Shown in pieces: positions 1 through 64,000 of a stretch of 64,000 nt of DNA (position 1 is its first letter; each line of letters starts with the position of its first letter). The notes below the pieces were generated by a model. That model did no database searches, was not told where the DNA came from, and saw nothing but the letters and a program-made list of their open reading frames with translations. A program made the translations under genes and the position numbers. Source of the DNA: a virus. Location: positions 6,285-70,284 of the IMG/VR virus record IMGVR_UViG_3300033153_006331; one strand, given 5' to 3'.

Positions 1-1
1 G

Positions 2-241
2 GGCGTCCAGGATCGGCTTCTGGACGTTGTCGGCATCCCGCCGGCGATTGTCCGGCGGAATCAGCCGGAGAGAAACCCCCAATTCGCCTTCCAGCGGCTT
101 GATCTGACCCAAGTCGGCCATGACCGTCGCAATCACATTTTTCCGGAAGGCGCGGGCAGCGGGACTTCGCCGGGGCTTGCCCCGGTAGACCCGCCAGTAC
201 CGGTTGGCCGAGGGCGGCCATGGAATAGTGAGCGTAATCAT
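2..241 (-). CDS. rusA: RusA-family Holliday junction resolvase (runs off window edge)
   Basis: Hand translation MITLTIPWPPSANRYWRVYRG...IPPDNRRRDADNVQKPILDA has the RusA PPSxNxYWR and RDxDNxxKxxxDA motifs. Not in the ORF track because the stop lies outside the window. Confidence 0.85.
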   Translation of the reverse strand, partial: MITLTIPWPPSANRYWRVYRGKPRRSPAARAFRKNVIATVMADLGQIKPLEGELGVSLRLIPPDNRRRDADNVQKPILDA

Positions 242-244
242 GGT

Positions 245-290
245 CCCCAGTATACCAGACAAAGGGCCCCGGGGATGTGGTATACTGGGG
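245..290. promoter_or_regulatory. 13-bp inverted repeat forming two divergent extended -10 promoters (TGGTATACT on each strand)
   Basis: CCCCAGTATACCA (245-257) and TGGTATACTGGGG (278-290) lie between the divergent genes rusA and 326-1285. Confidence 0.65.
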
Positions 291-325
291 GCGTGGCACT
301 TTTTCAGCAATAATGACAGGAAGGA

Positions 326-1285
326 GTGGCAAAAATGGCTCAGACGGAATTGGTGCCTCTGACGGCAGGGGAAAAGCGGAGTTTGGCGGACTGTGAGGCA
401 ACGATCGAAAAGAACCTCGACAGTGTGTTCGAACTGGGGCAGGCGTTGGCCGAGATTCGCAAAGCCGAACTGTATCGGGCGGAATACAACAACTTCCCGA
501 CCTATTGCGACAAGCGATGGAGTTTTTCGGACCGCTGGGCCAGAAAGCTGATTGAAGCCGGGGAAGTCAAGGAGAGGATAGACCGAGCCACCCAAATAGA
601 GGGTGGAACAGTTGTTCCACCCCTAAAAAATGAATTCCAGGCTCGGGAACTCGGAAAGCACGCGCCAGAGTACCAGGCCGACATTTGGGCCACGGCTCAG
701 GGCCTCGCCAGCAATGGCAAGGCCCCCACTTCTGCTGACATTGCCAGGGCGGCCGAGCAGGTACTCAAAGACGACTCCGACGACGATAACGTGATCGACG
801 CCGATTCCGAGGAGGTCATGCTCACCAATGGGCTCGGCGAAGAGTGCCAGCCCTGGGAGGCTGACTTCTTCCTGATCGATGATGACCGCAAGGAGGTTGT
901 CCGGCTGCTGTCGAACGCCTGTAAGCTATTGGACAAGCTGGCGGAAGAGCCTGGCATGGAGGCGACCAACGTGCCGGCGCTGAAAACGGTTCTCAAAGGA
1001 TTCGTTCTGCCTCACATCCGGCAATCGGCCCCACACGCCGGATGCACGGAATGTGAAGGTGATGGCTGTGCGAGGTGTTACAATTACGGTTTCCAGATGC
1101 GGGCCGCGTTCACGAAGACGGCGGACGAACCGCCGAGCGATGCCCAGTTGAAGTTTCTGCGGTCGTTCGAGAAGGCGCCCGCCGACATGCCCCGGCACGA
1201 AGTCCAGCGGCGGCTAAATGCCCATATCGCCTACAAGCGGCTGACGAAGCCGACGAAGGCCATGCTGAAAGACTCAGACAATTGA
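326..1285 (+). CDS. Phage protein with N-terminal helical DNA-binding-like domain and CxxCxGxGCxxC zinc motif
   Basis: 319 aa ORF with AGGAAGGAG RBS. N-term ELGQALAEIR...LYR...F..YC..RW resembles a common phage domain; CTECEGDGCARC. Confidence 0.5.
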   Translation: MAKMAQTELVPLTAGEKRSLADCEATIEKNLDSVFELGQALAEIRKAELYRAEYNNFPTYCDKRWSFSDRWARKLIEAGEVKERIDRATQIEGGTVVPPLKNEFQARELGKHAPEYQADIWATAQGLASNGKAPTSADIARAAEQVLKDDSDDDNVIDADSEEVMLTNGLGEECQPWEADFFLIDDDRKEVVRLLSNACKLLDKLAEEPGMEATNVPALKTVLKGFVLPHIRQSAPHAGCTECEGDGCARCYNYGFQMRAAFTKTADEPPSDAQLKFLRSFEKAPADMPRHEVQRRLNAHIAYKRLTKPTKAMLKDSDN

Positions 1286-1522
1286 GTATCTGCGGCAACA
1301 CAGAATCAATCGCCCCACCGGAACCATGCGGAACCTGCGGCAGCCTTGAATTTCGCTGGTCCTGCACTGAGGTACGTCGCTGCATGAAATGCGAGCCACC
1401 GTACAAGACGTTGGATTGGCTCAAAGCCAGGTTGACAATCAAATCGAATCGGACAGTCCGGGCATGGTATAATGAACTGCTCAAAGTATCCGGGCTGAAG
1501 TATAACCCCCAAACGCAGAGGC

Positions 1523-1807
1523 ATGAAAGATGAAAAGATGAGGACTATAAGCCACGAGTCCGAGCGCGATGGCCAGGAAATTCTAGTCCTGGCGGAAGCG
1601 GAAGAAATAGAGGCGCTACGAAAGGCATCGGCTGTAGCGAGTGATTACGAGGCGCATCAGCCAGATGAAGAATCGGCCCACGTTGGAACTGAAGTCCATG
1701 GAGCCATCGAAGAACTTGTTAGGATGATGCTTCTCGACATCAAGACACAAGCGGCTGTAGAGCCGATCATATCGAAACCGATTGACCCCCAAAACGCAGA
1801 GGCATGA
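1523..1807 (+). CDS. Hypothetical protein
   Basis: 94 aa ORF flanked by a 26-bp direct repeat. Confidence 0.5.
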   Translation: MKDEKMRTISHESERDGQEILVLAEAEEIEALRKASAVASDYEAHQPDEESAHVGTEVHGAIEELVRMMLLDIKTQAAVEPIISKPIDPQNAEA

Positions 1808-1810
1808 AAG

Positions 1811-2050
1811 ATGAAAACGAAGACGACGAACGGCAAGACGGTGGTGATTGCCACCGAACAGGACTTCCGCTCAATTGACCGGGCGATTGACGTGCTGTGC
1901 GAATATGTCGCCAGAGAGCCAAGCAACGAAATGAGGGAAGTCGCCGAAGCGGCGCGCGATGGCCTTCGCGATGTCGCGTCATCATTGCTCGCTGCTCCGC
2001 AAAAGAAGCCGGCTGCACCCGCCCCAGACAACTCTCCCGCTGAGTGTTGA
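1811..2050 (+). CDS. Hypothetical protein
   Basis: 79 aa ORF in operon context. Confidence 0.5.
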   Translation: MKTKTTNGKTVVIATEQDFRSIDRAIDVLCEYVAREPSNEMREVAEAARDGLRDVASSLLAAPQKKPAAPAPDNSPAEC

Positions 2051-2057
2051 CCCCCCG

Positions 2058-2121
2058 GACCTGCCCGGTCGTTAAGGTCCATTCCGTCCGGTAGTTCCTG
2101 GCGGCGGCCGGGCGGTCTTTT
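2058..2121 (+). terminator. Long GC-rich stem-loop followed by a T-run (terminator or processing signal)
   Basis: GACCTGCCCGGTCGTT pairs imperfectly with GGCGGCCGGGCGGTC, followed by TTTT; large loop. Confidence 0.4.
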
Positions 2122-2138
2122 CCCTGGAAAGGATAGTA

Positions 2139-3098
2139 ATGGCCACGCCCAGTCCAGGAATCTATGACGCCATCCCGTTCGACGAATATGCGGGATGGGA
2201 TTGCCTCAACGGATCAACGCTGACCAAAGGGCTACAACGCGGGCATTGCGTCTCGGCCAGGCACCTCCACGGCTACCTCGTAGGCGAACTGGAAGACCCG
2301 GAATCGAAAGACCGAGCGTTCGGCAGGGCGATGCACACGCGACTGCTGGAGCCAGACAAGTTCGAGGGTCGGCACCCGATAGCGGGACAATGCCAAGCCG
2401 TGCTGAAGAGCGGCAAGAATGCCGGCAAGCAGTGCCAGTATCAGGGAGCCGTTAGGTCAATTGCCGACAAGCAATGGTTTTGCGGGGCCCACGATACTGG
2501 GGCGAATGAAATCCCCGACGGCACAATCACCAGCAACCAAGCCGCACGGATTGAACACTTGGCCCGGGAGATCGTCAATCATCCCGCGGTCAAACTGTTC
2601 CGTTCCCAGGGCGGCGTCGAGAAGTCTTTCGTCTGGGATCAGCCCGTCACGTTCTGGCTGGACGGGAAAGAGCACGAGACTCTCGTGCGGATGAAAGGTC
2701 GGGTCGACAAAGATATTGACAAGCCGCGCGGCAAAGTTCCGCCGATGATTGTGGATGTCAAAAAGGTGCAGCGGGGCTGCCATACCGACGAGGCTTTTGG
2801 CCGCGAGATCGACAAATGGCACTACGCTCCCAAGGCCGCCTTATACGTTGACGGCCTTGAACTTCTGGACGGAGTGCGCCGCGAGTTCGTTTGGTGCGTG
2901 GTCGAGGATTCGTTCCCATTCGACGTGAATTGCATTCAGGCGGACGAAGAGACGCTGGAGATCGGCCGCTTCCAGTACAATGAGCTATTGTCGTTGTACG
3001 CAAGGTGCCAGCACACGGGCTACTGGCCGGGCGTGTCCGGCAAGGTTCACCGGGGCGGGCTCCCGGAGTACGTCAAACGCATTTACCGAAAGGACTGA
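2139..3098 (+). CDS. RecE/exonuclease VIII-like PD-(D/E)xK nuclease with a Cys/His insert
   Basis: PGIYDAIPFDEY, FGRAMHTRLLEP, KGRVD...IVDVKK, Y..KAALYVDG, C...GYWPG; immediately upstream of RecT. Confidence 0.85.
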   Translation: MATPSPGIYDAIPFDEYAGWDCLNGSTLTKGLQRGHCVSARHLHGYLVGELEDPESKDRAFGRAMHTRLLEPDKFEGRHPIAGQCQAVLKSGKNAGKQCQYQGAVRSIADKQWFCGAHDTGANEIPDGTITSNQAARIEHLAREIVNHPAVKLFRSQGGVEKSFVWDQPVTFWLDGKEHETLVRMKGRVDKDIDKPRGKVPPMIVDVKKVQRGCHTDEAFGREIDKWHYAPKAALYVDGLELLDGVRREFVWCVVEDSFPFDVNCIQADEETLEIGRFQYNELLSLYARCQHTGYWPGVSGKVHRGGLPEYVKRIYRKD

Positions 3099-3101
3099 CT
3101 C

Positions 3102-3881
3102 ATGGCTAACGGACTCACGCTCCCGCCCGCCCGAAACGCCTACGGCGAGCAGATGCGCAAGTCGATCAAAACGATCGTCTCGATGCTGGCCCCCGGGGTC
3201 GTCACGGCCCAACAGTTCGCGTCATGTGCGGTGGTGGCCGCCAACGAGTTGAAGGAGGGGGATTGCGAGCCACGGTCCGTACTGCTGGCCGCCGCACACG
3301 CCGCTCAGATGGGATTGATTCCGGGGAAGGCACAGCGGCTCGCCTATTTCATCCCGCGAAAGCTCAAAGGCCGAAAGCTTTGCCAACTCACGGTGTCCTA
3401 CCAAGGTTACATCACGCTGGCTACCCGCAATTCATTCCTGAAATGGGTGTGCGCCGACCTGGTGTTACAAGGCGAAGAATTCTTCGTCGGGGTCAAGGAA
3501 TCGCGGCCGGTCATCGAACATAACGTGCCGCCAAACAGGTCTCTCAAGGCAGGCGAGGTCCGGGAACGTTTGGTCGGAGCCTATTGCTTGTACGAGACGG
3601 TCAGTGGCGGGCTGGCCCACACCTATATGAGCCGGCAGGAAATCGACGCTATCGCGGCCAAGGGCAGCCCACTCTGGAAGGACGACAACTATCCGGCAAT
3701 GTGCCGAAAGACACCGATCAGGCGTGCCGCGAACTTTTGGAATCTCTCGCCCGAAATGACCTTGGCGGTCAGGCTGGACGATCAACTAGAATTGGGCGAA
3801 CCGCAAGAATCTGGTACAATCATTGACGTCGAATCTGGACCGTCCGACGTGAACCTGGACGATTTGGAGGACGACAACTAG
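3102..3881 (+). CDS. recT: RecT-family single-strand annealing recombinase
   Basis: GLIPG...AYFIP...CQLTVSYQGYITLA, SPLWKDDNYPAMCRKTPIRR, acidic C-tail. Confidence 0.85.
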   Translation: MANGLTLPPARNAYGEQMRKSIKTIVSMLAPGVVTAQQFASCAVVAANELKEGDCEPRSVLLAAAHAAQMGLIPGKAQRLAYFIPRKLKGRKLCQLTVSYQGYITLATRNSFLKWVCADLVLQGEEFFVGVKESRPVIEHNVPPNRSLKAGEVRERLVGAYCLYETVSGGLAHTYMSRQEIDAIAAKGSPLWKDDNYPAMCRKTPIRRAANFWNLSPEMTLAVRLDDQLELGEPQESGTIIDVESGPSDVNLDDLEDDN

Positions 3882-4012
3882 CACGGCGGCGGCGTGGAGC
3901 GGCAAGCAGACGTACGATGCTTGTCCAGTGCAGCACCCTGCGTGCGATGAGGGTATGTCCATGGGCACCCTCTACATCCAGGGCACGTCGGTAAAACTCC
4001 GGCCCGCCGTGC
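3881..4012 (+). ncRNA. Putative tRNA-like structured RNA element, copy A
   Basis: 5' GCACGGCGG pairs with 3' CCGCCGTGC; GTCGG-TAAAACT-CCGGC T-arm-like hairpin; three related copies elsewhere. Confidence 0.5.
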
Positions 4013-4031
4013 GTTTTCCCGAAAGGACAAT

Positions 4032-4235
4032 TTGGTGATTAAGTCTTGCTTCTGTGAATCGGACCGAACTGGAAATCCAAAGGCAGCCGAATACCAAAAC
4101 GCAAAATACGGGGCCAGACGGAGAGTACACAACAAAGCCGTAGGGCCAAGTAATACGATTAAGTGGCGGTGTACTGTGTGTGGCCGCGAAACGCTGAAAC
4201 AGGACTCGCCGGCGGAGTCGGCGGAAAGGTCGTAA
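4032..4235 (+). CDS. Small zinc-binding phage protein
   Basis: CxC...QNAKYGARRRVHN...WRCTVCG; GAAAGGA RBS. Confidence 0.6.
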   Translation: MVIKSCFCESDRTGNPKAAEYQNAKYGARRRVHNKAVGPSNTIKWRCTVCGRETLKQDSPAESAERS

Positions 4236-4993
4236 TGGACGTAACAATCTGCGTCGTTCTCGACAGCCGAACGGCCGAACAATTCAGGGGCGTTTGGCCG
4301 ACTTGGGTAAAGTGCAAGCCCTGGCTGCGAGACTATCCCTGGCTGATTGTCTGTGACGCTGCGTCGCTGGCGACCAGCCCGCTCCCATGGTTCAACGCCC
4401 GGCATAGCGAAATCGTCCCCTGGCATTTCCGCGAAGACCTCGACCAGCGGGAGCGGATGCTGACTGCCTGGGCTAAGGAAATACCCCGGCATATCGGAAC
4501 GCGATATTTCGCCAAGATCGACACGGACGTTGTGGCAACCAGTAGTGCCCCGTGGCCGTTGCCCGACTGGTTCGAGGATGGGCCCGCAATCATCGCACCA
4601 CCGTGGAGCTACACGAAGCCGAAGCCGCGACGCGAAGATTGGGGGCTCATGCTCGACAATTGGGCCGAGACTGTTGAAGCGTTGGCGGACCGGCCGGCTC
4701 TTGATTTGCCGCGACTCCAGACGGCCGAGAGCAAGATTCGTCACCCGAGGGTCTGCGGATGGTGCCAGATAATCAGCACCAATTTCGCTTACCGCGTCTC
4801 GCAATGGTTCGAGGGCCGGATGCCCGTCCCGTCGCAGGACACGTTCCATTGGTATTGTGCGGCCCGTCTCGGCGAGCCAATTCATCGAGTCCGGATGAAT
4901 CGGCATGGCTGGAAGACGATCAACCGGGACCGAGCCCGGAAGGTTGAGATTGACAGGATTCTCGGAACTGACAATCAGGGTTGCTGCGGATGA
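4235..4993 (+). CDS. Putative GT-A fold glycosyltransferase
   Basis: YFAKIDTDVV (DxD) and PSQDTFHWY; ATG overlaps the upstream stop. Confidence 0.6.
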   Translation: MDVTICVVLDSRTAEQFRGVWPTWVKCKPWLRDYPWLIVCDAASLATSPLPWFNARHSEIVPWHFREDLDQRERMLTAWAKEIPRHIGTRYFAKIDTDVVATSSAPWPLPDWFEDGPAIIAPPWSYTKPKPRREDWGLMLDNWAETVEALADRPALDLPRLQTAESKIRHPRVCGWCQIISTNFAYRVSQWFEGRMPVPSQDTFHWYCAARLGEPIHRVRMNRHGWKTINRDRARKVEIDRILGTDNQGCCG

Positions 4994-5760
4994 AATACGA
5001 CTTCCTATTCCAACACATCCCGCGTACGGGCGGAACTTCACTCTGCACTCTACTCGAAGAAGAATCAAGGAAGCACGGTGCGTTTGCACTATGCCATTGC
5101 AACCGCAGATACCAAACGCCAAAAGCAGCCCGCTACAGTCGGCCGAGACTTGCATATATCGGGCACATGAGCTTGCCGTACGTGTTGTCCGATCCGCTTG
5201 GCAGAAAGCTCATTGTGCGGGAGCAGGTAGAGGGATGCACGGCTTTCCTCTTCATCCGCAATCCCTGGGATCGGCTGGTGAGCGTCTACGGAATGCTAAC
5301 TACCGTCGTGAGGCGACGAAACCTAGACGCATCGATTATCAGTGCCCTAAGAACATTCGAGGACTTTGCGTACTACGTGTGCAGTGGAGAAGCAGAACGG
5401 GACGAGTCCGCCACGCAATTCGGCACGTTCCTTGGCCGCTTCGGGGCATGGATGGCACTTCCTCAATCGAGGTGGTACGATTCGCTTCGTGATGCAGATG
5501 TACTCCGGGAGATATGGGTGGGGCGATTCGAGTCGCTTCACGATGAGATAGACCTGATGCTACGCTCGCTTGGCATAGCCCCTCTCTCGCACAAACTAGC
5601 TCGGCTTGCAACAAATAAAGAAGAGGGAGAGCTGACTCGACCCTACCAAGAACACTACACACCAGCACTAAGGGACACCGTGGGCGAATTCTACGCCGAA
5701 GATGTTAGGCGGTTCGATTACACTTTTGAGGGGCAGCAATGTCAGCCAAACCATGGCTAG
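4990..5760 (+). CDS. Sulfotransferase family 2 (PAPS-dependent)
   Basis: 5'-PSB-like FQHIPRTGGTSL, 3'-PB-like FIRNPWDRLVSVY, VGRFESL, FYAEDVRRFDY. Confidence 0.85.
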   Translation: MKYDFLFQHIPRTGGTSLCTLLEEESRKHGAFALCHCNRRYQTPKAARYSRPRLAYIGHMSLPYVLSDPLGRKLIVREQVEGCTAFLFIRNPWDRLVSVYGMLTTVVRRRNLDASIISALRTFEDFAYYVCSGEAERDESATQFGTFLGRFGAWMALPQSRWYDSLRDADVLREIWVGRFESLHDEIDLMLRSLGIAPLSHKLARLATNKEEGELTRPYQEHYTPALRDTVGEFYAEDVRRFDYTFEGQQCQPNHG

Positions 5761-6479
5761 ATGTCGGCACGATGGCCATTGCGAGGGAAACTCTTGGCCG
5801 GTGCATTCGTTCCTTTCTGGATCACCTGTCAGACCGCAACGACTACCGGCTCCGCTGGATTTGCCACCTTGACCAAAACGGCACGGGCGGCATGGAAGAT
5901 CGATGGGTAAGCCAACTGAACGAAATCGTTGAGGCATCTTCGCTCTTTGATGACTTCGTGTTGATTGCAAATCAAACCCACGTCGGCTATGGAGGCAGTT
6001 TCTTTCGCATCCTGAGAGAGGTGCGCAATGGGCTGCTTTACACGGACGATGACCAACTCTTCGACCGTGATATTCGGGTTACGGATGCCATTGCCAGCGG
6101 ATTCGATCATTACAACTGGCACAACGGCGAGATAGCGGGGACCGTGCCATCCTACTGGACGCGCAACCTTGTCCAGTACATGCTCGATCATTACCCGAGA
6201 AACCACAAGCGGATTACTGAGGTAGTCCTGTTCCTGACTGCGAAACGGGGCGTTGACGCGGGGGAGTTGACCCGATGTTACGATCCCGCCTTGGGGGTCA
6301 CCCGGGGCCAGTGGCCATCTGCAAACATTGGACGCACGAGTGCAGCATATCGACCCGGCACGGCCAAATACGGTCCCAACCGCAGCTACGTCGGCCCGGA
6401 TGGCCAGCCTCACAGATTCCCGCGAGGAGTCGATATACTGGAATTCGCCAACACTCCAGACGAAGAGGAGCCCCGATGA
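5739..6479 (+). CDS. Putative glycosyltransferase-like protein (paralog of the 8045-9301 N-terminal domain)
   Basis: LLYTDDDQ acidic motif; RLRWICHLDQ and HVGYGG shared with the paralog. Confidence 0.5.
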   Translation: MSAKPWLDVGTMAIARETLGRCIRSFLDHLSDRNDYRLRWICHLDQNGTGGMEDRWVSQLNEIVEASSLFDDFVLIANQTHVGYGGSFFRILREVRNGLLYTDDDQLFDRDIRVTDAIASGFDHYNWHNGEIAGTVPSYWTRNLVQYMLDHYPRNHKRITEVVLFLTAKRGVDAGELTRCYDPALGVTRGQWPSANIGRTSAAYRPGTAKYGPNRSYVGPDGQPHRFPRGVDILEFANTPDEEEPR

Positions 6480-7255
6480 GCGGTGTATTCGTCCGTGGTT
6501 TGTGGGGCGAGTCCCCCGAAGATTCCGAATGGCCCACTGCTGGACACGATTCGGCATTGGTCGAGGCCAAGCGTGCCCTGACGGCGGACTTCCAGCCATC
6601 GCCCGTTCTCGTCTACGCATGGGGCCAGCGAAACTTTGATTGCCTTCGGTCCTTTGGATACGATCCGATACTCGTTTCGGCGGACGCGATTGTCAACTAC
6701 TCGACGGACGGGCAGGAGAGGAATTCTCGCAGTCGCTTCCAGGTCAACTGGGGCGTTTCTCATTGGAGGCAGAAACTCCAATGTATTCGGATGGCCCTGG
6801 AATCTCACGATGTTGGCCGAGCTGCGATTTGGATGGATTGGGACGTCTGGCAGGTCGCCGAGTTGCCGGCAGATTTCTGGGGCCGGCTAGAAAAGGGCCA
6901 GGACTTTCAGGCATCGCTCAGAATCTACGTCCGGAAGCAATGCGGCTGGCGGCGGGGCGACTGGGCGGGTATGCGCCGCGTCCCACACGGGGCGTGGACT
7001 TACTGCCGCAGTTTGGAGACGGTCAATCGTGCAATTGAGGTTCACGCGGAACACGTTCCCACGTTTACCGACGAAGTCGCCTGGGCTAAGTTGCTCGACA
7101 TCCGGCACGATAGGTGGATAGGCGACGACAAATACAAATCAATGGGATATGAGCCTTACTGTTACAATCAGGGCATGGGACGCCGGGCGATTGGTCGCAC
7201 AGTCCATCCCTGCGATCCGAGCACCAAACTATTCCAGAACATGGGAAGATACTGA
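6476..7255 (+). CDS. Putative nucleotide-sugar transferase (GT-A-like)
   Basis: WRQKLQCIRMAL...AIWMDWDV (DxD), TDEVAW. Confidence 0.55.
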   Translation: MSGVFVRGLWGESPEDSEWPTAGHDSALVEAKRALTADFQPSPVLVYAWGQRNFDCLRSFGYDPILVSADAIVNYSTDGQERNSRSRFQVNWGVSHWRQKLQCIRMALESHDVGRAAIWMDWDVWQVAELPADFWGRLEKGQDFQASLRIYVRKQCGWRRGDWAGMRRVPHGAWTYCRSLETVNRAIEVHAEHVPTFTDEVAWAKLLDIRHDRWIGDDKYKSMGYEPYCYNQGMGRRAIGRTVHPCDPSTKLFQNMGRY

Positions 7256-7923
7256 TGATTCTTTCGGAATCACCTCGGAGCAATCGGCATCTAATCAATT
7301 CGCTGCTGCTGGCACCTGATCCCTATGGAATCCGCTCGTGCAAGCCGCCGGACACAATAATCGATCTGGGGGCAAACTGTGGCCTGTTCAGCGTGTTGGC
7401 CAGATTCCTTTACCCAGAGGCCAGGATAATCGCGGTCGAGCCGGATGAGAAAGCATTTGCGGCGTGCGTCATAAACGCTCGCAGCATCCTGATCGAAACA
7501 TACCGAATCGCCATTGGCAGTTCAGGTTTCGCTGGCCTGTCCGGGGCCCCCTGTGGCCACGTATCCAGCCAATTCCGTTCAACGGGGGGCAACGACATTC
7601 TCAATGACGTGCCGTCCTGTTCGCTTGCCGAACTGTGGGGAGCGGTAAAGCCGCAGGGACGGATATTCCTGAAGTGCGATATCGAGGGAGCTGAGTGGCA
7701 GTTCGTGGACGATGCAGAAACGGAAGCGTGCCTGCGGGAGTGCCAGAACGTATCGGCAGAGCTGCATGTGGGCAAGAGCTTTGAGCATGGCGGCGAGATG
7801 GTGGCGGAGCAGGAGTCTTATGCCCGTTGGGCCATCGACAGGTTCTCTGCAACGCACGTCGTACATCCTGTCAAATATCGACGGGGCAGGTTCGGCGAGT
7901 TGCGGATGGTCAAGAAGGAGTAA
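7255..7923 (+). CDS. FkbM-family methyltransferase
   Basis: IIDLGANCGLFS, IIAVEP, FLKCDIEGAEW. Confidence 0.9.
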   Translation: MILSESPRSNRHLINSLLLAPDPYGIRSCKPPDTIIDLGANCGLFSVLARFLYPEARIIAVEPDEKAFAACVINARSILIETYRIAIGSSGFAGLSGAPCGHVSSQFRSTGGNDILNDVPSCSLAELWGAVKPQGRIFLKCDIEGAEWQFVDDAETEACLRECQNVSAELHVGKSFEHGGEMVAEQESYARWAIDRFSATHVVHPVKYRRGRFGELRMVKKE

Positions 7924-8044
7924 CGATGGGCAAGCGACGAAAGAACTGGCTGAGGCGAAAGCCGCAGATGTGGGAACGCTACATCTTGCCCGAATTCCGG
8001 GAACCAGGCTAATTTGGGATCAGGAAGCTGGGATCGTGACAATC

Positions 8045-9301
8045 ATGGACGACAGACCTTGGCTTGACATTGGAACGCTCGCCATTGCACGAATGAGCAT
8101 AGGAGATTGCATTCCAGCGTTTTTGCATCACATGGAGGACCGAGAAGAACTGCGCCTACGTTGGATCTGCCACCTCGATCAATATGGGGCGGGCGGCCTC
8201 GAAACACTCTGGAAGGAGCAAGCCGCTGAAATACTGAAGATATCCGATATGTTTGACGATTTTCTGTTGATTGCAACCAGGTCGCACGTCGGCTACGGGG
8301 GCGGCTTGCTGAGAATCTTGCGAGAGGTTCACCACGGAATGATATACCTAGATGATGACCAGTTTTTCGTGAGCAGCTTTCGCGCGTCAGATGCAATCAA
8401 CAGCGGTTGCGACTACTATAGCTGGAGCAACTGCCCGCCAGGCGCAACGCTTCCGTCCTATTGGTCCCTGGACTTTGTCGCTTTTATGGCAAAGCATTTC
8501 CCGCAGCCCGCCAGGGAAACCACGGAACGCCACCTTATGTACATTGCACAGCAAGGGGGCGCCACATCCAATCGCAATCCAGAACTGAATAGACATAACG
8601 CCAGGAGATTGCACAAAGGCAAGTCGATCGACCTCGGTGTAGAATACACCCAGCGACGCGGCGCTCCCAAATACAGCCCCAACAGCGTGAGCCAGAATGA
8701 AGCCGGCGATCTCCAGTCGGTCCGTCGCTCGCGGCCGTGGGAGAACATCAAGCCGAGCCTGGAATGGGTCAATGCCGTATCCCGCCTGCTGCAACGATAT
8801 CGACCGGTCCGATTCCTGGAACTATGTGTCGGAGACGGAGAAACCGCACGGCAGTTATACTTCCACGCACGCGAATCCAACGATGACCACTACGTCGGAA
8901 TTGGGACGTGGAATGGTCTAAATGCGGACGAATACGAATCTAGGGCGAAGGCCAAAATCTACCAGTCATGGGGCCGTCGGCACGGAATAGTCGTACTCGG
9001 AAACTGCCGGAAGGTCCTGTCAGAATTGCAGCACCGCCCCAGAAAAAGGCTTGCCGCATTTGACTTAATTATCGTCAACGGGCCCTATGGCACGCGCGAA
9101 ATCTTGTCCCACTCGGCGATGGCTTGGCCCCTACTGAGGGAATATGGAATTATGATTTGGCCGAATACTCCTCGGGACCAGTTGTTCCCATTCACCGAAT
9201 ACGTCGCGGGCAGACACAACGAAGCGATTCGTGCAATCGGGCAATACGCCGTGAGGCGAACGGCCCCAGCGAGTAGCCCAACAGCCAGGAGAAGGCGATA
9301 A
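8045..9301 (+). CDS. Fusion of a glycosyltransferase-like domain and a class I SAM methyltransferase-like domain
   Basis: N-term paralogous to 5739-6479 (IYLDDDQ); C-term RFLELCVGDGET...FDLIIVNG...AWPLLREYG. Start placed by paralog alignment. Confidence 0.55.
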   Translation: MDDRPWLDIGTLAIARMSIGDCIPAFLHHMEDREELRLRWICHLDQYGAGGLETLWKEQAAEILKISDMFDDFLLIATRSHVGYGGGLLRILREVHHGMIYLDDDQFFVSSFRASDAINSGCDYYSWSNCPPGATLPSYWSLDFVAFMAKHFPQPARETTERHLMYIAQQGGATSNRNPELNRHNARRLHKGKSIDLGVEYTQRRGAPKYSPNSVSQNEAGDLQSVRRSRPWENIKPSLEWVNAVSRLLQRYRPVRFLELCVGDGETARQLYFHARESNDDHYVGIGTWNGLNADEYESRAKAKIYQSWGRRHGIVVLGNCRKVLSELQHRPRKRLAAFDLIIVNGPYGTREILSHSAMAWPLLREYGIMIWPNTPRDQLFPFTEYVAGRHNEAIRAIGQYAVRRTAPASSPTARRRR

Positions 9302-9837
9302 TGGAAGACCACGTCCTGCGAAACTTCAACGAGCACCTTCTCCCGCTGGCCGGGAAGGGGCCGCACGTCTGCTTGCACCTGGGCATCCAGAATCCGAGCC
9401 ACGCCCATTGGCTCTGCGCGAACGCCTTGCCGTGCTGCGATGACCGATATTTCGGGACCTGCGACTTCGGCGGCAGTGCTGCCATGTATAAGACCACGGT
9501 AGACCTGCTGGGCCAGTTCGCTAATGCCGACCTGTGGCACTTCGACCCCGTTGATTTCCTGTCGCAATTGCCGCCAGCAGTGGTTTCCGCATTGATCTTG
9601 GATGGGCCGACGTTGGTGTATATCGACGGGGACCGGGACCACGCGACATTCGAGAAAGTGCTCCAAGAGTCCTGGAATCTCTTGCGGCCGGGCGGGACGT
9701 GTATAATCAATGGGTATCGGACGGGACGAAGGAAGCACGAGTTGTACCCGGTTATCGATCTGTGGGCAGAGACCGTCCGGGACATTCGGATCATTTTCCA
9801 AAATCGACAGTTTGGGTTCCAGAAAGCGAAACCATGA
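9301..9837 (+). CDS. Class I SAM methyltransferase (Methyltransf_24-like)
   Basis: LVYIDGDRDH...WNLLRPGG. Confidence 0.65.
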   Translation: MEDHVLRNFNEHLLPLAGKGPHVCLHLGIQNPSHAHWLCANALPCCDDRYFGTCDFGGSAAMYKTTVDLLGQFANADLWHFDPVDFLSQLPPAVVSALILDGPTLVYIDGDRDHATFEKVLQESWNLLRPGGTCIINGYRTGRRKHELYPVIDLWAETVRDIRIIFQNRQFGFQKAKP

Positions 9838-10700
9838 ACGAAGGCGTACTCTACTTGTTCTGCGGTATGGGGGCGGCAGAACGGCTTGTCGTCTCGATCC
9901 ACACGCTCCGTCAGCATTATGATGGTGACGTGACGGTGGCTTGCACGGACGAGCCGGAACGGGAACTTGTCGCGTCAATGCAGCCCCTCGGGATCAAGTC
10001 TCTGTCGGTTGCGAAGATTGGCCAGCGAAACGGCCACTATGTCACCAAATCCACGATGCCGAAATGGTCGCCGTACGAGACGACGATCTTCCTGGACGCT
10101 GACACGATCGTCTGCAAGCCGATAGACCGGCTCTTCGAGGAGTCCCGCAAGAGCCTGGTGCTGACCCAGTTCGCCACCTGGATATCCACCGGCCGAAAAA
10201 TGTCGGCAAGGATTTTGTCGGCCGCCCACAAGCCGAATATCGACGACCACGACGAATATCTTTCCCCGTTCATCGGGGCCCTCTGCCAAGAGCAGGTAAG
10301 GATCAAGCCGAGTGACGCCGCCGAGTATCCGGGGATCAACACCGGGGTGATGGGCTGGCCGAAAGGCCACGCCGCCCTGGCCCTCTGGCACGAGGTTACA
10401 ATGCAGATCGGGGGCCAGTTCATGGCCGACGAACTCGCCATGCAACTCGTGCTGCCGAACGTCAATGCGAAGGTACTGCCGGAAATCTATAACGCCAGCC
10501 CGATCCATGGGGAGTGCAAGCCAGAGGACGTGGTAGTCTGGCATTTCCACGGCCGCAAGCACGTCAAGCGGGAAGAAGGCCGCAAGTTGTGGTGGCCGGC
10601 CTTCGAGTCGGCGTGCAACGCGAAGGTGGCAAGAATTCATCGGTGGGCTGGCCGGCATGACAAGACTGTGCGGGCACACTTGAGGGAGATGTCGGAATGA
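9834..10700 (+). CDS. GT8-like glycosyltransferase
   Basis: SPYETTIFLDADTIV, INTGVM, ADELAM, LPEIYN, VWHFHGRK. Confidence 0.75.
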   Translation: MNEGVLYLFCGMGAAERLVVSIHTLRQHYDGDVTVACTDEPERELVASMQPLGIKSLSVAKIGQRNGHYVTKSTMPKWSPYETTIFLDADTIVCKPIDRLFEESRKSLVLTQFATWISTGRKMSARILSAAHKPNIDDHDEYLSPFIGALCQEQVRIKPSDAAEYPGINTGVMGWPKGHAALALWHEVTMQIGGQFMADELAMQLVLPNVNAKVLPEIYNASPIHGECKPEDVVVWHFHGRKHVKREEGRKLWWPAFESACNAKVARIHRWAGRHDKTVRAHLREMSE

Positions 10701-10764
10701 GCGAACCAACAAACATCTGGGTCCTTTTCGTCGGTAAATACTCAGATCAAATGGCGGTTGCAGC

Positions 10765-11253
10765 ATGACTACATCCGAATGCTACGTTTGGACATTGGGG
10801 GCGATGGCCGCACTTATCCGTGTCGGCCGTCCTCTCTGCCCCCTAGCCCTAACTCCGGAAGGGCGAACGGAGTTTGATGGATTGATGGCGTCGGGCCTGT
10901 CGCCTTCCGATGAGGAGATTACGAATTGTATAATGGACAACAAGCCCGCGCTGGGATTAGAGTCCGACAGCCCCATTTCTTGTGCTGAGGCAATCCACAT
11001 GCTGAAAGCATTTCGGGACAAGGTGAGCAGTCGAACAGTCTACCTTGCGGTTGCCAGAGATTGCCCCGACGAAACGATCGTCGGGATCTTTTCAGACCCA
11101 GAGCGGGCACTCCAAGTCACACTGCACGTCGAGAACAACACCGACGTGGAGGCTTTCGTCCGCCCCATGTTGCTGGATCCGCAGGAAGACGATTTAGTGT
11201 GGTGGGCTCGGGCTATCCGGCGACCGCCGGGCGTGAACATGGGAAAGAACTGA
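10765..11253 (+). CDS. Hypothetical protein
   Basis: 162 aa ORF in operon. Confidence 0.45.
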   Translation: MTTSECYVWTLGAMAALIRVGRPLCPLALTPEGRTEFDGLMASGLSPSDEEITNCIMDNKPALGLESDSPISCAEAIHMLKAFRDKVSSRTVYLAVARDCPDETIVGIFSDPERALQVTLHVENNTDVEAFVRPMLLDPQEDDLVWWARAIRRPPGVNMGKN

Positions 11254-11257
11254 CACC

Positions 11258-11482
11258 GTGGAGTTCCAAGCCTACATGCCACACCCGCCCCGCAGAATCA
11301 GACTGTTGCTTATCAAGCCGCCGAAGGATTGGAGTTATGACCAGGACAGTCGGGACACGATCCGCAAATTGGCCGCCGACATTCGAAAGATACTCAAAGG
11401 CACACCGATTCTGAATCTGCCCAAGGGCTGGAATGCTTCGGTGGTGGAAGTTGACGGAATCGGGGTCGATCTGGAGAAGTGA
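11258..11482 (+). CDS. Hypothetical protein
   Basis: 74 aa ORF; stop overlaps the next start. Confidence 0.45.
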   Translation: MEFQAYMPHPPRRIRLLLIKPPKDWSYDQDSRDTIRKLAADIRKILKGTPILNLPKGWNASVVEVDGIGVDLEK

Positions 11483-12219
11483 AGATGAAGAGGATCAACG
11501 TCGAGTGCAACTTAACGCTACGGTGCCAGCTCAATTGCACAAACTGCAACCGCATGATGGGCAGAGCCCCCGACCGTGGCGAAGAAGAGGATATGACTGT
11601 CGAGCAGGTCCAGCGATTCGTTTACCAACTCGCCGGCGGCCCGGTCAAGGTGAAACGATTGAAGCTGCTCGGCGGGGAGCCGCTGCTCCACCCATGGTTC
11701 GCGGAAGTCTATGGTATTCTGGCTTCTGCCATCGAGGATGGCCTGATCCAAAAGGTCAAGATAGAAAGCAACGGCATCCTGCCACGTCCGGACATGCCGC
11801 CTCACGACAACATCCATTGGGCCGGCAAGCCATACAAGCGAAAGCGTCACCTGCCGGTACTCTGGTCGCCTACCGATATGGGCCTACCGACGCCGAACGC
11901 GCCGTGTTCCATGCCGCGAATCTGCGGTATCAGCCTGGACGCCTACGGCTATTCGCTCTGTTCGATGTGCCCCATGATGCTGCGGGTCTTCCAACGCGAG
12001 GACTTGTACGTTGACGAGTTTCCGGGCGACTGGCGGGAAGTATTCGCCGAGACGATCGAGCACATCTGCCCGCATTGCATCTTCTCGGCCCCGCAAGAAT
12101 TCAAGGACAAACATTGCTATCCGGTGACCGACACTCCGGAAGACGCTTTGATGCCAACGCCTACTTGGCGGGAGCACCTGGAGGTTTTTGACGGCCACGC
12201 GAAGAAAGGGAAGTGGTGA
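11479..12219 (+). CDS. Radical SAM protein
   Basis: CQLNCTNC (CxxxCxxC), LLGGEPLLHP, IESNG, C-terminal cysteine cluster. Confidence 0.9.
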   Translation: MKMKRINVECNLTLRCQLNCTNCNRMMGRAPDRGEEEDMTVEQVQRFVYQLAGGPVKVKRLKLLGGEPLLHPWFAEVYGILASAIEDGLIQKVKIESNGILPRPDMPPHDNIHWAGKPYKRKRHLPVLWSPTDMGLPTPNAPCSMPRICGISLDAYGYSLCSMCPMMLRVFQREDLYVDEFPGDWREVFAETIEHICPHCIFSAPQEFKDKHCYPVTDTPEDALMPTPTWREHLEVFDGHAKKGKW

Positions 12220-12965
12220 TGCGGAAGCTGGAGATAGTTCTACACTGTTACCGATATAGTCGCTGCCTGAGCTACCTGCTGTCGTCGCTGGAAATCAACC
12301 GGGCTCCGTCGGCACAGATCCAAGCGACGGTGTTCTGGAATTCAGACGATCGACCGACCTTGGACGTGCTCCGCTACTTCAACGAGCATGGCGAAATGGG
12401 GCGCTGGCCAAAGTATCCGGGCGACCAGCCGGCACTGTACCTCCAGTCGCATGCCCTTGAACTTCCGCGACTGCTCCGGCGGGCGATAGGCCGGAACATG
12501 GCGGCATTGCGGACGAGAGCCGATCTTGTTTGGTTCTGCGACGGCGATTATGTCTTCGGTCCCAACTGCCTGGAAACTCTGGCGACAATGGACTTGCCGG
12601 AATCAAAGCTCTGGTATCCCCGCGAGGTGATGATTTCCAAGACTCACGCTTTGGGTGACGCCGCGTCCCTGAAAGCGGCTGCCGGGCCGGGCATCTACCA
12701 TATCAATCCGACTGACTACATGCCGAGCAAACACAGAGCCATAGGCGGGTTACAGATTGTTCCCGGCGACGTGGCCAGAGAGTTCGGATATTGCCGCGCC
12801 ACGAAATGGCAGAATCCGGTCAAGGACGGCAAGTGGGCGGACACCCGCGGCGACAAGACTTTCCGGAACATCTTGGGAACAAAGGGAACGCCGATTAGTT
12901 TGCCGCATTTGTATCGGATTCGGCAGAGTGTCGAGGGGGTGGTGGATACGTTGGAGTCTAGCTGA
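12219..12965 (+). CDS. GT2-like glycosyltransferase
   Basis: IGRNMAALRTRADLVWFCDGDYVF, GGLQIV. Confidence 0.75.
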   Translation: MRKLEIVLHCYRYSRCLSYLLSSLEINRAPSAQIQATVFWNSDDRPTLDVLRYFNEHGEMGRWPKYPGDQPALYLQSHALELPRLLRRAIGRNMAALRTRADLVWFCDGDYVFGPNCLETLATMDLPESKLWYPREVMISKTHALGDAASLKAAAGPGIYHINPTDYMPSKHRAIGGLQIVPGDVAREFGYCRATKWQNPVKDGKWADTRGDKTFRNILGTKGTPISLPHLYRIRQSVEGVVDTLESS

Positions 12966-13057
12966 GCCAATCCGAGGCGAGGCTAACCGACACGATTCGA
13001 TTCGGGACGAGGCGGTGCGAACCGGCCCGACTCGAGACAAGACAAGACGAAACGGCT
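12963..13057 (+). repeat. Pentamer array 1 (19 x constant triplet + NN)
   Basis: TGA gc CAA tc CGA gg CGA gg CTA ac CGA ca CGA tt CGA tt CGG ga CGA gg CGG tg CGA ac CGG cc CGA ct CGA ga CAA ga CAA ga CGA aa CGG ct, then a T-run. Confidence 0.9.
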
Positions 13058-13100
13058 TTTTTTCGGAATTTTCAAGAAAAGTGGGAAATGGGGGCTTTCG

Positions 13101-13112
13101 TGTGGTATAATG
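13101..13112 (+). promoter_or_regulatory. Extended -10 promoter TGTGGTATAATG upstream of array 2 and the RAMP gene
   Basis: Consensus TG-N-TATAAT; the identical 12-mer precedes array 6. Confidence 0.7.
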
Positions 13113-13134
13113 TCTTGCTCAGACGCAACGGAGA

Positions 13135-13199
13135 CGGCGCGAGGCGGAACGCCCCGATTCGGCACGAACCGAATTGACCCAAGACAAGACGAAACGGCT
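13135..13199 (+). repeat. Pentamer array 2 (13 units)
   Basis: CGG cg CGA gg CGG aa CGC cc CGA tt CGG ca CGA ac CGA at TGA cc CAA ga CAA ga CGA aa CGG ct. Confidence 0.9.
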
Positions 13200-13239
13200 G
13201 TTTTTCTATTCCCCCTGAACTCCCGAAAGGAGTGATGCA

Positions 13240-13833
13240 ATGCGAACTGCGACGATCAAAGTAACGGCGATGACCCCCTACAGCCAGTCCAAGGCCCTGA
13301 AAGAGGAGAAGAAGCGGGCCGAGTCCTATGAGGCCTTCGAGACTCGGGTCTGGAAGGACCGGATGCACGTTGACAGCGACGGACACGTTTTCGTGCCGCC
13401 TGTATCCATCCTGAACGGGATGGCCTGTGCCGCCGCCTATCTCTCCAAGGGCGGGGAGTTGAAGAAAAAGGGCAACGCAACGTGGTCCCAAAACTTCACT
13501 TGCGGCCTGTCGATCAGCGAAGGGCCGACTCTCCTGAACCGAGATGGCGTCCCGATGAGGGGCGAGGACGGCGATTCAGTCTGGGTGTATTGCCACGCGG
13601 ACGGCAAGCGGTCTTCCGGCACGCGGGTCTGGCGGTGCTTCCCGGTCTTCGAGAAGTGGACGCTAGAGTTTGTCCTGACGATCCTGGACGACACGATTCC
13701 CGAAGAGGTGTTCAACCGGGTGGTCGAGGCGTTCGGCTTGTTCAACGGCATCGGACGCTATCGGCCGCAGAACGGCGGATACTTGGGCCGCTTTGTGGTG
13801 GATTCAATAGAGATTTCAGACGTGGCGAAATGA
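13240..13833 (+). CDS. Solo RAMP/Cas7-like RNA-binding protein (candidate effector of the pentamer arrays)
   Basis: N-terminal strand IKVTAMTPY, GHVFVPPVSILNGMACAA (like the RAMP GxPxIPxxSxKG motif), C-terminal Gly-rich loop GLFNGIGRYRPQNGGYLGRFVV; AAGGAG RBS. Confidence 0.7.
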   Translation: MRTATIKVTAMTPYSQSKALKEEKKRAESYEAFETRVWKDRMHVDSDGHVFVPPVSILNGMACAAAYLSKGGELKKKGNATWSQNFTCGLSISEGPTLLNRDGVPMRGEDGDSVWVYCHADGKRSSGTRVWRCFPVFEKWTLEFVLTILDDTIPEEVFNRVVEAFGLFNGIGRYRPQNGGYLGRFVVDSIEISDVAK

Positions 13834-13900
13834 CGCGATGCGAATTGAGCCGACCCGGAGCGAAGTGACTCGATGCGGCCAGAAATGAAACGAAACGGCT
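13821..13900 (+). repeat. Pentamer array 3 (16 units, overlapping the RAMP gene stop)
   Basis: CGT gg CGA aa TGA cg CGA tg CGA at TGA gc CGA cc CGG ag CGA ag TGA ct CGA tg CGG cc AGA aa TGA aa CGA aa CGG ct. Confidence 0.9.
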
Positions 13901-13930
13901 TTGCTATTATTCGCGTCTTTGGAACGAAAG

Positions 13931-13995
13931 CGGAATGACGTGATACGATGCGAATTGAACCGACCCGGGGCGAAGTGAAACAAGACGAAACGCTT
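13931..13995 (+). repeat. Pentamer array 4 (13 units)
   Basis: CGG aa TGA cg TGA ta CGA tg CGA at TGA ac CGA cc CGG gg CGA ag TGA aa CAA ga CGA aa CGC tt. Confidence 0.9.
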
Positions 13996-14023
13996 TCCAC
14001 ACTTTTCCAAAGGAGACCCTATC

Positions 14024-14590
14024 GTGACTGAGGCACAACAGCCCGAACTAATCCAAGGCAAACACCGCCGCATACCCAGCGAGCCCAGCCCCGATGTATT
14101 CGTCATCGAAGGCGTACTCCGGGACCTGAAGGGCGAGCAGGTTGCCACGAAAGACACCCTGGCCAAGGCCATCGGCCTGGACGCCGAGAAGGATTGGGAG
14201 ATCGTATACCGCAGAATCTCGGCCGCCGTCAAACGGCTCCAGAACCGGGAACACATCAACATCTGCGTTGTCCGGGGCGAAGGCTATATGAAAGAGCCCG
14301 CCCCTGCCACCGTGGCCAAACAGGACAGCGAGCGGAAATCCTGCCGACGCCGGGCCACAAAGAACGTCCAGCGGTTGATGAACGTCAAGACCGACGAACT
14401 GGACGAGAACGAGAAATACAAGTTGAACGCCTCTCTGGCAATCAACATGGTCGCCAAAAAGGTGTTCTCACACGGGACCGGGCAGAAGATGATTGCGGCT
14501 GCCACGGTGAAGGACACGAAGCGGCTGCCGATGGCGGATGCGCTGAAGATTTTGCAGGACAGGGAGGCGGCCAAAAAGGAATCGGGATGA
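14024..14590 (+). CDS. Winged-helix-like accessory protein embedded between pentamer arrays
   Basis: TKDTLAKAIG...YRRISAAVKRL...VVRGEGY resembles an OmpR-type wHTH with wing; AAGGAG RBS. Confidence 0.6.
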   Translation: MTEAQQPELIQGKHRRIPSEPSPDVFVIEGVLRDLKGEQVATKDTLAKAIGLDAEKDWEIVYRRISAAVKRLQNREHINICVVRGEGYMKEPAPATVAKQDSERKSCRRRATKNVQRLMNVKTDELDENEKYKLNASLAINMVAKKVFSHGTGQKMIAAATVKDTKRLPMADALKILQDREAAKKESG

Positions 14591-14697
14591 AGCGAAGCGG
14601 CCCGACCCGGGGCGATTCGAGGCGAAACGAAACGAAACGAGGCGGACCGAGCCGGGGCGAGACGGCCCGATTCGGCTCGAGACAAGACGAAACGGCT
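14583..14697 (+). repeat. Pentamer array 5 (23 units)
   Basis: CGG ga TGA ag CGA ag CGG cc CGA cc CGG gg CGA tt CGA gg CGA aa CGA aa CGA aa CGA gg CGG ac CGA gc CGG gg CGA ga CGG cc CGA tt CGG ct CGA ga CAA ga CGA aa CGG ct. Confidence 0.9.
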
Positions 14698-14733
14698 TCC
14701 CTATCCCAGCCGCCGACTAGGACCATCGAGAGA

Positions 14734-14952
14734 ATGACAATGGACACATTGCAAGTTCACGCAGTCGGATCAAAGTGCGAGGCCCACGGTGTTCCGCTCG
14801 TCATCGTAGGCATTTGCATCCGATCTGCCGGAGTTCAATACGAAGTCGCGTGGTGGGATGGAAGAAACCATCATGTCGAGTGGCTTTACGATTTCGAGGT
14901 AGAATACAACACTCGGCAAACTAAGGTAGGCTTTGCCCCAGCCGCCGACTAG
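14734..14952 (+). CDS. Small hypothetical protein (possibly SH3/YodC-like)
   Basis: MTMDTLQVHAVGSK...YEVAWWDG...EWLYDFEV; flanked by 20-bp direct repeats. Confidence 0.5.
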   Translation: MTMDTLQVHAVGSKCEAHGVPLVIVGICIRSAGVQYEVAWWDGRNHHVEWLYDFEVEYNTRQTKVGFAPAAD

Positions 14953-15340
14953 GACCGCCGCCGGGCTCCCAACCCAGGTCCTCCCGCACAATGTCATCCA
15001 AGTCTATCGACCACGGGCCCACGGCCTGATAGACCTCGTGAAGGGCCGAATCCTCCCGGAATTCCATCCGGTGCAGCGTTCCGGGAGTAACGGCAAAGCT
15101 CTCCGCTGGCATCACGTCCTTGATGACGTTCCCATCCTGATCCGTCAGGCAGACGTGGCCCACCAGCACCAGAAATGAATTGGCCTTGTGGATGTGCTTG
15201 TGCAGGCTGGACGCCCCGCCCTTCAGGCCGAACGCCTCCGACACCGACACCCGCTCGCCCACGAACAGGTGCCGACTCCAGCCCCAGCGGTGATAGTGAA
15301 TTTCACTCGGCGGGATCGACGGGTTGTTCACTGTCGCCAT
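14921..15340 (-). CDS. Cupin-fold protein
   Basis: SSLHKHIHKANSFLVLVG...VTPGTLHRMEF...DDIVR. Confidence 0.7.
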   Translation of the reverse strand: MATVNNPSIPPSEIHYHRWGWSRHLFVGERVSVSEAFGLKGGASSLHKHIHKANSFLVLVGHVCLTDQDGNVIKDVMPAESFAVTPGTLHRMEFREDSALHEVYQAVGPWSIDLDDIVREDLGWEPGGGPSRRLGQSLP

Positions 15341-15701
15341 CCTCGCTCTTTTCGGCCGGCGTGTGTTCGGCTGTAACCTCGTCCAGGATTTGCAGAGGCC
15401 CCTTGCCGTCGTCTTCCGGCCTGCGTCGAGAAGCTAGAATCTCTTGCATCCGTTCCTTGAAGATGCCCACCATTTCCGGGTACAGGTTGTGCGGGGCATC
15501 CGCGATGTGCAGGCCCGGCTCGGGACCCAAAGTGCCATCCTGTTCGATCGGAAAGACCACGATCACATACCTTCCGACCTTGATGGTGTCCCGGACATCC
15601 AACGCAGTATTCCGGTAGATGTCGGCCAGCTTCCGCTTCAGGGCCGCCGCTTGGATCGTGGGAGTACCCAACATGGGTTTCTTCGGTTCTCGTTTACTCA
15701 T
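15303..15701 (-). CDS. Hypothetical protein
   Basis: GAGGAG RBS before MSKREPKK. Confidence 0.55.
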   Translation of the reverse strand: MSKREPKKPMLGTPTIQAAALKRKLADIYRNTALDVRDTIKVGRYVIVVFPIEQDGTLGPEPGLHIADAPHNLYPEMVGIFKERMQEILASRRRPEDDGKGPLQILDEVTAEHTPAEKSEDGDSEQPVDPAE

Positions 15702-15740
15702 TGTGAATTCTCCTCGCAATTTGGGGTGTATGTTCTGAAC

Positions 15741-15941
15741 TTACTCGCAAACACAGCCGGTGGCATAGCGGCGCCCGGAGCAGGAGCAACTGCATACCTC
15801 ATCCTCGCAGTCCGGGTCCTCCAGGAAGTCGTCGGTCGCCTTGACGAGTTCGTGCTCGGGCGTCCCCTTGATTCGGAAGGCCGCGAATAATGCCGCCAAC
15901 GAGCCCATGAATGAGCGGCGATCGAAATCAGTCATCGCCAC
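15741..15941 (-). CDS. Small protein with twin-arginine-like N-terminus
   Basis: DRRSFMGSLAALFAAF. Confidence 0.5.
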   Translation of the reverse strand: MAMTDFDRRSFMGSLAALFAAFRIKGTPEHELVKATDDFLEDPDCEDEVCSCSCSGRRYATGCVCE

Positions 15942-16194
15942 CGCCCTCGATTATCACAGGAAGCCATCTGCAAGATATGCTCCCATCGTCGTGTCTGAAT
16001 TCATTCTCGTACTTGCGACGTACAACCCTGCCGACCTTGGCACGTTTCGGCCTTAGGAATCCTTCGTACCGTTGCTTCCGATCTGACCAGGCAACAATTG
16101 CCAGGACTTTCTCGGGTTTACCCAATGCACCCTTTCCCGTGAATCCCGCGAACAGTCCGGCCAAGGCCCCAAAAAACGATCTCCGATTAGTCAT
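15928..16194 (-). CDS. Small protein with twin-arginine-like N-terminus
   Basis: MTNRRSFFGALAGLFAG; GAGGA RBS. Confidence 0.55.
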   Translation of the reverse strand: MTNRRSFFGALAGLFAGFTGKGALGKPEKVLAIVAWSDRKQRYEGFLRPKRAKVGRVVRRKYENEFRHDDGSISCRWLPVIIEGGGDD

Positions 16195-16255
16195 TGTAAT
16201 ATCCTCTCGCGCGTCTGAATTCGTTCTCGTACTCGCGACGTACAATCCTGCCGGC

Positions 16256-16723
16256 CTACGGTTTCGGACCGGACTCGTACCGCTGGTTTTTGTCTGACCA
16301 GGCGACGAATGCCAGGACTTTCTCGGGCTTGCCGACCACAGCTTTCCCCGTTTTGGTTTCAGTAATCCGCAGCTCGATGGCCCCGGCGAATCGACTGCCG
16401 TGGACAGAACTCCCCGTGGCCGCCAATGGCGGCGAGCCCTCCACCACTTCGCGCTTGGCGAGAACGAATCCTCTATTTACAACCATTCGGCCAATATCCT
16501 CTACTTCCTCTTGGGCGGCACCCACGAAAGCGGCGGTGGTCCGCCTTTCGACTACACCATCCCGTAGTGCGTCAAACACCGCAAGGTAAAAGCACTTGGG
16601 GTGCAAGTCTTCCGGACGCATAATTGACAAGTAAGCCTTGCGGCCGAATCCACTACGGAGGATTGCGAACGGGCTGCACATCACGGCAGCAATTGCCCCA
16701 ATGAATCCTCTCCGATTAGTCAT
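16256..16723 (-). CDS. Protein with twin-arginine-like N-terminus; C-terminus paralogous to 15928-16194
   Basis: MTNRRGFIGAIAAV; GKPEKVLAxVAWSD shared with the paralog. Confidence 0.55.
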   Translation of the reverse strand: MTNRRGFIGAIAAVMCSPFAILRSGFGRKAYLSIMRPEDLHPKCFYLAVFDALRDGVVERRTTAAFVGAAQEEVEDIGRMVVNRGFVLAKREVVEGSPPLAATGSSVHGSRFAGAIELRITETKTGKAVVGKPEKVLAFVAWSDKNQRYESGPKP

Positions 16724-16766
16724 TGTAATATCCTCTCGCGTCTAGGGTTTGCTCGAACTCGCTTGT

Positions 16767-16970
16767 TCAGAACACGTATGGGCCGTAATTGAAATCGCCA
16801 CTCGTTGAGGACTCTTCCTCTTCGTCTTCCTCTGGATTGTCAGGGTCGCCCAAAAACCTTTCCATGCTATCCTCGAGTTCTTCCTCAGACGCCCCGACCT
16901 TCAGGAATTTCTGAACGAGATTCTTCAGGGCCTTCTCGAATCCATGTTCATGTCGGGCCCTGTCAGTCAT
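16767..16970 (-). CDS. Small acidic hypothetical protein
   Basis: MTDRARHEHG; start overlaps the upstream stop. Confidence 0.45.
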   Translation of the reverse strand: MTDRARHEHGFEKALKNLVQKFLKVGASEEELEDSMERFLGDPDNPEEDEEEESSTSGDFNYGPYVF

Positions 16971-18027
16971 TATAATATCCCCTGGCGTCAAGCTCTTGCT
17001 CGAAATCGCCCGTCACTTGTTCAATCGCTTCATCGAACGGAACGGTCGGGAACGTCCAGAGCCGGCTGGTTGGATTGGTGTTGAAAAGGTGGAAGTCTGC
17101 TTGCTTGAATTTCTCGACCAGCCCGTCGAACATCTGATTCATGTCAGTGTAGGCCGAGTTGTTCGACCGACACCCGCCCGCGTGCTTCCCCTGATCGAAG
17201 CCGTACGGCTGGTCTGGCTTCATCGAGAAATCGGCACCCACGAGATACAGTTTTCGGATGCCCAGATAGAATGCCAGTCGGACGGCGCAGAACATGCTGT
17301 TAATCGTGTGTGGCCAGCCGTTAGGCTCTCCAACCTTCTTTCCCTTGTGTATGCCGGTCGAACTCCGCTCGTCGTTGCCCCTGTCGAAATGAGGCTCCCA
17401 AAGGAATGTATCGGGCACGAAATTGGTAGTCCGGTGGAAGCCGAGTACACCTGGCATATCATGGGCAGTCACTCCCTCGATTGCGGTCAGTTTACCATCC
17501 ACCCGTTTCCGCACACCCTTCCGCCGGCCCTTCTCATTGTCGGCCCACCGGGACTTCCATTCCTTGACCGGCACGATCTTGATGACGCCCGGGTCTCGCC
17601 ATATATCGCTGTGGAACTTCCCGGACGGGTCGGTATGCAGCCAGACGTGAGGCCGGACCCCGGGTGGCAGCGAAGCCGGGCAATTGTTGACACTCAGCAA
17701 AAGCACGCCACGCCGGGCCAACTTGGTCAAATCGAGCTGCTTGACGCTCGGGCCTCCAAGGTGAAGAAAGGCACTTGCCCCGTAATACAGGTCGGCCAGA
17801 CCGGCCGAGCGGTTGTAGCGGTCCACGATGACGCCGTGGGGATGCCGGCACCCATCAGCTTGGCTGTGCTGCTGGTAGAACAGTTCGCAGGAAAGGCACT
17901 CGACCTCCCGGACCTCCTTGCGGTCAGGATGCCCGCAAGCGTAGGCAGGCTCTTGGCCGAATTCAGTGGCCCGGCTCCCTACCATGCTCCCTAGATGATC
18001 GCAGGTGACTTTTGCTGCTCTAACCAT
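16963..18027 (-). CDS. Maf/DUF115-like (sialyltransferase-fold) glycosyltransferase with Cys-rich N-terminus
   Basis: AFLHLGGPSV, LLSVNN, WLHTDP, NSMFCAVRLAFYLGIRKLYLVGADF, LFNTNP. Confidence 0.7.
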   Translation of the reverse strand: MVRAAKVTCDHLGSMVGSRATEFGQEPAYACGHPDRKEVREVECLSCELFYQQHSQADGCRHPHGVIVDRYNRSAGLADLYYGASAFLHLGGPSVKQLDLTKLARRGVLLLSVNNCPASLPPGVRPHVWLHTDPSGKFHSDIWRDPGVIKIVPVKEWKSRWADNEKGRRKGVRKRVDGKLTAIEGVTAHDMPGVLGFHRTTNFVPDTFLWEPHFDRGNDERSSTGIHKGKKVGEPNGWPHTINSMFCAVRLAFYLGIRKLYLVGADFSMKPDQPYGFDQGKHAGGCRSNNSAYTDMNQMFDGLVEKFKQADFHLFNTNPTSRLWTFPTVPFDEAIEQVTGDFEQELDARGYYND

Positions 18028-18761
18028 TCCAGGTCTTCCTTGCTGTTCACGGCCTGACGACGGCCATTGATCTCCACGATTTGGATTGGGATACCCTCCT
18101 CCAGGAGCCGTAATTGTTCAAGCGATTCGGCCTGCTCCAAGTTGCCGCGAGGGTATCGGCCGAACGCTTCCAGGACAGACCGGCGGAAGGCATAGACGCC
18201 AACATGGGCAAGGCATGATTTCCGGTGTTCTGGTAGAATTGCCCGCGTGAAGTACAAAGCCCGGCCCCGTTGGTCTAGCAGCACCTTGACCGTATTCGGG
18301 TTAGACCTATCGTCTCTGTCGCAACTCAGCGGAGTTGCCAACGTCGCCACCTGGACGGACTTGCTCTCCCACACCGCCCGGGCGAGGACCGTCAAATCGG
18401 TGGTCGTGATCTGAGGCTCGTCGCATTGGAGGTTGATGATGATCTTGGCAAAATCAATCGCCCCAGATTGCAGGACTGCCGCTAATCTGTCAGATCCAGT
18501 CGGCTTGCTTTGGGGCCAATAGTGACATTCCGCCGGCAGATCATGGCAAGCATCGGCCACTTCTTCTGAGTCCGTGACAACCCGGACCGCGCTCGCCACC
18601 TTCGACTGCCTGGCGGCCCTGTATGCCCACCAGAACAGCGGTTTGCCCCAGAGTAGTTTGAGTGCCTTGTCCGGGAAACGGCTCCCACCGAGCCGCACAG
18701 GAATCAGAATGGCCGTATCCTCGGGACCCAACGCCCGACGGCCCAGCCCGTCAACGCTCAT
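17991..18761 (-). CDS. kdsB: CMP-Kdo synthetase (3-deoxy-manno-octulosonate cytidylyltransferase)
   Basis: LIPVRLGGSRFPDKAL, TGSDRL, INLQCDEP, NPNTVKV, ALYFTRA, HVGVYAFRR, LEQAESLEQLRLLE. Confidence 0.9.
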   Translation of the reverse strand: MSVDGLGRRALGPEDTAILIPVRLGGSRFPDKALKLLWGKPLFWWAYRAARQSKVASAVRVVTDSEEVADACHDLPAECHYWPQSKPTGSDRLAAVLQSGAIDFAKIIINLQCDEPQITTTDLTVLARAVWESKSVQVATLATPLSCDRDDRSNPNTVKVLLDQRGRALYFTRAILPEHRKSCLAHVGVYAFRRSVLEAFGRYPRGNLEQAESLEQLRLLEEGIPIQIVEINGRRQAVNSKEDLEWLEQQKSPAII

Positions 18762-18797
18762 CACAGTGCCTCCGACCCCCATTGGTAGCAAAATACA

Positions 18798-19052
18798 CTA
18801 TTGCTCGTCCTGAAGCAAGCCCATTCGCCGCTTCATGGCCAGGACGTAGCCCCGGACCCGGCTCCGAAACCGAAACGCGGGCGGCGAATCCTCGGGCCGG
18901 CCGGTACAATCCGCGGCCCGGTCAAGCGCGTCCGCCGACTCGCCATGTCCAATCTGGATTGTCCGCCGGCACACTTGGCAGCGAAAAGCCAAGGGACGGG
19001 CAGGTTCCAGGCTGTCGCGATCATCCGGCACAAACACCCATACGCACCGCAT
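18798..19052 (-). CDS. Small Cys-containing hypothetical protein
   Basis: GAGGTG RBS; FRCQVC. Confidence 0.4.
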   Translation of the reverse strand: MRCVWVFVPDDRDSLEPARPLAFRCQVCRRTIQIGHGESADALDRAADCTGRPEDSPPAFRFRSRVRGYVLAMKRRMGLLQDEQ

Positions 19053-19061
19053 GGCGTCACC

Positions 19062-20774
19062 TCACATGCACGAGCACTCTTCCTCTTCCACCCAGGTCAT
19101 GCCGTAAATCTTGTGAACCCCTACCCACTTCCAATGGATTTTGGTGTAGCAAACGATCACGCCTCCGCCGGCAATTGATTCGTCGCAGCATACATCCTGG
19201 ACCAGTCGAGTCACCTTATCCCCGGAGGAAGACGATGACGATTCTGAACGACTCGGGCTTGACGAACTGCTTGACGACGAACTGTGGACCGTGGAACTTG
19301 ACGAAGACGACGTACTGACCCCAGTCGAACTCGACGAACTCGATGTACTCCTCGACCAGCTACTGAATGAACTTAGGGATTCCGAGGAGAATGATGACGA
19401 TGAAGGGAATCCGATAAATGACGTTTGGTGAAGTTGCTCGCGTAAACCAAAGTTCAGCGGAAGGGACCGCACCTTGGTCATCATCACGAAGTCGTCTTCT
19501 GCGACGCCTTCAATCTTCTCCTGATTGCGAACTCCTACTTCATAGAGGACGTAATCGTCGAATCCGTTGGGCGACCAGGCGACCAGCCCATTATAAGCGA
19601 TCTCGTAATGGTTGCGGAGCCAAGCGTAGTAATCAGTTCCGATCAGGTTAGCCAGGTCGATCAATTCCTGGAGATTCCACGGATAACCTCCACCACCGAC
19701 CCCATACATAGCGTAACACGTATCGAAGAATACCTGTCGAGTGCCGGGCTGCGTCAAGCTGGTGCCGATTTGGGACCGATCCACCGAAGCGGTGACTGTA
19801 AACAGGTCTCCCGTGGGTGTCTGGAAGATGCCATCCAATATCGGATCAAGTACCATCTTGGGATAGGCTACGAGGACATTTTCCGGGACCAGATTGCGGC
19901 TCGGCTGACCTTCGCCCGTAAACCGCAGGATTTCCCGCGAAGCGTTCGCTGTAATCTGCTCCTCCAGAACGGCCCCGGCGGTGGCCGCAGTGCGTATTTC
20001 AAGTTTCAGGCTGGCAGGATCGAATGTGACCCGCATCCCAACACACGCTGCGACCGCATCCAATATCATCGCATAGTTTTCGTACCTCCGCGTAAGCTCC
20101 CTTGGATCGGGACTTAGATAGTCCCCCATGAAAGTCGAGGGAAATCCAGCATCGTGAAAATACTCAAAAACTAACGGGCGAACTTCCTCACGCACCTTTA
20201 TCGGAATTCGCACCAGGTCCATGAGGTACTGTATCAGTGGCCCCCACCCATCATCAAAATTGGGCGGTCCAGGGTAGGTTGGCTCCATGTTCCCTGCATC
20301 GGTCCACTGCCACCACCACCGATAATCCACCAACGGGAGAAGGAATATCGGATTGTCGCCGGACTCCGTTATCCGCCTGGGATCGAGCGCGAGCATCGTG
20401 AAACTGAGCGTGGTCTCGCCATCATCAATCTCGAGCGTGGCTTCACCATAGTCACTGGCCTCCACCACCTTGTCAATTTCGAGCAGGGTGTTCCAGTCGC
20501 ACAGAAAGAGCCCTTGGGCCCATCTGCCCGCCCCCGTGGGAATATAGAGAGAATTCAGGCGAGGTCGCGGTGGGTCCGGGTAGTTGGGGACGGGCAACCC
20601 CACGCGAGCCACAGCACCATCCTCGCCCCTGGCATCGTCCCGGCCTTCTACCCGATAGACCGGCTGGGCAAACGGATTGAAGTTCTCGTAATCCATGGCC
20701 CAATCGAGCCATGCGGCGAACTTCCCGCCGGGGTCCTCCATAAGCATCGATTGGCCGGCGAAGATGATCGACAT
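19062..20774 (-). CDS. Putative tail/baseplate protein with C-terminal poly-Ser tract
   Basis: About 570 aa in the tail module; Ser tract near the C-term, then a Cys-containing end. Confidence 0.55.
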   Translation of the reverse strand: MSIIFAGQSMLMEDPGGKFAAWLDWAMDYENFNPFAQPVYRVEGRDDARGEDGAVARVGLPVPNYPDPPRPRLNSLYIPTGAGRWAQGLFLCDWNTLLEIDKVVEASDYGEATLEIDDGETTLSFTMLALDPRRITESGDNPIFLLPLVDYRWWWQWTDAGNMEPTYPGPPNFDDGWGPLIQYLMDLVRIPIKVREEVRPLVFEYFHDAGFPSTFMGDYLSPDPRELTRRYENYAMILDAVAACVGMRVTFDPASLKLEIRTAATAGAVLEEQITANASREILRFTGEGQPSRNLVPENVLVAYPKMVLDPILDGIFQTPTGDLFTVTASVDRSQIGTSLTQPGTRQVFFDTCYAMYGVGGGGYPWNLQELIDLANLIGTDYYAWLRNHYEIAYNGLVAWSPNGFDDYVLYEVGVRNQEKIEGVAEDDFVMMTKVRSLPLNFGLREQLHQTSFIGFPSSSSFSSESLSSFSSWSRSTSSSSSSTGVSTSSSSSSTVHSSSSSSSSSPSRSESSSSSSGDKVTRLVQDVCCDESIAGGGVIVCYTKIHWKWVGVHKIYGMTWVEEEECSCM

Positions 20775-21361
20775 TACTTCACTCGGAGAACGGCGGCTGC
20801 TGTGCCCAATTGAATTGATTTCGAGTGCCACGGCTCGCAAAAGTCAACTTTGGACCGATCCGTAAGGTCCTTGTCCGTCCAACTATACTTCTGTGGCTCC
20901 GATCTCCAATCATGTCCGATCACAATACTGCCCGGACAACACAGGGGAGCCAGTTCCATAATCTCCCGCGGCTTGTCACCGCCATCACAGAGAATGAATC
21001 CTGGGCCGGCGAAGCCGATTCTCTTGACCGTTGCAATCGCTTCATCGGAAAACTCGTCAGCCTTCAGCACTCCGCCATCTACCCGGCGGACAACCTCCAG
21101 ATTCCTTTCCCGGTTGTAGACAGGCGGTTCATAGTCTCCATTGAAATCATCTATCCCGAGGTAGGGGATTCCTTTGCAAAAGGCCAAGGTAGCAAAGTAT
21201 GCCGACGAGGCACCGCAGCCGATTCCTATTTCAATAATCCACTCCGTCCAATGCTGGTGGATGATTTGTTCGTAGAACCACAGGGCAACGTGCGTTTGCT
21301 GAATGCTATCTCCATAGAGCCGCCTGCACCGCTTCTGGTAGAGCCATCGATTGTTCGCCAT
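20774..21361 (-). CDS. Class I SAM methyltransferase (CmcI/Methyltransf_24-like)
   Basis: IIEIGIGCGASS, ILCDGGDK, PGSIVIGHDW. Confidence 0.75.
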   Translation of the reverse strand: MANNRWLYQKRCRRLYGDSIQQTHVALWFYEQIIHQHWTEWIIEIGIGCGASSAYFATLAFCKGIPYLGIDDFNGDYEPPVYNRERNLEVVRRVDGGVLKADEFSDEAIATVKRIGFAGPGFILCDGGDKPREIMELAPLCCPGSIVIGHDWRSEPQKYSWTDKDLTDRSKVDFCEPWHSKSIQLGTAAAVLRVK

Positions 21362-21362
21362 A

Positions 21363-21872
21363 TCACGTCAGTTCCCAATCGAAATCTACGCCGATTTCCA
21401 GCGTCATTTGGTAGAGGGAGAGCGGCCCCGAAGTCCGGCCTCCCTCGATCACGCGAGGGGCAGCCACGGCAATGACGTACAGCAGATTCCGCAGAAAGGT
21501 CTCCCCGTTATCGTCCGTAAGGTCATGGCCGACCAACGCTGCCAGGATACGCCTCTTGATCGGGAACATTCCCCGACCGGTCTGGAGCAAGACCTCCAGA
21601 TCACGGCCGGCTTCGTCAAGATGGATTCGGATGAAAGCGGCCACAATGACAGTCCACTCTTCCGTCACGTTCCCGATGGCCTGCTCTCCCTCGACAAACC
21701 GGCCTTGCCCGGGAGAGATTGTGAGGAAGAACTCCCCGCCGGGAGGCACCACCAGCGGGGAGTCGGCGTCGAGCGTCTCATAACATCGCTGCTCGGGAAG
21801 GGAGAGCTGCGACCTGAGCCGCTCCACGATCCGCTGGAGGACCGTCGCCTGTGTTACGTCTATGCGTGCCAT
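21363..21872 (-). CDS. Putative tail completion/terminator-like protein
   Basis: 169 aa, position in the tail module; fold inferred only. Confidence 0.4.
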   Translation of the reverse strand: MARIDVTQATVLQRIVERLRSQLSLPEQRCYETLDADSPLVVPPGGEFFLTISPGQGRFVEGEQAIGNVTEEWTVIVAAFIRIHLDEAGRDLEVLLQTGRGMFPIKRRILAALVGHDLTDDNGETFLRNLLYVIAVAAPRVIEGGRTSGPLSLYQMTLEIGVDFDWELT

Positions 21873-21886
21873 CTGACACTGCCTGT

Positions 21887-22594
21887 TTAGTCAGGAGGAT
21901 TGTATGTCGTTTCGGCTGAGGTGCTGGAACTGCTCGACGAACTGCTCGATGACGAACTGGCTGAACTCGCCTCTGTCGAGCTTGATGACGAGGCAGACGA
22001 ACTGCTGGCCGTACTCACCAGCGTGCTCGACGAACTGCTGAGTGACGAGGCACTTCTCGACACCTCGTCCCCACTGAACGAGCGAAAGCATCGGATGTAC
22101 CCCCTCAATACGCCGGCCGTCAATGGAGCACCGCGAATCTCCATTTTTATCTGGCGGGCTTCCGTAGTGCGGATGGCGCGGGCCGCCGTTCCGTTCGGCC
22201 GAATGTCGTGCAACCCAATCGTCCCGTCAACCGTGATGAGTTGCCTCCACAGCAAATCACCGCGACCAAAGCCAGCCTCTTCTATCTTCATCTCCATGGT
22301 TGTCCGATCAATGCCAGACACAAGGGCGACTCCAACCTGATACATCCCGTCCCACACGATCGTGTTGGCCGGCAATTCCACGTCAAGGTTGTGGAATCCG
22401 ACGCCGCCCCCATCCTTCGCTACGTCGTATTCAAAGCAGACGTATTCGAATGGAGAGTAGACGAGGTTCTCGATATCGTAAATCCACGAGCACATAAAGT
22501 CCTCTTGGTGGACTAACGTGCCCGGATGCCCCGTCGCGGGCAGATTCCGGAAATCCGGCACCGACTGATCGATGCCATGAACTACAGTACCCAT
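21887..22594 (-). CDS. Virion protein with poly-Ser C-terminus (paralog of 22627-23493)
   Basis: VxHGIDQS...FEYDxAxDGGGxGFHNLDV shared; Ser tract. Confidence 0.6.
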   Translation of the reverse strand: MGTVVHGIDQSVPDFRNLPATGHPGTLVHQEDFMCSWIYDIENLVYSPFEYVCFEYDVAKDGGGVGFHNLDVELPANTIVWDGMYQVGVALVSGIDRTTMEMKIEEAGFGRGDLLWRQLITVDGTIGLHDIRPNGTAARAIRTTEARQIKMEIRGAPLTAGVLRGYIRCFRSFSGDEVSRSASSLSSSSSTLVSTASSSSASSSSSTEASSASSSSSSSSSSSSTSAETTYNPPD

Positions 22595-22626
22595 TGGCTT
22601 AACTCCCTAATGTTACGGTGCGTTGG

Positions 22627-23493
22627 TCAAAATTCGGTCTGAGCCGAAGTGCTCGAGCTGCTCGAACTGGAGGAGGACTCGCTCGAAGCACTGCTCGCAC
22701 TAGTAACTTCTGTCGAACTCGAAGAGCTGGACGTGCTGGCACTACTGGCCGCCGTCGAACTCGAAGAGCTGGACGTGCTGGCACTACTGGCCGCCGTCGA
22801 ACTCGAAGAGCTAAGGGTGCTCTGGCCCGTGCTGGACGTTGAGCTGCTCGATGGCGAAGCCGAACTGGTCGAGGATAGCGACTGGCTACTCGAAGAGGAC
22901 GAACTGGCTGACGAAGCCGTCGAACTCGACAGGCTCGAACTTGACGCACTCGAACTACTTGATTGCTCTTCTAAATCGAACCCTCGGAAGCACCGCAGGA
23001 ACCCGATCAGCTTTCCGGCCGTCAGGGCCGCAGTCCTGACATTCAACTTCAACTGCCGGGCCATGGTGGTCCGGATGGTAGTTGCCGCCGTACCGACCGG
23101 CACCACGTCATGTAGGCCGATAGTGCCATTGGCTGCCAAGTTGCCGGTAGCCAGCACGTCCTGTTGGGCTTCCAGGCCGATTGCAATGGTGGCCGCCCCG
23201 CCGGAGGTGAATAGGTCGATCACATCCAGCACGCCGTCGAATACGAGCGTGTTGGCCGGCACTTGCACGTCAAGATTGTGGAAGCCGATGCCACCACCGT
23301 CCTCGGCGAAATCGTACTCGAAGGCCAGGTACTCGTACGGCCACCAGGCGTCGATGTCCGGATCGTACAGCCAGGTGTTCATGTGGGCTTCTTCGAGGCA
23401 GATAGTCGCCTCATTGCCCCGATCGGGCAGGTCGCGGAATGTCGGTGCCGATTGGTCGATGCCATGCAGCACAGTCCTGGGGAATCTGGACAT
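22627..23493 (-). CDS. Virion protein with about 110-aa Ser/Thr/Ala C-terminus
   Basis: Paralog of 21887-22594; AAGGAG RBS. Confidence 0.6.
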   Translation of the reverse strand: MSRFPRTVLHGIDQSAPTFRDLPDRGNEATICLEEAHMNTWLYDPDIDAWWPYEYLAFEYDFAEDGGGIGFHNLDVQVPANTLVFDGVLDVIDLFTSGGAATIAIGLEAQQDVLATGNLAANGTIGLHDVVPVGTAATTIRTTMARQLKLNVRTAALTAGKLIGFLRCFRGFDLEEQSSSSSASSSSLSSSTASSASSSSSSSQSLSSTSSASPSSSSTSSTGQSTLSSSSSTAASSASTSSSSSSTAASSASTSSSSSSTEVTSASSASSESSSSSSSSSTSAQTEF

Positions 23494-23514
23494 TGGATAT
23501 CTCCTTTGCGTTGG

Positions 23515-25446
23515 TTACGCGATCACCGTGTCTGGGATTTGGTTTGTGCCGCTGGTGGGCAGCAACAACCGCTTGCCGTTCATATCGAACGAGCGATGGA
23601 ACCACTCTTGAACTTCTCCGCCGCGATCATTGGCCACGGTCAACGACCAGTTATCCTCGAGCACGGCAGCCGTCTTGCCGATCATGGCACCGACGAACGG
23701 ACCACCGGCATACAATTCCGTGGCCGCGATTACAATCAGGTCGTCTATGTAGATTGCATCACCGAGAGTCAGCCCCGTGTTGCATCGGATACGCAGGTAA
23801 ACCGGCTGTACTGGGTCGCGTGCTAACCGGAACGAGAAGAATTGCGAACTATGGCCGGCGTCGATTATTGCTGCCAAATCGATCCGCAGGGAGTTCTCGT
23901 TCCCGGCACTATCCCGCGTGGCCGGACTGTCCACACCCTCGACAATCTCTACCCGCAATTCTTCCGCCGACTGCGAGGAGGACGAGGACGAAACCACGTC
24001 AGATGAACTTGACGACGAGGAATAGGAGGAGCGCGACTGCGAACTCGATGAAGGTGATGAGGACGTACTGACCCCAGTGGAACTTGACGAACTGGACGTA
24101 CTGACCCCAGTCGAACTCGACGAACTCGATCCTTCCGTGGAACTTGACGAACTGCTCGAACTCGATGATGTACTACTTGACGAACTGGACGAAGTCACGA
24201 CCGATGAACTGCTGGACGTGCTTTGCTCGCCTCCGGTAGTCTCGTTGATTCGCCGCAACCGAAACGCACAGAAATAGACGGTCTCCGCAGCCAGAGTCAA
24301 CGGCTGCATGAGCGTGGTCTGTTCAGACCCATCGCCGACGATGCCCAGTGCTCGGCCCCGAAACGCACCGTTGTTGCCCTGTCGCGTCGTGGCGTGAGTG
24401 ATGGTCGGGGCACCACCCTCGGCCACCAGATGATTCGTGCTGGTCAATTGATTCAGTTGCCCGGCCACCCCAGTAAACGTAATCGTGTGCGTGAGATTCG
24501 GGCTGGTGCCCGTGGCGGCCACGGTTACACTGTCCAGGCCGGGGATTGCCTGCAATGCCGTCTGGAGTGTGGACGCCGAGGCGTTGTAGGCCAAGGTCAC
24601 CGTAGAGCGTTGCGTCCCCTCAGTGTCTACCCAATACAGCAGGTAGCTGCCTGACAGCGGCGATCCGGCAACCACGACGGTCTGAATCTCGGGATTCGTC
24701 ACGACAACAGTATTGCCAGGGCTACCCGTTTCGATAGTCCAGCCGTCGGGAATGTTCTCAATCGTTGTCGTCTCGAACGTGCCGTTGCTTATCAGTGATG
24801 TAGCCGGGTCAGTGGCCGTGACCGTCCGGTTGATCCCGGCACCCCGCGGCCAGCGGTAGCTGAGTGCGTTTGCCTCGGAACGCTCGCCCGAGAAAGTCAG
24901 CCCGGGGGCAGTCGCACTGGCATCCGAAGTGACTTCAATATCCACCACCTCCGCCAAGGCACCTTCCAGCAATCGGCCATCACCCCGATATTCGGTGTAA
25001 AGTATTGCCACGTCCCCGATGTTGCCGATGGCGTCCGGGTCCTCAGCCAAGGTCAGTGAAACTACCGACGGATCGACGTAAGCATCAAGCCGTTGCATCT
25101 CGAATATGAGGTAGTCCAGCACACCGATCAGTGTCGCTGGCGGCTGCTCGGAATCCGCCTTGACGATCTCCGTCATGTAATTCTCGGACGACGTACGCAA
25201 GGCCGTGGCCAGGGCTCCGTTATCCTGCCAGGACTGCGAGGCTGCCGCTATGTTGTCGATTGTCCGTTGGAGGTCCAGGGTGGTGCCATCCGCCTTGTCG
25301 TTATACAACTCCAGCAGTTCGAGCACGTCCGTGGGCACTGTCGTGCCGCGCGCCGTGTTCAGTGTGTTCTGGGCGTTGAACGCCTTGCCAAGGATATTGA
25401 ACAATCCGTCCAGATTGACGGCATCATACATATCTGTGAAGATCAT
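23515..25446 (-). CDS. Tail-associated protein with internal poly-Ser linker
   Basis: 643 aa, beta-rich; T.LAYNASASTLQTAL..IPG...V.V motif typical of phage structural proteins. Confidence 0.6.
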   Translation of the reverse strand: MIFTDMYDAVNLDGLFNILGKAFNAQNTLNTARGTTVPTDVLELLELYNDKADGTTLDLQRTIDNIAAASQSWQDNGALATALRTSSENYMTEIVKADSEQPPATLIGVLDYLIFEMQRLDAYVDPSVVSLTLAEDPDAIGNIGDVAILYTEYRGDGRLLEGALAEVVDIEVTSDASATAPGLTFSGERSEANALSYRWPRGAGINRTVTATDPATSLISNGTFETTTIENIPDGWTIETGSPGNTVVVTNPEIQTVVVAGSPLSGSYLLYWVDTEGTQRSTVTLAYNASASTLQTALQAIPGLDSVTVAATGTSPNLTHTITFTGVAGQLNQLTSTNHLVAEGGAPTITHATTRQGNNGAFRGRALGIVGDGSEQTTLMQPLTLAAETVYFCAFRLRRINETTGGEQSTSSSSSVVTSSSSSSSTSSSSSSSSSSTEGSSSSSSTGVSTSSSSSSTGVSTSSSPSSSSQSRSSYSSSSSSSDVVSSSSSSQSAEELRVEIVEGVDSPATRDSAGNENSLRIDLAAIIDAGHSSQFFSFRLARDPVQPVYLRIRCNTGLTLGDAIYIDDLIVIAATELYAGGPFVGAMIGKTAAVLEDNWSLTVANDRGGEVQEWFHRSFDMNGKRLLLPTSGTNQIPDTVIA

Positions 25447-27284
25447 ACGTTCAACCTCGAATTGTAGATTTCGCTTTGGGCAAACGCATTGTCTTCCCGC
25501 GTATCCTTCAGGTAGGCCGTTATGCCCACGTTGATCTGTTCGGTTTTCAGGGGCGGCCGGTCGAGAGCGTACTCGTAATATGCCTCGAGTTCATAGACCT
25601 TCTGGGCACCCTCGACTGTGGCTTTGCGGGGGACCGGCTTGACCCAATGCCGCAGCAGCTTGCCGGTGATGGCCCCATCCTTGTAGGTTTCGACCGGCTC
25701 CGGTATCTCAGGCATTTTGCCGATGCGGGATGCCGTGACCACCAGCACTCTTGTCGTCTGAGGCCGGCAGAGGTCGGCCACCACCGATGTCGGCTTTGTG
25801 CTTGCCAAGCCAGCGTTGGCTACAGGCAACTGGACTCGGCATTGATTCGTTCGGTAGGTGGTCTCCGTCTCGTAATGCTGATAGATGGCTTCCTTGTGCG
25901 TGTCGTCATACGGGTCTTCGTAATCAGCAGGCTCCAGCTTGCCTGGGTATTGCTTGGAGATTACTTTCGTTTCCTTGTCTGCATCACCTTCCGGCTGAGT
26001 CTCTTGGCCGGGCCTGTAAAACTTGTCGGCACTGCACGGGTCGTGCAACGCACAAAACAAGGTGAGGGCACCGGCGGCAGACCTTACATCACCTTGCGGG
26101 TTGTACCCGTAGACTGCCGGGAACCTGCTTACCGTGGGGTCGTACGGATCGTCCCCGAACTGCTCGATGTCCAACGGCTGGCCCAGATTGTCTTTCAGCA
26201 AGGCCAGCATCGAACCAAGAGCCTGCTCTTCGTCAGGCCCCGCTATATGGCGAATCCTGACATCCGCGTTGACCGTGTTTTCCGAACCGATACTCTCGGA
26301 AAGAGTAAAGTTGACGATCTGATACCTGGTATTGAAGTTCTCAGCGCCCATCGTCTTGATGCCCAACTTCGCATCCACTATCCGAATCAACAGACTGTGC
26401 ATATCCACCTTGCTGGCTTCCGGCGAGCCTTCCAGCTTGACGTTGACCTGCCCGAACCACAGCACCCCATCGCTTGTACTTTCCGTGTACGTGCCACTTA
26501 TCTTGGTGGCCGGGTATGGGGCGGATGTGTGAGTCTGCCGGTCAGTGATTTCATAGTCAGCTTCCAGCCCGTTGGCGGACGTGGCCATGAGGATGCTCAC
26601 GCGACGGAAGCCGGCTTCCAACCGTGGAATAATAAGGGCTTTGACTCCATGCGGGCTATTGAACGGCTCCGATACTTTCATCCGGCCTCGTATGGTCTTC
26701 GTCACGTAGAAGTTATCGTCCATCGACTCTGAAGTAGACCACCGATTGGAAATCACGTAGGGGACTGAATTGCCCACAGCCCCCGGGCAGTGGAGCACGG
26801 AGCATTTGATTGTGAACTTCACTCGAAAGAGTTTGTCACTCACGATCTGGAGCAGAGACACCTCTTGCGGCTTGGGCCCTTGGTCAATATCGTGAATCTC
26901 TTTCGTCCTGCCAAACGCACTGGGGGCGGGCGGCCGGACTTCAAGCATCGTTGACGTTATTGTTCCTCCAGCAGCGAATGTGCCAGCCTCCGGGCCAGAG
27001 ACAAGGACAACTCGCAAATGTCCTCTTGGGCTAGAAAGCCGCCTTTTCAGTACGTCATACAGAGTGGCAGTAGAATTGGAGCCTGGAGTTGTCGCGCCCT
27101 GTTGATCGATCCATGTTCGGTCGCTGTTCCTCAAACTGCTCGCGGAAAGCGTCCCCTCAAACGACAGCATATACTCGTGTCGTTCCACATCGGCGTCGCT
27201 GGGATCGTAGATCACGCGCTGATCCCACTGCCGCGTAATGCAGTTATGTATCTCGACTTCGTTGTAGATTACGTTGGTTGCCAT
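25443..27284 (-). CDS. Putative tail protein
   Basis: 613 aa immediately downstream of the tape-measure-like gene. Confidence 0.5.
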   Translation of the reverse strand: MATNVIYNEVEIHNCITRQWDQRVIYDPSDADVERHEYMLSFEGTLSASSLRNSDRTWIDQQGATTPGSNSTATLYDVLKRRLSSPRGHLRVVLVSGPEAGTFAAGGTITSTMLEVRPPAPSAFGRTKEIHDIDQGPKPQEVSLLQIVSDKLFRVKFTIKCSVLHCPGAVGNSVPYVISNRWSTSESMDDNFYVTKTIRGRMKVSEPFNSPHGVKALIIPRLEAGFRRVSILMATSANGLEADYEITDRQTHTSAPYPATKISGTYTESTSDGVLWFGQVNVKLEGSPEASKVDMHSLLIRIVDAKLGIKTMGAENFNTRYQIVNFTLSESIGSENTVNADVRIRHIAGPDEEQALGSMLALLKDNLGQPLDIEQFGDDPYDPTVSRFPAVYGYNPQGDVRSAAGALTLFCALHDPCSADKFYRPGQETQPEGDADKETKVISKQYPGKLEPADYEDPYDDTHKEAIYQHYETETTYRTNQCRVQLPVANAGLASTKPTSVVADLCRPQTTRVLVVTASRIGKMPEIPEPVETYKDGAITGKLLRHWVKPVPRKATVEGAQKVYELEAYYEYALDRPPLKTEQINVGITAYLKDTREDNAFAQSEIYNSRLNV

Positions 27285-28249
27285 TACTCGCCTCTTATCG
27301 CCCTGCCCTCAATCTCGGCTATCCGCTGGGCACGCCTTCTGTTGTGGGCCTTCTCTCTTTCCTTCCTCGCCTGGTCGGTCGCTATTCCAGCCCGGGCCTG
27401 TGCGTCCTGTTTTTCCTGGTCCGTTACGTCTTGCTCGCGGCGGAGAGGCTGCTTGTGGTCCCGGGCGAACCCACCGCGTTCGATGCCGGCAATGAAGTTG
27501 AAGAACTCCGGGCCGCCCTCAGTGCTCAACTTTCCCTCGAAAAGCTTCATCCAAGCAGAAAATCCAGACATTATCGGGTCCCACTTGGCTAAGAACGCCA
27601 AGCCTTGCGCCGACTTTGCGAGAGCCACTGCCAGTAGATTCATCAGCGTCGTAAAATCCTGCCGTATTGGTGCGATTTCCTCCCGCAGGTCTCCAATCGC
27701 ATCCGCAAGCAATGCCGTGGAACCCCCAATGGCTTCGGCCTTTTTTACTTGAATGATTCTCGTTCGCAATTCCAGCTTGGCGAAGGCGTTTGCTATCTGG
27801 CCTGAGAACGGAGCCAACTCCCGCTGCTTTTCGAGAATGCCGGTCGCAAGCCCGTCCACCGCGTCCAACAACTTCTTGAATCCGAAAACGAGAGCGAATC
27901 CGCCTAGCGACATTCTCTTGAAGACCGTGGCCAGCGTCTTGCCCTCCTGGCTGAAGGCTTCAGTCTTGCCGGGAGGAGCAGCCGGAGGCCGGTTGGCCCG
28001 TATCCTTTGCTCAGACGCGGCCACACGTTCTTTCAGCCCGACATCCAAAGGGTCTTTCCCGAGCCGGCTTGCCACGGCCGCCCGGGTCATAAGCGTGTCG
28101 GCTTTTTTCAGCACGGACGCACGCTCCGCCAGACTTGCCCCAGCATTTGCAATGCCGGCGCCCGCCCGCGTGCCCGCCTGTGCCGCGGCCGCCCGGCCGA
28201 ACAGCGACGCCCCGATGCGTGCCAAGATTGGCGCCAGTGGTGCCGGCAT
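27284..28249 (-). CDS. Putative short tape measure protein
   Basis: Ala-rich helical 321 aa directly after the frameshifted tail chaperone. Confidence 0.55.
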   Translation of the reverse strand: MPAPLAPILARIGASLFGRAAAAQAGTRAGAGIANAGASLAERASVLKKADTLMTRAAVASRLGKDPLDVGLKERVAASEQRIRANRPPAAPPGKTEAFSQEGKTLATVFKRMSLGGFALVFGFKKLLDAVDGLATGILEKQRELAPFSGQIANAFAKLELRTRIIQVKKAEAIGGSTALLADAIGDLREEIAPIRQDFTTLMNLLAVALAKSAQGLAFLAKWDPIMSGFSAWMKLFEGKLSTEGGPEFFNFIAGIERGGFARDHKQPLRREQDVTDQEKQDAQARAGIATDQARKEREKAHNRRRAQRIAEIEGRAIRGE

Positions 28250-28253
28250 ACGA

Positions 28254-28873
28254 TCAGCCCCCGCTCACCGGTTCTGCGGATTGGCGGGCATGGAATTCAG
28301 CCCGACTCTTATGCAATGAGTGCATGGCCAATGCTTCCTCTTCATCGCTGCAAGTCACTTGGAAGTATTTCAACGGGATAGCCCCCGCAAAGGCGTCCTG
28401 GATTGCGGTCAGCATCACCAGCGAGCGGCGGGTATCCGTTCTGGGTATCGAAGAGTGAAGGGCCAGAACCAATTGCCCGTCCAGCCTAGGAGCCCCTCGG
28501 GCCCGCAGGATTTCAAGCCCGTAGGTGGCTATCAGGTCGATCCAGTGCTGGTGTTTTTTTTTACGCCGTCAAGGTAGCTGCCCAGAAGGTGCGGCAATTC
28601 CAGGATTTCCATGTCGGTCAAACCAGTCTGTTGCTCGTCATCCCACCTCTGAACGCCGAACGCACCGGAAATCAATTCGATCGCCTGCGTCGTCTCGGGC
28701 TCTTCCTGCCGGTCAACCGCGTCGCCAATCTGGGACAAGCTCACCTTACCGGAAGCCAGCTTGCGATAGATAGTGAACGGATCGCCCCACCGCTGCCGCG
28801 TGCCGTCAAAGTAAGGGAACAGCCCGCGTGCAACATTGCGGCGAGCCCGCAGAAAACTGAATGGCCAGATCAT
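28254..28873 (-). CDS. Tail assembly chaperone pair (G: 28532-28873; GT: -1 frameshift extension to 28254)
   Basis: GTA AAA AAA AAC slippery site at about 28553-28564; the -1 frame is open (KHQHWIDLIATYG...) into ORF 28254-28472. Confidence 0.8.
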
Positions 28874-29397
28874 GCTGTGCTCGTGTTCCAGAGAACGCCA
28901 GCGGCATTCTTGTGTGCCTCAAACTCAGCTACCAACGTCGAGAATCGCGTGCCTTTATTCAATTCGATGACGTTCCGCGGGAAGGCCCGAAGGAAGTTCA
29001 TGTTTCCAACGCCAGACGATACCTGTATCAATAGCCGCCAGGCCACCTCGTTTGCCAGGACATTGTTGTCCCCAAACATCAACGTCCCTGCCGCCACCGG
29101 TACCCCCGCGGACCCGCCGTTTACTCTTGCCGAGACCTTCTCTGCGACCGTGCTGTTGTACTTCGTAAGCTCCATGCGAATCGTCGCAATTTCGCCCATA
29201 TACTGAACATCAACGGGCGGTCCATCATCCCCACCGTTCTCATCCCCTGGCACGTCAAGGAAGAATCCTTGGAATGACAACTCTATGCCATTGCGGGTGT
29301 AGCCCAGGTCCTCGATGTTGTCCGAAGTCGCATTTACGGGCCCGACCTTTACCGTAGCCAGCCCAGTGACGTTCACTACCTTCGCTTCGCCTGGCAT
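28870..29397 (-). CDS. Tail tube protein
   Basis: DLGYTRNGIELSF...D..GG motif; between head-tail adaptor and chaperone. Confidence 0.7.
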   Translation of the reverse strand: MPGEAKVVNVTGLATVKVGPVNATSDNIEDLGYTRNGIELSFQGFFLDVPGDENGGDDGPPVDVQYMGEIATIRMELTKYNSTVAEKVSARVNGGSAGVPVAAGTLMFGDNNVLANEVAWRLLIQVSSGVGNMNFLRAFPRNVIELNKGTRFSTLVAEFEAHKNAAGVLWNTSTA

Positions 29398-29412
29398 CGT
29401 TCACGCCCCCCC

Positions 29413-29922
29413 TTATGCTCTGCCGATCGGCAACCGGCTGCCACGGCTTGGATAGTAATTGCGGGTTCGGTCCGGGATCATGTTCAGCGTCTCGTATGTC
29501 GTAACAGTCGGACCGTCGACCGTGGGCCGTCCCGCCGCTATGGCCTCGTCCACGTCAAACAATCGCTGCCCCTTGCGGAGCAACTCCAGGTACTCGTCGG
29601 CCGCCTTGTGCTGTGCCGCCAGAGCCTCCGACCCGTATCGCTCGGGCCGGCGGCTCATCATGTAGCACATCGCCAGATCGCATACCAAACGCTTCAACAA
29701 TGCCAGGCTGTTGCCCGTCAAAGCACTAAGCTGCGTCGTGGTATACAATCCTCCGACCAGTACCGCGGCATCCACGCGACCACTCGCGTCCTCCAAGGCC
29801 ACCAGGGCATGAGGGTCGGAGCTGATGTCGGCCACCTGTTCGCCCGTATCGCTCGCAAGATCGCGAAGCGTACGGGCGTCGAAGCGGTCGGCAAGATCGC
29901 TGGGAGTCGCGTAGGACGCCAT
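29413..29922 (-). CDS. Head-tail adaptor (Mu gp36/DUF1320-like)
   Basis: YATPSDLADRF...ALEDASGRVDA...LKRLVCDLA...A.EYLELLRKG. Confidence 0.85.
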   Translation of the reverse strand: MASYATPSDLADRFDARTLRDLASDTGEQVADISSDPHALVALEDASGRVDAAVLVGGLYTTTQLSALTGNSLALLKRLVCDLAMCYMMSRRPERYGSEALAAQHKAADEYLELLRKGQRLFDVDEAIAAGRPTVDGPTVTTYETLNMIPDRTRNYYPSRGSRLPIGRA

Positions 29923-29925
29923 TGC

Positions 29926-30966
29926 TTACATCGCTCCCGTAAACAACACTCCGGACACCGGGGCGACCATCACTGCGTCGAACGTATCGACGATCCGAGC
30001 CAAGGTCCGGCGGTTCTCGTCATCCCGCTTAGTCTCGGCCGTCATCTCCTCCTGAACGAAGATGACCACGGTCGAGAAGTTCGGGGCATTCTGGACGCCG
30101 ATCAGGCCGCCGGGCCGGGCACACATAAACGGCGTCGCGTTCGGCAAGACCTGGCTGCGGGCGGTAGTCGCCCCCTTGTGGGTCGTGATCTTGCGGGTCT
30201 TTTCCACCACCAGCGGGAACCCGTACAGCTTGTTCGGCAAGCCGTAAAAGGTGTTCTCGCCGGGCAGTTCGCCGCGAACCTGGGCCAGGGCCTCGGGGCT
30301 GCCCTTGATGTAGTCAACGATTTCCTGGGTCAGGCTCATATTCGAGGCCAACTGAGAGTTGATGACCAGCATCAAATCGTTGATGTCCACGGCCGCGAGC
30401 GTATCGTCCAAGATTTGCTCGGCCGCCACGTTCAGGCTCCGCTTGATGTCCTGGCGGGCGGTAGTGGATTGGGTCCAGTTCCCGCTATTGCCCGTGATCG
30501 CAGCCACGGCCTTGACGTGGTTTGCCGCGTAGTTGCCGGTCGTCGTGAACTGCGTGATCGCAGCCTGAGTCCGGGCGGTCATCGCCTGCTGGGCCTTGAT
30601 CCGCGAGTGCTGGGCCAGAATGTCCCACGACGCCTGATCTATCGTCAGGTCGCCCAGGTTCACGCTGTAAGCGTACCGCGTGCAACGGAAGTTGAAGAAC
30701 TCGAAAGATTCCGTTCCGTCATGGCCCATCGGGGCAATCTGCCCGTCAGCCCACGCGAAATCTCGCAGGTTCGTGTTGAGAATCCGCCCGGCCTCCTCGA
30801 TGGTCATCCGCAGGAAATACCCTGCAACCTTGTCGGCCGGAACAATTTGACAGTATTGATTGACCGCGAAGTCCTTCTGATTCCGCGAGAAATCAACCAC
30901 CAATTTTCCCGACGCCTCGTGCGACGGCACGAACGCATCATGTGAACTGGGGAATACAGCGGGCAT
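29926..30966 (-). CDS. Major capsid protein
   Basis: 346 aa between decoration and adaptor genes; YGLPNKLYGFPLVVE, VAPVSGVLFT C-terminus. Confidence 0.8.
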   Translation of the reverse strand: MPAVFPSSHDAFVPSHEASGKLVVDFSRNQKDFAVNQYCQIVPADKVAGYFLRMTIEEAGRILNTNLRDFAWADGQIAPMGHDGTESFEFFNFRCTRYAYSVNLGDLTIDQASWDILAQHSRIKAQQAMTARTQAAITQFTTTGNYAANHVKAVAAITGNSGNWTQSTTARQDIKRSLNVAAEQILDDTLAAVDINDLMLVINSQLASNMSLTQEIVDYIKGSPEALAQVRGELPGENTFYGLPNKLYGFPLVVEKTRKITTHKGATTARSQVLPNATPFMCARPGGLIGVQNAPNFSTVVIFVQEEMTAETKRDDENRRTLARIVDTFDAVMVAPVSGVLFTGAM

Positions 30967-31026
30967 GGTAGCGTTACCTTTTGCGAAAGAAAAAACAACA
31001 CCATCGCTCGTCGGAGGTCGCCTACG

Positions 31027-31428
31027 TTACACGGCGTTCCGCACGATGGCGATCTGAACCTTAATCAGTTCTCCGGCCGCAGCCGCAGCTTCCAGTGCGA
31101 CGGCCCCGACGTTCTCGCCGGACGCGGCAGTGACAGCACGCCCGACCGCATCGCTTCGGACGCTATCGAAAGCGGTGATTACACCACCGGCTTCCACCAA
31201 CACATCGGTGTCACTGTCGGCGTAAACCTTCAGGGAATCGCCGTCGATGGCCGCGTAGTTGGTGGTCACCAAATCATTCAGGGGAGCCTGTCGGGCACCC
31301 TCTTGGGAGATTCCTACGATCTTGGCGTTTGCGGTCGCTTGAAGCACGGTCTTGGCGGTCCCTGCCTCGCCCATGACGAACCGGCTCGGGTTGATATTCC
31401 CGCCCGCAATGTAGTGTCCAGCAGGCAT
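31027..31428 (-). CDS. Capsid decoration/cement protein (DUF2190-like)
   Basis: VEAGGVITA...SDAVGRAV...VALEAAAAAGELIKV. Confidence 0.75.
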   Translation of the reverse strand: MPAGHYIAGGNINPSRFVMGEAGTAKTVLQATANAKIVGISQEGARQAPLNDLVTTNYAAIDGDSLKVYADSDTDVLVEAGGVITAFDSVRSDAVGRAVTAASGENVGAVALEAAAAAGELIKVQIAIVRNAV

Positions 31429-31588
31429 TTCTTCTTCTCCTGATTGAAAGCAAAAAAATAGGGGCCGAACGACTATAAGTCGCGCGGCCCCCACAACGGG
31501 CAGCGAAGGTTGTGGCCTCTTCCGATAGCTAGTCGGTTCAGCCGTCGTTTAGAGCCGCACGGTTCGTTGCCGTTCGGCCCCGTTGTTC

Positions 31589-33715
31589 TTAGGTCTTGAC
31601 AGTCTCTCCGTTGCGCGATTCCCGGACCGAATCCAAGGCCGCCTCGAAGCTCAGCTTCTCGCCACGACTGGCGGCATCGAGACACATTTTGGTCGCTTTT
31701 TCCGAATCTTGCTTGGCGTACTTCTCCACTCCCTCGGCGGGCTGCGTCGCCCGGCGGGTAGCCGCGTCGATGCCTCGGCCGTGAGTCGGAAGCTGCTCGC
31801 CGATCGGAATCTTCCGGTAGTTCGTGTCGATGTCCTCCAGCTTGTACTTGAACTGCTCGTCGTTCATCTTGCCGTACCGACACCGCTCTACGGCCTCGTC
31901 GAGATCGAAAGCGTGGTGCTGCCGGCGTTCGCTGAGCAGGGCGTACCGCTCGGCGTCCACGCGCTTGCCGCGTTCGGTATCCAATTCCTGCTGGAGTGTC
32001 GCAATCTGGGCCTGCATCCCTTGGAGCTGATGCCCCTTCTGACCGAGCTTGGCGGCCATAATGTTGTCCTCCTGGTTCTTGGAGTATTGCTTTTGTTCCT
32101 CGACCGTACCCGTTCCAAGAGTCTCGGTCTGGACCTCCGCACTGCCGGTACTCGGGGGAGTGCCGGACGTTTCGTCGTCTGCCGAGCCCTCGACCGCGTA
32201 ACGGCCGATTTTGCGGACGCGGACGTAATCTTCAAGCTCTTCGTCGGACATTGCATCCATGGCATCCTTGAGCTTTTTCTTCGCCTCGTCCGGGCTCGCC
32301 TCTTCGCCGGGGAAGTTCTCTGTCTTTTCCTCTGGCGGGGCGATACCTGTTTCGGGCATGATTTCCTCCTGGGGCATTTCCCCTTCTGGCGACATTGTTT
32401 CTTCCTCGCCCATGGGCGGCATTTGCTCTTCACCTAAAGGCTCGGTATCCATTCCAGCGGGCGGACCCTGCGGCGGCATCTCACCGGGGGCTTCGGATTC
32501 GAGAGCCTCGGTCGGCATGGCCTCTTCCATGGGCAGTTCAGCCTCCAGGCCGGGCGTCGCGTTCGTGCCCTGCGTCGCCACCATTTGAGACTTCACCCAT
32601 TGGACCCAATCGAGTTGCTCCAGAGCGTCCAGCAATTGTTGGATTTCCTCGGGAGTTTGCACGGTATAGTCTCCTTGTACGATTTGCTTGGAGTATTGGC
32701 TCGATTCATGTACTGTTCGCTTGACTTCATAATTGCCCCCTTCCAGCTTTGCATCGAATGACACCAATTGCCCGCTGGGCTGCGAAGGCTTTTGCGTCGA
32801 TACTTGAATCCCAGCTTTCGATGCGTACATATAAACTGGCTTGCCGTGAAATGCAGACATACGAATGGCTGCCGTCATTGCACCTTCTTGGCTCCCCCTA
32901 TGAAATCGCGGAGACTTCGCTGGTTTTATGCCCTTAGCGGGAATCACTCTTATCGATGTCTTACTGTCGCTTTTCCCAGTCCCCCCACCACTCTGTTTCT
33001 CCGCACCTCCCCCTCCACCGCCCTCCCCAAACTTCCCGTCCTCGTCCCGGGGATGCTTCGACTCGTCAAAGTTTTTCTCGTACTCTTGCTTGCACCCGTA
33101 TTCCTTCGGCACGAACACCGAACTGGCAGACGGGGCCACCGCCGTGTACTTCAGGCGTTCCCGCCCATTGTGCTGAGCCGAGTACAACATCCCCATATCG
33201 AGTCGTGGCGGCGAGGCTCCCAGTAAGGCAATAGGGTCTAGGAACATGTCCGCCGGCGAGTCAGCCAGCCACAACTCTGGGGACCTTCTGGGATGCTTCT
33301 TTACCTCCCCAGCCTTCTCGCGGAAAACGTGAAAGTCCGCCAGAATGGCATAACGGTGCGCTCCGCCCGGTGATCCAACCAGCCCGACCCGGTATGGCCC
33401 AGCATATCCAACCACCTCGGGGTCTTTCCCGTTAGCATCATCCGGGTCCGGCGTATGCCCCAGGGTCAGGACCGCATAGTCGCCGGTCTCCTGAATCCGT
33501 CGGTTGCACCTTCGGGCAATGGCCTCGAGTTCCTGCTTGCCAAACTCGAGTGTCTCGCCGTCCTTACGCCGCGTCACATGCTCGGCAAACACCGGCACGT
33601 CGGGGAAGGTGGCAAACTCGGCCTCGTCGAAACGGCCCGCAGAATGACGCACACGGCCCACAGGGAGCCGCTCGTCAGGTGCAGCAGTGGCAGTCTGGAC
33701 GGCAGTTGTGCTCAT
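31589..33715 (-). CDS. Prohead protease/scaffold protein with inserted domain
   Basis: LGHTP, PRRSPELW, IALLGASPP (Mu gpI-like); FDESKHPRDEDGKFG insert; acidic and coiled-coil C-terminus. Confidence 0.75.
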   Translation of the reverse strand: MSTTAVQTATAAPDERLPVGRVRHSAGRFDEAEFATFPDVPVFAEHVTRRKDGETLEFGKQELEAIARRCNRRIQETGDYAVLTLGHTPDPDDANGKDPEVVGYAGPYRVGLVGSPGGAHRYAILADFHVFREKAGEVKKHPRRSPELWLADSPADMFLDPIALLGASPPRLDMGMLYSAQHNGRERLKYTAVAPSASSVFVPKEYGCKQEYEKNFDESKHPRDEDGKFGEGGGGGGAEKQSGGGTGKSDSKTSIRVIPAKGIKPAKSPRFHRGSQEGAMTAAIRMSAFHGKPVYMYASKAGIQVSTQKPSQPSGQLVSFDAKLEGGNYEVKRTVHESSQYSKQIVQGDYTVQTPEEIQQLLDALEQLDWVQWVKSQMVATQGTNATPGLEAELPMEEAMPTEALESEAPGEMPPQGPPAGMDTEPLGEEQMPPMGEEETMSPEGEMPQEEIMPETGIAPPEEKTENFPGEEASPDEAKKKLKDAMDAMSDEELEDYVRVRKIGRYAVEGSADDETSGTPPSTGSAEVQTETLGTGTVEEQKQYSKNQEDNIMAAKLGQKGHQLQGMQAQIATLQQELDTERGKRVDAERYALLSERRQHHAFDLDEAVERCRYGKMNDEQFKYKLEDIDTNYRKIPIGEQLPTHGRGIDAATRRATQPAEGVEKYAKQDSEKATKMCLDAASRGEKLSFEAALDSVRESRNGETVKT

Positions 33716-33863
33716 ACCCCCAAGATAAGGCCAGAGGGGGGCTGCCGTCAAAAGAGGCTGGGATCAGCTACTTGCCACCCAGCGGCGGGGAGCGGCGGCT
33801 GTCAGCCATCTCCTGCGCCCCATCTATACCGAACATTCCCATTGCTCTCGCGATTGCTCAGAT

Positions 33864-34124
33864 TCACCAGGACAATGACGGGTAACTTATATCGGACAGC
33901 CATACAAATCCCTCTGAAGTGTAATGGGCTTCGATGGCCGCCTTTTCGCGTTCGGTTGGAGTTGGCAATTGCCGACGCCGCAATAATTCCCATGGCGCAA
34001 TCCGCGTTCCCCCACGCCTAGCTTGCGCCCTAATTATGTCATCCAGAGCGTAAATAAATGCGGAGACGTTGGGCGGACCCTCTCCATTGGAGGTTGAAAT
34101 CGCCTTTGCTTCATCCCTATTCAT
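33864..34124 (-). CDS. Hypothetical protein (moron-like, lower GC)
   Basis: GAAAGGG RBS after RNA element copy B. Confidence 0.5.
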   Translation of the reverse strand: MNRDEAKAISTSNGEGPPNVSAFIYALDDIIRAQARRGGTRIAPWELLRRRQLPTPTEREKAAIEAHYTSEGFVWLSDISYPSLSW

Positions 34125-34146
34125 GCTATTCCCTTTCGTTAAAAAC

Positions 34147-34259
34147 GCACGGCGGCCACATCTCGGACTACCTCACCGCGACAACCGTTCGCGACCGGCC
34201 CGTTGGCTTGGTACGGAATGACGAGGCCAATTGCTGTAATGGCCACGCCGCCGCCGTGC
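34147..34259 (-). ncRNA. Putative tRNA-like structured RNA element, copy B
   Basis: GCACGGCGGCGGCGTGG...CCGCCGTGCGTTTTT on the minus strand. Confidence 0.5.
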
Positions 34260-34294
34260 TGGTCTGGAAGCCAACTGGCAGCCATTATACCACA

Positions 34295-34582
34295 TCACAG
34301 ACCGTGACGGGCAGCGATCTGAGAAATCTCATTCTGGAAAGTCTTACCCAGACACCACAGTTCGAATCCGAGCCGGGCACGGTTCCGCGTGAAATCGGCC
34401 GGCAAACTGTTCGCCACGTCAGCGATTTCCTGCAACGAATGCTTGTCTACCCGGCCGGCAAACATCGGCGGCTCGGCGTCCGGGTAACCGGAGTCATGGC
34501 AGAATTCCAGGGGCTCGTCGTCAGGATCGTCCATATCGAAGAGACTCCATAACCATCTGGACATCCCGAAGCCGCTGGCCAC
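34295..34582 (-). CDS. Hypothetical protein
   Basis: 95 aa ORF after the portal. Confidence 0.4.
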   Translation of the reverse strand: MASGFGMSRWLWSLFDMDDPDDEPLEFCHDSGYPDAEPPMFAGRVDKHSLQEIADVANSLPADFTRNRARLGFELWCLGKTFQNEISQIAARHGL

Positions 34583-34600
34583 GCCACAGCCTGGCGTTTT

Positions 34601-36487
34601 TCACGCTCGCCCCGACACGTCCTCACCCTTGACTCCAGGGCAACCAGCCTTGATTGTGCCGTCCTCTCCAATGAATACGCGGGCCCCGCCGATCGTTTTC
34701 CAGCCGGCAGAGTGGCCGGACTCGGGAGCCTGCCGATACTTGCTAGGGCTGCTGTTGGCGGCACCCCCGGAGCCACCGGCACATTCCTTCGCAAACCGCT
34801 CCCGCTCCGCCGCATTCATCCGCATCCAATGGGCCAGCACCTCCGCTTCCGTTGACGGGCTGTTACCGTCCAATGCGTCCAGAACAGTTTTCACGTCCTC
34901 CAACGGTGCGTGGTGCCCGTTGGTCGGCGGGTGGATTCCGTCCGGAACCTCGCCCGGCACCACCCCGTCTTTCTCTGCCAAGTCGAGTTGCATCGGCTCA
35001 CCACTGTTCCCGCCCGGAGCAAACCGGCCTCCCATGTCCCGCCCCTGCCCAGGACCGGCCCCCATATCGCCCATGCCCATAGGCATTTCCTGCTGTTGCT
35101 CCAGAATCTCGTCGCCCAGCTCGGGCATGGCCGCACCGATAAGCTCCATCACATCCTTTTCCCGAAGCTTCGCACCCATCTCGAAAGCACTTTTCCAGGC
35201 CGCCAGCTTGGACTCTACGTCCGAAACCTCGGTCTCGATGCGGAACCGCACCGGCACTTCCATCTGGTCCGGGAAGTTGTACGCCTTCAGCCGCTCAACC
35301 AGTTCGGTCGTGATCGTCTCCTCTAAGTTCACTGCATCGTATTTGATGATCTGCAAGTAGGTGTCCAAATGCACCGAAGCCAGCGTACTCCCCAGCCCGG
35401 TCGCCTGGGCCTCGCTGGTGAGAGTCTGGCCGAGGATATACCGCTTGATAAGGTGGCCGAAATAGTTTTGGAGGATGTCCTTGACCACATCGGCCCCGGC
35501 CATGCCCGGCTCGATCCGCTCCATGCCATACGCTTGCCCCTCTTCTCCGATCGGCTTGGGCACCAACACGATATTCCGTCCCTGGCCAATCCGCTCTTCG
35601 GCCGCCTCCCTCAGGTCCGTCCGGGCCTGGTCGTTACCCCACGGGTAGTACCAGATTTCGATACCGAAACTGGAGCGCTCGAGATATTCCATCAACCACG
35701 CCAATAGTTCCTGTTTCTGAAACCAAGACCAGTAGATTCTCGACCGGATGCCCAGGCCGTGGATACGTCCGGCGTTGATCGGCTCCTCGAATTCGCCATC
35801 CTCGATCAAGTGCTTGTGGACGGCCAGCAGGTCACGCTCCCACGGGTCCAGGAAATAGGCCAGCCCGTAATCGGTCGGCTGAATCTTGTTGCTCGATCGC
35901 TCCCGCCACTCCTTGACGGCCTGATCCCCCGTCGCTAACGCCGGGCCGACCCGAATCCCAATCCGATCTTGAAGCGGGCCGCCCTGGTCGTAGCCGAACG
36001 CCAGCTTGTCCCCGTGGACCGGCAACCATTGCTTTACGATCACCCGCTGAAATCCATCAACTTCCCCCCATTCATAACGATGCTGGACGGCATACCGGCC
36101 GTACCAGACCGCGCGGAGAAGACTTTCACGGTATTGCATGAATCGCGGGACACGTTTGAGGATGCTGGTCAACGCCGTCTTCAAAGCTTTCTGCTCCGAG
36201 TTCTTTTCGTTGTCAACCTCCAGATGCCACCCCAACAGGGCTGTGGACCTAAGCCGCTGTTCGAGGCATTCCGTGATAGTCAAATCGTTGAGCATGTACC
36301 GGGCGTTGGCAAAGCTGTCCTTGATCGCTTCGTCGGAAGCCCGGTAGACCCGCGAGATCGACGCGAGGATGCCCTGGAAAGTCATTACGTGCGGGATGAC
36401 CTTCTCGCCCCAGTTAGGCGGCATCCCGGGCACCTGCTGGGAAGGGTCTTTCTCGCGCCCGCGTGCTATTGCTTTGGCCGGTTGCAT
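34601..36487 (-). CDS. Portal protein (Mu gp29/DUF935-like)
   Basis: LLRAVWYGRYAV, W..YLERSSFG, ILGQTLTSEA, LASVH...D...LEETI. Confidence 0.85.
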   Translation of the reverse strand: MQPAKAIARGREKDPSQQVPGMPPNWGEKVIPHVMTFQGILASISRVYRASDEAIKDSFANARYMLNDLTITECLEQRLRSTALLGWHLEVDNEKNSEQKALKTALTSILKRVPRFMQYRESLLRAVWYGRYAVQHRYEWGEVDGFQRVIVKQWLPVHGDKLAFGYDQGGPLQDRIGIRVGPALATGDQAVKEWRERSSNKIQPTDYGLAYFLDPWERDLLAVHKHLIEDGEFEEPINAGRIHGLGIRSRIYWSWFQKQELLAWLMEYLERSSFGIEIWYYPWGNDQARTDLREAAEERIGQGRNIVLVPKPIGEEGQAYGMERIEPGMAGADVVKDILQNYFGHLIKRYILGQTLTSEAQATGLGSTLASVHLDTYLQIIKYDAVNLEETITTELVERLKAYNFPDQMEVPVRFRIETEVSDVESKLAAWKSAFEMGAKLREKDVMELIGAAMPELGDEILEQQQEMPMGMGDMGAGPGQGRDMGGRFAPGGNSGEPMQLDLAEKDGVVPGEVPDGIHPPTNGHHAPLEDVKTVLDALDGNSPSTEAEVLAHWMRMNAAERERFAKECAGGSGGAANSSPSKYRQAPESGHSAGWKTIGGARVFIGEDGTIKAGCPGVKGEDVSGRA

Positions 36488-36500
36488 AGTCGCACCTCAC

Positions 36501-36824
36501 TCAGTCGATGGTCTGATACCGAACGAAGCCCTGTACGTCGCCAGTACAGTTCATCAACAGCGGCGACCCAACGTCTGTATCCCCCCATCCAAACACGCAC
36601 GGCGGAATGTTTATTGTGGTGTTGGCCGAGATGACCAGATTTCCGGAAGCGCTCCCGGCCCCTTGGTGAAAGTTGACAATGCAGCCGCCAACAGAGGACA
36701 GGACGGCACAGAGTCCACGAATCCGCTTGCCGGACATCGGGCCCGCAATGACTACATTCTCATTGGCCACAGCCTCCACGATTGTCGTGAAGCCAAGCGG
36801 CCCCATCGCTTCCAATACTGACAT
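36501..36824 (-). CDS. Small beta-rich putative virion protein
   Basis: AAGGAG RBS; 107 aa. Confidence 0.5.
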   Translation of the reverse strand: MSVLEAMGPLGFTTIVEAVANENVVIAGPMSGKRIRGLCAVLSSVGGCIVNFHQGAGSASGNLVISANTTINIPPCVFGWGDTDVGSPLLMNCTGDVQGFVRYQTID

Positions 36825-36835
36825 TTCATTTCTCC

Positions 36836-37984
36836 TTATGGTCTGCCGGTATTCGGCGTTCCCCGGTTGGGTCCGGCTCTGTTCGGCGAGCCGACCCGAG
36901 CCGCCGGCAATTCACTTCTCAGAACGTCTCCCTTGACCGTCTTGAAAATTCGCGGCCGGTACTCCTCGTGTGTCCCCGCGAACACCGCCTTGCGAGGCAC
37001 GTAACCTCGCGCCACCCCCACGAGTTTGTAATCTTTCTGGTGGCCCGACGTACTGCCCAGAATGCGCAATCGCTCCCAGACAAACGTGCCCGGCGATTTC
37101 ACGCCCGGTGTATGACGATCGCCGGCGCCGCGTACCCTGTACATCTCCAGGAACTTCTCAGGCTCGACCTGGAAGTAAGAGTAGAGCGGGCCCGCGTGCC
37201 GCTGCTTGCCTCTGCCAGCCCAAAACCTGACGAATAGCGTCCACGAGCCGGACATGTAGCCGAATGAATGCACGTTGGTCGAGGATGTCGCTTTGACCAT
37301 CTCGCCCGTGATTATCGGGTGCGTGCGAGGGAATCGTCGTATCCTGCCGGACCCCATCATCAAGTCAACAGTCTTGCGTTTCCGCAGACCGCTACGTCGC
37401 CGCTCTTCCGCAATGTCCCGCCGCCTGGCCTCGGCCCGTCGAGCCCGCTCTTCAATACCCGCCAGCCTGGTCCCGCCCCGACCGACCGGCTTCTCCCCGG
37501 TTGAGGGCGGCGCCCCACCGAGCCCAATCAGTTCGGGGACCTCCTCGGGCGGCAAAACCGTGTAGCCGCGGGACCGCAATACGTCGGCCATCGCCTCCAA
37601 GTCCGGCTGGTCGGTCGTCCCGCTGGCCAAGGCCCGGATGATGTCCCCCGCCGGACCAAGAGCGGTGAGGAATTCGTTGACCAGCGAGGCGGCAAGCTGG
37701 TCGCCCAAAGCGTACCTGCGGATTTCCTTGACGAGATGCGTGGGGTCCACCCCGATGAGAACCTTGGCCACCTGGCCAGTCGTCGGCCGGACGGTTCGCC
37801 GTGCCATCTTCTCGACTTTGGCGAGTTTCCCCGAAAGACGCTTAGGCGCCCCGAGCGTCCGGTTAATCTGGCGATGCAACTGACCGAACGGAGAATGCGA
37901 GAACTCCCTGTCAACGGCCTTGGCAGCCGCCTGGGAAGCTTTTCGGTACAGAGCAGAGATGTCCAAGGGCATGTTGGACATCAT
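36836..37984 (-). CDS. Protein with C-terminal KTSC-like domain
   Basis: SSTNVHSFGY...TLFVRF...LYSYFQVEPEKF...SPGTFVW. Confidence 0.65.
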   Translation of the reverse strand: MMSNMPLDISALYRKASQAAAKAVDREFSHSPFGQLHRQINRTLGAPKRLSGKLAKVEKMARRTVRPTTGQVAKVLIGVDPTHLVKEIRRYALGDQLAASLVNEFLTALGPAGDIIRALASGTTDQPDLEAMADVLRSRGYTVLPPEEVPELIGLGGAPPSTGEKPVGRGGTRLAGIEERARRAEARRRDIAEERRRSGLRKRKTVDLMMGSGRIRRFPRTHPIITGEMVKATSSTNVHSFGYMSGSWTLFVRFWAGRGKQRHAGPLYSYFQVEPEKFLEMYRVRGAGDRHTPGVKSPGTFVWERLRILGSTSGHQKDYKLVGVARGYVPRKAVFAGTHEEYRPRIFKTVKGDVLRSELPAARVGSPNRAGPNRGTPNTGRP

Positions 37985-38086
37985 ACGCCAGAATCGGGGG
38001 GGCACGCCACTGCAATCAGCCGGCAGCCAAGCCCCCCCATCGGTGGAGAGACGATGCCGTTCGGCACGCTCAGGTCCCACTCCGTG

Positions 38087-38299
38087 CTATTTTCCGTCCA
38101 ACCTGTGCAGGTATCGCAGCACGGCCCTGGAATCGAATCGCACAGTTTGGCCGGTCGTCGGCCGTCCGCACAAGACTTCGCCACGCGGCCCAGTTTTGCC
38201 GCATAGTCGGCGTGTGTAGCCTTCGCTATTGGGTGCCGGCAAATGCAAAACCACGTATTCGCTTTCCAGGCACTTCGCTCGCAGGTCGTCAATTTTCAT
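38087..38299 (-). CDS. Hypothetical protein
   Basis: GGAGG RBS before MKIDDLR. Confidence 0.5.
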   Translation of the reverse strand: MKIDDLRAKCLESEYVVLHLPAPNSEGYTRRLCGKTGPRGEVLCGRPTTGQTVRFDSRAVLRYLHRLDGK

Positions 38300-38354
38300 C
38301 CCGCCCTCCATGCTATTCCCGCTTCTGATACTCCCTCGCCGCCCACTCAGATAA

Positions 38355-38482
38355 CACGGCGGGCCGGAATCGAACCGACTCTACTGGATACACTCCAGTC
38401 AATGCGTGTAGGCGAACCGCATTCCGACTCTTAGTTCGTTGTTTGAGTTCGCCTCCGTTAGGCCCTCCACGCCGCCGCCGTG
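38355..38482 (-). ncRNA. Putative tRNA-like structured RNA element, copy C, with canonical T-loop
   Basis: CACGGCGGCGGCGTGGAG...GTCGG-TTCGATT-CCGGC-CCGCCGTG. Confidence 0.55.
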
Positions 38483-38495
38483 CAACCACGCCACG

Positions 38496-38705
38496 CTACT
38501 CGCCTCTGCCCAACCACACCGCCTCCATCGCTGCATCGAATGCTGGGTCTTGTCCCAGGCACTCGTCTTGAGTATCCCAGTCGTTTCTTTCAAGGGCGTC
38601 GATGATTCCCACATACAATCTCTCGCGCAGCGATTGATTTGGTATGCTTGTTTGGACAACAGAAATAATATCAGCCATTACGTAACTGCCGCCAGCCCAT
38701 CCCAT
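38496..38705 (-). CDS. Hypothetical phage protein
   Basis: MGWAGGS...DWDTQDECLGQDP; AAGGAG RBS. Confidence 0.6.
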   Translation of the reverse strand: MGWAGGSYVMADIISVVQTSIPNQSLRERLYVGIIDALERNDWDTQDECLGQDPAFDAAMEAVWLGRGE

Positions 38706-38730
38706 GACTTCTCCTTTCATGTTAAAAACG

Positions 38731-38798
38731 CACGGCGGACCGGACTTACGTAGTGCCATAGGCCAATGCCGGCTATCGGCTGTTACCCCGCCGCCGTG
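38731..38798 (-). ncRNA. Putative tRNA-like structured RNA element, copy D (short)
   Basis: CACGGCGGCGGGGT...CCGGTCCGCCGTGCGTTTTT. Confidence 0.45.
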
Positions 38799-38961
38799 GA
38801 TCATTTCACGCCCCGCCAGCCAGACGTTGCCGACGGGGCGGAGTCACGTACAACCAGGCCACCGTTTTGTCGTCTCCCCATGTACAGGACATCCTGGGTT
38901 CGGACTCATGCCGACACACATTCCACATCACCTCCCTCGGACCTCTATCTCGATCTGTTTG

Positions 38962-41930
38962 TTAGTCATTGTCGGGTTCCCTCGCCTCCTCGACAGCCGC
39001 ACGTCGTAGTTTGATATTGTCAGCTTCCAGTCGATCCGAGGGCATCACTGACAGATGGTAACTAGCTTTTTTTACAACTGTCCGTAACCGCTCGATCGCG
39101 TTCGCTGCACGCCGTAGTTTGATATTGTCAGCTTCCAGTCGATTGATTACACGATGGCAGCGGTCGATGTTATTCGTTCCGCTCGAGGCCATCACTAACG
39201 GATGGTCACCAGCTTTTTCTACAACTGCCCGCAACCGCTCGATCTCATCCGCCGCCTCAGCGTTCAGCGGTCCGTCGTATCGTGAGTCACAGAGTTTGGC
39301 GAGAATGTCAGTCATTATTGGCCTCCTTGATTTCATAATAGCATTCTGCGCATAGTGGCTCATCCCCCTTCGACCAAATGGTGTCATCTTCGCATCTGCC
39401 AGTCGGGGTGTCACACACACTGCATAATTGCAACGTGCCTGGATATGCGCCAGCGTTCCATGCTTCGTGAGCGCTCTGCGATATAGCGTGCCGATGCCCT
39501 CCCGGCCAAGTGTTTCGGTCGTTAGCCATTATTGGCCTCCTTCTTGTCCACTGCTTCAGCAGCCTTTGATTGAAAGAACTCGACTATTTGTGGCCAATGC
39601 TCAGCTAACACTTCAAGCGATACCGCGGCGGCTATGGCACGATCGGGAAATCGACCATCTTGCCGGCTACTCAGATAGAAATGGTCGCCTCGCCACTCGA
39701 AGACAATCTGATCTCTGTCCTTGTAGCCGTGGCGGATTCTGCAACTATCGGCCGGGACATCAAACTTGCATCGCTGGTCCTGCCAGACCGTTTTGATTTC
39801 TGGCTCAGGCATTGTCAACTTCCTCCCGGTCTAACGCTCATTTAGCCACCTTTGCAGCAGCGCCACTGTTTTCTGCGAGTTCTCCTGACACGTAATCAAC
39901 ACCCAAGCAATCCCAAAGAGTGTCCCGCAGGCCGCGGTATGGGGCACAGTGCTCGTCACGTATTCGAGCACAAATGAGGCAAGTGTGAAAGGTACAGCAC
40001 TCACCAGACCAAATACCCCAAACATATTGATACTTGTGACCAGGTTGGATGATGTCCCCACATCCACAACACTCATGCTCTTTTTTAGCCGTCGGTGCCC
40101 TGACCTTAAGAATGCCAGGGGGATCCCGGTCGTAGTCGCAACTGCACCAGCACTCCATGTGTTTACCCCCTTGCGGTGGTCTCCTCACTCGGTAACCTGC
40201 ATTACATCTAGCGTATCTCTTCCTCTAGGTCTAACACTTGTTTGGCCACCCTTGCAATGGCAGCGGGCAGGGCAATGGAAGGTGGGCCCATAACCTTTGC
40301 ATCCAGTTGCCACGGCTTGGAACCACGCGATAGAATTACACTGGCCTCAGTGTTCTTGACGCTGAGTGCCGCCGTCCATGTTCGCGGTTTTTCCGTTATC
40401 CACCCTAGCAATTTCAGTGCCGCAACTAGGTCGGTGTCGTAGGCAGGGCAACAATCATGCTCTGAGCCATCCGGAGCCCACCAATACGGTTCAGCCCACT
40501 CCGAAACTATGTGCTCCCACCCCTGCCATTCCGCAATGCGGGCGTTGAGTTTGCTGTTAGGCATCGTTGGCTTCTTTCTGCGAGGCTGTCATAATTTCAG
40601 CGAGACTATAGGCCCACTTTGTACCATAGTCGATATGACCGTAGGCCATACCCTCCGCGTGTTCCACATCCGCTAACGTTGGCACCGGCATACCGTACTG
40701 CTGTGCGTAATCCCTCGCGGCAACCCACATTGCATTTCGCTCAGCAGCCACCCATTCCGGTACGGTACGACTACAGCGTTTAGATGTCTCTGCCAGAAAG
40801 GCATCATACAATGTTCGGGCCGGCTCGTTGGGTGGCCTAAAATGATCGACTTGACTGTCAGGCATCGTTGGACTCCCTTTCATTCTATCACCTCGACTTT
40901 CAAGTCCCAGCGGTCGGGGCCGATGACGATATATGTTTCAGGAGAGAAGACACAACGACATAATTCTCCCCTAGGTCCACTCATCATTACAATACCATGA
41001 CCATCATGGCAGCGGACGCCGGTGCCATTACTTCTGACAACTTCCCACTCGACCTTTACCCACCGCCAAGGCGGGAGCTTGTCGAGCGTCACTGGCTCAA
41101 TTGGCGAGGGTTGCTCGGCCGGAGGATCGTTGCCCGACGGTAGCGGACCGAGAACTTCGAGGACAGTGTATTCGCTTGCCGGGAAACACACATATATCCC
41201 TCCAGCATGTACGATATCCGCTGCATGACCACTAGGATGGTGGAATCGGATAGACTCAGCGCCATCACGCCTGACTTTACAACTCGTCCACACGGGCACG
41301 TCTGCCAATGTCAGAGACGGGTCCGTGACCGGCACCATCTTTGCTTCCAGTTTCATCATTCTCTCCCTGGGGTTTCTATCCCCGCCGGCTCGACCGGCCT
41401 GTACCACCACTGCCTCCCGCATCCGTCGGGGTGCCGCTCCCACGTTCCTAGCTCGACCAAGCGGTCCCCGTAGCCCGCCGCAGTGCTCCCAGCCATCGAG
41501 TCCCACCACCCCTCACGCTCCCCTTCACCCTCGTAACCGGCGATCTCCTTGAACGCCTTCTCCAGCAGCTCGACGATTTCCTCCCTCAGCCGCTCGATTT
41601 CCTCGGCCGCGTCTTCCAGCACGCCCCAGCCACCGTGCAATGCTTGGTACTGCCTGGCAGCAGCAACCGTAGATCGCAATCGCTTGACAATATCCATCAT
41701 CTCCCGTCCTCCCTTCTTTCCAGCATTCCGGCGAGTCGCTGCATGACCAGTGGGATGGTGAAATCGGATATATTTCTCACCATCGCACTCACCTTGCAAC
41801 TCGTCCACACGGGCACGTCCGCCAGTGTCAGAGACGGGTCCGCAACCGGGACCATCTTGGCTTCGACTTTCATTATCAGTTCCTTTCTTTTCCGTCTTTC
41901 AACACTTGACGTGCCATGCACGCCACGCAT
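38962..41930 (-). other. Cluster of about nine short, overlapping accessory phage ORFs
   Basis: Includes EAADEIERLR-type ORFs (38962-39315, about 41356-41698), Zn-finger ORFs (39308-39529, 39838-40158), 39522-39818, 40208-40564, 40557-40883 and 40880-41359; many AGGAGGCCAA-type RBSs. Confidence 0.6.
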
Positions 41931-42202
41931 GGCTCCAAGTACACGAGACGATGGCAGCCCTCACATTCGTATGGCTCAACCTGCTTGTATTGTACCATAC
42001 GCATCTTGGGCACCCCGACTCTGGAGCGAACTGCCTCCCGGACCGACAGACACGGCTTCACGTCCTGCGCTTTTTGACGGGCATGGAGTTGCTTGACCCG
42101 GGCAAGTGGCAAGCCGCAGACCACGGATACAAACTGGTGGGGCGACCCCGACCGAACCAATCGTGCGGCCCGGACCTCACTTGGCGAAAGTGTGTCGGTC
42201 AT
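41876..42202 (-). CDS. HTH/zinc-finger hypothetical protein
   Basis: CEGC...CVAC C-terminus. Confidence 0.45.
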   Translation of the reverse strand: MTDTLSPSEVRAARLVRSGSPHQFVSVVCGLPLARVKQLHARQKAQDVKPCLSVREAVRSRVGVPKMRMVQYKQVEPYECEGCHRLVYLEPCVACMARQVLKDGKERN

Positions 42203-42339
42203 GTGAACAAGACTTGTTGCTCTAGTCGGCGGGCAGCTATCTCACAATACTTCTCCTCGATCTCCACCATGATGCACTTACGGCCCAGGTCCTTGCACGC
42301 ACGGCTGGCATCCACAGCGGTAACACTTGGGTAGACTCA

Positions 42340-44406
42340 CTATCGCCTTCCCCTTTCGAGTTGAGGCCCCGCCCCACGCCCACCACTCCGCAGGTCCATT
42401 GGAATCGACTTCCGTTGTTGGTCCCATTGCCGATGACTCATCTTCGTTGGGATCAATCCCTTGGAAATCTCGTGGGTGTGAAGAAGGTAGCGCAAACTAT
42501 CGACCGCATCATCTGCCAGCTTCAACGGCACGGGAGCCGCTACCTGCGGATTCAATATGCTCCCGCCCGATACCAGCGATTTCTTTCCCCGCTTCCACCG
42601 ATACTTTCGCATTTCCTCGACCAAATGCACGCACCGCTCGTGAATGACCAACTTCGGCTTCCCGTTGGTCTGGAGCTTCAGTAGCGTTCGTACCGTGTCA
42701 ATCCCCTTGTAGACGTCATTGGCAGCAGCAGAAACAGGTATGCCGCGATTGCCAAATTCGTTAATCTCGCCAGGTCGGCTTGGGTCGGCGTAGGTGTCCC
42801 GATAAACGTCCCGCTGTTTCGGCACCCAGACCGGGCCGATCTTGCTCTCCTGTTCGCGCTCGCCTTCACCGAGCCAATGCCCCGGCCACCCCCATGCCTG
42901 CGATTTTTCCACAATGGCCACAACATGGTCGAGCGTAATTCTAGCTTGAGAGTCACTCCAATACTCCTCGTAAACGTACCAGTCCCCAATCGCATCAACA
43001 TAGGCCCAAATGCACACGAATGGATGCTCGGCCGAGGCACCCCAGTCCACGCCCCGATAATGCCGCACGCCGACGGGGAACCGAGTTTCGCCCCGAACAA
43101 CATGAATCGCCGGATTGAACGTCGGGTAGATCACCCCCTCGAATGTAGCCAACGCCCCAGTCCGCCGCGTCTCCTGCATTTCGTCCGGCACGGCCCCGAA
43201 GAAGCTGTCAAACCAGCCGTCCGCCAAGTTCACCCGGTTGCAATCCGTGTTCGCCCGGTAGAACCCCCAGTCCTTCGGCGGATCGTCCATGACCTTCTCG
43301 AGATGGTAGCACAACTCCGGGTCGATGGGAGTGAATTCGCACATCTGGCCGCCACGAAACATGTAGTCCCGGCAGCCCCGGAGAGTCTCGACAAACAACT
43401 GCCACGGAAACTGCTCGGAAAACCAGAAGCCACCGATCGACTTGGCATGGAAGGCCGTCCGGCCCTGCTCGTAACTCTTGAATTCCAGCATCCACGAGTT
43501 GCGGCCGTTGCCGCCCTTGCGGTCCCGTGGCCATGGCTTCAAGTGGATGGCAAACGGCCAACCGTCCTTCTCTCGAAACCATCGGGTCCGCTTCCAGTCC
43601 ACCTCGATGCTCGGGATATGCCCGTTGCCCAAAAGCTTCTCCAGCCAGCAGATACCGCAGCACTGGTCGTACGTGCTGGTGATGACCCAGAATGGCGTGT
43701 CAGGCCGCGGTGGCGGCTGGTCGAGGAGCAGAAACTTGGCGACCTTGAAAGCAGAGGCTTCGGTCGTGCCGGAGTTATGGTGGATTACGCCACCCATTTC
43801 ATAGTTACGCCACTTCTTTACCGTAAAATCCCAAATGCCGTCTTTCTCGGCTCTCCTGATTTTGGACTGAATGCCCGGCAACGCTTTCCCCTTTGCATCA
43901 ATTGATGCAAGACAATCCCCAACCGATAAGTCAGCAAGGCAACGCCACTTGCGGTCAGAGCAAAGCAATCTGTGTGCTCCAGCAGCCGCAAAGGTCCAAC
44001 CCGTAGACAATACCACATCCCAAAGCCAATCAACCCGCTTGAAGAACGGCCTGCTTGCTACGCCGAGTTGGCGATTCCCATCCGCATCAACTGACCAAAC
44101 ATGAAATGGGCCTAAGATTTGATCGACCCGACTAAACGAGCGTTTCACCGGATCGAAAACTCTGCTGTCTCCAGCGATACAGGCGTTGCCTCCTACGAGA
44201 AATGCCACCAAGTCTTTCGAGTAGCAGAATCCCGCCTGCTGGTCGAATAGTTCCGGCCGGTCCGGCCGCGGGATGAACGTGGAGTACGCTGATTCGTCGA
44301 GGAGCTGGAGATACTCTTGAAGATCGGGCGAGCCCTGGACTTCCGCCACGGCATCCTCAAGCATGTCGGGCGGTAGTTGGTCAAGGATGCCCATCGTCGC
44401 TGCCAT
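42340..44406 (-). CDS. terL: Terminase large subunit with intein
   Basis: LEFKSYEQGR..F, FWFSEQ, FTPI, GVDWG...PFVCIW, YADPS, DDAVDSLRY. Start uncertain (44394-44460). Confidence 0.9.
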   Translation of the reverse strand: MAATMGILDQLPPDMLEDAVAEVQGSPDLQEYLQLLDESAYSTFIPRPDRPELFDQQAGFCYSKDLVAFLVGGNACIAGDSRVFDPVKRSFSRVDQILGPFHVWSVDADGNRQLGVASRPFFKRVDWLWDVVLSTGWTFAAAGAHRLLCSDRKWRCLADLSVGDCLASIDAKGKALPGIQSKIRRAEKDGIWDFTVKKWRNYEMGGVIHHNSGTTEASAFKVAKFLLLDQPPPRPDTPFWVITSTYDQCCGICWLEKLLGNGHIPSIEVDWKRTRWFREKDGWPFAIHLKPWPRDRKGGNGRNSWMLEFKSYEQGRTAFHAKSIGGFWFSEQFPWQLFVETLRGCRDYMFRGGQMCEFTPIDPELCYHLEKVMDDPPKDWGFYRANTDCNRVNLADGWFDSFFGAVPDEMQETRRTGALATFEGVIYPTFNPAIHVVRGETRFPVGVRHYRGVDWGASAEHPFVCIWAYVDAIGDWYVYEEYWSDSQARITLDHVVAIVEKSQAWGWPGHWLGEGEREQESKIGPVWVPKQRDVYRDTYADPSRPGEINEFGNRGIPVSAAANDVYKGIDTVRTLLKLQTNGKPKLVIHERCVHLVEEMRKYRWKRGKKSLVSGGSILNPQVAAPVPLKLADDAVDSLRYLLHTHEISKGLIPTKMSHRQWDQQRKSIPMDLRSGGRGAGPQLERGRR
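43774..44181 (-). mobile_element. Mini-intein (136 aa, no homing endonuclease) in the TerL Walker A region
   Basis: Starts CIAGDSRV, block B-like AAGAHRLL, ends GGVIHHN followed by Ser; lower GC than flanks. Confidence 0.9.
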
Positions 44407-45073
44407 CCTCAAGCTCATAGAACTGACGCAATAACTCGGCAGTTTCTTTGAGCCCGTCAATCACCTTCTGCTTACGCAACTCATCCTCTGCGTCAATGCA
44501 ACAATCTTCCGTCCGCTCGGTCCGCAATCGTTCCAATTCACGCTCTGCGTCTTCTGCCCGCACATACATTCCAGAGTGACAACAACAGAGATTTCCACTA
44601 CAGGAATGCAGCTCCATCCTGCCGCTTGCCAAATAGTATATGTCCATTCGATGGCCTTCGTTTTGCCCCAGGGGCCGCGGGGCCTCCTCTCTCTTCCCCA
44701 CGGCAGCCAAGGCCGCTTGGCAGATGGCCAGCGGGGCACTCTTTATAAAGCTACTGTGGCCAACACACTTCTGCTTTCGGAAAACCGTACCCTGCCAACA
44801 ACGATTCCAATCCTGCATAGGGATCAATCTCAATTCCAGATCCCACAACTTTTCTATCACCTCCCATGCGTCAGCGATATTGAGGTCTGGCCGCCAGCAG
44901 TTGCTACGGGCAGTATAAACATTGACCGTCCCATCAGGGAATTGACCAACATAGGGGCGGTTGCCCCAGTCATCACCCTGGCCATGGCGTTCGTATTGCG
45001 GCCATTTCATCACCTCGCGGGCAATCCTCGCGGCAAACTCTGGGCTGGCCTGCATTTGATTTGCGTCTGTCAC
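44381..45073 (-). CDS. Phage protein (ABA sandwich-like N-terminal domain)
   Basis: IAREVMKW...WRPDLNIADAWEVIEKL...SAPLAICQAAL. Confidence 0.6.
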   Translation of the reverse strand: MTDANQMQASPEFAARIAREVMKWPQYERHGQGDDWGNRPYVGQFPDGTVNVYTARSNCWRPDLNIADAWEVIEKLWDLELRLIPMQDWNRCWQGTVFRKQKCVGHSSFIKSAPLAICQAALAAVGKREEAPRPLGQNEGHRMDIYYLASGRMELHSCSGNLCCCHSGMYVRAEDAERELERLRTERTEDCCIDAEDELRKQKVIDGLKETAELLRQFYELEDGSDDGHP

Positions 45074-45267
45074 GATTCGTTCTCCATCGGTTCATACCCC
45101 TGACATTTTTCGCAGGCCCAAAACAGTTCGCCCACCTTTAGGTGCTTCCACCCACGCCGCCTAGTAACTGTCTTGGTGCGGTCAAGAATTTGCTTAGCCG
45201 TCAAGGTGAAGCTCATGTTTCGGGGCATGATTCGCCTTCCCTTTATTCAGATTCCAATATGTCCATT

Positions 45268-45696
45268 CTACCACGTTCCCCGCGGACAATGCTCCGTGGC
45301 CATTCGAATCTTGTTCCGAAAGGCCGACTTGCTCCGGCTCACCCGACAGCCACAGACTTGGCAGGTCCGAGACTTCGGGCCAATGTGGGGGCAAAAACGG
45401 CATAGTTCCCTATAGATTCGATTCACCTCGTGGTCGCTCCGGACGGGTCGCCCTGCGTCGTGCCATCGCTTCACGGCCGAGACATACGCTATCGCCTTCC
45501 TCGCGACTCCAGACGGCACAGCCGGCCTCTCTCGGGCCACGGCCACGCTGCCCCGGCAGTCCGGCAAACTATCCGCGAGTTCTGCCCCCAACTCCCCCCC
45601 CACCACGTTGATCAGGGCCAGCCGGCAGACCGTACAAACGTACCTCGGGCTGCCCTCCAGTCCGTCGTCCATGCGTTTCCATCGACATCGTGCCAT
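45268..45696 (-). CDS. Cys-rich zinc-finger protein
   Basis: CRFCPH...CQVCGC...KIRMATEHCPRGTW. Confidence 0.6.
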   Translation of the reverse strand: MARCRWKRMDDGLEGSPRYVCTVCRLALINVVGGELGAELADSLPDCRGSVAVARERPAVPSGVARKAIAYVSAVKRWHDAGRPVRSDHEVNRIYRELCRFCPHIGPKSRTCQVCGCRVSRSKSAFRNKIRMATEHCPRGTW

Positions 45697-45917
45697 CCAG
45701 CCAACTCTCCGATCAGCCAAGTGATGTGTCGTAGCCGTGGTGCCGCATAATCAACAAGCGGCCGGCATCTCACCGACCTGGGGTTGTTCACGCTGCTTGA
45801 AGCTGATCCCTGGCTCCACTATTTGACCGTGCGTGCTTGGCCACGGGGACATCTGGTCGTGTCGATCCCGCTTTGCATCACCCCAAGACTGGGGACTTGC
45901 CCAGTTTGCAAATCTCT

Positions 45918-46472
45918 TCACACCTCCACGTCAACGCATAGGGCCTTAGAAATCGTTATGCCGGAGCCTGACCAGTCGCAATGCTGATAGGTGCCCGGCT
46001 TTTCAAGCAGCGTGTACGCGGACGCTGTGAATCCTCCGAGCGTCACCGACTCGAAATCGCAGTCTACCGACGAGACGCGAGGGATTATCAGCCGCCAATC
46101 CCCGATAAGCACCTCGTCGCCAGGATCAACCTGCTCCTGTAGCGGGCCGTCAGGAGGGCCGGGCCCCTCTTCTATCGCGATCTCGTAGACGCTGGCCTCC
46201 AGCAGGATATCGCCAGGGGAAAACGTGTTGTCCAGCCCGAACTCGATCCGGCCATTACAGAACGCTAACTGGCCCTTCCACAAGCACTCCTGCCCCTGCT
46301 CGTCGGTCACCTGTGCCATCGGGATCACCTGTGCCATCCAGTCCTCGCAAGTGCCGCAGTCCATATCGGCTACACCGAACAACTGAGCTTCAAGCAGCCG
46401 TCGCCCCGTGCAGACTTTGCACAGCTCGCAGCGTGGTTCCCAACACCAGCCGACGTTAGAAATCCGTCTCAT
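45918..46472 (-). CDS. Cys-rich hypothetical protein
   Basis: 184 aa ORF starting just after array 7. Confidence 0.45.
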   Translation of the reverse strand: MRRISNVGWCWEPRCELCKVCTGRRLLEAQLFGVADMDCGTCEDWMAQVIPMAQVTDEQGQECLWKGQLAFCNGRIEFGLDNTFSPGDILLEASVYEIAIEEGPGPPDGPLQEQVDPGDEVLIGDWRLIIPRVSSVDCDFESVTLGGFTASAYTLLEKPGTYQHCDWSGSGITISKALCVDVEV

Positions 46473-46479
46473 CTGATAC

Positions 46480-46574
46480 AGCCGTTTCGTCTTGTCTCAT
46501 GCCGCTTCGCTTCGTGCCGCTTCAAATCGGGCCGTTTCGCCTCGTGCCGCTTCGCGCCGTCTCGGGTCGTCTCG
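46480..46574 (-). repeat. Pentamer array 7 (19 units)
   Basis: CGA ga CGA cc CGA ga CGG cg CGA ag CGG ca CGA gg CGA aa CGG cc CGA tt TGA ag CGG ca CGA ag CGA ag CGG ca TGA ga CAA ga CGA aa CGG ct. Confidence 0.9.
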
Positions 46575-46599
46575 CTTTCATCCAATGGGATAATGGCAA

Positions 46600-46729
46600 A
46601 GCCGTTTCGTCTTGTCTCGTGCCAAATCAGTTCTCTTCGCCTCGAGTCGGCTCGTTCCGACTCGTTCCGTCTCGGCTCGCGCCGCCTCGCCCCGTCTCGA
46701 GCCGGATCGTTCCGGTTCGGCTCATCTTG
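46600..46729 (-). repeat. Pentamer array 6 (26 units)
   Basis: CAA ga TGA gc CGA ac CGG aa CGA tc CGG ct CGA ga CGG gg CGA gg CGG cg CGA gc CGA ga CGG aa CGA gt CGG aa CGA gc CGA ct CGA gg CGA ag AGA ac TGA tt TGG ca CGA ga CAA ga CGA aa CGG ct. Confidence 0.9.
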
Positions 46730-46738
46730 CCCGCCCGC

Positions 46739-46750
46739 CATTATACCACA
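46739..46750 (-). promoter_or_regulatory. Extended -10 promoter TGTGGTATAATG upstream of arrays 6-7
   Basis: Identical to 13101-13112. Confidence 0.7.
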
Positions 46751-46756
46751 CCACTC

Positions 46757-46993
46757 TCACGCCAGAGCCTCCAAACTCTGCCCTTGCAATCGTCGGTCCT
46801 TTGCCCGAGCCAGAATCTCGGCCAAAAGCTCCCGCCAATCAGCCGGCTCTTTGCTGTCACGGTACACCAAAATCCTGGCACAGAACGGGCACTTGACCCA
46901 GCCTGTAGCCTTGTCCGGCACATAGAGAAATTTCTTGCGGCACAGTCCGCAATGAAACCTCCCGGCTTGCTCTTGATTGGAATCCATCATCAT
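46757..46993 (-). CDS. Small zinc-ribbon protein
   Basis: CGLC...CPFC; C-terminus LAEILARAKDRRLQ resembles the TerS C-terminus. Confidence 0.5.
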   Translation of the reverse strand: MMMDSNQEQAGRFHCGLCRKKFLYVPDKATGWVKCPFCARILVYRDSKEPADWRELLAEILARAKDRRLQGQSLEALA

Positions 46994-46994
46994 G

Positions 46995-47606
46995 CTACAC
47001 CACGTCCTCACTGGGCCCCTCCAAAGCCTCTCTCTGAAGCCGCCTATCCTTCACCCGCTGGAGAATCTCGGCGAGAATCGTCGCGGTCAGCTCTTCTGGC
47101 TTCAGTCCAGCCACCCGCACGCCAACCTCGTGCCGATGCTCGTGTCTGTCAACCAACAGCCCACCCAACTTGGCCCGCATTTCAATAGACCACTTCACAA
47201 AGTCAAGCCAGTTCCCCTCGCCTGTCCGCCACTTCGTAACCTTCGTCACCAACTCGGCCGGCACGCCTTCCTTACTGAGCACCTCGCGGACAGTCTTGAT
47301 TCTCTCGGGGCCCTGAGATTCCAGGAACTTCTCCCAGGATATCCGCTCGACCAAATCTATCTTGCGGAGTTCACGGCGGAGAGAAACGCCACCCTGGGCC
47401 GCCCATTGGGGCTCGATCCGGTTTTTGACATGATGGCGGATCGCTTCGCCAGAGAACCCGAGCCGGCGGCCAATCTCTCGGATCGACACCCCCATGAGGT
47501 GCCATTCTTCAATCTGCCGAAGGTCCTTCGGAGAGATACTCTTCCCAGACTTCGGATTCCCCGGCCTCAACTTCCCCTCGCCATTATTACCAGCTCCACT
47601 TGTCAT
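46995..47606 (-). CDS. Terminase small subunit (HTH)
   Basis: GVSIREIGRRLGFSGEAIRHHV HTH; EMRAKLGGLLVDRHEH; upstream of terL. Confidence 0.65.
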   Translation of the reverse strand: MTSGAGNNGEGKLRPGNPKSGKSISPKDLRQIEEWHLMGVSIREIGRRLGFSGEAIRHHVKNRIEPQWAAQGGVSLRRELRKIDLVERISWEKFLESQGPERIKTVREVLSKEGVPAELVTKVTKWRTGEGNWLDFVKWSIEMRAKLGGLLVDRHEHRHEVGVRVAGLKPEELTATILAEILQRVKDRRLQREALEGPSEDVV

Positions 47607-47609
47607 AAA

Positions 47610-48590
47610 TCACCCCTCGGAACTGGTAAACGCCTCCGGGCTCTGCTTGAATCGCCGGACAACCGACTGGACCTTTCGGTGGGTAACGGCAAGCTGCGGC
47701 GTCGAAAGGAGTTCAGCGATCTCTTTTGAGTCTATCCCCTGTTGGTGCGCCTGTACGATTTCCTGCTCCAAAGTCAATTCGGCCGTTTTGGCGAGCGGTC
47801 CCGGCATGGCCCGCTCCACCTCGTCCGGTATCCCCGGCTCGTGGGGGGCTCGTGCCGTATGGGGATCGGCGTAGTTTTCGTCCGGCCGCGGCAGTTTCAG
47901 CCGGTCGCATTCGGCGTACACCTCGTCAACGGTCTTGCCGTGCATGGCCGCTATCTGGGAGGCCGATACCCCTTGCTCGACAAGCTCGGGGATTCCTTCC
48001 GGTGCCACTGGCGGCGTAAGCTTTTCGGCCTGGAGGCGGCGGATCAACGCCGTATGCTCGGCCACCTTCCGCTCACGGGCTGCGAATTCCTGCTGCCCGG
48101 GGGACACGAAATCCTTGCCGGTGTGGGTGCCGGGAGCTTTCCGCTCTTCGGCCAGCTTCCGCATGTCCGGCTTCGCAAGAGTGCCAAACCCGTAGATTGC
48201 ACAGATTTGGGCGTCGCCCACCTTCTGGCGTTCGAGTTCCGTTATCGGCTCCAGCGGCGGGGGGCCAGCAGTATCGGCCGCCACCAACTTCGCGTCCCGG
48301 ACCGCCTCTAACGCCGCCCAGAATGCGTTGCTCTCCGGATACTGTTCGCCGGACAGAGCCCCGCCGGCCTTCCACGTTTCCCACTGTTCGCCGAACACCT
48401 TCACCCGTTCGAACAGAGTTCGGCATTCTGCCGGAATAGCCCCATCCTCAAAGATGGCCAAAAGGCTGTCGGCGGCCTCCTCGAACGACTGGGGAAGGGG
48501 TTCGAACTCTGATTGAATCCATTGGTCGTGTACGTCCAGCAGGTGGTCAACGAAAAGCAGCAAATTCTTCCGACGTTCGTCGTTGTCCAT
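47610..48590 (-). CDS. Multi-HTH hypothetical protein
   Basis: Three GV/ID-xxQIA-type HTH-like repeats. Confidence 0.55.
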   Translation of the reverse strand: MDNDERRKNLLLFVDHLLDVHDQWIQSEFEPLPQSFEEAADSLLAIFEDGAIPAECRTLFERVKVFGEQWETWKAGGALSGEQYPESNAFWAALEAVRDAKLVAADTAGPPPLEPITELERQKVGDAQICAIYGFGTLAKPDMRKLAEERKAPGTHTGKDFVSPGQQEFAARERKVAEHTALIRRLQAEKLTPPVAPEGIPELVEQGVSASQIAAMHGKTVDEVYAECDRLKLPRPDENYADPHTARAPHEPGIPDEVERAMPGPLAKTAELTLEQEIVQAHQQGIDSKEIAELLSTPQLAVTHRKVQSVVRRFKQSPEAFTSSEG

Positions 48591-48624
48591 GAAACATTCC
48601 TCCGCACCCCCCTGATGCCGTTCA

Positions 48625-48945
48625 CTATCTTACCCCACGATACTGGCTAACGCAACGGATCTTCCGGAAGTCGGTCCGGGCGGACTCGATCGTCACCTCA
48701 AGGTCGTACTCGGTTCCAGGCAGCCCCAGGCTGACCGTTTCAGCGATCAACCCCTCGTACCGTCCATTACTGCCAGGCACGTAGGTCATTGATATGGCCA
48801 CGGCCCCGCTCACCTCGGCGCCGGCGAAATCCTTCAGCGTGAATGTCACCGTCGCAGCGTCAACGTAGCTGTCATCCGTCGGATTCTGAAGCTCATCCAG
48901 CCGAACGATCGTGTCTGAATTGATGTAGATTGGTAGCATGGTCAC
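48625..48945 (-). CDS. Ig-like (BppU-like) virion protein
   Basis: AATVTFTLKD...GRYEG...YDLEVT. Confidence 0.5.
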   Translation of the reverse strand: MTMLPIYINSDTIVRLDELQNPTDDSYVDAATVTFTLKDFAGAEVSGAVAISMTYVPGSNGRYEGLIAETVSLGLPGTEYDLEVTIESARTDFRKIRCVSQYRGVR

Positions 48946-50828
48946 ACCGCCAATATGGTTCCGGAGTACGGGCCGATGGAACTGATTTCCCCGTCCAGGG
49001 CCCCGATCGAAACGAGAACACCAGCGGATGATCCCAGCGTGCCGATCGTGCCAACAGCCACACCATAGCGTTCCGAGGATGACGACAATGAGGAGCCTGA
49101 CTCGCCCGTCGAACTGGACGAGGACGAGGAAAGGGTTGACAGGCTCGACGGCGACGTAGACGACGACGAGAGCGACGAGCGGCTTGTCGATGGGCTCGAC
49201 GACGTTGACATAGACGAGATGCTGATCGACGAACTTGACGACGACGACACAGACGGCGAGCTTGACGACGAGCTGCTTGACGTGCTCATCAGCGTGCTGG
49301 AAGAACTCGACGAACTGCTGGGCGTTGACGACGAGGACGAGGAGGCCGTTGACCTGCTTGACGATGACGCGGTGCTGAGCAACGTCGAACTTGACGATGA
49401 TGCGGTGCTCAATAACGTCGAACTACTTGACGAACTGTGTACCGTAGAACTTGATGAGGAACGAGTAATCGAGGATACGCTGGTCGATGACCCCGACGTA
49501 GACGAGGGGGAGGATACGCTAGTTGACGAACTCGATGATGATGTGATTCCCAAGCTGCTTGACGACGAAGTAGACGGCTCTTCGCCAGATATGCCCAGGC
49601 TAGTTGAGGAACTGGAAGAGGACGTAATCCCGAGCGAACTGGACGAGCTTGACGATGAAGTTATGCCAAGACTGGACGAAGAACTTGAAGAGGACGACGT
49701 GAGGCCCAGGCTGCTTGACGAACTCGATGATGACGTAATCCCCAAGCTGCTTGAACTCGAGGAACTTGATGTAATCCCAAGCGAACTTGAACTCGAGGAC
49801 GAGGTAAGGCCGAGGCTACTCGACGAACTCGACGATGAAGTTATGTCAAGACTAGACGAAGAGCTTGAAGATGATGTAATTCCCAATGAGCTTGAGGATG
49901 AACTGGACGACGTAATCCCTAAACTGCTAGACGAACTTGACGATGACGTTATGCCAAGCGAACTGGAGGAGGAAGAACTTGAAAGCGATTCGCCGGAGAA
50001 CCCCAAGCTGCTCGACGAACTTGATGATGACGTCAGCCCCAGGCTGCTCGACGAACTCGATGATGACGACTCCTCCTCCGCCACTCCCGCCGCGAACACC
50101 CGCCCCCTCAGCCTGAACAAGGCGTGGGGATCGACGTAGAGTTGCTGGATTTCGTTGGGGGCAAGGGCTCGCGAATACAAGAAATACGATCCTATCCTCC
50201 CTGCATATTCTACCGCCCCATGCTGCCAGGGCTGCCCGATCTCTAACCCGGCAGACGGTGTCATGTCCCCGTGCGTGATGACGCCCGTTTTTTCCAACCT
50301 GCCTTGGACATAACCGCTCAGCGTACTGCCTTGTTTCGTCCAAACCAGACAATCCCACTTGCCTGCCCCACTTACAGGCACCTGGCTGTTTGCTGCGTCA
50401 CCGTTGATCGGATATAGGCCGCCATAGACGTTATAGAAACCATTTTGGAAACCTATAACCACAGCAAATTCATCTTTGCCACCAAAATCACTTATATAGC
50501 CTATATCAGTTGTACTGTTCGGTGCCAGCCATATTACAATAGACAAATCACCCGGCAATGCTGGAGTTGACATTCCCGAGACATAATCAAGTGTCCCATC
50601 AAAATCCAACGCCCAACCTTTTTCACTCATCACCCAATCTGTAGCTGGGTCCATGTTGGTCAGCGTGCCATGATTCCCGAACCCGGACTGATCCCGCAAC
50701 GTCGCCCCGGTAACGCCCAGCGTCGGAGCCCACGCACCCACGAGCCCGTTCCACAATCCGGGATTAGCGGACTCGGCCGCGTTGCGGGCAAATCCCTGCG
50801 CGTAGGATGGGAGCCAGAGGCTACTCAT
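48942..50828 (-). CDS. LamG/concanavalin A-like domain protein with about 330-aa Ser-rich repeat region
   Basis: GLVGAW...LRDQSGFGNHGTLTNM...ALDFDG...LYSRALAPNEIQQLY, then repeated S(7-9)LG(I/L)T units. Confidence 0.85.
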   Translation of the reverse strand: MSSLWLPSYAQGFARNAAESANPGLWNGLVGAWAPTLGVTGATLRDQSGFGNHGTLTNMDPATDWVMSEKGWALDFDGTLDYVSGMSTPALPGDLSIVIWLAPNSTTDIGYISDFGGKDEFAVVIGFQNGFYNVYGGLYPINGDAANSQVPVSGAGKWDCLVWTKQGSTLSGYVQGRLEKTGVITHGDMTPSAGLEIGQPWQHGAVEYAGRIGSYFLYSRALAPNEIQQLYVDPHALFRLRGRVFAAGVAEEESSSSSSSSSLGLTSSSSSSSSLGFSGESLSSSSSSSSLGITSSSSSSSSLGITSSSSSSSSLGITSSSSSSSSLDITSSSSSSSSLGLTSSSSSSSLGITSSSSSSSSLGITSSSSSSSSLGLTSSSSSSSSSLGITSSSSSSSSLGITSSSSSSTSLGISGEEPSTSSSSSLGITSSSSSSTSVSSPSSTSGSSTSVSSITRSSSSSTVHSSSSSSTLLSTASSSSSTLLSTASSSSRSTASSSSSSTPSSSSSSSSTLMSTSSSSSSSSPSVSSSSSSSISISSMSTSSSPSTSRSSLSSSSTSPSSLSTLSSSSSSSTGESGSSLSSSSERYGVAVGTIGTLGSSAGVLVSIGALDGEISSIGPYSGTILAV

Positions 50829-51421
50829 TATTGTGACTCGGGTACTATCGGCTGGAGGACTTGGTGCATTTCAACGTCATCGTCCTCAAAGGCTGAATCG
50901 CAATTGTTCACGACTATCAACTGGCCGTAACGAGTAGTTGCGCGCAATACACCCACCGGACCGCACTGCACCGCCGCTCCGTCGTGAAGTACGAGCGGAC
51001 CAATAAAGACACATTGTTTCAAGAACTCGGCGAGAGTAATGCCACCAAGGGCACCGTCCGGCGCGTCAGCATCCACACCAGAATTGCCGGCAACATTACT
51101 ATTGGCGGCCGTCCCGTTGGTTGACGGCGCCCAATAATAATCCACCCTGCCTGGCGTAGTGATTGTCTCACCCGTGAAGTCCACCACGCCTACCAGCAGA
51201 TATTCCTCGGCCCTGAGCGCCCCAAGATCGACCTTATCACTTTGTCGACCAGCGGCAGCGGCAACCCCAGCCAGCGTCAGCACCACGTCACAAGTATCGG
51301 TGCCGATGTCGTCCGTGAAATTCGTACCATCATCCGCTGGATTAAGGGAAGCATCTACCCCAAACACAATAGGGGAAAGCGAACTACCGGCAGCATCTTG
51401 TATGAGAAGTTCCGCAGCCAT
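50828..51421 (-). CDS. Putative virion protein
   Basis: 197 aa, beta-rich, upstream of the LamG gene. Confidence 0.55.
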   Translation of the reverse strand: MAAELLIQDAAGSSLSPIVFGVDASLNPADDGTNFTDDIGTDTCDVVLTLAGVAAAAGRQSDKVDLGALRAEEYLLVGVVDFTGETITTPGRVDYYWAPSTNGTAANSNVAGNSGVDADAPDGALGGITLAEFLKQCVFIGPLVLHDGAAVQCGPVGVLRATTRYGQLIVVNNCDSAFEDDDVEMHQVLQPIVPESQ

Positions 51422-51813
51422 TATCTTCTAGCCTCCTCTACGTGACCGGCCCTGACGATCCCCAGCCCCAACTCGACCGCTCGGCTCACAGCCTCTTTAC
51501 GTGCAGCTTGCAGCGCAGTAATGGAGGCCGACGGGACACCGAATATCGCAATGAATATGTCGGCCTCGACGCCGAACGGATTGACCTCGCCAAGGTGACA
51601 GACTTGCCAGACCTTGGCCTTGTCGCCGTCGGAGAGGGCGAGATATTCCGTCTTGTCGAGGGCGTTGATGATCTCACTGCCCGTCATGCTGGCTTTGTTT
51701 TTGGTGCGGTTCACTGCGTTTAGTTGTGCCGCCGCCACCACATCGTCGGCGTCATAGGCTCCCGTGTCGGGGTGGCCTGTCGCCAACTCGGCTTTCAATG
51801 CGTCTATGTCCAC
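51421..51813 (-). CDS. Hypothetical phage protein
   Basis: LKAEL...AAQLNA...VSRAVELGLG. Confidence 0.6.
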   Translation of the reverse strand: MDIDALKAELATGHPDTGAYDADDVVAAAQLNAVNRTKNKASMTGSEIINALDKTEYLALSDGDKAKVWQVCHLGEVNPFGVEADIFIAIFGVPSASITALQAARKEAVSRAVELGLGIVRAGHVEEARR

Positions 51814-51852
51814 CCTATCCTCCCGCCGCCCGAGGGCGGATCAGTTGTTGTG

Positions 51853-52752
51853 TCACTCGCCACCACGGGGTTGCTTCCCATAAACCCCGAATATGTCTCT
51901 CTTGGAAACATCCCACCATTCAGCAGTGTAGTCGAAGGATGTCCCAGGTCCGTTGTCTCGACTAGCCCCGCCCCACCACAGCACGCCGTCGGCCAACTCG
52001 AGAATCAGTTGGTTGTATTTCAGCCATGTGTAGCCGCTCAATCGTCTGGCTACTTGGGCCTCGTGTGTGTCTGGAAGTGGGTGTGACTGCCAGAGATCGT
52101 AGTATTCACACCAAGGCATCCCGATCACCGTGACTCCGGGGTAGAACCGCCGACAAGAATCAAGTGTCGTTTCGATCCATTTCAGCCTTTGGTCAAACGT
52201 GTTGAATAGAGGCGGCAGATTCAAGCGGTCATAGAAATATGGCAACAGAAAATCCACTTCCTTCGCCAACGAATGGCAAGCAACGAGGATCTGCTCCCTT
52301 CTGCCCTCCAAACCTGGGTTGCAGATGAAATCGATGCCGGCAAAAGGCACTTGACCGTAGAAACCGAACTTTACATCGGGCCGCTCGCTCTTGGCCACAC
52401 CCAGAACGTCGTGAAACCAGTCAAGCTCTTCTTGCTGGAAGATGTACCACGGAGACTCTGGCAATGGCTGACAGATACGATGTGTACTACCCTCGATATT
52501 CAGCCAGCAGCGTGAGTTTTTCGGAATCGCTCCAGTGTTGTCACCCCGGGCCAAGATTCGCCGAAACTTGTTTTCGTCTATCGGCCCGGTAGAGTCGTAG
52601 CCGCCAGACCCGTTTGACGGGAAGATCGAGTTGTGAAACAACGCCGGCATCCGGGTAGACCCATAAGGTTTCAGCAGCTTGTCACAGAAAGCGTGCGGAG
52701 TCTGGCTGCCTTCCGGGTCCGAAAACAGGAAGTAGTGGTAGAAGCGTTTCAT
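51853..52752 (-). CDS. Putative TIM-barrel glycoside hydrolase-like protein
   Basis: WLNIEG, RPDVKFGFYG, VDFLLPYFY, ADGVLWWG recall hyaluronidase (GH56)-like patterns. Confidence 0.45.
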   Translation of the reverse strand: MKRFYHYFLFSDPEGSQTPHAFCDKLLKPYGSTRMPALFHNSIFPSNGSGGYDSTGPIDENKFRRILARGDNTGAIPKNSRCWLNIEGSTHRICQPLPESPWYIFQQEELDWFHDVLGVAKSERPDVKFGFYGQVPFAGIDFICNPGLEGRREQILVACHSLAKEVDFLLPYFYDRLNLPPLFNTFDQRLKWIETTLDSCRRFYPGVTVIGMPWCEYYDLWQSHPLPDTHEAQVARRLSGYTWLKYNQLILELADGVLWWGGASRDNGPGTSFDYTAEWWDVSKRDIFGVYGKQPRGGE

Positions 52753-52763
52753 TATGGGGATCG

Positions 52764-54281
52764 TTAGTTAAAGTCTTTTACGGTTTCCCAGCCGGCTCCT
52801 GTATACATCATCAGCGAACCGTCGCCACCACCCGCGTCCGTATCGTAAAACAAGGCACCCTTCGTGGCTGGAGTAGGACTCGTGCCCTGCGGAATGATTA
52901 GTCCCGTCGGAATAGTCGTGTTCCCGCTGGCATCTATTTCGAGACCGTTGTTAGTGCCGAGCGCACTAGGAGCAATCGCAAACACGCTTGCCGATGCGTC
53001 CCAACCCATCGTCGTTTTAGTGGCCGGCGTGGCACCGTGCTGGAAATGGAACCTTGGGTCAAAACCGGCTGTAGTTGTGTCTGAACGGCTGACAAGGCTT
53101 ACGGTAGCACCACCCGTGTCATCAACTCTGAGCCGCGAATTCCTGGCAGTAACGAAGACGGCTCCACTCGTTTCTTTATACCCGTACAAGTCCCCGTCGT
53201 CACCGGCAGCCCAGTGGAGCTTGCCTCGACCGATGCGGTGGAGGTCTGTTGCCTCGTCATCGAAGGCTGAATAGAACACATCAAAATAATTGTAGCCCGG
53301 TCGTTTTACGATAGCCGTTTGATAAGGCACTTCGTCCCAACCATCACCACCACCAGTGTAAACCGGCACTCCATTCACATCCCAGCTTTTCCCATCATAC
53401 GACCGAGCAAATAGCAATGCGGTCGAAGTAGGTTTCCAAATACCGTAAAAGGCATCGCCGTCCCAAATCATGTGGACGTGAAATATCGTCTCCCCGGCGT
53501 CCGTCGTGATCGCACAAGCAGTCCCTCCGCCCCACTCGCCAGCAGGATATTTCGAGGTCCGCCAACTCACGACGCCGCCGGTAACGGTCCACATCATGTA
53601 CGTGCCACCGACGTTTCGGACAATCGGAGATCGCAGAGTTCCTACCGTGGTTCCGCCCGCGTCCAGCACGGTCACGGGGGCCGTCCAGGTCACCCCGTCG
53701 GTAGACGTGGACATAAGGATTCGGTCGCCGTCCCCAGCCGCGATAGCCACTCTCCAATAGCAGTACATCCGCCCATCCTCGTACATCAAACATGGGTCGG
53801 AATTGAAATATGAACCACCCGGCGCAGCGCCTATCGGGTTCAGCAACCCCTGCGGGGCGGCCCACGTATCTCCGTCATCAGAACACAGCACAGTGGGGTT
53901 TTCGTAAATAGTGTCAGACGCCAGGAACGGCGTGAACACCATCCACCACCGCTTGCCGGCGTTGATACCGGTTGCCGGCCAGCCGCCCGGGATGTAAACC
54001 ACGTCGGGGTGCAGCCCGTCACCGGCAGTGTCCCCAGTCACGTTTGTCGGGGTGGTCAACGGCGAACTCGCCCGCTCGAATGTAAATGGCGTCTCCTTAT
54101 TGTCCGCCGTCACCACCGGAATGTAGCTCTGCCTGTGGTGAGGGTAAACAAGAGGCCGCCACTCCGTATCCATCTGACGGACCAAGAACTGCGTGTGGGC
54201 ATAATCCTGCGGCGACGCCGCGATCAACACCACGGATGCCAGGCCAACCAGCAAGGCGCACAAAAGCGATACCTTTTTCAT
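52764..54281 (-). CDS. Beta-propeller glycosidase-like protein with signal-like N-terminus and tail-fibre-like C-terminus
   Basis: LHPDV, WWMVFTP, YENP, NSDP and Asp-box-like SDDGDTW, STDGVTW, SYDGKSW. Confidence 0.65.
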   Translation of the reverse strand: MKKVSLLCALLVGLASVVLIAASPQDYAHTQFLVRQMDTEWRPLVYPHHRQSYIPVVTADNKETPFTFERASSPLTTPTNVTGDTAGDGLHPDVVYIPGGWPATGINAGKRWWMVFTPFLASDTIYENPTVLCSDDGDTWAAPQGLLNPIGAAPGGSYFNSDPCLMYEDGRMYCYWRVAIAAGDGDRILMSTSTDGVTWTAPVTVLDAGGTTVGTLRSPIVRNVGGTYMMWTVTGGVVSWRTSKYPAGEWGGGTACAITTDAGETIFHVHMIWDGDAFYGIWKPTSTALLFARSYDGKSWDVNGVPVYTGGGDGWDEVPYQTAIVKRPGYNYFDVFYSAFDDEATDLHRIGRGKLHWAAGDDGDLYGYKETSGAVFVTARNSRLRVDDTGGATVSLVSRSDTTTAGFDPRFHFQHGATPATKTTMGWDASASVFAIAPSALGTNNGLEIDASGNTTIPTGLIIPQGTSPTPATKGALFYDTDAGGGDGSLMMYTGAGWETVKDFN

Positions 54282-54303
54282 CCGACTCTCCTCCATTCTG
54301 CGT

Positions 54304-54588
54304 TTAGCCGCGACCGTAAAGAACGTAAATCCCGGCGCCAGATTCACCCTCCACGAATCGAAGGTCGCCGAGCTTCTTGCCCACGAAATCATGCCAGTTG
54401 CCGTCATAAATCAGCCCGCCAGCCGCAGAGCCAGGATCGGCGTCCAACCCGAATCGCACATTCCCGCCCTGGGCCTGAACCTGTGCAGTCTCAGCACGAT
54501 CTGGGATCGTCAAGCTCTGCACGGCGCTCAGGTCTGGTATCCGCTGCTCGCCAACCAAGGTCGACGATTGCTGTCTGTATTGTTCCAC
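54304..54588 (-). CDS. Small beta-rich virion-like protein (paralog of 55638-56066)
   Basis: VQAQGGNVRF..D..P....G. Confidence 0.55.
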   Translation of the reverse strand: MEQYRQQSSTLVGEQRIPDLSAVQSLTIPDRAETAQVQAQGGNVRFGLDADPGSAAGGLIYDGNWHDFVGKKLGDLRFVEGESGAGIYVLYGRG

Positions 54589-54627
54589 GATTGTTCTCCC
54601 TTCAATGTTCTAGCGTTCGTTTTGTAA

Positions 54628-54951
54628 TCATCCCAAGATATGGCCCACGATGGCAACAACCACACCGGAGACCAAGGAAGCGGACGCCACTACGGCGACT
54701 GTAAACCATTTGGAACTGGCGGTCTGAAGGGTCTCCAACGTGTTGACCCGTTTGTCGATAGACGGGCGACCGTTCCCCATCACCATGCGGCGACAGCTCC
54801 GGCACAGAGCCACTTCTGTCGCCAACATCTCGCTTGCGGCGTTCACGGAGTCTGCCAGCTTAGACCATTCTTTGCCCCATTTTTCATCGAGCCGATCTAT
54901 CCGATCGTGTATCCGATTCACGTCCTCAGTAGTCACCTTGCTGCTCCTCAC
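54628..54951 (-). CDS. Coiled-coil protein with C-terminal transmembrane helix (holin/lysis-associated candidate)
   Basis: WFTVAVVASASLVSGVVVAIVGHILG. Confidence 0.45.
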   Translation of the reverse strand: MRSSKVTTEDVNRIHDRIDRLDEKWGKEWSKLADSVNAASEMLATEVALCRSCRRMVMGNGRPSIDKRVNTLETLQTASSKWFTVAVVASASLVSGVVVAIVGHILG

Positions 54952-55641
54952 TTACCTGTTTTGGTGCTCGTACCACGAGAGATTGATTACATGAGTATTC
55001 ACACTGGCCCCGACGTTCTGGAGAATGAACAAATAGCTCGTGTCTTGCTTAAGCACCCATTCCTGGGAGCCGCGACTCGTTCCACCGACCTGCCGAGGGC
55101 CACTACCGGCCGACAAGAGCACGTACTCGACCAACGTGCCGCCAGAATAGTCCAGCCCAACGGCCTCGGTTTCGTCGTATGTGGTCACCTTTGCAACCTC
55201 GGGGGTCGCGTCCTGGTTTAGGACCGTGCTGGTCGTGGCACTATTGCGATTTCGGTTGTAGATCGCTTGATCGGTGCCCTCGCCCGCGGTAAAGGTCGGA
55301 GCCTCATAGATTAAGAATTCCGCCGCCTCGACCGCCGTTATGGTGATGATTACATGGACCCACCTTGCTGTGTCCGGGGTGGTCAGCCCAATGATCGTCC
55401 GATCATCGTCGGAGTTGGCAGTCGTCTCGGAATAGTCAACCGTAAAAGACGCGCCACTATGAATCTCGTGATGCTCATACTCTATAATCCGGAGAGCATT
55501 TGTGGTTCCGTCGATCTCCGCCTTGCTCCCCCGGCCGCTATACCCAACCGGGTAGACTGCCGACGCGACAGTCAAGCACACTACCACGAAAAGTGCAAGC
55601 AACGGGAACGCGGCAAAGCGTCTCATGGCGCCACCTGTCAA
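54952..55641 (-). CDS. Putative virion protein with hydrophobic N-terminus
   Basis: IEYEHHEIHSG...NRNRNS...EWVLK...WYEH. Confidence 0.55.
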   Translation of the reverse strand: MTGGAMRRFAAFPLLALFVVVCLTVASAVYPVGYSGRGSKAEIDGTTNALRIIEYEHHEIHSGASFTVDYSETTANSDDDRTIIGLTTPDTARWVHVIITITAVEAAEFLIYEAPTFTAGEGTDQAIYNRNRNSATTSTVLNQDATPEVAKVTTYDETEAVGLDYSGGTLVEYVLLSAGSGPRQVGGTSRGSQEWVLKQDTSYLFILQNVGASVNTHVINLSWYEHQNR

Positions 55642-56066
55642 TAGCCGTAGAAAAGTAGGTTGACCGTCGCGGAAGCCGCCTCCTCGATCACCTGGAGGTC
55701 AGTCAAGTCCGCTCCGTTGTACCAAAGCGTATCTCCCGCGAACACAGCGAAACCAACTGTGGTCGTCGGCGCAACCCCGTCATCGCGAATCCGGATATTC
55801 TGCGATTCGGCCTGGATAAGCACAAGCTCCGCGCCCGACACCGTCGGAAGCGACGTCACTCCGGAAACATCGGTGAGTTGCCGGAACCCGACAGGCCGAA
55901 GTTGCCCGTCAACAGTCTGGGTCGGATAACCCGGGGTTCCCGCAACAACCGGGCCAAGGTGTCCAATAGGCGGAGGAGTGGCCAGCAACGAGCCAATCCA
56001 GGCGAGGCAAATCAGCATTGCGACCCAGACGGCCGGGAGCAGCATTGAACGGAATTTGGCAGCCAC
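55638..56066 (-). CDS. Small beta-rich protein with hydrophobic N-terminus
   Basis: LIQAESQNIRIRDDGVAPTTTVG. Confidence 0.55.
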   Translation of the reverse strand: MAAKFRSMLLPAVWVAMLICLAWIGSLLATPPPIGHLGPVVAGTPGYPTQTVDGQLRPVGFRQLTDVSGVTSLPTVSGAELVLIQAESQNIRIRDDGVAPTTTVGFAVFAGDTLWYNGADLTDLQVIEEAASATVNLLFYGY

Positions 56067-56270
56067 GGCGAGGGCTCCTTGGGGGGGGGCGCATGAAAGT
56101 TCTCATCCCACCAATCTACCTGCCGGCAAGGGATCGGGGCAACGGCAGCGTCGCCAACCCACTATCACCCCAGAACGGGGGGAGGAAGAGAAGAAAGTAT
56201 CATCCGGCCCACACCACCTCCAGGCCGCCAACTCCAGAAAAGAGACTGCCAACCGTCAATTTACGGGCCA

Positions 56271-56687
56271 TCAGCCAAGCCTGCGCTTCAGCTCGCCATG
56301 CGTCCGTTCGACGAGTTCCAGCCAATCAGCGACCGGACCTTGGTACGCCGCGCCCACGTACCGCCAACTAAGCGTTCTAATCCACCGCCGGACATTCAGG
56401 CTCCGCAATTGCCGGCACAACTCCGTGAATTCAGCCGAACACTCCCCCGTCGGCACATCGAGCTTGTGCTTCAGCCACGCCTTCCGCCAGCCCCGGAACT
56501 TGGCCTTCCGTTCCTGTTTCGTAAAGTCGCCTGCCCGGAGAAACTTGAAACCATACTCCGCACATTTCCGGGAGGCGATCAGGGCTACCAGACATTCTTC
56601 CTCCAACTTGACCTCCACCGGGGCGGGAGGATTGCCGGCCAGCAAGCCCTTGTAGAACAGTCGCCGTTGTTGCTTGGTAGGGTTCAC
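56271..56687 (-). CDS. Hypothetical basic protein (probably leaderless, GTG start)
   Basis: TGGTATAAT lies 7 nt before the GTG at 56687. Confidence 0.5.
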   Translation of the reverse strand: MNPTKQQRRLFYKGLLAGNPPAPVEVKLEEECLVALIASRKCAEYGFKFLRAGDFTKQERKAKFRGWRKAWLKHKLDVPTGECSAEFTELCRQLRSLNVRRWIRTLSWRYVGAAYQGPVADWLELVERTHGELKRRLG

Positions 56688-56965
56688 GTTTGAGATTATA
56701 CCAGAGCCCTTCAAGGAACGTCTGTGGACCGTAGTAGTTCACGGCCCATAGGTGTCCGATTCCGTTTTGGTGCTGAGCGCGCAGTTGACCGGATGACCTG
56801 TTAGATATTGTCTGCAAAAAGGACCGCCCCAGAAGCCGCACCTTGCTCTGCTGGGACCTAGGTGGGCACCGTCACCGGATTTCGTGCCATTGGGTCCTCA
56901 CGATCGTTCTCGCCGCTGCCCGTGGGCCTGGCTTACCGACTCGCGATTCATTGCATCAACGGGTA

Positions 56966-57427
56966 TTAGTCTGGCAGTTTGAGCCTGTAAGCCCGATCCC
57001 GTTCGTCGGGCAGATTTGGAGCTTTCGGTTGTGTTGTTTTGTGGTGGTGGGTTACGATGATCGACCAGATTTCCATGATTTTCTCATGGGAAGTGTTCTC
57101 TTCCCCAAATGCGGCGAGGATCTCTTGCCACGTTTGGCGGAACAATTTTAGTTCGCCCGAATCCTCTATTCCAGAATTCGCTTCCCATGATGGTGCTGCT
57201 GATTGTTCTGCTGAGTCTGAATTCGGGTGGGCGGGTGGCCCGAGGCGCCGGACTAATTCGGCGGAAAGCTCGTGGGTCAACGAGTTGCTCAGCAACATGC
57301 TTACGGTGTTCTGGCCGAATTTTGCGCGGAGCCAAAAAGATGCCCATTCGCCTTCCACGACGTATTTGACCACGCTGACCTTGGCCGCATCGTCCATGAG
57401 TTGCAGTTCCGCGGGCATTTCGATCAC
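56966..57427 (-). CDS. Hypothetical protein
   Basis: 153 aa ORF. Confidence 0.45.
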   Translation of the reverse strand: MIEMPAELQLMDDAAKVSVVKYVVEGEWASFWLRAKFGQNTVSMLLSNSLTHELSAELVRRLGPPAHPNSDSAEQSAAPSWEANSGIEDSGELKLFRQTWQEILAAFGEENTSHEKIMEIWSIIVTHHHKTTQPKAPNLPDERDRAYRLKLPD

Positions 57428-57765
57428 CTCAAGGTTGGGGGTGGAAGAGGTGGACGCGCATACCGCTCAGATCGACGAGTATTATGCCATATACCGATTG
57501 CGACGAATGGCAGCAGGATGTAGCCGACGAGCACCGCGAGCCAGAACAAGCACCAGAGAACGACGAGGAGCAGGCCGGCAAGCCCCAACCCCACGGTGGC
57601 AATCGTGGCCAGAATGTCGCCCGCCCCCTGCTTTTGGGGGTCGTAGGACGCATAGATTCCAAGTGCGAGGACCGCGAAGCAGGCGAGAATAGACCCTACA
57701 AACAGGGCCCATTTTTGCCGTTGGCGTCGTTTCCGGGAGGCTATCCAGGCGCTATTAGGGAGCAT
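57424..57765 (-). CDS. Membrane protein
   Basis: Two to three hydrophobic helices. Confidence 0.6.
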   Translation of the reverse strand: MLPNSAWIASRKRRQRQKWALFVGSILACFAVLALGIYASYDPQKQGAGDILATIATVGLGLAGLLLVVLWCLFWLAVLVGYILLPFVAIGIWHNTRRSERYARPPLPPPTLR

Positions 57766-57783
57766 TTTCGCCCCCCATCAACG

Positions 57784-57821
57784 AAAAAACCCTGCCACCC
57801 GTGAGTATGCAGGTGGCAGGG
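57784..57821 (-). terminator. Rho-independent terminator
   Basis: CCCTGCCACC/GGTGGCAGGG 10-bp stem followed by T6 on the minus strand. Confidence 0.7.
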
Positions 57822-57970
57822 CCCGAAAGGAAAGAGCGACGATCGGAGCCATTACGGCTTGTATCGTTCGATGTTCGTGGTAGAATTAGGGGTGTCACGG
57901 GGGTACCTCTAGCATACCTTTGTGGCCGATCACGCTGGCACTCGTGTTGCCTTGTGATTCAAGCCCGGTC

Positions 57971-59314
57971 TCAGTCGCCGGGCTTCTTTTTTGGTTCGCC
58001 TCCAGTATACGGCTTCCGAATTTTCTGCACAACATCAATATCGGGCAGTTTTTCCCGGTGTCGCATCTGCTCGGTCGCGGTCATCAATTCGACGGCCCGC
58101 TCCAGCAGGTCCGGCAGGTAAAGGGCAAGTTCCTGGGTCTCAAGGCAATACGTGGCCACCCAAGCTCCTCTCCATTGGCATTGGTAGAGCATTTGGCCAC
58201 GTTCTAGGAAGACGACATCGACCGGGACTTCCGCCGAATAGATCAATTGGGAGGCGTGGCCCCAATGGCGTACGTTGCGGAGCCATTTGGCCGTGACGGC
58301 GTGCCGGTGCTGGTCTGCTACCCGCTTTGGCGTGATGATTCGTTCCATTATCCAGGCACCTCGGAGTTGAATCTTTCAGCCAGCCGCTTCCGCTCTGGAG
58401 TTACCCACGCTTTTGGCTCTTGAAATATCGGCCGCCGAGTGGCGTCCATTTTGGCCAACATCAAAGCATCACGCACCTCCTCCGCTGTATCTCCGACGAA
58501 TCCCGCCGGATGGTCTCCCATCATTGTTTCGCGGCCCTTGGCATCGTAATGGACCTCGTGGAGGCCGTAGCCACAGCCGCAACCATACTTCACGATGCGA
58601 TAATTCCAACTCATTGATCGTCCTCGAAAGCTCTGGTCGCGGGGCCTTCAGTCACTTCCAGTTCGTTCCGCCCCTTCCGAGCGACTCGCAGCTGCCCCGT
58701 TTTCAGCCGGTGCGTCAAGCGTGCAATCTCTTCCGGTGTCGGCGAATACCGGACGTTCCAGTCTCGCATCTCATCCTCCCTTGATAGTCCTTCTTCTAAC
58801 ATGGCTTTCGTTCGGTTAGTGCTTCGAGTGTTCGGGAGGGCTTTTAGTGTACCATTGAGTATTTGCACCTTCGATATATCGGAAGAAATCGTGAAGACCC
58901 AGTTCCGGATAATATGCGAGGCTCCACAATCCCCAGCAGATTCGCCATGTGCGTTTGTCTCGCCACAAGCCGGTAAACCAGGCTGGCCTCCAGTTGAACC
59001 GCCTGCCGGTTCCATGGCGACGCCAATCTTGCTCAAACGTGAGTACCATTTTCTTTGGGCTCCGGCAGAAACGCCCCGTATAATATCGCCAGACGGACCC
59101 GGCGGGATTAACGGTCGTAGAACTCCTGGGTCCACTCCATCGCTCCCCTTCTTACTTGCTCCGTGGGGCATGTTTTGCAAGCGTTTACACATGCAACTAC
59201 ACGTTCAAGATTGGCGATATTGGCGTAGATATCGACGATCTTGCCGTTTGCATCCTCAATAAATCGGCCGCCCTGTTCGACGGCTTTCCAGGGCACAGGT
59301 GAGTGTTCAGGCAT
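57971..59314 (-). other. Cluster of short accessory ORFs
   Basis: 57971-58348, 58348-58614 (MSWNYRIV...YGLHEVHYD), 58816-59049 and 59108-59314. Confidence 0.55.
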
Positions 59315-59708
59315 TTTTCGGCTCCGGCAAAAAGGCTCCATAGAGAATCGCCAGACGGACCCAATCGGTGTTGCTGCGGTCCGTCTTCCACTTGGCGTAC
59401 ATTATACCAGATAGATTCCCGTGAACCTTCCCGTGGCAGCCGTGGTATCCATTGCACAGCATTATCAGGTTACAGGGTTCGTCCGATCGGCCGCCACCAC
59501 CGATGATGTGGTGCAGCTCGGCCTTGACGCCGTATTCCGACAAGTCCCGGCCGCACCATTGGCATAAATCATGTTGCCATCCATAGGATTTGAGGGCGGA
59601 TAGCCTGCGGACAATCTCCCGTGGCGGGAAATCGGCGGCCCGTGCCGGGAGATGGTCTCGGTAGTCAGCGAACGCAACGCTATTGCCGTCAATCAGATCG
59701 TTTTTCAT
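59307..59708 (-). CDS. HNH endonuclease
   Basis: CQWCG...ELHHII...DEPCNLIMLC..CHGKVH. Confidence 0.8.
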   Translation of the reverse strand: MKNDLIDGNSVAFADYRDHLPARAADFPPREIVRRLSALKSYGWQHDLCQWCGRDLSEYGVKAELHHIIGGGGRSDEPCNLIMLCNGYHGCHGKVHGNLSGIMYAKWKTDRSNTDWVRLAILYGAFLPEPKNA

Positions 59709-59720
59709 GTTCCACTGCGA

Positions 59721-60955
59721 TCATTTCGCTCCGAGCGATAGTGACTTCTCCCGGATCATAGTCAGGCAGTCCCGGACGTAAGCGCTCCGATTCTCGAAAG
59801 TCGGCGTGTCTATCGCCTGGACGGCGAGTGCCGCCAACTCCTCGATTGCCCGGATGTAATGCTCCCGCTTCTCACGCCGGCTGAGGATGGCAGCCCGGGC
59901 CCGCCTGATTCGTCTATTTTTCAGGATTGGCATTGTCGCTCCCTTTCGCATCGCGGGCAGCAGGTCGCCCTGGAGCTATGAGTATACCACGCCAGGCAGA
60001 GCGGGCAGGTCTGCGGCTCCGGTTCGCGACGACCGGCCCGGTGGATGGCCGTGAATTCGGTCACGCCCCAATCCGGTGGGCCGGCCCGGAATATCCTGGC
60101 CTGGCCGATTTCCTGGGTGTCCGACCGTCGATAGTTCACGAGCACGTAATCGCCGCAGTCGAGTGACGATAATACTTGGGCAGCGAATGTCTCTACGCAA
60201 AAGGGCTCGTCGGAGACTGTTTCGACTCGCACCTCATCCCCTTTTGCGACGTCGGGATCGTACGCCTCTGGAGGCAATCCGGCGTCTCGGTTCTGCCGAG
60301 CCCTACGTTGGGCTCGGGTCATCACTGGCAGCATTGCATCATTCTCCCCTGTAATCTGAGATCAGTTCGTCGATTTCCGTTCTCAACTCAGCTATCTCGG
60401 CTGCCGCTTTGTCGATGGCCGCCTTGTGGGCGTCCAGGTCCTTCGCATATTCGGTGAGGGACTGTTGGATGTGCTCCAACCGGTCGGGCTCACCGCTCGG
60501 CGGAGTCCAACCGCAAAACGGGCAGCAATAACCGCCTTGGTAGCTGGTTGCGGACTGATGGTCAGGCCGGCAGGACGGACATCCTTCACGTTTGACCATG
60601 ATCGACTCCTTCCCTGGAGAATATCTTGGCCAGCGTCGCGTACAAGTCTCTGGCTACCTCTGGCGTGAGGTAGCCACTAAGCATCGGCTGGCCGACAAAG
60701 TGGATACCGACAAATGGCTCCGCGTCCTTTCCGTCCAGACAATCGTTTACCACAATGCTCCCCACGTTGCTTGCAGTTACACGAGCGAGCCTTCCGTCTC
60801 GATAGTCCATGTTTACAATACAAGCCATAACTTGTTCCTTCCCGCCGATTTCTCGGCAATTCTTATGGGTGCATCCCGCAACAAATGACCGTAGCCAACA
60901 CCGCCGCTGAGACGATGAGCAGCAGAATTCCGATGATTGTGTGGATAGTGTTCAT
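59721..60955 (-). other. Cluster of short accessory ORFs
   Basis: 59721-59933, 59921-60334, 60339-60599 and 60586-60828. Confidence 0.5.
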
Positions 60956-62973
60956 TGCGTCCCTTTCGCTTCGCGGACACCAGCCGCGCGACTCAAATCT
61001 CCCGGCAACTGGCGTCGATACCTGGTACAGAGTTTCAGGCCAAGCGCGGCCTGCCGTTTCGTGATCGTCGGCCGCGCGGCCAGCGACTTCCCGAGCCGGG
61101 CGTCCACCTTGGAAAAGCCAGCCCCATCCCGTGCCCGTGCCCCATCGCAATTCGTCAACAGAATCGCAAGGCATTTATGGATGGCCGCTTGCTGAGAGTC
61201 GCTGATGTGCTCCGCGGCTTCCGCGATCTCATTTCGGCCGATCATCACGGTACTCGGCCTCTCGCGTGTTGGGGCCACCGGCTCAACATCCGTCTGATCG
61301 TCCAGGGCAGCGTCAAGGACAGCCTGCTTTTTGACAATAGCGTGGGCCATGGTGGCGTCCAGGCTGCCATCCACTACCAAATGCTGGACGAGTACCGAGT
61401 CAGTTTGCCCGATCCGATGGCACCTATCCTCGGCTTGCGAGCATCCGGCTGGCGTCCAGTCGAGTTCCGCGAATACAACGTGGCTGGACCGGGTGAGCGT
61501 GATTCCGACGCCGGCCGCCTGGATGTTCCCCAAAAACAGATCGGACTTCCCGGCCTGGAAATCGTCAACTGCCTTCTGGCGGTCCGCCAACTTGGTCTCC
61601 CCAGTGATCGAGACGGCAGACGGAAACGCCTCGCCCAACGCCGCGATCACGTCCTTGTGCCACGCGAAACACACGACCGGCTGGCCGCCCTCCAGAATCG
61701 TCGTCAGGTGCTCGATAACGGGCGGCACTTTGGACACGGCCAGATCGTGGCGGGCCCGAGCCATCTCACCGAACGCGATGCCAGATGCCTTCCTGAGTGC
61801 GGCCACGGCCGCCTTGTACTCCCCGGGATCGTCGGATGCCTTGGCCAACTCGACCCCCGCCTGGAGTTCGGCCAGGCTATCCTCGTGTTGAGCAGCCGCC
61901 CTGGCTTCGGCTTTGACGGCCGCCGAGCATCCATTCTGGGGCAATTCGATCACCTGCCTACGTTTGGCTGGCAGGTCGGTCAACACGTCGGCTTTAAGCC
62001 GCCGGACCATAAACTTCTCCCGCAACTTGCGCTGGAGTTCGGGAAGGTTGCTGGCTCCCGTGAAATCCCATCCGTAGGAATTGCGGTGGGCATTGCAATA
62101 CCGTTTGGCATAGGCGAAAAAGTTCCGGCCCAATCCCTTGGGGTCCGCGTGCTGGAGGAATGAGAATAGTTCGATCGGCCGGTTGACCATCGGCGTACCC
62201 GTGAGGCACAGTGTTCGGGCCGCGTTGATTCCGGGCGACTTCCGGTTCCCGTAGATTGCCCGGGTCCGTTGGGCCTTCTGGTTCTTTAGATAGTGGGCCT
62301 CGTCAACAATCATCAAATCGAATTCGCCCCGGGCGTCCAGCCGCGTCCGATGTTTTTTGACGATATCGTAATTGACGATCAGCACGTCGGCGGCATCGGC
62401 ACCAGACTTCTCCCAATCGTCCGCCTTGCCGCCCTGGACCACAGCAATCTTCATTGGCCGGACAAGCCACTTGGCCAATTCCCGTTGCCAGTTGAGCCGC
62501 AGGGATGCCGGGCAAATCACGAGTATCTGACCGATTTCAGGCGAGTTGTTGATGATTCCTATTGCCTGAATTGTTTTGCCTAATCCCATTTCGTCGCAGA
62601 TGGCACAACGCGCTTTTCCGGCAACGTAAGCTATCCCGGCACGTTGGAATGGCATATACTCCAGCCCCTCCGGGCAAGGAATGTCTATGTCGGCATCCGT
62701 AGCCCGAGACGCCTCTTGGACTGCCTCGATGTTCTCGGCCTCTTCCTTGGCGATCGGCTGCCACCAGCAGGCTTCCCACTCGCCGGTCTGCCGGTCCTTG
62801 CCAAGAGAGATGCCGGCATCTCTCAGCGTTTGCTTGTCCGACTTCCAGGCCGCCCAGAACTCTTCGTTCGGCTTGGCACTCCGGAGGTTCCGGGGTCCGT
62901 ACTTGGTCTCGACTCGCCGGGATTCCGACCAGTGGACCAATTCGGCGACTCTGATTTCAGTGTCATTCATCAT
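60952..62973 (-). CDS. SNF2-family helicase (SMARCAL1/HARP-like)
   Basis: DEMGLGKTIQ, DEAH, LTGTP, AAGVGITLT, QAEDRCHRIGQ. Confidence 0.95.
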   Translation of the reverse strand: MMNDTEIRVAELVHWSESRRVETKYGPRNLRSAKPNEEFWAAWKSDKQTLRDAGISLGKDRQTGEWEACWWQPIAKEEAENIEAVQEASRATDADIDIPCPEGLEYMPFQRAGIAYVAGKARCAICDEMGLGKTIQAIGIINNSPEIGQILVICPASLRLNWQRELAKWLVRPMKIAVVQGGKADDWEKSGADAADVLIVNYDIVKKHRTRLDARGEFDLMIVDEAHYLKNQKAQRTRAIYGNRKSPGINAARTLCLTGTPMVNRPIELFSFLQHADPKGLGRNFFAYAKRYCNAHRNSYGWDFTGASNLPELQRKLREKFMVRRLKADVLTDLPAKRRQVIELPQNGCSAAVKAEARAAAQHEDSLAELQAGVELAKASDDPGEYKAAVAALRKASGIAFGEMARARHDLAVSKVPPVIEHLTTILEGGQPVVCFAWHKDVIAALGEAFPSAVSITGETKLADRQKAVDDFQAGKSDLFLGNIQAAGVGITLTRSSHVVFAELDWTPAGCSQAEDRCHRIGQTDSVLVQHLVVDGSLDATMAHAIVKKQAVLDAALDDQTDVEPVAPTRERPSTVMIGRNEIAEAAEHISDSQQAAIHKCLAILLTNCDGARARDGAGFSKVDARLGKSLAARPTITKRQAALGLKLCTRYRRQLPGDLSRAAGVREAKGTQ

Positions 62974-63334
62974 AGAGAAAGTCCTGCCGTAATGCTGTTA
63001 TGCGATCCGTGAGCTTGGCGGTCTGTCGGATGAGTCGCTCGATTTCCTCGCGAGCCCACATTGCATCCAGCCAATCGGCCTTGTCCCGAATCCAGTCAAT
63101 GATTTTGCGATTTTCCTCCCGCGAGGTGGACAGGAGATATCCCTCTATTCTCAAAGAGATCAGTTCCGTTACCTCGCTCGGCGGCATGTCGTCAATGTCC
63201 GGCTCCTCGCCGTCAGCCCATATTGCACTCAGATTCGTGCTGGGAGCATCCGGTGGCAGCGTTATGCAAATCATGCACTCTTTTGCGGTTGGATGACAGA
63301 AGTCATAACAGCCTACGTTCTTCGTTATCATCAT
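62963..63334 (-). CDS. Hypothetical protein
   Basis: 123 aa, GAAGGA RBS. Confidence 0.55.
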   Translation of the reverse strand: MMITKNVGCYDFCHPTAKECMICITLPPDAPSTNLSAIWADGEEPDIDDMPPSEVTELISLRIEGYLLSTSREENRKIIDWIRDKADWLDAMWAREEIERLIRQTAKLTDRITALRQDFLYDE

Positions 63335-63415
63335 CGTCCTTCACCTTTTCGACAAAACTCCCCGCCAGCCACGGCCGCGACAAGCGGCCATGGCCGACGG
63401 CGGAGCCCAAGATAG

Positions 63416-64000
63416 TTACAGTTTAGTCCCATCGGCCCGGCGGCCCATGGCATCAAGCAGTAGTCTGCTGAGCTTCCGGTTGTGGGCATGCCTGGCCGTA
63501 GTCGCGCTCCGAGCTATAGCTTCCGCACGCTTGGCCGCGCTCTCGGCCGCGCTCTCAGCCGCGCTCCTGGCCGCGCTCCTGGCCGCGTTCCAGGCCGCGT
63601 TCCAGGCCGCGCTCTCGGCCGCGCTCTCGGCCACGCTCTCGGCCACGCTCCCGGCCACGCTCTCGGCCACGCTCCAGGCCGCGCTCTCGGCCACGCTCTC
63701 GGCCGCGCTCCAGGCCGCGCTCCAGGCCGCGATCGCGGCCGCGCTCCCGGCTGCGTCCAGTTCTTCGTCGGTAGCCTTACCGGCCAACCATCGCCGCTTA
63801 GTCTGCACGGCCTTCCACGATCGCGGGTCGGGCTCGCGCCCGGCCTTCCGTTCGGCGTGCAGCATATCCTCCAGACAGGAGCAGGCGAACTCATGCAGGA
63901 TGCGCGTGGCGTCCACCATGCCGAGGCATTTCCGCTCTTCGGCGCACGCCTTGTCTTTGTCCTCCAATATCTCGCCTCGTAATTCGACGAGACAGGCCAC
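63416..64000 (-). CDS. Phage protein with AAWS/AAES tetrapeptide repeats (5' end outside window)
   Basis: LHEFAC..., DPRSWKAV..KRRWL.G.ATDEEL.AA, then 12-bp tandem repeats at about 63530-63750. Confidence 0.7.
   Translation of the reverse strand: MACLVELRGEILEDKDKACAEERKCLGMVDATRILHEFACSCLEDMLHAERKAGREPDPRSWKAVQTKRRWLAGKATDEELDAAGSAAAIAAWSAAWSAAESVAESAAWSVAESVAGSVAESVAESAAESAAWNAAWNAARSAARSAAESAAESAAKRAEAIARSATTARHAHNRKLSRLLLDAMGRRADGTKL

What the first reader, a model, noticed from the sequence alone, without database searches (positions are those of the whole stretch)
46480..46750. Orphan pair of the same pentamer arrays 32 kb away, with identical promoter and homologous linker
Seen in sequence: arrays 6 (26 units) and 7 (19 units) lie on the minus strand between terS and terL. 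They share the tail GACAAGACGAAACGGCT, start about 10 nt after TGTGGTATAATG (the 12-mer that also precedes array 2), and have different NN strings. The 6-7 linker (TTGCCATTATCCCATTGGATGAAAG) resembles the 3-4 linker (TTGCTATTATTCGCGTCTTTGGAACGAAAG). Inference: this is a stand-alone guide cassette acting in trans. Conserved promoter, linker and tail with divergent NN argue for selection on a scaffold rather than microsatellite slippage.
Basis: partly seen in the sequence, partly recalled or inferred. Interest (0 to 1): 0.85.

Follow-up and report, generated by a model that had tools for sequence, protein, structure and literature searches.

The report
Remote guide-RNA pair of phage VIPR

Summary
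On the minus strand, 46729-46600 (26 units) and 46574-46480 (19 units) are in-register pentamer arrays. The triplet is fixed (C-G-A/G) and the dinucleotide varies freely. They share the 3' tail of the five arrays at 12968-14697 and the 12-mer TGTGGTATAATG.

The whole 70-kb virus record holds exactly seven such arrays, against 0-1 in shuffles. The 197-aa protein at 13240-13833 folds as a Cas7-type RAMP (Z 13.4 to Csm3). It falls in the same PHROG family as the Vipr protein of phage SUSP1, and the next gene falls in the same family as SUSP1 vap1.

This is therefore a VIPR system (bioRxiv 10.64898/2026.04.26.720920), and arrays 6-7 are a remote vrRNA pair with their own promoter-like site. Solo vrRNAs and non-GGY triplets are already in print.

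The local differences are a CGR anchor, longer arrays, a short in-register tail, and a remote cassette in a phage that keeps vipr.

No transcript evidence was available and no target was found. This scan has met VIPR on other DNA many times. Verdict: real, correctly read, a new member of a known kind.

The parts
46739..46750 (-). Promoter-like 12-mer TGTGGTATAATG (extended -10, no -35), 9 nt upstream of the first unit of array 6
   Evidence: Exact copy also at 13101-13112 (+), before array 2, and at 34283-34294 (-). The two-hexamer scan finds nothing here. Function as a promoter is inferred.
46600..46729 (-). Array 6: candidate vrRNA, 22 variable CGR/NN units plus the 4-unit tail CGAGA CAAGA CGAAA CGGCT
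   Evidence: NN order is not selected for folding (z -0.63).
46575..46599 (-). 25-nt linker between arrays 6 and 7, similar to the linker between arrays 3 and 4
   Evidence: Alignment.
46480..46574 (-). Array 7: candidate vrRNA, 15 variable units plus the same tail. It ends 7 nt before the ATG (46472) of ORF 45918-46472.
13240..13833 (+). vipr: lone Cas7-type RAMP protein of 197 aa, the presumed partner of all seven arrays
   Evidence: AF2 model pLDDT 92.7. Foldseek best matches are type VII Cas7, Csm3 and Cmr4 (E 2.9e-7 and weaker). VIA Z 13.4, rmsd 4.1, 169 residues aligned to Csm3 6xn3_F. phrog_4652 at E 1.8e-10, the same family as SUSP1 Vipr at 1.4e-96.
14024..14590 (+). vap-like accessory gene (188 aa), probably winged-helix
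   Evidence: phrog_5926 at E 5.4e-6, the same family as the SUSP1 gene next to vipr at 1.1e-75. Model pLDDT 75. Only weak winged-helix matches, none at E <= 0.001.
12968..13057 (+). Array 1 of the main locus
13101..13112 (+). Promoter-like 12-mer before array 2
13115..13199 (+). Array 2
13836..13900 (+). Array 3
13931..13995 (+). Array 4 (tail variant CGCTT)
14588..14697 (+). Array 5. Its first triplet is the TGA stop of the vap-like gene.

Best explanation
Arrays 6 and 7 are two vrRNA genes (guide RNAs) of this phage's VIPR system, placed 32 kb from the vipr-vap operon behind their own extended -10 promoter.

By analogy with the SUSP1 system, each RNA would be coated by a filament of the Vipr protein (13240-13833), one protomer per pentamer. 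The protein would sequester the fixed triplet, here C-G-A/G instead of G-G-Y, and present the two variable bases. The NN bases would then read double-stranded DNA in a gapped code: two bases read and one skipped. This would silence a gene of a competing phage, satellite or prophage.

Shown here: the anatomy of the arrays; their restriction to seven sites in the genome; the RAMP fold of the protein; homology of both proteins to SUSP1 Vipr and vap1; and conservation of the gene-plus-array association in relatives.

Inferred: transcription from the 12-mer; processing at the tail and linker; loading in trans; the skip rule in this clade; and the target.
For: (1) FOLD. The protein is a Cas7-type RAMP: AF2 pLDDT 92.7; Foldseek best E 2.9e-7 to type VII Cas7, Csm3 and Cmr4; VIA Z 13.4.

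(2) SHARED FAMILIES. The window protein, SUSP1 Vipr and the LESphi2 homolog all match phrog_4652 (1.8e-10, 1.4e-96, 8.5e-66). The window's second gene and the SUSP1 gene after vipr both match phrog_5926 (5.4e-6, 1.1e-75).

(3) PAIRWISE SIMILARITY. tblastn window to LESphi2 gives 27% identity, E 2e-5. LESphi2 to SUSP1 gives 37.6%, E 1e-41. BLASTP window to SUSP1 gives E 1e-8 over the thumb-to-G-loop part.

(4) PUBLISHED ANATOMY REPRODUCED. The SUSP1 and LESphi2 loci carry GGY/NN arrays on the vipr strand.

(5) SAME ANATOMY HERE. The triplet is fixed, NN entropy is 1.95-1.97 bits, and the 3' tail is constant.

(6) ASSOCIATION CONSERVED. All 21 metagenome loci that encode a homolog show period-5 arrays beside the gene, as do two virus records.

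(7) SYNTENIC COMPARISON. Arrays of the nearest relative (70% protein identity) keep the triplets (45 of 54) but not the NN (11 of 36).

(8) LINK TO THE LOCUS. A6 and A7 carry the same tail as the locus-linked arrays and the same 12-mer as array 2.

(9) NO SELF-TARGET. None is above the shuffled controls, as the first VIPR preprint reports for its systems (methods passage).

(10) MECHANISM AND SOLO GUIDES ARE IN PRINT. See 10.64898/2026.04.26.720920 (Results), 10.64898/2026.04.26.720927 (section 5) and 10.64898/2026.10.15.759431 (section 8).
Against: The fixed triplet is not the published GGY.

SUSP1 residues reported to hold G1 and G2 are changed: H17 lies in a 15-residue segment that this clade lacks, D177 aligns with R173, and R138 aligns with F134. 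RNA recognition must therefore differ in detail, and the one-base skip rule is untested for this clade.

No target was found.

The tail is a 20-nt stretch in pentamer register, unlike the roughly 40-nt pseudoknot tail described for SUSP1.

The promoter-like site has no -35, and no terminator-like site follows. The arrays could therefore simply be part of the leader of ORF 45918-46472.

Identity to SUSP1 Vipr is low: 21% in the multiple alignment.
Confidence: 0.85

Rival explanations
1. The arrays bind Vipr but are not guides. They would act as a decoy or sponge, or as a Vipr-responsive 5' leader, that tunes the amount of free Vipr or the expression of the downstream packaging-region genes.
For: Array 7 ends 7 nt before the ATG of ORF 45918-46472, and no terminator-like site lies between them. 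No target was found for either array. Satellite solo vrRNAs that redirect Vipr to decoy sites are in print (abstract).
Against: The NN strings are as diverse as those of arrays 1-5 and are not repeats of one another. A sponge would not need two different NN strings of 22 and 15 units. A blank in the target searches says little, because only exact 9-10-unit seeds could be scanned.
Confidence: 0.08
2. The arrays act as DNA, not RNA: phased 5-bp binding sites for the winged-helix vap-like protein or another DNA-binding protein, for example a packaging or partition site.
For: The cassette lies in the packaging region. The vap-like protein has a weak winged-helix resemblance.
Against: In every locus examined the arrays sit on the coding strand of vipr with the tail at the 3' end. 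A duplex binding site has no need of that polarity. In SUSP1 the homologous arrays are transcribed and co-purify with Vipr (paper's result).
Confidence: 0.03
3. Microsatellite-like slippage product or degenerate simple repeat without function.
For: Short-period tandem repeats do arise by slippage. One related contig carries a perfect (CGAAC)n run (L022).
Against: Slippage copies whole units, whereas here positions 4-5 are near maximal entropy while 1-3 are fixed. There are seven arrays with one shared tail and none elsewhere. The association with the RAMP gene is conserved in 21 of 21 metagenome loci.
Confidence: 0.02
4. The cassette encodes the 90-aa Arg/Glu-rich ORF 46469-46741 (-).
For: An ATG-to-stop frame spans both arrays.
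Against: Its ATG lies inside the TATAATG box with no ribosome-binding site. CGR/NN tracts are nearly stop-free in most frames by construction. Arrays 3 and 4 have stops in all three sense frames. There is no Pfam match at E <= 1.
Confidence: 0.01

Closest known systems
VIPR systems, type II exemplars (Escherichia phage SUSP1; Pseudomonas fulva prophage): Vipr + vap1 + vrRNAs (bioRxiv 10.64898/2026.04.26.720920; structures in 10.64898/2026.04.26.720927)
   Same: Phage-borne two-gene operon of a lone RAMP and a small accessory gene. Both genes fall in the same PHROG families as the SUSP1 pair. Flanking arrays of 5-nt units have a fixed triplet, hypervariable NN and a constant 3' tail, on the vipr strand. 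There is no self-targeting.
   Different: The triplet is C-G-A/G, not G-G-Y. There are 13-26 units per array here, and up to 43 in a relative, against 9-16 published. The tail is 20 nt, in register and A-rich, not a roughly 40-nt pseudoknot. The contact residues H17, D177 and R138 are not conserved. Two of the seven guides lie 32 kb from the operon.
Solo (orphan) vrRNAs of F5 satellites and VIPR-null SUSP1-like phages (bioRxiv 10.64898/2026.10.15.759431)
   Same: vrRNA genes that stand away from any vipr gene and must be loaded in trans.
   Different: Those carriers lack vipr and use or misdirect another element's protein. Here the same genome encodes vipr, and the orphan pair has the tail of the phage's own guides. 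The published solo guides have predicted targets (vipr, satellites, host repeats); none is known here.
Non-canonical VIPR arrays found by a genomic language model (bioRxiv 10.64898/2026.10.21.760802; passages only)
   Same: Period-5 arrays with a fixed triplet other than GGY, next to Vipr-like folds.
   Different: The text names GAC, CAC, WGT and TGH. CGA/CGG/CGC is not named in the passages I saw. The full list is in a figure that I could not see.
Cas7 backbone filaments of class 1 CRISPR effectors (Csm3, Cmr4, type VII Cas7)
   Same: Same fold (Z 12-13.4). The protein polymerises along a guide RNA, with a thumb that interrupts pairing periodically (from the cited papers).
   Different: There are no CRISPR repeats, no other cas genes, and a 5-nt rather than 6-nt period. 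The repeat unit itself is recognised by sequence.

Membership tests
VIPR system | Lone RAMP protein (RRM core, glycine-rich loop, thumb hairpin) outside a CRISPR-Cas locus | tested here: met
   AF2 model pLDDT 92.7. VIA Z 13.4 to Csm3. Foldseek best E 2.9e-7 to Cas7 proteins. C-terminal GIGRYRPQNGGYLGRF loop and hairpin 112-137. The tandem-repeat finder lists no array of period 55-80 in the window. I did not run a dedicated cas-gene search.
VIPR system | Sequence homology to an experimentally characterised Vipr (SUSP1) | tested here: met
   Both match phrog_4652: window 1.8e-10, SUSP1 1.4e-96. BLASTP E 1e-8 over 72 residues. Chain through LESphi2.
VIPR system | Adjacent vap accessory gene | tested here: met
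   Window 14024-14590 and the SUSP1 gene downstream of vipr both match phrog_5926 (5.4e-6 and 1.1e-75). The winged-helix fold is only weakly supported.
VIPR system | vrRNA: tandem 5-nt units, fixed triplet alternating with hypervariable NN | tested here: met
   Entropy 0.75, 0.42 and 0.96 bits at positions 1-3 against 1.95 and 1.97 bits at positions 4-5, over 99 units.
VIPR system | Fixed triplet is GGY (canonical consensus) | tested here: not met
   Position 1 is C in 84 of 99 units, position 2 is G in 93 of 99, position 3 is A in 68 and G in 30 of 99. The papers allow 'a related consensus' and report non-canonical triplets, so this does not exclude membership.
VIPR system | Constant 3' tail after the repeat tract | tested here: met
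   Shared tail at 5 of 7 arrays exactly, with close variants at arrays 3 and 4. A pseudoknot like that of SUSP1 was not tested and looks unlikely for a 20-nt tail.
VIPR system | vrRNAs are expressed and co-purify with Vipr | not testable with these tools
   No sequencing run was listed for the stretch. This needs wet-lab work.
VIPR system | NN code matches a natural DNA target under the one-base skip rule | tested here: inconclusive
   No match above shuffled guides in the phage's own genome, two related virus records or 21 metagenome loci. Exact 9-10-unit seeds gave either nothing or seed-only matches.
Solo/orphan vrRNA (Lopez et al. preprint) | vrRNA gene located away from vipr-vap | tested here: met
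   A6 and A7 lie about 32 kb from the operon. No RAMP gene is next to them.
Solo/orphan vrRNA (Lopez et al. preprint) | Carrier element lacks vipr (VIPR-null) | tested here: not met
   The same record encodes vipr at 13240-13833.
CRISPR-Cas | Array of 25-40-nt direct repeats with spacers, and cas operon | tested here: not met
   No such array in the tandem-repeat list. No Rfam family reaches its threshold in the window. The locus has two genes only.

The most novel reading that the evidence does not exclude
This clade of Viprs reads a different anchor (C-G-purine here, CGA or CGC in relatives) through a remodelled base-recognition pocket. The His-bearing N-terminal segment is absent, Asp becomes Arg in the G-loop, and Arg becomes Phe in the thumb. 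The filament would be capped by a short in-register A-rich tail instead of a pseudoknot. The phage would also keep a second, separately promoted battery of long guides in its packaging region, so that guides are made at another time, or in another amount, than those of the vipr operon. If so, anchor and protein co-vary as a matched pair, which would give orthogonal VIPR systems.
Probability: 0.35. Interest if true: 0.45.

Novelty: new member of a known kind. Interest (0 to 1): 0.3.

Why it matters
The finding shows that VIPR, known so far mainly from enterobacterial and Pseudomonas phages, also occurs in uncultured sediment and water phages, with a different fixed triplet and much longer guides. 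It also shows that a phage which keeps vipr can scatter guide genes far from the operon. The matched change of anchor and of the protein residues that hold the anchor in SUSP1 is a testable lead to how Vipr recognises its RNA, and possibly to orthogonal systems. As a discovery it comes after the 2026 preprints, so its value is confirmatory and comparative.

Tried and rejected
RFAM. At gathering thresholds, 0 matches in the window.

TARGET SEARCH.
- All seven guides were run against the whole 70-kb record with 0, 1, 2 or 3 skipped bases. Nothing exceeded the shuffled guides, except the arrays finding themselves at skip 3.
- The seven guides here and four guides of G001 were run against the other virus records and 21 metagenome loci under the one-base skip rule. 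Nothing exceeded the controls.
- Exact gapped seeds in viral contigs gave 0 matches for each of the two 10-unit A6 seeds. The two 9-unit A7 seeds gave 3 and 1 matches. None of these extends beyond the seed; totals were 19-22 of 30 bases, including the 18 seeded.
- One 10-unit A6 seed in genome contigs gave 2 matches, both seed-only: 26 and 24 of 44.
- Mismatch-tolerant scans of the collections were not possible.

NEIGHBOUR-GENE LEAD (from earlier notes of this scan, that a solo guide may spell a rival's allele of the adjacent gene).
- The best self matches of A6 and A7 are not next to the cassette.
- ORF 45918-46472 has no relative in viral contigs.
- It has one homolog (96% identity) in the protein collection, whose contig I could not fetch.

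CODON-PHASE TEST OF THE NN COMPOSITION. Low power: only 43-46% of true sites were classed correctly. The outcome was mixed: A6 favours codon positions 1-2 by 3.3 bits, A7 does not.

FOLDING. Compared with NN-permuted controls, z ranged from -0.63 to +1.68 for the seven arrays, so there is no sign of selection for structure.

TAIL 18-MER IN VIRAL_CONTIGS. 0 matches.

REMOTE ARRAYS IN RELATIVES. G001 (45% complete) and G002 (56% complete) show arrays only beside vipr. Both are fragments, so this says little.

SEQUENCING RUNS. None was listed, and no RNA holder was listed.

VAP FOLD. No match at E <= 0.001.

PAPER MATERIAL NOT SEEN. I did not ask for supplementary files. Figures S10 and S17 and data S3 and S4 of the preprints, which I could not see, may already list a CGR anchor or remote guides in VIPR-positive phages.

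Full report
WHAT IS THERE. On the minus strand the intergenic stretch 46750-46480 reads as follows: TGTGGTATAATG, nine bases, then 26 pentamers in perfect register (46729-46600), a 25-nt linker, and then 19 pentamers (46574-46480). Both tracts end in CGAGA/TGAGA CAAGA CGAAA CGGCT.

In the variable parts, 17 of 22 units (array 6) and 14 of 15 units (array 7) are CG[A/G]NN. Over the 99 variable units of all seven arrays, positions 1-3 carry 0.75, 0.42 and 0.96 bits of entropy, and positions 4-5 carry 1.95 and 1.97 bits.

The 14-mer tail core is exact at five places and nowhere else in the 70,284-base record. A scan for YGR-phased runs finds exactly the seven arrays in the whole record, against 0 or 1 in 20 shuffles.

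The 12-mer is exact at three places: before array 2, before array 6 and at 34283-34294. The third copy has no array behind it, so the 12-mer is a promoter-like motif of the phage in general. It has an extended -10 but no -35, and the two-hexamer scan reports nothing.

The linker between arrays 6 and 7 and the linker between arrays 3 and 4 align convincingly. Only the label 'terS' for the upstream gene is unverified.

WHAT THE PARTNER PROTEIN IS. The 197-aa product of 13240-13833 has no Pfam family but matches phrog_4652. It has 65 relatives at E <= 0.001 among the 118 candidates scored in the word-indexed search. In the full scan it has 1,017 representative clusters at E <= 0.001, of which 610 are at E <= 1e-10 and 36 at E <= 1e-30.

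An AlphaFold model built on 33 sequences has pLDDT 92.7. Its best Foldseek matches in the PDB are Cas7 subunits of type VII, type III-A (Csm3) and type III-B (Cmr4) complexes, with E 2.9e-7 and weaker. VIA-align gives Z 13.4, rmsd 4.1 over 169 residues, to Csm3 of Lactococcus lactis, and the other listed rows (Z 13.4 to 10.7) are also CRISPR effector-complex chains. The C-terminal GIGRYRPQNGGYLGRF is a glycine-rich loop, and the hairpin 112-137 is in the place of a thumb.

IDENTIFICATION. [quoted passage not shown] I read its abstract, the whole Results and Methods sections 18 and 20, plus passages. It describes VIPR:
- a phage-borne lone RAMP (Vipr);
- a small accessory gene (vap);
- vrRNAs made of 9-16 units of GGY/NN followed by a constant 3' tail;
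- the NN bases read double-stranded DNA while skipping one base per unit.

A companion structure paper (10.64898/2026.04.26.720927; abstract and section 5) shows one Vipr protomer per repeat in a helical filament. It names the residues that hold G1 (H17, D177), G2 (R138, W178) and Y3.

I tested membership directly. The window protein hits a LESphi2 protein at 27% identity, E 2e-5. That protein hits SUSP1 at 37.6%, E 1e-41. SUSP1 Vipr, the LESphi2 protein and the window protein all match phrog_4652. The SUSP1 gene after vipr and the window's 14024-14590 both match phrog_5926. The SUSP1 and LESphi2 loci carry GGT/NN and GGC/NN arrays on the vipr strand, as published. The window locus is thus a VIPR system of the vipr-vap1 architecture.

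RELATIVES.
- A virus record at 56% protein identity has the same order: array, array, vipr, array, vap, array. Its arrays are 22, 19, 43 and 41 units of strict CGA/NN. L014 is the same sequence in another record.
- All 21 metagenome loci that encode a homolog show period-5 arrays beside the gene. Six are of CGA/NN type (L010, L014, L016, L017, L021, L029). Fifteen have C-rich triplets, mostly CGC/NN, with tails ending CTCAACGCAACG.
- A provirus record at 39% identity has (C/G)TC/NN units.
- Between the window and its nearest relative (70% protein identity), tail-anchored syntenic arrays keep 45 of 54 triplet bases but only 11 of 36 NN bases. The other two pairs give 23 of 39 against 8 of 26, and 21 of 27 against 6 of 18.

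HOW THIS SYSTEM DIFFERS FROM THE PUBLISHED TYPE.
- The anchor is C-G-A/G, not G-G-Y.
- In a multiple alignment (21% identity to SUSP1), H17 of SUSP1 lies in a 15-residue segment that the whole clade lacks. D177 aligns with R173 and R138 with F134, while W178 and R179 align with Y174 and R175.
- The change at the reported G1 contacts, with the G2-stacking aromatic retained, fits an anchor that keeps G2 but replaces G1. This is an inference from a low-identity alignment.
- Arrays are longer.
- The tail is 20 nt, stays in pentamer register and has A-rich NN. It does not resemble the roughly 40-nt tail after the SUSP1 arrays.

Non-canonical triplets next to Vipr-like folds are already in print (10.64898/2026.10.21.760802; passages only). 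That paper reports 21 clusters and names GAC, CAC, WGT and TGH. The first preprint mentions NNNGG, YNNNG and NNNNG repeats. CGR is not named in what I could read, and the figures with the full lists were not available to me.

THE ORPHAN PAIR ITSELF. Solo vrRNAs are described for satellites and for 346 phages that have lost vipr and vap1. That paper also notes vrRNA-targeting vrRNAs on VIPR-positive phages (10.64898/2026.10.15.759431; abstract and section 8).

Here the pair sits 32 kb from a complete operon in the same genome. It has the tail of the phage's own guides, a copy of the 12-mer that precedes array 2, and a linker like that of the array 3-4 doublet. The simplest history is a duplication of a promoter-array-linker-array module, followed by replacement of the NN strings. 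Unit identity is 0.25 for A3 against A6 and 0.33 for A4 against A7.

The cassette fills the whole gap between the stop of ORF 46757-47011 and the start of ORF 45918-46472. No terminator-like site follows, so read-through into the downstream genes is possible.

RIVALS.
- Coding is excluded as a class property. Arrays 3 and 4 have stops in all three sense frames. The ATG of the 90-aa ORF lies inside the -10 box. There is no family match.
- A structured RNA is not supported: permuting NN among units does not change the folding energy (z -0.63 to +1.68), and Rfam finds nothing.
- Slippage does not produce fixed triplets with near-random dinucleotides.
- A DNA-level binding site does not explain the constant polarity relative to vipr.
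- A decoy or leader role cannot be excluded, because no target was found.

TARGETS. No self-target and no cross-target in the related records was seen. Exact seeds in the virus and genome collections gave nothing that extends beyond the seed. The skip rule therefore remains untested for this clade. This blank is weak, because only exact 9-10-unit seeds could be scanned.

EARLIER NOTES OF THIS SCAN. My checks agree with them. The scan has reported VIPR on other DNA many times: 140 findings in at least 119 genomes hold the words searched (VIPR, vrRNA, pentamer, orphan), including solo guides in phages that keep vipr.

VERDICT. It is a member of a kind that has been in print since April 2026. It carries local peculiarities that are worth a note rather than a headline: the CGR anchor with matching protein changes, long arrays, the in-register tail, and a remote cassette in a VIPR-positive phage.

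Noticed in passing
window 13831-13833, 14588-14590, 46757-46759: The TGA stop codons of vipr, of the vap-like gene and of ORF 46757-47011 each fall in pentamer register with the array that follows (arrays 3, 5 and 6), as if the stop were the first scaffold triplet. For array 6 this is arithmetic only (30 bases upstream of the first unit) and could be chance.
   Followed up: partly
window 13836-13900 and 13931-13995: Arrays 3 and 4 share 67% of their NN units over the best overlap, unlike any other pair (0.14-0.33). They look like a recent duplicate or two guides for allelic targets.
   Followed up: no
L011-L013, L015, L018-L020, L022-L028, L030 (metagenome loci): Relatives of the same Vipr clade use C-rich triplets (mostly CGC/NN) with a tail ending CTCAACGCAACG. 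A provirus record (L009/G002) uses (C/G)TC/NN. The anchor triplet thus varies within one protein clade.
   Followed up: partly
L023, L025, L028: In these loci the vap homolog lies upstream of vipr, not downstream, so the gene order of the operon is not fixed.
   Followed up: no
L022 1431-1560: A related contig carries perfect (CGAAC)n runs, a pentamer array with no NN variation. It may be a degenerate or slippage-expanded guide.
   Followed up: no
window 34283-34294 (-): The third exact copy of TGTGGTATAATG is not followed by a pentamer array. The same reader noted a tRNA-like element just downstream, which I did not examine.
   Followed up: no
window 42340-44460 (-): The large-terminase ORF is long (705 aa), matches terminase families only from about residue 227 on, and has a weak Intein_splicing match at residues 199-228 (E 0.006, below cut-off). 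This may be an intein or an N-terminal extension.
   Followed up: no
window 63533-63755: A 12-bp tandem repeat (GGCCGCGCTCCC) occurs in 18.6 copies. There is also a perfect 42-bp repeat x2.4 at 22712-22812, and acidic GAC-rich repeats at 49116-49424.
   Followed up: no
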